A DNA stretch of 63,593 bases, filler included, from Olpidium bornovanus S191 (Eukaryota > Fungi > Olpidiomycota): assembly GCA_017911155.1 (NCBI GenBank). It is 29 parts of 29 records of this genome, joined end to end, with 100 filler letters (N's around TTAATTAATTAA, not from the genome) between each part and the next. Parts side by side here need not be neighbours in the genome. Positions count along the whole stretch, not along the records: positions 39,133 to 41,455 come from JAEFCI010010577.1; positions 41,556 to 45,843 come from JAEFCI010011124.1; 27 more parts are not named here. One strand, given 5' to 3'. How positions within the stretch are numbered: position 1 is the stretch's first letter; every line of letters starts with the position of its first letter. A program made the translations under genes and the position numbers. The notes under the pieces were generated by a model. That model made no database searches. It saw only the letters and a program-made list of their open reading frames with translations, and was not told the DNA's origin. Below are positions 1-63,593 of the stretch, piece after piece.

Positions 1-23248: not shown

Positions 23249-25556
23249 CATGCGAATCTAAATTCGTCGCTGACGAATATGTTTGTTAGGCCAAGCGGAC
23301 CCGCGAAACCTGAATCCAAACCTATCTCGAAATCGACCCCTAAATCCGGGCCACCACCAGCTCAGCAACCTTCGGGTTCAACGAACGCCGAGGAAGACTC
23401 GGCGCGAGGCAGAGGAAGATCACTTTCGCCGAAACGGTCGGCACAGCAGCAACAAGATCAACACCAGCCGGCGCCGGTGCAAGCCGCCACCAGGTCTCCG
23501 TCGCCTGCCAAGGTTTCAACTCAACCGTCTCTTCCCCCCTCAGTATCCCCGATCAAACCTCCGTCACCGGTAAAGCCTGCGGGTGCTTTTGACGGGAGCG
23601 GCACCCGGGCGGTATCTCCGAATCCCCACACGTCTGTGCACCAGCCAGCAAAGGAGATCAGCGCCATTTCGTCCGTGGGTTCCAAAACTGCTGGTCCAGC
23701 GATGAACGCTCCTGGGTCTTTAGTGCCCGGTCCGGGGTCATCGACGCCGTCCGCTGCTCAACGGCGCACGCTGCGCAAGCAGCAGGATGAAGCAGTGATA
23801 ATGCCCGGGGTTGGTCAGGATACCAGACGAAACGAGTCTGCAACTCGCAAAGACGCTCCTGCCGGGGTGGAAGTTACATTCGGAAGCCTCAGCCTGGATA
23901 GCCAGCCAAACGCCGTCACTACTGCCGGTTCTGGCCCTCTGGCCCAACATTCCGAACACAGAAGCCCGCATGTACAGCCTTCTGCGCAGTTGCCCTCGTC
24001 CACGACGACGGCGGCGCAGCTGCCCAAGGCTCAACCGGCCGTTTCGCCGAAAAAGTCACCTCGGTAGGCGCAATTCGCCCCGGTTTAGGCCCATGTCCTA
24101 TTTTTTGCACGTGGCTCGTTAATCTTACTGTATATCCGCGCTTGTCGATGCCGAGAAGGATGGAGCCTACTACCTACCCAAGTGCTCCAACTCAAGCTTC
24201 TAAAGCGCAACCACATCATCTTCCTGCGCCTCAGAGCTACGGCATGCATGGGGGCGCGCACATGGGTATGCCCGACATGTCGGGCGCTCCCTACGGTTCG
24301 TACCTGGGTGGCCAACAGCAGCAGCACCCTATATCACATTCTCCGCACTCTCAACCACAGAGTCAGCAAGGTGGACTGGGCGGATTCGGTGTTGGGCCGA
24401 TGGCTGGCCTCCCAACGGAACTTTACGGGAATCTGTATGGCTCAGATACACAGCGGTTGGCTATGGTGGGTTGGATAGAGCGCCACACCCTGCAGGACGA
24501 ACGCGCCGCAGAAAGTAGATTGAACTAAGGCTCGCCTTTACGTTCATGCAGGGATATTATGACCCTTCGTCGTACGTCCAAGGCCAGGCGACGCCGAGCG
24601 GATTCGGCCAGAACCGTGAAAACGAGAACTCTACCTCCGAGAGCGGACCGACCGGTAGCGCGCAGGGAGTTGGCTCGCTTAACGCGACCGTCCCCGGGCT
24701 TCCACAGCAGACGCAGCAAGGTTACGGTCTTCCGGGTCAGCCGTACTACCCGTACTACTACCTGCCTAGTCAGTTTCCCCATGCCGCTTATCAGCAATCC
24801 GGGTACGGCCAGCCCTATGGAAACAAATCCATGTACCCCATGTATGGCGGCCATCAGCACCTCGGCGCCCATCAACACCCGCAAGGTAGCAAACCGTCTC
24901 CAGGGAGCCCCTACAGCGGCTATCCGTCCAGCGGCGCCGGGAGCAACACCGTCGCCGCCGCCGGCTACGGGCAGCAGAAGTACGACGCGACCGGATACGC
25001 TCAGTCTCAGATGGTAGGCGGTCATCCGGGACAGCATCAGCTGGCTGACTACAAAGGCTACGGTTCGCAGTTTTCGCAGCTTCCGAATTTTCTATCGATG
25101 CAACACCAGTCATCGCAGGTGGCCGGTACCGGAGTGACGTCGGCCGCGCACATTCCCAAGCCGGGTGACGGCAACGCAGTGCCGATGTCGAAGCCTTCTG
25201 GGTCGTACGACAAGTATGGAGATCAAGCCGTCGGCAAGGGAGGCCCGGTGCAACAGAGTGTTGCCGCGACAACAGATCTGCAGCCTCCACAGCAGCAAGG
25301 CCAGCATGTCCAGCAGCCAGGCGTATCTCAGCAACCGCACCAGCAGCCGCAGCCTCAGCAACCCCAGCAGCAGCAACAGCTGCCGAATTACTACCAACCT
25401 AGCCCGTACGGCGAGTATTACGCCCCTCAGACCGGGTACGGTCGGCCCTTCCCGCAACAGCAGCAGCATTACGTCGGTCACCAGAGCCACCAGCCACCCG
25501 CTTCGAACCAAGGAGGGCCTCGCCCCTCAAACCAGTACTGGCCATCGCAGTCGTGA
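23249..25556 (+). CDS. Def1/UBAP2L-like low-complexity protein, C-terminal part; exons ..24063, 24159-24465, 24552-25556
   Basis: RRTLRKQQDEAVIMPG..VEVTFGSLSL matches the fungal Def1-like motif (RRxLDQxEAVxMPG..VQFG). Followed by a Q/P/Y/G-rich tail (PYYPYYY). Splice sites preserve frame. Confidence 0.75.
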
Positions 25557-26599
25557 AGAGGGAATAAATTTGTTTTCGCCCTGTGCTTTCACTGTGAAGT
25601 TCTTTTTTGTTGTCTTTTTTCTTTCCTACGTTTCCAGCCTCTCTCTTCCCCCCCCCTCCCCCCCCCCTCCCTTTCCCTTTAGTTTTGGTTTCGAGCCGCT
25701 GTCGTTTATTTGAATGAATGTTGTCCTGCGATCCATCCGTCTTCCGATTTTAACTACCACGAGTTTTTTCTCTTTTTTTCCCCCCTGCTTCCTCTTAACT
25801 TGATTTACGCCTCCCTTCCTCCTCCCCACTACGGCCATGCGCGCATCGCTCTCTCCCTCTCCTCTTGGTTTCCGCTAGAGCGCTTCGCACCACTTCGAAA
25901 AATACAGCCGCCCCCGTCTGCCCCCCACCCCCCTCCCGCCTCCCCACCCTTCTACATTGCACATTCGCCGCCGCAGAAGGCAGAGAAAGGCTAGCGAAGG
26001 AAGAAACAGGCCTGCCCGTCACACCAAGTGACCACTAATGGCGAGGCGCGCGTTCGGTCTCCCGCCCGGCAGCGCGCGTCGTGCGTGAGGTGATGATTGG
26101 TGCGGGACCGTCTGTAGGAACGGGGCTTCGCGCGCGCACGATGGCACCCGTTCGATCCCCCCACCCCACCTGTTAAATACTGCAGGTCGCCTGCGGATCT
26201 CCGCGGAGAACGGTCGCCAAAGCACCTGCGTTTTGGGAGAACGCGCGCTCCGGCAAGTCACTTCGAGCGAGGGCCGCCGGCAAAATCGCACGTTTGCGGT
26301 GGCTGCCGCCGGGCGTAATAATCCCAACAAAATGATAAAAATAAAAAGGCATTTTCCGGAAGGGCAAAATGATCGGCGACATGCCGACGACCAAGCGCAG
26401 CGCGGGATGGAACCAAGTGTGGGGGGGTGGTCATTCGTGAGAGGTTTTTTTAGGCAACAGAAGTTCTAAAAAAGAGTATCAAAGTTCTAAAAATAATGAN
26501 NNNNNNNNNNNNNNNNNNNNNNNNNNNNNNNNNNNNNNNNNNNTTAATTAATTAANNNNNNNNNNNNNNNNNNNNNNNNNNNNNNNNNNNNNNNNNNNN

Positions 26600-27500
26600 C
26601 ATGGGATATAAACCACTTTCACCAGCAAAGAGAAATTCAACAACTGAATTATTTCGACGAGGGTCTATACTTTCGATGGCATCTCTGCCGTCAACCACCA
26701 CAGTGGTGTGGTGGTACCCGCTCCGACAGATGTCCTTAAAGGACACAAGGTTCTGGGTTGTCGCAGGTGGCAGCAGGCAGCACCAGAACCGCTGGGCCAT
26801 CCTGTGAGCGAAACGCATTCGCACCGGACATCGTCGTCAGTATTTTTGTCTTATAAGCAGACAAGTGTTCAGTTGCAAAAAACTCCCGATTCCGCGAAAT
26901 CATATGTGTTGTCCCACTGTCTACCAATGCGTCAACTGTCTCACCGGAACTTTCGGCCAGAATGACATCGGCCTGTGTCGCCGTGGCTTCGAACTCGTAG
27001 GGGTCCATGGACGCATCCATGGACATCAGATCTGCAGCAGCAGACGTCCAACTGGGAGCCGCAGCTACACCAGTGAGGTTGGACTCCCGGCCACTTGCGG
27101 CTCCGGCCCTAAGTCCTTTGAGCTCCTTATAGACCGTGCGTAAGTATGGGGAAGCCCGGCAGGCCGCAGCCAAATGACCAGTGTGACCGCAGTTGTGGCA
27201 CTCTCATGATTCCACGGAGGCCTGAGCACGTGGTGCATTCGCCGCATGCTTATCCGTCCACTTATCTCTTCCCGGGCAATTCCTCGCAGCCTTCCCGTCT
27301 CCTCTCGCTTGGCTTTCTTGGGGGACACGGCCTCGGCCGTGAGTCCCGGTGTTAACCATGTGGCTCTCAGGGGCAGGTGCACCCGCAGGATGCCGCTCCG
27401 CGGTGGCAAGCAGGAGCTCCCTGTTCCTTTCGGCGAGCTGCAACTGCGTCGCCAACTCGTGGTAGCTGGCGTATCCCCGTTGGCGGTATTGCTCCGCCAA
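26600..27500 (-). mobile_element. Decayed Ty1/copia gag-zinc knuckle-protease fragment
   Basis: LAEQYRQRGYASYHELA..LQLAERNRELLL (gag); CHNCGHTGHLAAAC (CCHC); ALVDSGTTHMI (protease); NLVSFKDI; frameshifted. Confidence 0.88.
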
Positions 27501-27791
27501 TGTAACATGCGAAAAGCGAGAAGCGTTGAAGCGAACGACTTTTTATTGCGTGTTCGGGGTCGTTGTACTTCAGCTTTCGAAGCTGTCGGAAGTACGAAAA
27601 AATTTTCTGTTTTTTAGGTCGAACTACGGAGCTGAAGGGACACTATTTATGCCCGTTGACGTCGAGCGGAGGGCCAGTCGACGGCCAGCTCGTTCTTCGA
27701 CGTCGCGTCTGTTGACGCGGTGCGTCTGGTCCCTTCCCGCGCGGTCGTGGTTACCACGCGGGGCTCCGAGCTTTCGTGCACGTGCGGGCTG

Positions 27792-27866
27792 TATCGTTTG
27801 CCCAGGGGGGAACGATGATTGGCGGGCAGTATCGTTCACCCAGGGGGGGACGATGATTGGCGGGGA
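27792..27866 (+). repeat. 38-bp tandem repeat x2, each unit a potential hairpin (ATCGTT..AACGAT)
   Basis: TATCGTTTGCCCAGGGGGGAACGATGATTGGCGGGCAG followed by a near-identical copy. Confidence 0.85.
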
Positions 27867-29419
27867 GCTTCCNNNNNNNNNNNNNNNNNNNNNNNNNNNN
27901 NNNNNNNNNNNNNNNNTTAATTAATTAANNNNNNNNNNNNNNNNNNNNNNNNNNNNNNNNNNNNNNNNNNNNCATGCCCGTTGTGCCGCACGTTCACGGA
28001 CCTTGCTGCCAGTGTTAGCACCGACGACCTCGCCGAGCTGCTCGGCGTCAAACTTGACCTCGACGATGACGAGGATGAGAGTGGCGAGGGCGAGGGTATG
28101 AGCAAGACTGCTGTACCAGAAAATCCCTCAGGTTTGTTTCGGCGAAGTTGTCTTCGTCCGCTGATCGGCGGAGGGAGGAAGGGGGGAAACGGGGGGGAAG
28201 CTTCGAGGTTTGTCGTCGGAAATAGCTTTTATTTTAACTAAAGTTCGCTTTACATCCGTTTGACGCGGCCGTCCCTGACGTCGGCAACGCGTAGGCATCG
28301 ACCAGGCGGAGCAGGCGTTCGATCCGCCGCCTGTTGCCGCGTAGCACGAGAGGGGCCCGTGAACTTTAAGCATCCGTTTAAATTACCAACGTCCGCCCAA
28401 GTCGCCGTTGCAAACCGAAGATTATATCGATCTTTTTTCCGGCGCACAAGCAGGCACAACCTGGGCGGTTTTTTCTAGCAATAATCTTGTCGTTGGGTCG
28501 AATCTCTTGGCTTCAGCAATCGCCCCGACAACCCAAGTTCGACGGGTCGCGAGAACTCCCGAAGTGAGAATTGTTTCGAGGCGATATCATCACGCGCTGT
28601 AATGCTGTCGAACAAGTCGGGGCCAACCTTTTCGCTCCTCGATGCTTACTTTGGACGTCAATGCTATACGACTGAAATGCCCTGTATAAAATCACCGTGT
28701 ACATATTATATAAGCCCAGGGGGCTAATCGGTCCTCAACCATTTCTCCACAAAAACGTGTTCGAGAACATATCTGGGGGAAAGGGGAATGGGGGAGTTTA
28801 GGCCTGTTGCCCTAGTTCCCGAGGGACCTAACCCCCTCGTTTGGGACGGACGGATCCAATTTAAGTCGAGCGCGGTCGAATCGGAAACGCCCGGACAACA
28901 GCGAAAACCTCATAGCGTCAACCCCCCGTCCCCCTTTTTTTTTTGGCCGGGCGGGACGGGATTTGCGTAGGCGTCCTAGCGTGTTCTGATTTCTTGAGGA
29001 CGGCGGGTTCGCCGTCATCCCTCTGACATCTCGTCAGCACCTGCAGACATACAATGACCACACCAAAAGTCGAACACCGACCACACGCGCAGCCAGTTGT
29101 ACCCCCCCCCTCCTTGTACCTGAGGTAGGTGCAGGGGCGGGAGAAGTGGGCGGGANNNNNNNNNNNNNNNNNNNNNNNNNNNNNNNNNNNNNNNNNNNNT
29201 TAATTAATTAANNNNNNNNNNNNNNNNNNNNNNNNNNNNNNNNNNNNNNNNNNNNCCCCCCCCCCCCCGCCCCCCCCCCCCCTCCTCCCCCCCCCCTTCC
29301 TCCGGCACCTCGCCCCGTCCGCTGAATATGCCGGATCCGGCCGCCACCCTCGTCCCGGGCGCGCCCGCAGTCCGCACCTGCGCAGTGCGCCGCTTGTGCT
29401 AACTGCAAAATTTCGGCGG

Positions 29420-30089
29420 CACCCCGCCCAGCCTGGTCAACGTCCTTTACGACATCGTCGACGTGACTCTGGTGTACACCATCCCGCACGGCGAGGTCAC
29501 GATCACTACACAGGTCATCACGCTGGGGTTCTGCATTCTCTCACTGCTCACCAGCGGGTACGGGCTTTGGGCGAACTTTGTGGTACGAAGAGAGAATGGG
29601 GGAGAGAGTGAGAGAGAAAAAGAAAAGAGAAAGAGGGAGGGAAAGAGGGAGGTAGGAAAAGAGGGAGAGAAATGACAGAGAAAGAGAGAGAAAAGAGAAA
29701 GAGGGAGAAGAGAGAGATTTACACGCGGACAGCGTGACTTTGCACGCGTATTTTTCCGTCCGCGGTTTCTGCCCGCTGAGAGAGAGAAGAGAAAGAGATT
29801 TTACACGCGGACAGCGTGACGTTGCACGCGTATTTTTTCCGTCCGTGGTTTCCGCCCGCTGCTGACGCCTCGGTCCCCCCCCCTCTTGTACAACACTTTT
29901 CCTGGGAACGAACACGCTGGACTTCCAAAGGCGCGAAAATCCCACATGCTCGTCTACATCGCTTGTTTCGTCGGCTGCACGCTGGGCGGGTTCATCGGTT
30001 CGCTGATTTGCGCCATTGAGGACGACCAGACTTCGCTCGCGTTCGACGTTAGCACCCACGTTCTGGGCGTTGGTGGGTGGCGTTCTTGA
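29420..30089 (+). CDS. Unidentified membrane-protein exons
   Basis: Hydrophobic peptides VITLGFCILSLLTSGYGLWANFV (followed by a GTACGA donor) and MLVYIACFVGCTLGGFIGSLICAI. Confidence 0.4.
29704..29862 (+). repeat. About 80-bp imperfect tandem duplication (intronic)
   Basis: GAGAGATTTACACGCGGACAGCGTGAC..TTTCCGTCCG..CCCGCTG occurs twice. Confidence 0.9.
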
Positions 30090-30411
30090 ATCGTTTTGAG
30101 CCGTCGAGGCGGCTTTCGCCTTTAATTGGGCGTGAAGCGCGCAGGAGCTGACGCAGTGACGCCTCCGGCTTACCGACAGTCGTCGCCGTCCTCTGCTTCT
30201 ACTGGCTGACCCGGCACTATCGAGAGATGCGCTTGTTGCAAATGTCGGCGACGACCAGCGAAAAGGAGGCGGCGAATTCCTCCCTCGCTTGAGATTTCGA
30301 TGAAAGATTGCATGGATATCCGTCGTAAGTTCCGAGCATAGAAACCGTAGAGTAAACTAAAGGAGGGGGGTATACCCGTCTCTCCCTTCCCCCCCCCCCC
30401 CCCCCCCCCCC

Positions 30412-30448
<37 letters not shown>

Positions 30449-33056
30449 TGCCCCACCCAAATAATGCATATTTGTCCGCCCCCCCCCATCCCCCTTTTTC
30501 CCCGGCATGCGGCCCCCTGCAAATAGACTAGATGACTACGCGCCCACGTTGCAAACGGCTTTGGATTTCTAACCTTCAGAAACGGAAATGCTTTCGAGCG
30601 ATTTGTCGTGTTCTCTTGCGGCTTCNNNNNNNNNNNNNNNNNNNNNNNNNNNNNNNNNNNNNNNNNNNNTTAATTAATTAANNNNNNNNNNNNNNNNNNN
30701 NNNNNNNNNNNNNNNNNNNNNNNNNCATGGTCCATTCTTAATCCGCCAACGCTTATACCGCAGCCAGTCAGGTGAATTTGCGACTCAATTGGCTCCACGC
30801 TGGACAGCACTTCGGGCCTTACCAGCCAGAGGGAGCTCGGCAAATTTCTTGATATGGCTGGACTTGGCTGCGGCGCGGACACTGATGGCTTCGCGGAGAC
30901 GGGCGAGAGTCTGGTTGAGGTATCCCTTTGGCGAGACCGTCAGCAACAGCGGCTGTCATTGCGACAGGGGCAAATATCATTACTCGGCGTTGCGACACAC
31001 TTGCAAACATAAAAATAACGCAGATCGATGTGTTTGGAACATCTGTGAGTATGGCGCGGACCAGACGCGATCTCGACGGCGCCGTGGCTGTTGATTCGAA
31101 TGAGTGCGGGAGAAATATCACCAGTGATGCTGCCGTGGATGGGCCGATGCCAGGAGGTCTCCTCGCAGGGCTTCGGCGGCCGCGATCAATTCCGCTTCGG
31201 TGCTTGACCGGGCGACGCTACGGTTGTCGACCGCTGCGCCAGGCGATTTCGGCATCCCAAAAGCGCGATATGTGGGCCGGGGGTGATCTCTCTACCAGCC
31301 GCGGAGCACGCTCAGTCTGAATTGCCGTGGGGATTGAGGGCCGGCAGAGGCCACTGACGGACTACCGGGGCAGAACAAGCCGTGAATGCGCGGTACCCGC
31401 GAGGTATCTTACGATTCGCTTTGTAGGCCTGCCCAGTGGGGGCGGGTGCGAGGTTCGCAGTGAACCGTGCGAAGAAAGACACGGCGGTACAGCGGCGTTC
31501 GGCCGGGCGCGTGTGACGAGGTATGAGAACGAACCAATCATTTTGCTGAATCTCGCGCGGTCTGTTCCTCTCCTTCTGGTTGCTGTGCGCAAATGGCGCT
31601 AGGGTCTGGCGGAGTTGCTTCCGGGCGGCCCCGAGTGTGCTGTAAGACCAAAGCTCACTGTAAATGTGCTGTAAATATCGCCAGAATTCGCTGGACGCAG
31701 TGCGGCGTGCGTGAGGTAGATGCCATTCGGGACTCGGTGAATTTGCACGACGACTGGGGGGGGGGGGGGGGGGGAGGGGGGGGGGATGGGATGCAAAAAA
31801 TTCGGCGACCAAAGTTTAGTGGCAAGNNNNNNNNNNNNNNNNNNNNNNNNNNNNNNNNNNNNNNNNNNNNTTAATTAATTAANNNNNNNNNNNNNNNNNN
31901 NNNNNNNNNNNNNNNNNNNNNNNNNNCATGTTTGACACCGCTGCCGCGCGGATCTTACTGTCGCTTAACGCCCAAGTAGTCCATTTTGTGACATTTGATT
32001 GCTGTGTTCGAGGGTGTCTTAATGGCGCCAAGTTCGAAGGGAAAACAACAAGTCGGAAGATCACACCTGTATTTCCGATGCAGGCGTGAGGGCACGGGCA
32101 AAAGATAGGGTAGAAAGACCGACACTTAACGGGCCTACTATCCTTTCCAATTTCATATTCAATTCTGACACAGCGGCACCTAAAAGGTCCGAGTTTGATG
32201 ACGCGCACTCCCCGGTTTTGTTGCACACGTGGCACGTGGCAGGTTAGAACCCGCACGCACGCGCCGATAATCCTCCCAGTGAGACCGAGAACTAAGAATT
32301 CCCCAAACGCGACTCGTGTAATTGTGAATAACAAAAAAACAAGCTCTGATCGGTGTTCCCCTCTGGTCTGCTTAAGAAGAAAAGTTCGCCGCCATCGCAA
32401 AAGAGCGCCCGGCACGGAACGCTCGCAGCAACGCAAAAGCGGCCGTCGCGTCCGGGCATTGGGCAACACTGCCCAGGAGCGTGCACCGCGAGCTGCGGAC
32501 AATTTGTGAGCGACAAGAACTTCGCTCCGGCAGCTGCGGCGAGAATTGGTTCTGCCAGCCGCGCACTCGGCGGCAGCAACAATGCGAGAACCCGGCGTGA
32601 AGTAGCACCCAGGCTGACGCCGAGGCTTTCGCATTGACCCCTAAACCACAACGAAAGTGACACACCGCGCACGGAGCACAAGACGAGAACGTGAAGCTCG
32701 ACCCGGGTACTATCATTGAGGGAGCGGTGCTCACCGAGGTGCATCACTGCGTCGAGGATTGAGTGTGAGGCGATCGCGTTGCCCCGGACGGTTTCGGCCG
32801 CTGCAAAAATGACCAAAAGTTGGTCGCACGAACTGGCATGCGCTTGCACGGGCCTTCCCTGTTCCGCCGGTGCCACCTTCAACGGCCGCCAGCTCGCGAG
32901 CTCCATTTTTGCCCTTCCGGAAACGAAGAAGCCTCTCGGCCGCCTGGGAGCCGCGANNNNNNNNNNNNNNNNNNNNNNNNNNNNNNNNNNNNNNNNNNNN
33001 TTAATTAATTAANNNNNNNNNNNNNNNNNNNNNNNNNNNNNNNNNNNNNNNNNNNN

Positions 33057-34326
33057 CACGGCCTCGTTATCCTCGTGGTCCCAACGGCCAACGCTTTCGA
33101 GCTGGTCGAGGGCGTAGAGCCGGTCCCCCGAGAAGCCGATCAGCTCCACCACTTTGAGGTACCGCGCCGGCAGCATGGACAGGAACAAATTGAACATGCC
33201 CATGCCCAGTGCGACTCCCGATGTGAGATGCCGGTCGACGCCGTTCGTCCGCGGGTCCGGTTCGAGGCCCCCTTCGAGCGCCACATCGAGGAAAACAGCG
33301 AGGTCCCTGTACACGGCGTGCGACGCTTTGACCGCCAGGCCCTCCTTCACGAGCGAGAGTACCGAGTCGCCGTTGAGGACCGACAGTACGGCCTTCAGCA
33401 GGTGCGCTTCCGCGTGCACAAGTTCCGCGTGCCGCTGGATCCGGTTCATGGTCAGCAGAGCCGCAACCCCCGGCCCGCCGCCGCGAAAAAACGATGCCAG
33501 CGAATCCATGATTCCGTTGCCGCTGTTCGCCCGCATGCCGCTTGCGAAGTCGACAGTTTTCTGGAGGGCTTTCTGGGCCGCGTCCATATCGGCCGGGTCG
33601 AAGGCTGGCGTGGACATGAGTGGGAGTGTCGAATAGCCCCGGCGAGATCAGTAACATTATTGTTGCGCCAAACGGGAAACCCAGCCGGCGAGAACGCCGG
33701 CTCGAGCAGCGAGCGGACAGCGGATTTTGCGCGGACATGCCACACGTACTCATCAGGGCCTTCAGGCAAAGCATAAACGCATATCCGAGAGTGTGATACA
33801 GAGTTTTGCAGAACTTCGGCTGCCAGTGGACGGCGGGACGCGGGTGGGGTCAGGCGATCGCCTGCAGGCGCAAACAAACCAAAAATCACACCTGTGGAAG
33901 CGTCGCCCGCTGCAGTTAAAACCTGCCGGCAAAAAAAAAAAGTACGGGCCGACCTTCAGGCACTCCTGCGCGTCGGAAAGGCGCGAGTTGAGGAACAGAC
34001 GAAGCCCCGTCCGAACGTCGTCGATTTCGCCGTCCAGCTGCGCTTCCCGCCTCAGGTCCTCTTCCGTGACAGGCAGAAACAACAGGCTTTTGTCCCTTTG
34101 CCAGCTTCGAGGCTGCTCGCTGCCGCGCCTGTGAAGCGGGGACAGCCTGCGGCTGTGGCTGAGGAGCGAAAGGCGTTTGCCTGGCCCCTTGTGGTCAGAC
34201 GGCGCCGATGTTCCGCATCCGCTGCCGCCGGGGGAGACAGGCGAGATCGGTGACGGCAGCGTATCCATCGCGTCCTCAAATGCAATGCCGTCATCGTCCT
34301 CTTCCTCCTCCTCCTCCTCCTCCTCT

Positions 34327-34358
<32 letters not shown>

Positions 34359-34544
34359 TTCGTCCTCGTCCGGATGATTGTTCTCGGCGTCGGGGCCGAC
34401 GGCATCGCCGCGCGACCGGCTCTCCTGGCCACCGGCGCTTCCGTCACCACCGAAACCGGTCGCCTTTGCGCCTCCCTCTCCGAATGGCGGCTCGGTTTCC
34501 CAGCCGGCGGCGCGGCGCACGACCGCCGTTTTCTGGTCCGGCAT
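33057..34544 (-). CDS. Iml2/TTC39 (DUF3808) TPR-family protein, N-terminal part
   Basis: GLRLFLNSRLSDA; HAELVHAEAHLLKAVL; SGVALGMGMFNLFLSMLP..LKVVELIGFSGDR. Confidence 0.9.
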
Positions 34545-36091
34545 GGTTCGGCCGGGCGGTAACGCGTTGTGCCGCGGTCGCGGCGCCCCTCTCACGCCAC
34601 CGGTCGGCACCCCGTCACACGCACGCACCGCGTGTCAACCCGCCGGCGCAACCCCGCATGTCCCTGCCCCGCCACGCCCTTCTCCCCTCCGTCCATTCCC
34701 CAAATTCCCCGCATTTTCACGCCCTCGTGCCTTTTCCCCGGCCCTTTGCGCACACGCCAAACGATCTTTTTGAACTTGAGAAAGGAAAAAACGAAGCCCA
34801 TGNNNNNNNNNNNNNNNNNNNNNNNNNNNNNNNNNNNNNNNNNNNNTTAATTAATTAANNNNNNNNNNNNNNNNNNNNNNNNNNNNNNNNNNNNNNNNNN
34901 NNGGGGGCAAACCGCCCCCCCCCCCCCCCCCCCGGGTGGGCAGGTTATCCCCGTGTCATTCTCTGTTTTCGAAATTTGTCATCGATTTGGGGGATGCCCC
35001 CGAATTTCATTTTTTTTTTTTCCTCTTTTTTTTTTTGTTTCCCCGCCCGCCATCGCTCCCTGTTCGCGGCGCGCGCGGCGGTCGGCTCGTTTTCGGACCC
35101 GTGTCGTCGTGGTTCTGCGGGGAAGGACGGTTTCCCGTTTTGTTAAAAACCGCGCGGTGGTTGCCTCAAACAACTTTGCCCCCCTCACTTTCTCCTCGAC
35201 GCGCGCGCGCGCGTTGTTCGTATTGCTTCCCCCCTTTTCCCCCTCCCCTCTCCCCTCTCCCCCGCCCCCGCCCCCGCCCCCGCCACCCAAACAATCAAAC
35301 AAACAAACAAACAAACAGACCAAAAAAAAAAAAAAAACAAAAAAAAAACGGGCAAGCCGGTGACGCGGCAAGACACGCGTTTTATATTTTTTCGCTTCTG
35401 CTTTTTTTTTTGTTTTGTTTTTTTTTGCGCGTGTTCCTTCCAACACGTGAAGCGGAGGGGGGCCCCCGCGCTTTCCCGGAAACCCCCCCCCCTCCCTGGC
35501 ACCCCCGTCCTCCTCATTGAGGGTGCGCTTTTTCCCGCTAACCTCGCTTTTTCCCGCTAACCCGCTTTTTCTTCGGACCCCCCCCTTCCCCCGCCGCCCG
35601 CTGCCGGCTTTCCAGGGGAAAAAAAAAAAACGCCCCGGGGCGGGGACGCCCCCTCGGTTTCGCGCGGTTGCTGGGCGAAACACAGCCTGGAAAAGAGAAA
35701 AGGGCGCTCGCGCCGACTCGCTTCCCCCCTCCCCCACGGGGGCAGCTGGCCGAGAGCGGGTCCGCTCTCTCCCCCCACACATCCCCCCACCCCTCCCACC
35801 CACCCCCAACTCGCTTCGCCGACGACGCCGCCCTTCGCCCTTCCGTAACCGCGGCCGCGGGGCAACTCCGCCCCCCGCCGCCCCGGAAAAATCTCGCCCT
35901 TTCCTGACCGCCGAGCAAAAGTTCAGGGGAGGCGCGCGAAAGACCCAAAAAAATTCCCAGGAAAATTCTTTGCGCGAAACGCGAGGTCGTTTGCGCGATC
36001 ACGGCGGTTTACGTGCCGCCGAAAACCGAAGGAAACAAAAAAAAAAAAGTTTTTTACCGCCGTTACGCTGCAATAAACTAGCTGAAATAAA

Positions 36092-37798
36092 TTACCGCTG
36101 GCTCAAATTAGCTCCTCTAAGGATCTCGGAGCGGATGTGCTTGAACGCCCAGATGTTCCCTTTTAACCTTCGGACGTCCAGGATCATCATGCCCGGAAGG
36201 TTCCTCAGGCTGCGGACCTCGACGACGAAGTGAACGTCGTCGTCCGCGCTGCCGGCGGTCTGGCCGACCTGGCTCGGCCGGCGACGATCCAGCGGTTGCA
36301 GGGTTTGGGCGGAAAATTCCGCGGCGCCTGCCGTCGCCCTCGTCGAGGTCCGCGGACCGCCGCCGTTTTCTCGACCGGGCGCGGCCGCCCCGCTGCGCCG
36401 CGTCTCCGCGGGCGGGGCGACGCCGCTTTGGCCGGGCTTCGCGGCGGTTTGCCTCTTGGCCGGGCGGCACCGGAGCTTGTACTTGCCCTCCCGTTTGGTG
36501 ACCTCGACGCCGAGCTTGCCGAGCAGGGCTTCGACTTCCGGGAACACGTCCGACGGCCGCCGGGCGGTGACGGCGCTCGCGTCGACGGCTCCGGAGTGCT
36601 CGGCGAGGACGTCGTCGCTGTCGCCGGAGCGCGGCCGGTGGGAGCCGGGCCAGAGCTGGTGCCTGCGGAGCCATTCGACGACCTTCTTCGACGACGACGA
36701 GACGTACTCGTCGGCGCGTTTGGCCTTTTGCCGGCCCACGTCGGCGGCGGCCGGGGGTTTTCCGGGCGCGGGGCCGAAGCCTCGGTCGTGCTCCGCGGGC
36801 GCCGCACCGGCCGGCGGCGGCGGGGGCAGCGGCCGTTCGCGGCCGTCCGGCGGGCGGGCGGCGGATTTTGACCGCCGCCCTTTCCCGGCGGACTCCCTTC
36901 GGGCTCCGGCGCCCGGCGCGGTCGGGGAGCCCGGGCTGCTCGCGGCGTAACGGGGCAGGGCCCAGTCCTTGTCCTCGCGCGGGGCGGCGAGGGTCGCCGG
37001 GGCCGACGAGATCTCGGGCGCGAAGACGCCGGCCGCCGCCGCCGCGGCGCCCGTCATCGCCGACTTCGGCCGCGGGGGGAGGGGCGTGTGTTCCAGCTGC
37101 GTCGAGACGACCAGCTTCGGGGCGGGTGGGCCCCCGCGGCGCCGCCCGGCCCCGGCGGACGGGCTTCGCGCCGGCGACGGCGGCGGACGGGCTTCGCGCC
37201 GATTGGCGCCGGGGAGCGCGGGCGGGTTTTCCGCGGGGTCCGGGGGCGGCTCTCCCCGGCGGCGGCTCCCGTCGTCGACCGTCGGCGCCGCGGTCGCCGC
37301 GGGGACGTCCGCGGGCGGATCGCCGGCGGCGGCGCCGGGGCTCGCGGCGGAAAGCGCGCCGCCCGCCGTCAGCGCCGCGCCCAGGGTCCGCGGCGCCGCG
37401 GCCGCCGCGCGCGAGGCCGGCGCTCCCGCCGCCTCGGGGCCTTCGGCCGCCGGGCCGGGGGTCGCGGCCCCGGCGGCGGCGGCGGCGGCGGCGGCGGGCT
37501 CCGCCGCGTCGTCGAAAAGGCTCCTGTGGTCCCTGAGCCAGCGGTGGCTCCAGATCCCGGCCATGTCGATGCGCAGGCGCGGATCGGGCTGCAGGATCCG
37601 GCGGAGCAGGGACCGCGCCCCCGGCGTCACGTGGTCGGGAAACGTCAGCGGCGCGGACACGATGTAGCTGTACAGCTGGCCGATGTTTTCCCCGGACGGG
37701 TTGTCCGGGTCGTCGTCGAACGGGAGGTACCCGCACAGCATCGCGTACAGGATGACGCCGCACGACCAGATGTCCGCGGTGGTCCCGGAGTACAATCC
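36092..37798 (-). CDS. Kin4/Ppk1-like CAMK Ser/Thr kinase, last exon (kinase C-lobe, linker, KA1-like domain)
   Basis: [36 protein letters not shown] (the DDDPxNP insert is typical of the Kin4 family); C-terminal [22 protein letters not shown]; acceptor AG at 37800-37799. Confidence 0.88.
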
Positions 37799-37829
37799 CT
37801 TGACAAAACCAAACCAAAGGAAAACCCAA

Positions 37830-37876
<47 letters not shown>

Positions 37877-38065
37877 NNNNNNNNNNNNNNNNNNNNNNNN
37901 NNNNNNNNNNNNNNNNNNNNTTAATTAATTAANNNNNNNNNNNNNNNNNNNNNNNNNNNNNNNNNNNNNNNNNNNNCATGGTACAGAGGGGGAAGAGGGA
38001 AGATGACGGTGGTGCGCGGGGGGAGGGCGGGGAATACCGGGTAAATTCACAGCACAGCTTCCCGG

Positions 38066-38922
38066 TCAAATTCCATCACCAATCTTGCGATCCGAAAAAA
38101 AAAAGCGCCGCCGCTCCACGTTCGCCGCGCGTCCGGTGCCGACGCCTCCCTCGCCGCGAGGCGGCTGGAGGCTGAGGCCCGGCGCGCTGCCGTGGATTCC
38201 CGGCAGCGCGGCACCCAGGATCCGCACCTCGGGAGCGGCGGCGGCCGCCACGGTCCCGGCCGCTCCGTCGAGCGGCCGGCGGCAAATTGGGCACGAGCTG
38301 TGGTGCTCGAGCCACGACCTGAGGCAAGTCCTAAAAAGATAAGACCCGTTTGTGACGAGATGTACACGAGAGGTCCGCAAGTTCGCCACCCGCGGAGGAA
38401 CGGCATTCGTACATGTGGAAGAAGTGCCCGCATCCCAGCTTCCTCGCGAGCGACATCGATTCGCGGCATATGGCACAGTTATCGTTGTATTCCCAAATTT
38501 CTTCTCGAGTCGCAGCTGTATACCTGGTTCAGCGTGAATCGGTCCAGGCGAGAGGCGAGGAATTTGACGGCACAAAAGCGACACGGGCGTCCGACGGGCG
38601 GAAAAAAAAAACAGAACAGGCCCCAAAAAAATGTTTCAGCCACCAACGTTCTGAAAACATAAGATGCCGGGAGTCCAAGCATGCCGGACAAGGCGTTAAT
38701 TACGTCCAACGGAACACAGGTTGGCCCCACACGCCGACACCAAGGTGCACCAAGGGAAGACGGAAACGCAAAGGCCTAATCGCCTGACCTAGTCTCCAAG
38801 TCAACGATCGCACGCCGGTATCTTCGGTGCTCGCCGATTTTTCGCCGCAAGTTGTTGAACACTCTCCTCGCGTTTAGGAGAAGCACGGCGTCGACCAGCG
38901 AAAGGGATAAGCCATGAATCAC
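38066..38922 (-). CDS. AMFR/gp78-like (Hrd1 family) RING-H2 E3 ubiquitin ligase, partial
   Basis: Spliced: LVDAVLLLNARRVFNNLRRKIGEHRRYRRAIVDLETR|YTAATREEIWEYNDNCAICRESMSLARKLGCGHFFHM|TCLRSWLEHHSSCPICRRPL. Confidence 0.85.
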
Positions 38923-39834
38923 CTTCAGTGACACGGTCGAGAGACCGCAAAAGTTCAAATAATCGCAGGGACAGAAAAAAGAGTTGGTGGGTACCAGCAA
39001 AATACGGCCGGTATTGGCAAAACAAAAAAAAGNNNNNNNNNNNNNNNNNNNNNNNNNNNNNNNNNNNNNNNNNNNNTTAATTAATTAANNNNNNNNNNNN
39101 NNNNNNNNNNNNNNNNNNNNNNNNNNNNNNNNACATGAGGGAACTGGCACCAACGCGGAAAACCTGGCACTCCAATCAGATCCTGCTTTGATTTCCAACA
39201 CGGAATCTGGCCGGACCCCTGATTGTGAGAAACTTGGGGCCTCTACCACCACAGATCCCGAAAACCCAGTATCAGAGTCAACACGAATGCAGCACACTTC
39301 GAGAAGCCCGGAGTGGCAACTGGCATAGATGACCGTCGCTGTGATTCGAGGACAGTATATTCCCTTCTCAACACGCGAACAATTTTCTCCTACGAGGCAA
39401 TGGGACACTACACCTGTCACTCTGGTCGGTCTGACACTGTAGACGTTGACTGGTCCCGAGTTGTCGTGATCAACGAGGACATCATTGCTGCAGTGGACAA
39501 CTCGTGTGACTGACATAGCCAGGCCACAATCTCGCAGACACTAACTGCAGCCCGAATGGAGTGAATTGGGTGAAATGGAAAACAGCAATAATGGCAGCAG
39601 TCACCACCAACAGCCATCCCCAGACCCAGTACAGAAACCCTCACCCCAGTAACTCAATGTGCAGACGCTGCAAACAGAGTCCACTTGCCTAGTCCGTGCA
39701 GATGAGTTGTGCCGGGGATATGTAGGCTTGGGGCGTAGATTGGCTTGGTTGCGCGGGGTAGTCACTCTAACAGCCCCCCCCCCCCCCCCCCCCCCCCCCC
39801 GGGCGCCCCCCCCCCCCCCCCCCCCCCCCCGCAG

Positions 39835-41353
39835 TCGCCGGGCGTCACGCTTTCTGCCGACGAAAAAGTGGAAATAGCCAAGCAGCTCTCGCGCCTCGGC
39901 GTCGACGTCTGTGAAGCCGGCTTCCCCGTCGCCAGCGAGGGGGACTTTGAGGCCGTCTCGCGCATCGCCGCAGAGGGCGGCCCGCTCATGGACGGCCGGG
40001 AGGCCGTCGGTCAACCGATGGTGAGAACGCCGCCACTTTCCTCCCTCCCCTCTCGCGTCCGCGGTGTGTTTGTCTCTGCCGGGCGGCCGACCCGCCTTCG
40101 AGTTTTTTTTTTCCGTTCCCAATCTCACCCAAAAAGAAAAACAACCCGCCCCCAGATCATCGCGGGACTCGCCCGCGCCACCGAGGCGGACATCCGCCGC
40201 GCCTTCGACGCTGTCAAAGCCGCCCCGCGCCACCGCATCCACACCTTCCTGGCCACGTCCGACGTTCACCTCGAGCACAAGCTGCGCATCACCCGCGACG
40301 AGTGCGTCGACCGCGCCGCCGCGGCCGTGCGCCTCGCCGCTTCGCTGTGCCCCGACGTGGAGTTTTCGCCCGAGGACGCCGGCCGGTCCGACCGCGACTT
40401 CTTGTGCCAGGTCCTCGCGGAGGTCATACGCGCTGGCGCCACGACGCTGAACATCCCCGACACCGTCGGGTACAACATGCCGGACGAGTACGGCCGGATG
40501 ATCAAGTACCTGATCGAGAACACCCCGGGAAGCCACAAGGCGAGTACTTGGTCGGCAGAGAACACACCCGGGGATTTCGCAAGTTTGGGGCCCGCCGTGC
40601 TTTACCGCTCGCGTTTGGCCGGCTCTATAACCTGAATGCACGAACATTGCTCAGGCGGTTTGGTCGACGCACTGCCATGATGATCTCGGCCTCGCCACTG
40701 CGAACACCCTGGCCGGCATCATGAACGGTGCGCGGCAGGTCGAAGTGACGATAAACGGCATCGGCGAACGTGCCGGCAACACAGCCCTCGAAGAGGTGGT
40801 CATGGCCGTGCACACACCCCCGACAACGTTCCCCGTCTACCACACCATCTGCACCGAACAGATTTCCAGCATTTCCAAAACGGTGTCCGAACTGACCGGC
40901 ATGGTCGTCCAGCCGAACAAGGCCATAGTCGGCTGCAACGCGTTTCTGCACGAAAGCGGTGAGCGCCGTCGTGTGTGTGCCGGGGTCAGGGAGTTTTTTT
41001 TTGGTCTGCTGTCGTTTAGCCTTGCACATTGCTCTTGCGCGTATTTCTGTACGAGAGTTGACCCTCCTCCCTTCCCCCCGGGCTCTGGTGTGTTCCCAGG
41101 TATCCACCAGGACGGGGTCATCAAGAACAAGCAGACCTACGAGATCATTAGGCCAGAAACGGTGGGCGTCCACACCGGAAATCTGTTTTTGGGCAAGCAC
41201 TCCGGGCGAGCCGCCTTCCGCACACGCACGGGCGAGCTCGGCTTCGCCCACCTGTCGGAAGTGGAGTTCCAGCGCGCGTTCGAGAGTTTCAAAGTGCTGG
41301 CGGACTCGAAGAAGCGCATAACGGACACCGACATCATGCGTCCTGAGAGATGA
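39835..41353 (+). CDS. leuA: 2-isopropylmalate synthase, plant/bacterial LeuA type; exons 39835-40020, 40156-40539, 40655-40958, 41100-41353; 5' exon missing
   Basis: [31 protein letters not shown]; [11 protein letters not shown]; NIPDTVGY; [17 protein letters not shown]; NGIGERAGN; [12 protein letters not shown]; LGKHSGR. Confidence 0.95.
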
Positions 41354-41926
41354 CGACGTGGATTCGTCGTGTTTGGTGAGGCTATAAATGTAGATATCAG
41401 GTGGGGGGGGGGGCGATTCATCGTCCCTAGCAACGGCTACATTATTGGCCGGCTCNNNNNNNNNNNNNNNNNNNNNNNNNNNNNNNNNNNNNNNNNNNNT
41501 TAATTAATTAANNNNNNNNNNNNNNNNNNNNNNNNNNNNNNNNNNNNNNNNNNNNACAACTGTTCTACTTGGATGGAATTGTAAACGCGGCAGATTCAGG
41601 TGGGGCTGCGATCGACGCCGACACCGATCCCGACTCCACCGTCAGGACCAACGGCGTTGATGACAGTGCCCTCATGGTGACCATCAAGAGCGACATCGAC
41701 GAATGGCGTGCGCGATTGGGGCACCTTGGGCAGGCTAAGATGCGCCTCCGGCAGCAACAGGCAGAGGGAGAGATACCCAGAGCCTGCCTCTGGGCGCAAA
41801 ACGCCACGATGTGCGAACCTTGCCAACTCGGCAAACAGACGCGAAAGTCGCACCTGCCAAGCGGCAGCGCGCCCTCTAAGACAGACGAAGACGTCCATGT
41901 GGACCTGACTGTTGCGCATCAAAAGC

Positions 41927-41998
41927 AGGTTGACCGAGGGTTGAACTCAAGACCTTCCCTTTCCCGGAGGGACGCTCTTCCAACTGAGCTATCTGCCC
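41927..41998 (-). ncRNA. tRNA-derived module in the 3' LTR (Pol III A and B boxes)
   Basis: GGGCAGA TA GCTC AGTTGGAA GAGC G TCCCT CCGGGAA AGGGA AGGTC TTGAG TTCAACC CTCGG TCAACCT; perfect D-stem and anticodon stem. Confidence 0.88.
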
Positions 41999-42156
41999 TA
42001 TTCACCAAGTGTCTGGCTCGCCCTGCAACGCCATTCCAACACCCCCCTCGAGCCAGGCACCTCAGGCACTGCTGTCAACGGGGCTCGGCCACCCGCGCAA
42101 CCACAATCGGAGGGACAAGTCACGATTGGGCTGATAACCTGTTGCGCATCAAAAGT

Positions 42157-42228
42157 GGGCCGACCGAGCGTTGAACTCGGGACCTTCTTTTTCCCGGAGG
42201 GACGCTCTTCCAACTGAGCTATCTGCCC
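42157..42228 (-). ncRNA. tRNA-derived module in the 5' LTR (Pol III A and B boxes, TTTT terminator 2 nt downstream)
   Basis: GGGCAGA TA GCTC AGTTGGAA GAGC G TCCCTCCGGGAAAAAGA AGGTC CCGAG TTCAACG CTCGG TCGGCCC ACTTTT; perfect D- and T-stems, 6/7 acceptor pairs. Confidence 0.88.
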
Positions 42229-43291
42229 TATTCACCAGGTGTCTGGCTCGCCCTGCAAAGCCATTCCAACACTGACCAGGCCTTGCCCGATTTCTGTCCA
42301 CGGCAACAAGTACGCCATGACCTGCGTCGGGCCCGAAGAGGCGGGCTAGAAAGCTACTTCGTGCAGTCAAAGGACAGCACGTTAATGCAGGCGGCCATGA
42401 AGGACTACTTACCGCACGTGGAAAAGCACGGATTCACCATCCGCACGCACCCCTCCGACCGAGGCAGAGAGTTCATGAGCGACGCATATCAAATGATGCT
42501 ACGGAACAAAGGGGATTCGCATCGAAATTACCGCGCGCCGAAACCCCACAGCAAAATGAAGTCGCCGAGCGTATCAGGTCGAGCCGCGGAACGCTCTTGT
42601 GCGCGCTCCGCAGCCTGGAGTTGCCCCTTTGTGGAATAATATAACCTTTGGTTCCCCTCATGGGAAACGGGCCAAGAGCAGACGGCGACGCCGGACGCCA
42701 CATCCGGGATACGGTCTTCTTCCTGCTCTTCCTCCTCACGGGCTCGCGCGTACTCCTCCCTTCCGGCTTTACCGTTCACCCCCCGCTCCTGCAGAAAAAG
42801 CAAACGAGGGGGGGGGGAATTGGGAGCTCGCCAGCCCCTGTCCTTTCGTTCTAGAGCCCTTAGTAGACGCCCCACGATGAAAAAACCTGAGGTAGATCGT
42901 GGGCGCCATACCTCGAACACAACCTCTTTTTTTCGCCTACTTCTTAACTGGCTCGCTGCGCCCGCTGCGCGTTCCCGTCCTTCCTTTCCTTCTCGGCTCC
43001 TGAATCCAACAACACCGTCCCTCCCCTCCCCCTCCTCCCCTACCCAGCCAGATCCGTCCACACAGACCAGAAATCACCGCAGAGCACCTAACGTGGCCTA
43101 TGCATCGGTCATCACAGGGTCAAAGTGCTGCATACGTAGCATTCATCATTTTCAGAGAAGGGCAAAAAAAGTTTTTACCGCTCAAACTGGACTAGTCCGG
43201 GAAAGGCGAACGAAACTTTCCGCGGACGTGGGAAACATGGCTTTACATAGGAGACGTGGAAAAGCGATAAAGAGCCCTGACATCGAAAAAC

Positions 43292-43343
43292 GTGGGCAAA
43301 AGAACCTCAGAATAAGGGTGGGCAAAAGAACCTCAGAATAAGG
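43292..43343 (+). repeat. 26-bp exact tandem duplication
   Basis: GTGGGCAAAAGAACCTCAGAATAAGG x2. Confidence 0.95.
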
Positions 43344-43390
43344 GGGCCGGTGATGATGTAGCGGCGGGGATGAAGAGGCGAGCTGGAAAC

Positions 43391-45008
43391 CTAGTCCTCG
43401 CGGGAAGAAGCCTCTTTCATCTTCTTGACCTCCTCGTCCTCGCCGGGGAGTTGCTCTGCCTTACGCTTGACGCTGCCGGCGGAGCTGGCGCTGGGAGTGT
43501 TCGCGGCATCGGACTGGGCGAGCCGCTTGGCAAGGAACTCGGCGGCATCCGTCTTCCGCGACTGAATCATGTCGGCGGCAGTTCCGGCAAGCGAGTCTTC
43601 TGCTGCGAGCGTGTTAACCGAGGGAGCCTCCTTGAGCTCCTTGATCTGCAGGTCGCATTCCGGCGTTCGGAAATAGTCAGATTCGGCCTCTGCAGTGAAA
43701 CCAGAGAGTAGCAACACCAACAGACACAGCCACGGAATCAAAAACGACCTTCGCCTCCAAGTCAGGGGTAAGCTCCATGATCTCCTTGATCTCGACATCT
43801 TTGTCATGGGCGACCTGGACTTCACCGGAGGATAGGAGCTTGACGCGCTGTTTAAGGACCTCGATGGCCTTTTCGACTTCCTCGACTGCTTTGTCACGCG
43901 AATTGTCCCACTCAAGCGCGTTCGCCAGCTTGAAGTGGACATAAGCGATCGCACGGTCCGTGGCCGGGTAGACTTTCTTTGCCATCTCGAGGGCGGAGGA
44001 GAAGTCGGAGGCGGCGCGAGCGAAATCCTCTGCAAAGACCCGCGGAGGCGCACAAGGGCGAGTGGCGGGAGAGCACACAGGGATAGAGAATGTAAGATGA
44101 ACATGTGCCGATAAACTGCGTGACGGACGCAAACCCCTTCCCCTCCCCCTTTTTCCCAAAATTATGCGCACCGCTTTCGAGTGAGACGTCTCCGAGGAGC
44201 ATGTGGGCGTCAATGAGCATTTTCTGGGCCGCGTCGCCCTCCATCTTGGCAAGGATAATGCGCGCAGTGTCGAGGATCTCAAAAGCGGTTTGAAGATCGT
44301 CCTTCTTCTCGTCCTCGCCCGCCCCCTCCTCCTCCTCGCCGTCCTCCTCCTCCTCCTCGCCGGCCGCCTCTTCGCGTTCAGCGTTCGGCTCGGACTCGGC
44401 GGGGGTGTCCTTGTCAAGTTCGACCTCCTTGGTGGCTGCTTCAGCAGACGCGTCACCAGCGCCAGAGCTGGCGTTTTTCTGCTGCGCGGCCAGCCCGAAG
44501 AGGGCGCGGCCGTACATGAGAAGAGTTTTGGCGCATTTGGGCGAAAGCGGCCCATAAGCGTTAGCTCTGTGTGGGAGGAACGGGAGACGGCAGGGAAAGC
44601 GAAACGTCACGAAACGACGGGAACCGTCAGATATTCTCCGACCACCCTGAAGCGGACGGGCCGGCTCAACGGACCGGGGGGAAAGTAGCCTTGCCAAAGG
44701 ACCGCATCCAGTTGACAGGGGAAAAAAAAAACAAAAGCCGCGCGCTCGACTTACAGCAGCTCTGAAGCCTCCGACAGCTTCTCGACGGCCTCCGCAAAGT
44801 TCTCGGCGGCAAGCGCGCTTTCGGCGGCGGAGAGCAGGGCGGGGAGAGCGCCGAGCGCCTCGCGTTCCTTGGCTGTGGGTTCCTTTTCCGCAACATCCGA
44901 AGCCGGCTCCTCGGAGGCGGGGATTTCCTCCGCGACCTTGGCAGGGGCCTGCTTCACGGGCGCGGCGGCGTCCTGCGCGGCAACCTCAACGGGGCCCTCG
45001 ACGGTCAT
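43391..45008 (-). CDS. NASP/Sim3/Hif1-family histone chaperone (SHNi-TPR), apparently complete, 4 exons
   Basis: TPR1 (ENFAEAVEKLSEASELL|ANAYG..YGRAL); acidic insert; DDLQTAFEILDTARII..HMLLGDVSLES|EDF..A..DF; basic C-terminal NLS VKRKAE..KKMK. Confidence 0.92.
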
Positions 45009-46162
45009 GCTGGATGCACGCGTCCGTGGGTTCGCAGGCTACAGTGGCGCGAACGACGTAAACGGAGGGAGAGGGGATGTTGAGAGGGGGGGGAGCGGGT
45101 GGTTGTTCGCGAGCGGAAAAGTGAGAGGGTTAGAAGGACGGGACGGCAACGTGACGCGTTGCTTTTTCCCGTCGAAGGCAGTGCAAAATTGATCCGAGGC
45201 GAGGTGCGTGGAAACAACCGGCCGAAAATCAGAAAAAGAAAGCGAGAAAAAAAAAACAAAAAAGACGAACGGCCGCGCAACGCGCCTCAAGATCCCTCCA
45301 TCCCACCACACCATCCCCTCCTCCCGTTTCCCTTGACGCCTAGCAGGGCATCCGGCGCGCGCAGTTTTTGGGACGCGCGTGGCGTCCACCCGCGCGGGGA
45401 AGAGGCCGAGGGGGGGGGAAGTGGAAGAGGGGAGGGAAGGGGGCAAAGGACGTGGTCAGCCCGGTCCGCGACTCACCGTTGTCTTTTTATTTCTCGATCT
45501 TTTTTTATTTTTTTTTTTTTTTTCCTGCCAAGGCAGTGGTAGTAGTTCTGGCGCGTCGTGTGAGCGGGTCGGGTCGTTCGGGCGCGGCGGTGTGTCTCTG
45601 TCTCTCTCTCTCTCTCTCTCTCCGCCTCTTCCCTCTCTTCTGTTGTGGGCACTTCCCCTCTCTCCCCTTCTTCCCCCCCCCCCTTTCCCCCTTCCCGCTT
45701 CCCCTTTCCCCTCCCCAGGTGAAGAAAGAGAAAACGACAACATCTGGACCATGTGTGGCACGTGATTTGCCATCGGAAACCAACCAAAAGAGCAGAAAAA
45801 AAGAACAAGTTCATCTTCGGCATGACAGCAGACACCCTTGCACNNNNNNNNNNNNNNNNNNNNNNNNNNNNNNNNNNNNNNNNNNNNTTAATTAATTAAN
45901 NNNNNNNNNNNNNNNNNNNNNNNNNNNNNNNNNNNNNNNNNNNCATGGGCCTGACCAGGTGTTTGCCTTATACGGAAAACGACAGAACACTGGGAAGCCC
46001 TGCGTTTCCCCCAAAAAAAGTTTCCCACAGAGAGCTCATTTTCGGGCACACAATGAGGTGACAAAGTTACGGGGCAGTCCGCGCGTGGCGCCGGCCCCTT
46101 TCGCCCACCGCCTCCCCCTCCTCCCAGGGTTGCGGAGAACCGCCGGCTTGCACAAATGTCTT

Positions 46163-46827
46163 TCACCACTTGATAGATCCCTTCAGCGCCAGCGCGGCGA
46201 GAGCGACGAAGCCGGAGACGGTGCGCACCCAGTGACGGTTGCCCCAGGTGACTAACATACGGCGCGTGGCGTTGTCGTCGAGCGCCACGGACGAGTCCAT
46301 CAGCTTCTTGATGTCGGGAAACATGACCGCGCCCGAGAAGCCCGCGACGCCGAGCCCGAGCGCCGCGGCCGCGATGCCGTACAGCGGGCGGTCGTCGGGA
46401 GCGGCGCGGCGCAGCGCGAGGAGCGAGCCGACCGCGGAGACGGCAACCAAACCGCTGGGTTATTTTGTTTCGGAGTTGCGGGCAAAGGGTGATCGGGGGC
46501 CAGTTTCAGGAAAGACGCGCGCGTTCCGGGCCGAAAACTGGAAGAGGAAGAAGAAAACGAGTCCGACGACGGGGGTTTTTTTTTTGGAAGGGAAGGGGGG
46601 GGGGAGAAGAAGGTGGGGAAGGGGGCCGGGAACTCTTCTTCTCACCCCTGGAGCTTTTCGCCGCAGTTGAACACCACGCGGTAAGCGTCCCTGGCGCGGG
46701 CGGGTTTGAGCGAGGCCAGGAGGGGGACGTCAACGAGCGAGGCGTACAGGGATCCGCCGGTGAAGAGGGCGGTGGTCAGCAGGACGCCGCCATGCAGCGT
46801 GAGCAGGTTGTTATTGAGCAGGATCAT
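46163..46827 (-). CDS. DUF1772 / anthrone-oxygenase-like membrane protein; join(46827-46646,46454-46163)
   Basis: ALFTGGSLYASLVDVP in TM1; three further hydrophobic segments; C-terminal WGNRHWVRT motif typical of DUF1772; the phase-2 GT-AG intron keeps frame. Confidence 0.8.
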
Positions 46828-47184
46828 AATAATCCCTGGCGCGCGCGGGGGTTTCTTATTTTCTTTGTTTTCTTTTTTTTTTTCCTCGTATGTTTGGGTG
46901 GGCACCGGAGGGGGGGGGGGGGGGGGGGTGCGGGCGCGCCCCCCCCCCCCCCCCCCCCCCCTCCCACCGCCGCCCAACACACACACACAGCGCACTCCCG
47001 CGCCCCACTCCTTCCCCCCCACACGCTCGAGCCTAAAGAAAAATCTTTGTTCTTCCCGCCGCCGCCGGATTGTTCGGCCCCGTTTAAGCGCCGCGGGCGG
47101 TGCGTAGAAGTAGCAGCGGCGCCAGCGGCGTAAAACAGAAAAAAAGAGGTACCGGACCGGGCCGGGCCGGGAAGGCGAATAATA

Positions 47185-47881
47185 ATGTGCAGCGCCGAGA
47201 GCTGGCGCAAGTTCTATGCTTGCCGCTCAACGAGAGATCCGGCGGCCGGCGCGGGCTGCACGGAAGCTTTTCGGCGGATAGCCGGCGGCGGCGGCGGAGG
47301 CGACGGCGGGGGGGCCGACGACGGTAGGGGCGACGGCGGATTGCGGCGCCGGGCGGAGACGACGGCGCCGTCCGAAGGAGGAGAAGGAGACGCCGAAGGA
47401 GGAGGCGGTTCGGAGAAAACGCTGACCGCCAGCCGCGGTGACGGCGACGGCGGGGTGCGGCGCCGGCTGGAGACGACGGCTCCGTGCGAAGAAGGAGGAG
47501 GAGACGCCGGAGGAGGAGGCGTTTCGGAGAAAACGCTGACTTTCCGCCGCGAAGACGGCGACGGCGACGGCGACGGCGACAGTCCCTCCGCCCGCCGCGC
47601 GTGGTCGCGGCGCCGCCTTGAGGAGGAGCTGGACGACCTCACGAAGGAGAACTACGACCTGAGGCGCCGCCTCCGCCAGTTTGAGACAGACAAGGCCGCC
47701 CTGCGTTCACGACGCGCCGGTTCGACCGAGCGCGCGCTGCTGGCGGCCGCCTCGCAGTTGGGGACCGTCGGCGCGGACATCTCGCGTGACCACGGGAGGC
47801 AGCAGGCGCGCCTCCTGGCCCTCCAGGTCTGCGCCAGGCGCACGGAGCGCCGCGTCGAGCGTCTCGAAGACCTGAGCATGA
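47185..47881 (+). CDS. Unknown coiled-coil protein with a 38-aa internal duplication, partial
   Basis: LEEELDDLTKENYDLRRRLRQFE heptads; 114-bp in-frame duplication at about 47329-47556. Confidence 0.5.
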
Positions 47882-48207
47882 NNNNNNNNNNNNNNNNNNN
47901 NNNNNNNNNNNNNNNNNNNNNNNNNTTAATTAATTAANNNNNNNNNNNNNNNNNNNNNNNNNNNNNNNNNNNNNNNNNNNNGGCACCGCGGAACGCTTCT
48001 TTCGTGCTTGACTTTTCTTGTCCTGCCGCTTTGCAAGGACATCAACTGTGGTTGTCTCTTGTCTCTCGTCTTGGACGATGGTTTCATTCCGATCGACGCA
48101 TGCGCGGCAGAAGGGTTGACGGTCATCAACCTGCCCGGCCGGGGGCAAGTCCCTCGGGGATTACATGCGAACCAGAGTTTGATTTCGCATCGGCTTTTCT
48201 GCGTCGA

Positions 48208-48227
48208 TTTCCTGCAGGTTCTAGAAT
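48208..48227. promoter_or_regulatory. Gap-type heat-shock element upstream of HSP104
   Basis: TTC-N7-TTC-NN-GAA (TTCCTGCAGGTTCTAGAA) about 240 bp before the ATG. Confidence 0.55.
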
Positions 48228-48463
48228 CGAACGGACGACGTTAGGCGAAGTGGCCCCTTTCCCCCGCGCCCCTTGCCCGGCGCCGCCCCTTGTCCCCGGC
48301 CCCCCCCCCCCTTCCCCCCCGGAAAAAAGAGACGGTCAAAGCCACAAAAACCGAACTACCGCAGCAGATAGAATCCGCAACGCACTGAATCCCAGGAGCC
48401 GACGACTCGGGACTGCGAAAAGCCAAGGAGAAGGAGCCGAGAAAAGCAACCGCCGTTTCCAAA

Positions 48464-50213
48464 ATGTCTATCAACCCGGATTCGTTCACGTGAGCCGGGG
48501 GGCCTGCGCCTTTCTCCGCGCTCTTTTTTGGCTCGGCGGCGCTCGCCGGCTGGCTTCTTCGCGGTTACCGTCGCTTGTTGCCCGCTCTGCTGAAAAAGAA
48601 AAAAAATTTTGTGGGGGGGGGGGGTTTTTGTCCCGTTTTTCTGTTCAGCGACAAGACAGCGAAAATCCTGAGCGCGGCCTCAGAGCTCGCGAGGGACTAC
48701 TGCCATGTGCAGCTGGTGAGACTTGTTATCCGGCGAACTTCACGCGCCGTTCGCATTTGGCGGAACGAGACCGATCGACGAAACCTTCCTCCAACGCGTT
48801 GTTTACTCCGAATATCCGCGCGTTGGTTCATGGTCGCTAGTCACACTTGCACGTGGCGTGTGCTCTCCTCGATGACGAGGACGGCTTGTTCAAGAATGTG
48901 CTCCAGCGTGCAGGGACAGACCCCGCAGCCGTGGAGCGCCTGTTCAAGCGCGCCATTGTCCGCCTGCCCGCTCAGGACCCGGCTCCCGAGCAGCTCAGCA
49001 TGGCCCCGCAGACCCTCAAGCTGCTTCGTGCCGCCGCCGACATCCAGAAAAAACAGAAGGATTCGCACATCGCCGTTGACCATCTCATCGTGGCCTTATT
49101 TGAGACGGACGCAAAAAAGATTTTCGATGAGGCGGCCATTTCTAGGAAGCAGATCGAGAACGCTGTTTCGCAGATTCGCGGCAACAGGAGGGTTGAGAAC
49201 AAGTCCGCTGAGGAGGGTTACGAAGGTAGGCAACGTGCAAGCCGCGATTTTCGGAATTTGAGGGAGGCGGAATCGTTTGTGGAAGGATTATTTTGCTGCC
49301 TATTTTTTTTTGCGTTTCCACCCTCGCCGTAAATTTGATTTCTTCCATAGCGGTTTTCCCGCTTATTTTTCGATATTTTTCCTTTCTGTTTATTGGCTTT
49401 CTGAAGTTTCAATAACCGAGTTTGGCCATTATCGCTCTCCACAGCTCTCAGCAAGTATGCGATCGACCTGATCGCCCTGGTCGAGGCGGGAAAATTGGAT
49501 CCCGTCATTGGACGCGACCAGGAGATTCGCCGCGTGATTCAGATCTTGTCGCGGCGCACCAAGAACAACCCGGTCCTTATCGGCCCTCCAGGCGTCGGAA
49601 AGGTGTGGAGGAAAATCGAGTATTCTATCCGTTTTTCGCCTTTTTCTTAGTATCTATCATCATTGCCGTTTTTTCGTCGTGTCTGTGTCGGCATTTTTGC
49701 TTTGCTTTTCATTTTTAATCCCTCTCCGATGTATGCCGATCCTTGAGGCCCTTCTTGTGCCGCCCTAATGCTGTCGGCTTTAACTTCGTATTTGGTAGCT
49801 GCGGAGACTGATGCTGGTTTACGCCCTTTGAAAGACTGCCATTGCTGAAGGTCTCGCACAGCGCATTGTCCGCCGGGATATCCCGTCGAATTTGCAATGC
49901 AAGCTGTTTTCCCTCGACATGGGTGCGCTGATAGCCGGCGCAAAGTACCGTGGAGAGTTTGAAGAGCGCCTGAAAGCTGTGCTCAAGGAGATCAAGGATT
50001 CCCAGACGCCCATTATCCTGTTTATTGATGAGATCCACACCGTGCTTGGAGCGGGCAAGACCGATGGATCTATGGTTTGTGTCATTCTTTGACTCATGGG
50101 CCTTGCCGATGTCGCTATGGTGTGTACATTCCGCTAACGGTTGAAAGATTAGGATGCGGCAAACCTTTTGAAGCCGATGTTGGCCCGCGGAGAGCTCCGC
50201 TGCATTGGCGCCA
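48464..50213 (+). CDS. HSP104: Hsp104/ClpB disaggregase, N-terminal domain and NBD1, partial
   Basis: MSINPDSFT|DKT; [37 protein letters not shown]|[11 protein letters not shown]; [13 protein letters not shown]; LFIDEIH; [20 protein letters not shown]. Confidence 0.97.
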
Positions 50214-50973
50214 NNNNNNNNNNNNNNNNNNNNNNNNNNNNNNNNNNNNNNNNNNNNTTAATTAATTAANNNNNNNNNNNNNNNNNNNNNNNNNNNNNNN
50301 NNNNNNNNNNNNNAAGAAGATGTACTGCGCCAATACGCACCTCTTGGGTCCCCGCTTCGGTTTTCGATCTGGCGCAAACTGCCTGACGTTCACCCCACCA
50401 CGCTGTTTTGGCACCAGCCAGGACGTGCAACATGTGGTGGAGGGGGAAGAGTGAGTGGGGTCCCGTATGGGAGACCTTTGGTCGCAGTGATGGTGTCCCC
50501 ACACCCACCCCCCCTTCCTCATCCCCTCCTCCTCACCCCCATCCCCATCCCCCCACCTCACTCACCCTAGTATTTAAACGTACTCTCACTGTTGGCATTT
50601 GGCACGTGGCAGACTGAACGTTGATTTATTTTGGAATAGCGTTTCTGCCATAAGGCAAAACGCACAAAGAGATTCAGGCTGACGTAAAAACCTGCTGAAT
50701 CCACACGCCATTGTTGTGACGGAAGAATCCACGAGGAATCTCAAAAAACTTGGGAAAACACACGTTCCGATATCGGCCCTGCGGTGATGAGGAATGGGAA
50801 GTCCAGCCTTGCGAACGTTCGCTTAATTTGGTGGGTTTCCCGGTGTCGACCTGGCCCACCGCGTTTTGCATAGGAATACGCCCCAAGAACGCAGACGAGG
50901 CCACGTTCCAACAATCCGAACCGCGGCGGATGAAACCGACCGGGGAACGGGGAAGGCAGCAATTATTAACAAT

Positions 50974-52768
50974 TCACCCTGGCGGGGCAAACGGACTCGG
51001 AAAATTACGCGCGTTAAGCAGCACGCCTTTCACGGCACGTATGTCGTCCTTCAACGCGGCGACTGCCTCGCCGTGCGCCTGATCCGCGTTCGCGTGCCTC
51101 ACCCCGTTCTCGCCTTCTTCCCCGCCGGAACCGGCTCCCGCGCCGGGGTAAAAAAGCGGCGGCCGGTAAGGCGGGTCGACGGCAGCGAGGAGCCTGCGGA
51201 GCCCTCCGCCGGCGGCCTTGGTCGACCGGATGGCCCGGACGATCCGCTTCCGCGTCGCCGTGACCTCCTCCGCGCGCCGAGCGAACTCGTGGACGGCCAG
51301 CGCGCACTTTGGCAGAGTCCTGCTCACCAGGCGAGACACGGCCAGTTCGGGGGGATGGTCGAGGCGAGGCGTCACGTGCGATGCAGAGACCTGGCGTGTC
51401 TGCCGGCCGGGGTCGACGGAGGCCGCCGCGTTCCCCTCTTTTTCTTGCTCCGTCCTTCTGCGCGTCCCGTCTGCGGCCAACGCTCGGGACACGTCCTCTG
51501 TCGCTTCCGCGCGCAACGCCGCCGCCCTTTTCTGCTCGTCGATGACTGAATCAGGCAAAGGTAATAACAACGCTTGCAAGGCGCGCACGTTGCCCACAAA
51601 TGTAGACCAGCGGAGATACTGGGAGCTGTACAGCAGGCGCTGCATGAGGAGTATCCGTCCGAGTGCATTATTGAGCAATCGCTGTTACGAAAAGCAAGAA
51701 ACGTGAGCACGGTTTCCACCGGCTTGTGTCCGCCGCAGAGGGCCGGGACAACGCAGGAATATTGACGGGCGGACGCCACCTGCAGCAGTCCGGCCAGACC
51801 TCCGCAGGCGGACGCCGCAAAAATGATCAGCGCTATTAGTGACAGCGGAGGCGACAATCGGGGTGCAACGGGCCGCGGAGGCTCGAAGGGGTGCGTGACT
51901 GACACGGGGTACGCGGAAGCAGGCGGCCTTGGTGGTAGCGGCGGCGGTAAGGCAGGGCTGGCGGTCATACCAGGGCGGTCGGAAAAGGACTTGGAGCCTG
52001 GCCATTTCTAACAGACCCAAAATGTCAACGTTGCCGCGGGCGCGACCGGGCGTACGCTTTTCCCTGTTTTGTAAACGGCAATCCGTCGAAGCTTCAAATA
52101 CGTACGGATAGGGCGAGCGCCTTCTGTCTGGCCAGCGCCGTCTCCTCAGCCGTCAATCCCTTCTTTTGCAGGAACGCGTTCTGGCGTTCTATGCTCGCCT
52201 CGCGCACCGGAGGCGAGGAGAGAAAGGAAGCAGCTTGGGACACCAGGTGTTCGCGCGGCGGGACGCGCCCCGCGTCATCGGCGGCGCCAGGAGGAGGAGG
52301 AAGAGGAACAGACGGCTCGTTCCCGGTTTCGGCGACGTAATCGACCTTGCCGTCGACTTTGTCCGTCCCGGGGTCGACACCGCGCGGCTCCGTCCGCCCG
52401 GCCTGCAACAGCTCACTCCTCGCGGCTCGTTCCTCCGGGGTCAGCCGCCTGACGCCCAACTTTCTGAGCCTCTCCTCGGTGCGGACCCTCCCCGGGTCCG
52501 TTTCGCCGATCTCAGAAACGTTCGGCTCCGCGGGGAGTCCGGCCGGGGCGTCGTGAACCGCCGCAGGCCCGCCGTCGGCCGGGACGTCGTAAACCGCTGC
52601 GCCATCCCCGGCATCGTCCGGACGGTCGGAAGAGCGCGGAGGAGTTGACGGGGACTCCTGAGCAGCGGTCCCCGCTGGCCGTCGCCCGGCAGAATCACTC
52701 CCGCCGCCGGCGCTCCCGTTTCGCTCCCGGCCGCTGGCGGTCTCTTCGCTGTCCGACGGTGGGGTCAT
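50974..52768 (-). CDS. PEX14: Peroxin Pex14
   Basis: REHLVSQAASFLSSPPVREASIERQNAFLQKKGLTAEE (Pex14_N); central TM segment LIALIIFAASACGGLAGLL; C-terminal LKDDIRAVKGVLLNARNFP. Confidence 0.88.
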
Positions 52769-53422
52769 TTTTTTTTTTTTTTCCAGGTCGAAGAAAGCTA
52801 GGGATGATCTTCCCTGCTGCCGCCGCCTCGAGACACGCAGACACGGCGGGAGGCAGAAGGAAACAGGGCGATGGCGGCGGAAGCCTTCCGCTTCTTCCGG
52901 CCGCGCCTGCAGCCGTTGAAACCGTAAGAACTTTCCTGCTCACGCGCACCAACAGGCAGGCAGGCGGAATTTTTGTCTCATCCTCGAGACATACAATAAA
53001 TATTTACAGATATAATTAAACAACCAACTTCTACACATAACTAATTTGTTTGGAGAGAAGAACATATAACGTGTAACCATCGTATGTTTAAAATATGCTT
53101 GGCCATTTCACAGGTTCTCAAACAACAGAAGAGTGAAGGCGGCAACACCTCGCAGTTGCTGCGGGAAACTTCTCTGCGCTTCAATAAATGGCGACGCGCA
53201 CAGCACAGGTGGCGTCGTCCAACTTGATTCAAATTTCTTTGCAAGCTGCACTCCTCCATCGTGTGATAACCCTCTGAAAAAAGTCCGATAACATTAATGT
53301 ACAAATGTAGTATATTTACATGNNNNNNNNNNNNNNNNNNNNNNNNNNNNNNNNNNNNNNNNNNNNTTAATTAATTAANNNNNNNNNNNNNNNNNNNNNN
53401 NNNNNNNNNNNNNNNNNNNNNN

Positions 53423-53930
53423 CCATGGGGAGCGCCAATCCTGTTCGTCAAAAAAAGGGATCCAAGAAGCTGAGAATGTGCATCAACTACCGATGCCTCA
53501 ACGCGGTCACGGTCAAAGATGCCACTCCCCTGGTGCTGCCAGACAAGATGCGTCATAGATTGGCCGGCGCCAAGGTCTTTTCGGCCCTAGACCTCACCCA
53601 GGGATATTATCAGATCCCTGCAGCTGAAAAAGACATTGAGAAGATAGCCTTCAAGACGCGTTACGGTCACTTCGAATGGACCGTCATGCCCTTCGGACTC
53701 TGTAACGTGTCGGCAACGTTCATCCGGTGGATCAACTCCGTCCTTGGAGATCTCACAGATCTGTGCGTCGTCGCGTACATGGACAACGTGCTCATCTACT
53801 CCAAGGACGAAGACGATCACCGAGAACACTTACGACAGGTCTTCCAGAAGTTCTGCGAGCACCAAGTCTACGTGAATCTCGCGAAGTCATTCTTTGGAAG
53901 ATCGTTTGTCAAGTTCCTTGCCACATCTTT
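53423..53930 (+). mobile_element. Ty3/gypsy reverse transcriptase, inactivated
   Basis: WGAPILFVKK (frameshift) LRMCINYRCLN..LDLTQGYYQI..AFKTRYGHFEWTVMPFGL..YMDN (YxDD mutated). Confidence 0.95.
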
Positions 53931-54229
53931 GACACGACAGACATTTGCGTCAAAGATGATTATTGCCAAGCCGTCGATTTCGACGACGGTTTGCCGAACC
54001 GGGGGAAGAGGAGACACTGTGGGTTGGAGGCGACGCGGACTGCGGAGTCTATGTTGAGACGTTTGCGGAGTCGGCCGAGGAACGGTTCGACGAGGCGACT
54101 CGCGCGGGAGAAGGAGGGGGTAGAATCGAGTTAACGTCCATGAGCGAGGTCGAGCTCTTGGTCGAACTACTGCGCGGGTTCGAAGTGGCCCGCGGCGCGC
54201 ATGTCAATGCCGGCTACAAGGCGGTGGCG

Positions 54230-54480
54230 CAGAGAGTGCCGCAAGCCACGGAGATGCCGGTTGACGCCCATGAACGCGTGGAGCGAGCCCAGGGCGAACC
54301 GCGGCTTCCCCCTATCAAGTCGATTGTGCATCGTTTTACTCTAGAGACGCTGGCAGCAGTGACGATTGGTGGCGACGGGGGGCTCTCGACCCAGGAAATT
54401 TGATTGTTCCGGGAGACGCTGGAGCCGCTAGGCAAGGCCTTCGCTTTCGAAAGAGAATGAAACTGGCTCGGTGGACCCGA
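54230..54480 (+). mobile_element. Divergent decayed gypsy pre-RT fragment, same family as 18869-19900 and 58130-58613
   Basis: HRFTLETLAAVTIGGDGGLSTQEI*LFRETLEPLGKAFAF. Confidence 0.75.
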
Positions 54481-55669
54481 ACGTGGTTGCGCCAAATTTG
54501 GGCGGTCGGGTGGCGTGGCCGTACCTTGTTCGCAGTGCCGACGCTCGTCGCCGGGTGCGTATCTACTCGTTGTGGGATGACCACGCGTTGTCCACGGGAC
54601 ATATTTGGCCTGAAACGAGCAGCTGCTCGTCGGGCGGTCAACCCTAGGCGAGTTCACCGGGTTCAAGCACCGTTTGGGTTGTACCTCACTTAGGCTTTGC
54701 CGCGCGTACACTCTCCGGTCCTCCGGTGATGTGCGCCGGCTCGTTATGAGGTAGCCACGCGGCGGAGGGCCTCGCCGCCAAGGGGTGCATGCTGTAGGAG
54801 CGGCTGCGACAGGCTGTTACCGCGTTCAAGAATTCAGCGCGCTGGTCGCCCCGATGAATCCTTTGCACACTGATCACTGCCTGCCCGCCAGCTTTTCTCT
54901 ACGTGCGTTTTCTCGAAACTGTGCTGGTCCTTCAAAAAGCTGTATTCAAGTTTCCCGGGAAGGGGCCCACTTTGCCACCATTGGCAACAATTTTCCAAGA
55001 CATGTTTGGAATCGCGTTGCTAACAACCCCAATCCCGCTACTTTGGTCAACATAGTGGCAAGCAATGGGGTTTTTCCCGCTAGTCTGTTGAACACGGGTC
55101 CTCCCGCGTGATTTCTTGGTGGGGCAGAGGCAACTTATTCAGGACCTGCTGGGGAGTAGGTTTTTCTTTTTTTTTCCTTGGAAAAAGGGGAAGCATTTTT
55201 CCTGCGGGTGGAAATGTAATTCTAGAATGTATGCCTACAATATTACATATAGTCAGTAGTAATGATGTGCTATTACTTTATTATGCATTAGTGCAGCAAT
55301 TTATGCAATTTACTTTGCGTGATTGATAATACATTTGATATCTTTCTCTAACCATTACATTATGGCCATATTTTGCAGCTCAAGAGTATATTGCAATACC
55401 GAAATGGAGTCGTCCAGTGTGGTGTCGACTATAATTGCAAATAACATCGTTAATAATTTCTGTATATTGCGGTTCGACGGGGCGAGACATCCGTTCATTC
55501 GGGCTTGGCCCCTGAAGAACTGACGTATCCCCCCTTCTCCCCGTCTCTCCTGGTGATCCTTCCTTCTCCCCCTTCCCCCGTGACGCAAGTCGTTCGTAAC
55601 CCAAAGACGCCACGCGGACCAGGCAGCAACCTTGCAGGCCGGCGACCCGGCTGCCGCAGCACGCCGCTC

Positions 55670-57448
55670 ATGGCGCGAGGTTCAAGGGCTCGCGGCGAAG
55701 GCGGAGGAGGTCGGTGCCGGCAACTCTCTTCCTACCGTCCCCCGCACAACTCGAGGCGGAACCGCTCTCGGTGCGTGCAGAAGCTGGGCAGCTTCCGGAC
55801 GCCCTGGCGCTTGTCGTCGCCGCTCACCGCGTGCAAAGCAGGTGTGGACAAAGACGATCCGCGCGCAAATTGACCTTCGCTTCCCCGCCTTCTCTGCACT
55901 TGCAGCGATCGCGGTGTAGAGTCGCTTGCCGAGCTGGTCCAACGCGAAAGGGGGAACGATAATGTCGGTGAGTGTCCCAACTTAGCGGCACGTGCTTGCC
56001 CTTTTGTACCTTTCCTGGACGAGAACTGAACGCTCGTATGGAACAACTGCCCTTTTTTCGTTTGCACGCACAGGTTGCTCGCCGTTCCCGCTGCCCGTAG
56101 CAATGTGGGTGAGTGCATGGTAATAAATTCCACTGGAGACAGGTGGCCGCGTAACTGCCCCAGTCCCTGACAGTAGTTTGCAGGATTTCAAGCATTGCGA
56201 CCCGAAGCGCTGCTCTGGTAACAAGCTGGCAAGGCTGGGCGTGATACAGCTTTTGAAAATCAACCAGCGGTTTCGCGGTATCGTGCTGAGGTAACACTTT
56301 GAGCGGCTAGTTGGCATCGGCGGCGGTTGAAGCTGAGGTGGCGTTGCTGCTGTGCTGATCGAAAGCAGCGTTTCCGACTGACTGTGGGCTTCATTGCTTT
56401 GTCTCGTAAAATCCGGCTTTGTCTCGTAAAATCCGGCTTTGTCCAGCTCCGAAGGCAAGAAGGCGGTTTCGCGTGCGGACAGGGCGATCATTGAAGAATA
56501 CGGCTTGGCGGTGGTCGACTGCTCGTGGGCGAAGCTGGACGAAGTGCCGTTCGCGAAACTGCGTGCGGAACACAACCGGCTTCGTGAGTAATACTCACCG
56601 GCTGCCTCGAGTCTCTCTGTTTAGATGCAACTCGCGGAGACATATCGTTTACCTCTCTTCTTCAGTACCGTATCTGGTTGCCGCGAACCCCGTCAATTAC
56701 GGAAGGCCATGGAAGCTGAACTGTGCCGAGGCCATCGCAGCTTGCTTTTTCATTACAGGTGACCGTTCTCATCTATTGGTGGGGCGATGTTTAGTTCTGT
56801 ATGAACGGTTTTCTGACCGGCAGGTTGTTCAGGATTGAAAGAATACGGCGACGAAATTATGGGAAAGTTCAAGTGGGGTCATTCCTTCTACGAGTTGAAC
56901 CGGTGCGGAGTTTCGCGTGCTATTGTTTGCCGCGCCGCGAAACCTGCGATTCGTCGCATTTTTGTAACTTGTATGTTTTGTATGATATACGCAGCTCATT
57001 GTTTCGCAGGTACCAATCTTGCGAGAATTCAGCCGAGATCATCTCGGTACAGCAAGAGTGGATGGAGGACCTTGAAAAGGAAAAACAAAGACGCCGCGGT
57101 AAGGGAGACTTTGGTCTTATGTCGCAGGCCGACCGAACCAGCTCTGATCCGGCGACCGCCTGTCACGCCCGCCTGGCGCAACAGATCGGGACAACGACGC
57201 AGTCGAAGACTTGTTCCGGAATCCGAACCACACCAATGGGATTACAGACTTTTCGGAAGAGTGAGTGATCATCACGCGGTCACTTGCGAGTGGACAACAG
57301 TATCACTCCCGCTCAACATTTACTTTGTTAGGTCATGTAGCACCGATAATGAATCGATAACTACGGAAAGCGAAGGCGAGGAAATTGACCAGTTCGCGGA
57401 TGAAGAGGTCGTGACGGACAGACGAGCCGAGTGTGGATTGGATGAAGG
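55670..57448 (+). CDS. TSR3: 18S rRNA aminocarboxypropyltransferase Tsr3, multi-exon (start uncertain)
   Basis: Spliced FPLPVAMW|[12 protein letters not shown]; VVDCSWAKL; R.L|[25 protein letters not shown]; [10 protein letters not shown]. Confidence 0.95.
56397..56443 (+). repeat. 20-bp tandem duplication at a TSR3 intron 3' end
   Basis: CTTTGTCTCGTAAAATCCGG x2 plus a partial copy running into the CAG acceptor. Confidence 0.92.
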
Positions 57449-58129
57449 NNNNNNNNNNNNNNNNNNNNNNNNNNNNNNNNNNNNNNNNNNNNTTAATTAA
57501 TTAANNNNNNNNNNNNNNNNNNNNNNNNNNNNNNNNNNNNNNNNNNNNCTCCCTCCTTTTCCAGTCCTGCCATTTCGGTCAGTCGGTTTCGGGTATCACT
57601 CGCGGTAGCTCGTCCTTTCTTCCGTCGTCATACGCCGACAACGTCACGTTACTCAGCACAGATATAGCCAAACGGACTTCCCACTACCTGTCCTGCCCGG
57701 GAGCGTCAGCTTTTGGGGAAATAAATCGGCAGTTGAAGACAGGCGGCGGCGGGCCTTGTGGAAAGTCGTTGTTCCAGCTCTTGCACTCGAAACTCCAAAA
57801 CCCAGCCTCTGAATTCCAGTTCTCGCGAGCGTTCTCTCCGTCTCCCTTTCTCTTTCCCTCTCCTACTCGTTCTGGGGTTCGTTCGCTCGACGACTCTAAC
57901 ATTACTCGAGGACGCGTTCGTTCTATTCTGCGAGAGTTTCCGCCGCGGGTGGGCGTTCGGGAGGGGTCGTTCCAGAAATTTTTGGAGGGCGGGGCGGAAG
58001 AAGGAAATTCTTTTGGGGGGGGGAACCATATGTGTCTCGAGTCACAACGCGTAATCCTTCTTCTTCCGCAGCCTCGCGTTCAGCCCAATCTTTTATCGGT
58101 AGTCGCCTTGAGCTTCTCGCTTCACAACA

Positions 58130-58613
58130 GTGCGGCTACCCCCGAAGCTGCCGACCCCTCCGGAAGCGGAAGCGAAGGTGTACGCAGCATACAAGCCGGT
58201 GGCTCGGAAGGTGTGGCCGATGGCGGAGGAGCTGCCGCCGGGGGCGGATGAACGGATCGAACGAGCTCGGGCCGAGCCGCGGTTGCGGCCGGCGGTGTCG
58301 ATCGGGCACCGTTTTACCGAGGCAACCCTCGCGCAGCTGCGGATTGGGGGAGATGGGTTGCTGAGCGAACCGGAGGTCGCCCTGTTTCGGTCGATAATTC
58401 GGCCGCTTGGCAGAGCCTTTGCGTTTGACGACGACGAAATTGGTTCGGTCGACCCGCGGATCGTGGCACCGATGGTCATTTTCACCACGGCGCATGTGCC
58501 GTGGGAACTGAAGCTGCTGCCGATCCCGAGGGCCCATTATGACAAACTGCTGGAGCTGCTTCGAGCTTGAATCGCGCGGCGCGTCCTCGAGCCCGCCCAG
58601 GGGCCGTACGCAA
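58130..58613 (+). mobile_element. Ty3/gypsy pol pre-RT fragment
   Basis: HRFTEATLAQLRIGGDGLL..VPWELKLLPIPRAHYDKLLELLRA*IARRVLEPAQGPYA. Confidence 0.88.
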
Positions 58614-58713
58614 NNNNNNNNNNNNNNNNNNNNNNNNNNNNNNNNNNNNNNNNNNNNTTAATTAATTAANNNNNNNNNNNNNNNNNNNNNNNNNNNNNNN
58701 NNNNNNNNNNNNN

Positions 58714-61100
58714 CATGACCAATTGTAGAATCCTGTTGACGGGCGAAACGGCTTATTCGCGCGAAGAACAAAAAAACTAACATACTCTTTAACAGAATCG
58801 TGCTTTTGCTGTTATTAGCGTCCCGCAGCTGGGGCACAATGTCTGCCAAGTCTTTGAACCCGGTTCGAATCAGGTTCCGCCGCTTCTGCTCGCTCGCGAT
58901 GTGATTAGCCCGCTTCGCCGCCTCGGTGAGCAAGTCTTTGGCCTGCTTGCGCTCTAGATCTTTCTCCCCGCCTTGTGGCACCGAGGCGTTCAAGCCGGAC
59001 ACGGTCGACTGAGCGTCGGGTGTTTGGGACCCGACTTCTGCGGCGGAGGGAACGGGAGACGGCGGCGGTGTTGCGGATGACCTGGATGAGGATGCATCGT
59101 GCGCGGAGGATTCCTGCGCCAGCTCTGCGGCATCATGACCCGGTTTCGAATACGCGCCTTGCCCGGCGGTCAGGCTGGCAGCATCCCTTGGCTGGTCTCG
59201 GCCGACATCGCCTCCAGGGTTTGACGACGAAGAGGGAGGGACTGGGACCTTGGCAACGTCAAGTTCACACGGTTTTCGGCCTTCGCATCCCCGGTTGTTC
59301 AGCGGTGCAAGCACCGAAGCATTCTCACGGATGATTGATATGGCCGCCTGGAACGGTGCGCAAGATGTGGCGCGGAGGGTGAGTCCTTCCGGCTGCGGGA
59401 TGACTCCTAACTTGCCAAATGAGAACAGCCGGGACGGCCTATTCCAGCCATCCGGCTGTATGTCCGTCGGCGGGGTTACCAGCCCGTCATCCGCCAACAT
59501 TTCCGCTACGCTCCTTCGCCTCGCAGTGGTGCCGCCAACGGACGTATCTTCCCCGTTCGATTGCACGAGTCCATCGCGTTCTGCTGTCCGACAATCGGAC
59601 TGAGGCCGGAACAACACTTGGGAACGGCCCGCTGTTAACCCTACTGCAAAATTTGGAGCCTCCACATGGAAATGCCCAGGTTCCGAAAGCGGTGTCTGCT
59701 GAAGAGGCGTGGCTGCCACAACGTAGCCTGCATCCGTTTTCCGGCGTTTTTCGGCGCTCGATTCCAAGGGTAATTCCATTCTACGCATTACTTCGCAAGG
59801 GACAGGAGCCGGAGGCAGCAGCGGGCCGGATGGGCCGGCTATCGGCGACGACATTCCGCCGGAGAGGTCCGTCAGACCGCCAAAGAAACGGGGGGACTCG
59901 ACGCAAAAGTCTTGGTCCAAAGCTAAGGTGTCCAGGAACTGGGAAAAATACCGCTGCTCCACCTGGTTGAAAAGCGGGGAAATGTCGTTTACCGGTTGGT
60001 CCCGGAGCGAATAGGACTCGAGGGCGAAAGGGTCAACCAGCGACGGTTCATCGACGGACATGCCGTTGTTAAGTCCGACAAACGCGTCCGGGTCAAACTT
60101 GAAATCTGCGGAGGGCACGCGCCGGAATTGCGCGCGACCGCTGTGTGAGCGGCCGTTGTTGCGGACATCTGTATCCATTTAAGGTGCAACGCTACACACC
60201 TTCCGCACGAAACTCCTCGAAAGGCGGCGGCGGTGGCACAGGCGCAGCCTGTGAAAAGAACGGCGCCCGCTGCGGCAGGTTGCTCACCGTCAGCATGGTC
60301 GACTCGAGCGCCTCTTTGTTCGCGCTAGTGGCGAAGACCGACCGACGCCGTGAGGAACGGGCGGTGCCGAGGTCGGTTTCGTAGGACGCCGAGGATGACG
60401 TGGGCGAAGTGGAGGAGAATGGCGCCGTCGCGAACTGGTAAGCGTCGTGACTGCGGTGGTAATGGCGGTGGTCGGTAGACTGCCCGCGCTCTTGGGGAAC
60501 GAAGTTGCCAGCTAGGATGCTCGTTTTGGCAGGACACGTGCCGTTGCTAGCAAATAGGTGCACCTGCTTGGACGACGCCACACCGGCAGTGGCCGCCGGC
60601 GGGTTCTGCCCGTTCGCCAGTGCCAGCGGCCGTCCTGAAGGGCGGTGTTCCCCGTACGCGCCGGCAGGCGAACGGAGCTGCTGCTGCTGCCACCGCCGCT
60701 GATCCGCGTCTGGCATACGACCAGCTTGATGATGCCAGTGGGCGCCAGCTTGCTTCCGACCAGACCTTGCACCGGGCAGAGCGTCGTAGAGGTCATCAAA
60801 CATGGGAAAAGAGGCGTGCACTGCGGCGTCTGCCTGCGACGCCCCTTGGAATGCCGAAGATTTGGCACCGGTGCCCAGGATCGCGTTGACGGATCGCGAA
60901 GGGGATGGCGGCTGTTGCTGCGGTTTCGTCTGTTGGAACTTAACGTGCTGCTCGGCATGGTGCTGCGGCTGTGTCTCGCTGGCGTCCTCGACCATTCCCC
61001 TGCGTGCGCGTGCGTGGTGGTGGAACCAGCCCCCCGATGCCGTCCGCGTCTTCCCGTCCGGCGGCCTCCGATGGTTGGGACCGGAGCGTTGGCGCCGTCG
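58714..61100 (-). CDS. bHLH transcription factor (Ino2/Ino4/MLX-like), partial; ORF 60192-61274 is probably upstream coding sequence
   Basis: KRANHIASEQKRRNLIRTGFKDLADIVPQLRDANNSKSTILLK, then a donor. The 5' extent is inferred. Confidence 0.85.
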
Positions 61101-61788
61101 CCGCCGCCGCCGAAGCCGCTGTTCGGTGCGGGCCAAGTCGCGCGCCGCCGCCGCCGCCGCGTGCCGCACGCAAAATGTCTTCCTGAGTCGAAACGCCCCT
61201 GAGCGACCCGGCCCGCCCGAAATTGTTTTGTGCTCACGAATTCTAAACGGGAGGAAAAAAAAGGAAAGAGACAAATAACCTGCCAGTCAGCGCCGGTTCA
61301 CGCAAGACTTGCATTGGCAGACAGCAGACAAAAACAATATCCTTTGTGCTCAGCCAACAGAAGAGATGGTTTTGGTCGTGGCAGGTTTGTGAGTCAGGGG
61401 GGTCTGGCCGTATCAATGCACTTACTTGCTTTTGATAGTCATTTAGTTTTTCGTGTTTTTTGGGGCTCCAGCAAGGGATTCAGGCATTTTGATTGGCAAT
61501 GTTAATCCCCCATAGACTCTTGATGTGCCCCACCTCTGCAACCAGATTACGGTCGTTACGACGATTGAGAAATTCCAAAAGAGATTTTGAAATTTCTTTG
61601 CTGCCAGCACTGTGGCTGTCCTCAAAACCTCTTGCGTTCTCAAAAAAAGTGAGGTCCCGGCTCCAAATGATCCGCTTGGTCCTAGGGTCCTGGGGTCCTG
61701 GGGTCGTGCCACTTTATTTTTTTGCCCTGATGCATTTCTCCTGCTTTGCAAATTATAATGGTACTCATTCCTTTGCTGAACAGCCACA

Positions 61789-62085
61789 GTGCTGGCAGCA
61801 AAGAAATTTCAAGCGAACGACACGGAAGTCGAGGCCGTCGACGTGAACTCGGCCTACCTCAACGGAGATCTGCACGAGGAGATTTACATCGAAATACCGG
61901 AAGGAGTGGCGACAAATGCCCCTGCAGAAGCCAGGCTGCGCCTACTCCGACTCTTGTATGGCTTGAAGCAAGCTGGAAAAACTTGGGCGGCGCGTCGCGA
62001 CAATGCCCCTCAAAAACTTGGATTCACACGTCGGGACGTACGACACGAGAGGAGGAACGAGCGAGCCAAAATGGATTCTCTCATG
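61789..62085 (+). mobile_element. Ty1/copia reverse transcriptase (RVT_2) fragment
   Basis: VDVNSAYLNGDLHEEIYIEIPEG..LLYGLKQAGKTW. Confidence 0.93.
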
Positions 62086-62370
62086 NNNNNNNNNNNNNNN
62101 NNNNNNNNNNNNNNNNNNNNNNNNNNNNNTTAATTAATTAANNNNNNNNNNNNNNNNNNNNNNNNNNNNNNNNNNNNNNNNNNNNCATGGCTGCCGGCGG
62201 TTGTTGTTGTTGTTGTTGCTGTGTGGCGTCTGTCCGAACGTGACAACGCCGGGCGCACGCAACTGCCGCGCGCCGCCCCGCTCGCGCCTCACCGGTCCCC
62301 TCCTTCCCTCCCTGCTGCTGCTGCTGCTCCCCCCGTTCAAGCAGCTGCAGAGCTCGCCGCCCGCGTAGTA

Positions 62371-63593
62371 ATGGCCGACGGCGTCGCCGCGCAGAAGCGC
62401 CCTCTGCCGCGCAGCCGGCCCCGCCCGCCTCCTCCGGCTGCTGCGCCGGAGGCGGCCGCCGGCGCCAAGCGCAAGCGGAACGAGAAGAAGTGGGACGGCA
62501 TCCTCAAGGTCGCCGCGAAGCGGATAGCCGCCTCCGCGTCGTCAGCGGCGGCAGCGGCAGCGGCAGCAGCTCCGCCGGAACGCAGCGAGAAGAGGCGGAC
62601 GAGGCCGGCAGAGGCCGGCGGCGAAGCCTCGTCCCGCGCCGCCGCAGGCGCCGGTCTCTCCAAGAAACGAACCAAAAAGAGCGGAACGGCGCACGACGCC
62701 GGCCGCCGTTCGGCGCCGAAGTCGGATGCCTCCGTCTCCGGAACCCGCTCCGACGACCGAACCGGCAGCAACGATTCTGATTCCGACTCCGCCTCGTCAG
62801 ATTCGTCGGGCGACAGCGACGCCTCGTGTTCGACGGCGGGCTCCGGCCGCGAGAGCCGGCGAGACGCCGAGCTGGAAAGGTTCCCGGACGTGCTGGTCGA
62901 GAGCGCGCCGCAGAAGCCGAAGAAATCGACTTCCGGCTTGCCGGACTGGCTGGCAAAGCCGTTGGCGATCGCCCCGGACTCGACGCGAAGCGTCTCGGAC
63001 CCCGAACTGAAGCTCTCCGACCGCATGATAACCCGCTGCGCCGACCTCGGCATAGAAGAGCTCTTTGCTGGTACGGGCGGGAAAAGGCGGACCGAGTTTG
63101 TTTGGTGCCCGTGGCTTTTCTAGAAGCTCGCGCAGACTTTATTTTTTGCCCCATATCTCTGGTGATTGCCCGCCGTGAATTTCGCAGTGCAGACGGCAGT
63201 CGTGCCGCGGTTGCTCCAGTCTCGGTATAACCCTCCGACTCGTCCTCCTGGTGATCTGTGCGTGTCTGCGCCGACGGGAAGTGGGAAGACCCTGGCCTAC
63301 GTTTTACCTATAGTCGAGGTTAGTACGTGTTCCGCGGACGCGCGTGACCGTTGAAATTGTTCGTTTTTAGTTCACATGTTCCGCTTCCTGGCCGCGCCAA
63401 AAAAAAGTCCCTGTCGTCGCGTGTGGTTGTTCGCCTACGAGCGTTGGTAATCCTTCCCACGCGTGACCTTGTCGCGCAAGTGAAAGAGACCTTTGATGCC
63501 TTCGTCCGTGGCACGAGTCTGCGGGTGGGCGCTGTCACCGGACAGTCGTCATTTGCCGCGGAACAGGCGCTGCTGGTGGACGTGAAGGACATG
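62371..63593 (+). CDS. DBP6: DEAD-box RNA helicase Dbp6/DDX51, N-terminal part
   Basis: LPDWLAKP; ELFA|VQTAV (Q motif); DLCVSAPTGSGKTLAYVLPIVE; RALVILPTRDLVAQV. Confidence 0.93.

Follow-up and report, generated by a model that had tools for sequence, protein, structure and literature searches.

The closest described relatives of the element reported here are the Helenus TRIMs, miniature LTR retrotransposons with tRNA-like LTRs that produce 5-bp TSDs in fungi (Kojima 2024, PMC10886601). Fungal Helenus elements have LTRs of 106-284 bp, internal parts of 51-354 bp and total lengths of 311-724 bp; their published hosts are confined to Pucciniales and three Agaricomycetes, and their Pol III transcription is described as unvalidated (PMC10886601). 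Cassandra, a plant TRIM of 565-860 bp, carries 5S rRNA in its LTR in the account of Kalendar et al. (2008) as cited in PMC10886601. In Ty5 and Drosophila copia, whose primer is initiator tRNA-Met, the PBS pairs not with the 3' end of the tRNA but with its anticodon stem-loop region (PMC10886601, section 3.6). The tRNA-derived SINEs (SINE2) are a further class of short, non-coding elements with a tRNA-derived internal Pol III promoter that are mobilized in trans.

We have identified, in the fungus Olpidium bornovanus S191 (Olpidiomycota), an LTR retrotransposon of 362 bp that is non-coding and whose LTRs each contain a tRNA-derived sequence, probably a Pol III promoter. The window in which it was found, i.e. 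the whole stretch of DNA analysed, comprises 63,593 nucleotides, filler included; the sense strand of the TRIM is the minus strand of the window, and the features of the element lie on that strand. Two direct repeats of 132 bp, the 5' LTR at 42140..42271 (TGTTG..CAACA) and the 3' LTR at 41910..42041 (TGTTGG...GCAACA), are 92% identical, and their alignment contains 11 differences, of which nine are transitions and two transversions. They enclose a non-coding internal part of 98 bp (42042..42139) that begins directly after the 5' LTR with the PBS GGTTATCAGCCC (42128..42139), one base off the family PBS GGTTATGAGCCC, and ends directly 5' of the 3' LTR with the PPT GAGGGGGG (42042..42049). Abutting the LTR ends are the two copies of a perfect 5-bp TSD, CTGAC, at 41905..41909 and 42272..42276. 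In each LTR, a 43-nt U3-like head with no TATA motif is followed by a 73-nt tRNA-derived unit, a T-run and a tail of 11 nt that closes with CA. No open frame inside the TRIM is gene-like or exceeds 88 codons, and an Rfam scan of the element at E ≤ 1 returned tRNA only and no 5S rRNA.

The TRIM splits a decayed Ty1/copia integrase on the plus strand (41557 to approximately 42640), in which the HHCC region and the DDE core are interrupted by stops and frameshifts. When the TRIM and one TSD copy were removed in silico, a single frame was restored (...VHVDLTRPCPISVHGNKYAMTCVGPEEAG*). The flanks matched two Pfam models below their cut-offs, namely gag_pre-integrs (E 4.5e-6, 26.8 bits against a cut-off of 28.4) and rve (E 0.0034, 18 bits against 32.6), and positions 42417-42471 of the integrase share 85% DNA identity with the end of another Olpidium contig (L004). 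A NASP-like gene, whose best protein match has 36% identity and which matched no protein from Olpidium, is a neighbour of the TRIM. A preliminary description drawn from the window alone had proposed the paired LTRs with their 11 differences, the 98-bp spacer with PBS and PPT, the CTGAC duplication and the repaired integrase frame, as well as a tRNA-shaped unit with A box, B box and TTTT on the sense strand of each LTR; the architecture was borne out to the base, the frame is single, and the units score 43.8 and 42.3 bits against the Rfam tRNA model.

Further copies were the test that the preliminary description had set beforehand, and they were found at several places. Olpidium contigs were reached by translating the reading frames of the TRIM and searching predicted proteins, and only three genomic loci were fully readable: the one in the window and those in two further O. 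bornovanus contigs, L002 (JAEFCI010007190.1) and L003. L002 contains a second full-length copy that is 87% identical, has different flanks and its own perfect 5-bp TSD, GTCAG, and shares its contig with a paralogous empty site. L003 contributes a third LTR with an internal part, and the internal part is approximately 90% conserved in L002 and L003. Additional variants were recovered in contigs of two transcript assemblies, where the flanks differ between TRIM copies and the unmatched sequence starts exactly at 42140 and 42271, the edges of the 5' LTR. All other copies seen have C at plus-strand position 42133 of the PBS, or read GGTTATGAGC, and the PPT reads AAAGGGGGG in L002 and GAGAGGGGG in L003. 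The TRIM thus belongs to a mobile family with several copies that differ in flanks and TSDs. The majority of matches in an exhaustive protein search, being long proteins of low complexity, were dropped as compositional noise. A 23-mer spanning the U3/tRNA junction had a sole match in a metagenome scan (L001), which proved to be the tRNA-Phe gene of a bacterium, set in AT-rich DNA, and was discarded as a chance match. As a negative control, a degenerate 33-mer of the U3 head gave no matches in bacterial and archaeal genomes. The 30-nt loose end of a longer relative (X10, at 42112) was not found in the fetched loci.

The tRNA-like units occupy 42156..42228 in the 5' LTR (42.3 bits, E 8.7e-7) and 41926..41998 in the 3' LTR (43.8 bits, E 3.5e-7), and both are called tRNA-Pro with anticodon GGG by ARAGORN. 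The covariance-model check suggested beforehand was positive for every copy: all five genomic LTRs exceed the RF00005 gathering score of 29, with the remaining three at 36.4, 32.7 and 50.7 bits (the last in L003). The A box TAGCTCAGTTGG, at 42221..42210 and 41991..41980, fits the Helenus box A pattern TRGCY + YGG. The B box, at 42178..42168 and 41948..41938, reads GAGTTCAAC in the window LTRs and takes the forms GAGTTC(A/G)AC or GAGTTTGAC across copies, the base before GTTC being A, not G. A TTTT run follows just past the unit in the 5' LTR (42151..42154, read off the sequence) and one base past it in the 3' LTR (41921..41924), where it is a putative Pol III terminator at which R would end. 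The two window units had been described as decayed at different stems, and this is what we see: the acceptor stem is damaged in the 3' LTR, whose anticodon stem is intact, while the anticodon stem is damaged in the 5' LTR, whose acceptor stem still pairs at six of seven positions. Across the cloverleaf, 89% of cells pair in register, versus 25-49% when the partners are slid.

The element shares with Helenus (fungal families such as Helenus-4_PTrit, Helenus-2_CroRib, Helenus-10_CroRib and Helenus-1_AmAr) a length below 1000 bp, the absence of coding capacity, LTR, internal and total lengths of 132/98/362 bp that fall within the fungal range, TGTTG..CAACA termini, and a tRNA-like unit with both boxes that lies in the 3' half of the LTR, with a T-run and then a short tail behind it. 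It also shares the family PBS, which is that of most fungal Helenus families, a G-rich PPT, 5-bp TSDs, occurrence at several sites, and a Copia-type helper, here a candidate, with an unrelated LTR but a common PBS region. It differs in having a Phe-like D-arm and a CCGGGAA anticodon loop, and in residing in a GC-rich (59%) genome, whereas rust genomes are AT-richer. Eight TRIM-specific 9- to 13-mers, taken from both ends of the LTR, the anticodon loop, the variable arm, the junction of acceptor and A box, a D-loop variant, the ancestral B box and the PBS of the window copy, were all missing from the published Helenus consensus file, in which generic D-arm motifs and the B-box 11-mer GAGTTCAACCC were present. 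Table S1 of Kojima (2024) has no Olpidium entry, and by these motifs the consensus file contains no family identical to ours. The Helenus analogue that the preliminary description had named exists as described (Kojima 2024, PMC10886601). Its suggestion that family or host lineage may be new holds for both, as judged from the published Helenus set, but the kind itself is already published. What is new is therefore the host phylum, Olpidiomycota, and, relative to the published consensus file, the family; the principle is that of Helenus/TRIMp3. With Cassandra the element has in common a small-RNA gene in the LTRs and, as far as can be inferred for Olpidium, an internal Pol III promoter and terminator and mobilization in trans, but it is tRNA-derived and without the 5S-derived LTR sequence that marks Cassandra and Ajax, it has a fungal rather than a plant host, and it is shorter. 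SINE2 elements lack LTRs, PBS and PPT and use LINE machinery, whereas the Olpidium TRIM has the hallmarks of an LTR retrotransposon and a fixed 5-bp TSD.

The family PBS is complementary to the anticodon stem-loop of tRNA-iMet, the same target as in Ty5 and copia, which differ in being autonomous elements with Pol II LTRs. The internal parts of 50 published fungal Helenus elements begin with GGTTATGAGCC in the consensus file. In both L004 and L003, an LTR with the TATA-bearing motif TATATAGA is followed by the PBS of the TRIM family and then by a Gag ORF (Retrotrans_gag, E 2.4e-4, 21.7 bits, below the cut-off of 24.1), and we regard this Gag-coding element as a candidate Copia partner of the TRIM. 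L003 equals L004 plus exactly one unit of TRIM internal part and tRNA-LTR between two PBS copies, which is the arrangement that recombination at a shared PBS would give. With a common PBS and a recombinant joined at it, the two offer a concrete helper-parasite pair in which the packaging and copying of a Pol III-type TRIM by a Pol II-type Copia could be studied.

We consider it likely that the element is a Helenus-type TRIM that encodes nothing, relies on the Gag, reverse transcriptase and integrase of a Ty1/copia element and is driven by Pol III. In the 5' LTR, TFIIIC and TFIIIB would load onto both boxes, with Pol III starting at, or just before, the +1 G of the tRNA. The TTTT run of the 5' LTR precedes the PBS, so a full-length Pol III transcript needs read-through, and this run should stop part of the transcription before the PBS is reached. 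Some transcripts may leak past the short T4 run and continue through the PBS, internal part and PPT as far as the T-run in the 3' LTR, where they would stop. In such transcripts R would be the tRNA-like unit, and U5 would be very short. Minus-strand synthesis would be primed at the PBS by the 5' half of tRNA-iMet, the first strand transfer would proceed via the tRNA-like R, and the plus strand would be primed from the PPT, after which the copia integrase would insert the DNA by its TGTTG..CAACA ends and create the 5-bp TSD. Pol III initiation, the helper's identity and leakage past the T-run of the 5' LTR are inferred. The transcript-assembly contigs with LTR copies carry flanking sequence on both sides and so resemble read-through transcripts or DNA carry-over, not transcripts that start at the tRNA 5' end. 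Two raw RNA runs (X21 and X24) gave zero reads on the TRIM and equally zero on the expressed neighbour gene.

An alternative that we think unlikely is that this is a true but ordinary TRIM ('TRIMp2') in which the tRNA unit, a captured tRNA or a SINE fossil, is a passive passenger. The template RNA would be a Pol II product, whether of a weak LTR promoter or of read-through of host or copia transcripts. The reach of the transcript-assembly contigs into both flanks is consistent with this, as is the T-run straight after the tRNA, which would end Pol III transcription early. The B box is also mutated in all five genomic LTRs: C56 is changed to T in three and the adjacent G to A in the other two, both at one CpG. 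In addition, no compensatory base changes occur across the five LTRs, a small and closely related sample, and MFE folds of four units were no better than shuffles (z-scores of -1.2 to +1.0), so nothing shows selection on RNA structure. However, the canonical TTCGA core of the B box is retained in most transcript-assembly copies. All five LTRs agree throughout alignment columns 44-62, which cover the acceptor 5' half and the A box, and also in the T-run and tail (the T-run being T5 in L003), and among the transcript-assembly contigs no variants were listed in these regions, whereas the anticodon arm varies. A U3-like head of 43 nt without TATA, as against the TATATAGA motif in the LTR of the candidate partner, and the recurrence of the same layout in more than 100 independent Helenus families also speak against a passenger and for a Helenus-type, Pol III-driven TRIM.

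A further reading, distinctly unlikely in our estimation, is that a tRNA-bearing TRIM arose independently in this early-diverging zoosporic fungus and that L003 records template switching between TRIM and helper at the shared PBS. Were this so, the capture of Pol III promoters by TRIMs would be recurrent wherever Copia elements use priming by a tRNA-iMet half-molecule. The order in L003 (Pol II-type LTR, PBS, TRIM internal part, tRNA-LTR, PBS, Gag) would then reflect a template switch between co-packaged RNAs that puts a tRNA-LTR immediately in front of a coding Copia body, and by this route helper and parasite might exchange LTRs and promoters.

It is highly improbable that the units are dispersed functional tRNA-Pro-GGG genes carried along by local duplication, even though ARAGORN and Rfam call both window units tRNAs and the L003 copy reaches its high score. 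The loop has C33 where tRNAs have U, and the anticodon GGG is not known to be used by eukaryotes. An A5-G68 mismatch is common to all copies, the broken stems differ from copy to copy, and the anticodon arm of one copy has lost 4 nt; this is not the canonical cloverleaf with U33 and a standard anticodon that marks a functional tRNA gene. The shuffle-level folds argue in the same direction, as does the placement of the units, which always lie inside TG..CA repeats with PBS, PPT and TSD. An assembly or chance artefact, such as a collapsed or duplicated repeat, can practically be dismissed, in spite of a likely source assembly that is a short-read, metagenome-derived MAG of 13,695 contigs and of the unusual composite in L003, given the perfect TSD and the copia frame restored on excision, the independent second copy with its own TSD and paralogous empty site, the copies in unrelated sequencing runs that end at the same bases, and the 11 LTR differences, which an assembly duplication would not create.

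Returning to the element as a Helenus-type TRIM, both full-length copies are old, judged from the approximately 9% divergence between their own LTRs. In the window the divergence is 8.3% (K2P 0.09), with changes that are mostly C>T or G>A. The preliminary description had called the window copy intact, which holds for its architecture but not for its sequence; because its LTRs differ to this extent, its stems are broken and one base of its PBS is changed, it is an old insertion and probably no longer mobile. RIP-type CpA bias was set aside as the cause: the C>T and G>A excess lies at CpG rather than CpA, which fits cytosine deamination better.

Rusts and a few mushrooms were the only fungi in which Helenus/TRIMp3 elements had been known, and the Olpidium TRIM extends the kind to a lineage adjoining the terrestrial fungi. 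Either its age in fungi far exceeds the approximately 130 My that have been proposed for Pucciniales, or the design is readily re-invented. The Olpidium genome is phylogenetically important and poorly assembled, and would gain from TE-aware masking. Such masking would improve both tRNA and gene counts, since the units are called tRNA-Pro(GGG) and the public annotation of Olpidium already contains 'hypothetical protein' models (KAG5459221.1 and KAG5461470.1) that are spurious products of TRIM units.

The element lies on piece 41556-45843 of the window, where a repeat search returned one long direct repeat pair and base-by-base reading found the TRIM, a 362-bp non-coding LTR retrotransposon, at exactly the place assigned to it in the preliminary description. 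Its sense is that of the minus strand. By direct reading, a 98-bp spacer lies between two 132-bp LTRs with TGTTG..CAACA termini (41910-42041 and 42140-42271), and a 5-bp target site duplication (TSD), CTGAC, borders the pair on both sides (41905-41909 and 42272-42276), in agreement with the earlier description. Alignment of the LTR pair confirmed 11 differences, comprising 9 transitions and 2 transversions. [quoted passage not shown] Excision of the TRIM together with one TSD copy restores a single frame in which ...VHVDLT is joined to RPCPISVHGNKY..., as had been described. The flanks match two domains at scores under the Pfam cut-offs, GAG-pre-integrase (E 4.5e-6) and integrase core (E 0.0034), and show stops and frameshifts farther out. 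Based on the restored frame, the domain matches and this decay, the sequence hosting the TRIM is a decayed Ty1/copia integrase.

In order to find other copies, open frames of the TRIM were translated and compared with predicted proteins, and the contigs of matches were then fetched. Three "hypothetical proteins" of the O. bornovanus MAG assembly GCA_017911155.1 (13,695 contigs, 29 Mb) were matched, and the family is present in three O. bornovanus contigs at 87-91% identity. A second full-length copy, 87% identical over its whole length and with its own LTR pair, occupies positions 1662-2020 of JAEFCI010007190.1 (L002). It has the PBS GGTTATGAGCTC, the PPT AAAGGGGGG, flanks entirely unlike those in the window and a perfect 5-bp TSD, GTCAG (1657-1661 and 2021-2025). 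Elsewhere on this contig, the left flank has a paralogue (80% similar) with a single GTCAG and no TRIM, which constitutes a paralogous empty site. A third LTR with internal part occurs in JAEFCI010003604.1 (L003); its cloverleaf scores highest, at 50.7 bits, and has T5 after it. Contigs covering the LTR and internal part, with 5-23 differences from the window copy, were also found in two transcript assemblies from coded organism A; their unmatched flanks begin exactly at 42140 and 42271, each unlike the others. The spliced mRNA of the window's neighboring gene is present in these assemblies; no base is substituted across the exons, although 15 bases are missing from one contig. The lack of any other copy had been named as the chief ground for doubting the element; L002, L003 and the run contigs all hold copies, and the family is therefore real. 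GC content is similar between the O. bornovanus contigs and the window (52-64% vs 59%). Together with the shared TRIM family, a copia integrase fragment 85% identical to that of the window and the short contigs of the assembly, this points to O. bornovanus or a very close relative as the likely source of the window.

The window and L002 TSDs are reverse complements (chance ~2 in 1024) and both target sites read GGTCAG, which could be coincidental or a sign of weak target preference; the flanks of run-contig copies are unlike both target sites. One run contig matches the last ~70 internal bases and the LTR and then diverges, which suggests a longer relative; searching the fetched loci for the diverging end did not trace one. 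The "hypothetical protein" models KAG5459221.1 (L002:1657-2078) and KAG5461470.1 (L003:2603-3037) consist of translated TRIM sequence, from both LTRs and internal parts, and are annotation artefacts. Upstream of its TRIM copy, L002 contains a 25-bp A-rich minisatellite of ~10 units (1-270) and a ~345-bp tandem repeat present three times (270-1240).

Each window LTR contains a tRNA-like unit on the element's sense (minus) strand, at 41926-41998 and 42156-42228, scoring 43.8 and 42.3 bits, respectively, with the Rfam tRNA model (gathering score 29 bits). Both have box A TAGCTCAGTTGG, box B GAGTTCAAC and a TTTT one base beyond the unit's end, bearing out the earlier account of these signals. As also described, damage falls on different stems in the two copies. 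One LTR keeps a perfect anticodon stem while the other shows two mismatches there, and acceptor-stem pairing is 6/7 in one LTR and 4-5/7 in its partner. ARAGORN identifies both units as tRNA-Pro(GGG) and would call each LTR a tRNA-Pro gene. A role as working tRNAs was ruled out, as position 33 is a C, the anticodon GGG is not known to be used in eukaryotes, an A5-G68 mismatch occurs in every copy, and minimum-free-energy folds of the units were no more stable than those of shuffled sequences. A bacterial tRNA-Phe gene (L001:4395-4470) has a 23-nt stretch in common with the unit, 19/23 nt of which correspond to the acceptor and the 5' part of the D-arm, GGGCAGATAGCTCAGTTGG. This agrees with an earlier remark on a "Phe-like D-arm", but the match arose by chance and says nothing about origin.

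Conservation, substitutions and pairing were counted in an alignment of five genomic LTRs (the window pair, the L002 pair and the single L003 LTR). The 5' acceptor half with the A box (19 columns) is invariant, as are the T-run and LTR tail, and the variable sites lie in the anticodon arm and at two positions of the B box. The latter represent one CpG, with TTCAAC in window copies, TTTGAC in the other Olpidium copies and the canonical core TTCGAC in most run-contig copies; the direction of change at this CpG is opposite from copy to copy. A strong bias toward C>T or G>A is seen, with 29 of the 40 departures from the majority sequence being of this type, and there is an excess at CpG, with 11 departures on the nine CpG dinucleotides. 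The pattern is that of cytosine deamination, and suggests that repeats in the Olpidium genome are subject to cytosine methylation and deamination. The K2P divergence between paired LTRs is 0.090 in the window and 0.094 in L002, so both insertions are old, and the window copy is probably dead. Cloverleaf cells are paired in 89% of cases in register vs 25-49% with partners slid, and no compensatory change was seen at any cloverleaf pair in the five LTRs; this indicates an inherited cloverleaf, with no sign that it is being maintained. The PBS reads GGTTATGAGC(C/T)C in every other copy seen, and the window copy alone has C for G at the fourth-last anticodon-complement position.

The suggested resemblance to Helenus, with tRNA-like LTRs and a 5-bp TSD in fungi, corresponds to a published group that the TRIM fits in size, termini and TSD. 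Helenus forms TRIMp3 together with Cassandra and Ajax, and its TSDs are 5 bp in fungi and 4 bp in animals (Kojima 2024, PMC10886601). In fungi, published LTRs span 106-284 bp, internal parts 51-354 bp and whole elements 311-724 bp, ranges that include the 132, 98 and 362 bp of the Olpidium TRIM. Consensus LTRs read TGTTG...CAA(C/T)A, their 3' half being occupied by the tRNA-like part and a T-run after it, and 50 internal parts in the consensus file start GGTTATGAGCC and finish in a G-run (PMC10886601). The Olpidium TRIM has all of the defining features tested. However, its host falls outside the published fungal hosts, which are only Pucciniales and three Agaricomycetes, with no Olpidium entry (PMC10886601), and a literature search found no later paper widening the host range. 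Twelve short TRIM motifs were looked up in the consensus file. Eight, all TRIM-specific, were absent (LTR start, LTR end, anticodon loop, variable arm, acceptor/A-box junction, window D-loop variant, ancestral B box and the window copy's own PBS). The other four were present: the shared PBS of the family, two D-arm motifs of a generic kind, and GAGTTCAACCC, with a single occurrence, in a rust family. The Olpidium TRIM is a new family of a published element kind in a host phylum new among fungi.

Pol III drive set aside, the interpretation of the element as a TRIM is supported, and the TRIMp3 model is the best-supported reading of an element whose architecture, mobility, shared PBS and A-box conservation are shown here. 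Under this model, the tRNA-derived unit would serve as internal Pol III promoter and R region. Pol III would initiate transcription and leak past the T4 run of the 5' LTR, and the T-run of the 3' LTR would set the 3' end of the RNA. Priming by a tRNA-iMet half-molecule, the PPT and a Copia integrase would provide the remaining steps. Efficient termination by fungal Pol III generally takes five or more T, so the T4 run would be leaky; L003 has T5. The main rival is that the tRNA unit is a passive fossil and transcription occurs by Pol II or read-through, in favor of which transcript contigs with the TRIM LTR run on into flanks. Runs guessed to be "DNA?" (among X1, X10, X21 and X24) are transcript assemblies, since their contigs lack introns. 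Raw RNA runs from 2026 with the same species label gave no reads even on the expressed neighboring gene; the label may be that of a host, or the samples may be mixed, with the organism present only in some of them.

A candidate helper occurs in JAEFCI010001900.1 (L004), in which a ~165-bp segment starts TGTTGGAAA, contains TATATAGA and ends TTCA, and is followed by GGTTATGAGCCCAAC and by a Gag ORF whose Pfam match is under the cut-off (Retrotrans_gag E 2.4e-4). The last 55 nt are an integrase-core fragment matching the window's copia (85% identical). L003 has the L004 arrangement (first segment 84%, PBS identical, Gag 96%) plus exactly one 232-bp unit, consisting of TRIM internal part and tRNA-LTR, bounded by two copies of CAGGTTATGAGCCCAA. 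We read the first segment as a Pol II-type LTR from a Copia family; this family would have the PBS and terminal bases, not the LTR body, in common with the TRIM. The composite (L003:2337-2800 vs L004:566-805) thus runs putative Pol II-type LTR with TATATAGA, PBS, TRIM internal part, tRNA-LTR, PBS and Gag, and looks like a recombinant or template switch at the shared PBS. The overlap of 16 nt would be short for a mis-join in a de Bruijn assembly, but the composite may still be an assembly artefact.

The neighboring gene (43119-45039, minus strand) is expressed and encodes a NASP / SHNi-TPR-like histone chaperone of 394 aa after splicing. Its three GT..AG introns (44567-44754, 44030-44171 and 43646-43748) are all confirmed by spliced contigs from runs X1 and X10. 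The nearest database relative is only 36% identical over exon 2, and no Olpidium entry was among the protein's database matches; either this gene lacks an annotation or the window may derive from another assembly. Upstream of the gene, the divergent promoter region (45480-45700) has many homopolymer runs of T and of C and a (CT)n tract, and a new gene cut by the end of the piece possibly begins at ATG 45823. The 3' UTR region contains a perfect tandem 26-mer, GTGGGCAAAAGAACCTCAGAATAAGG, present twice (43292-43343).
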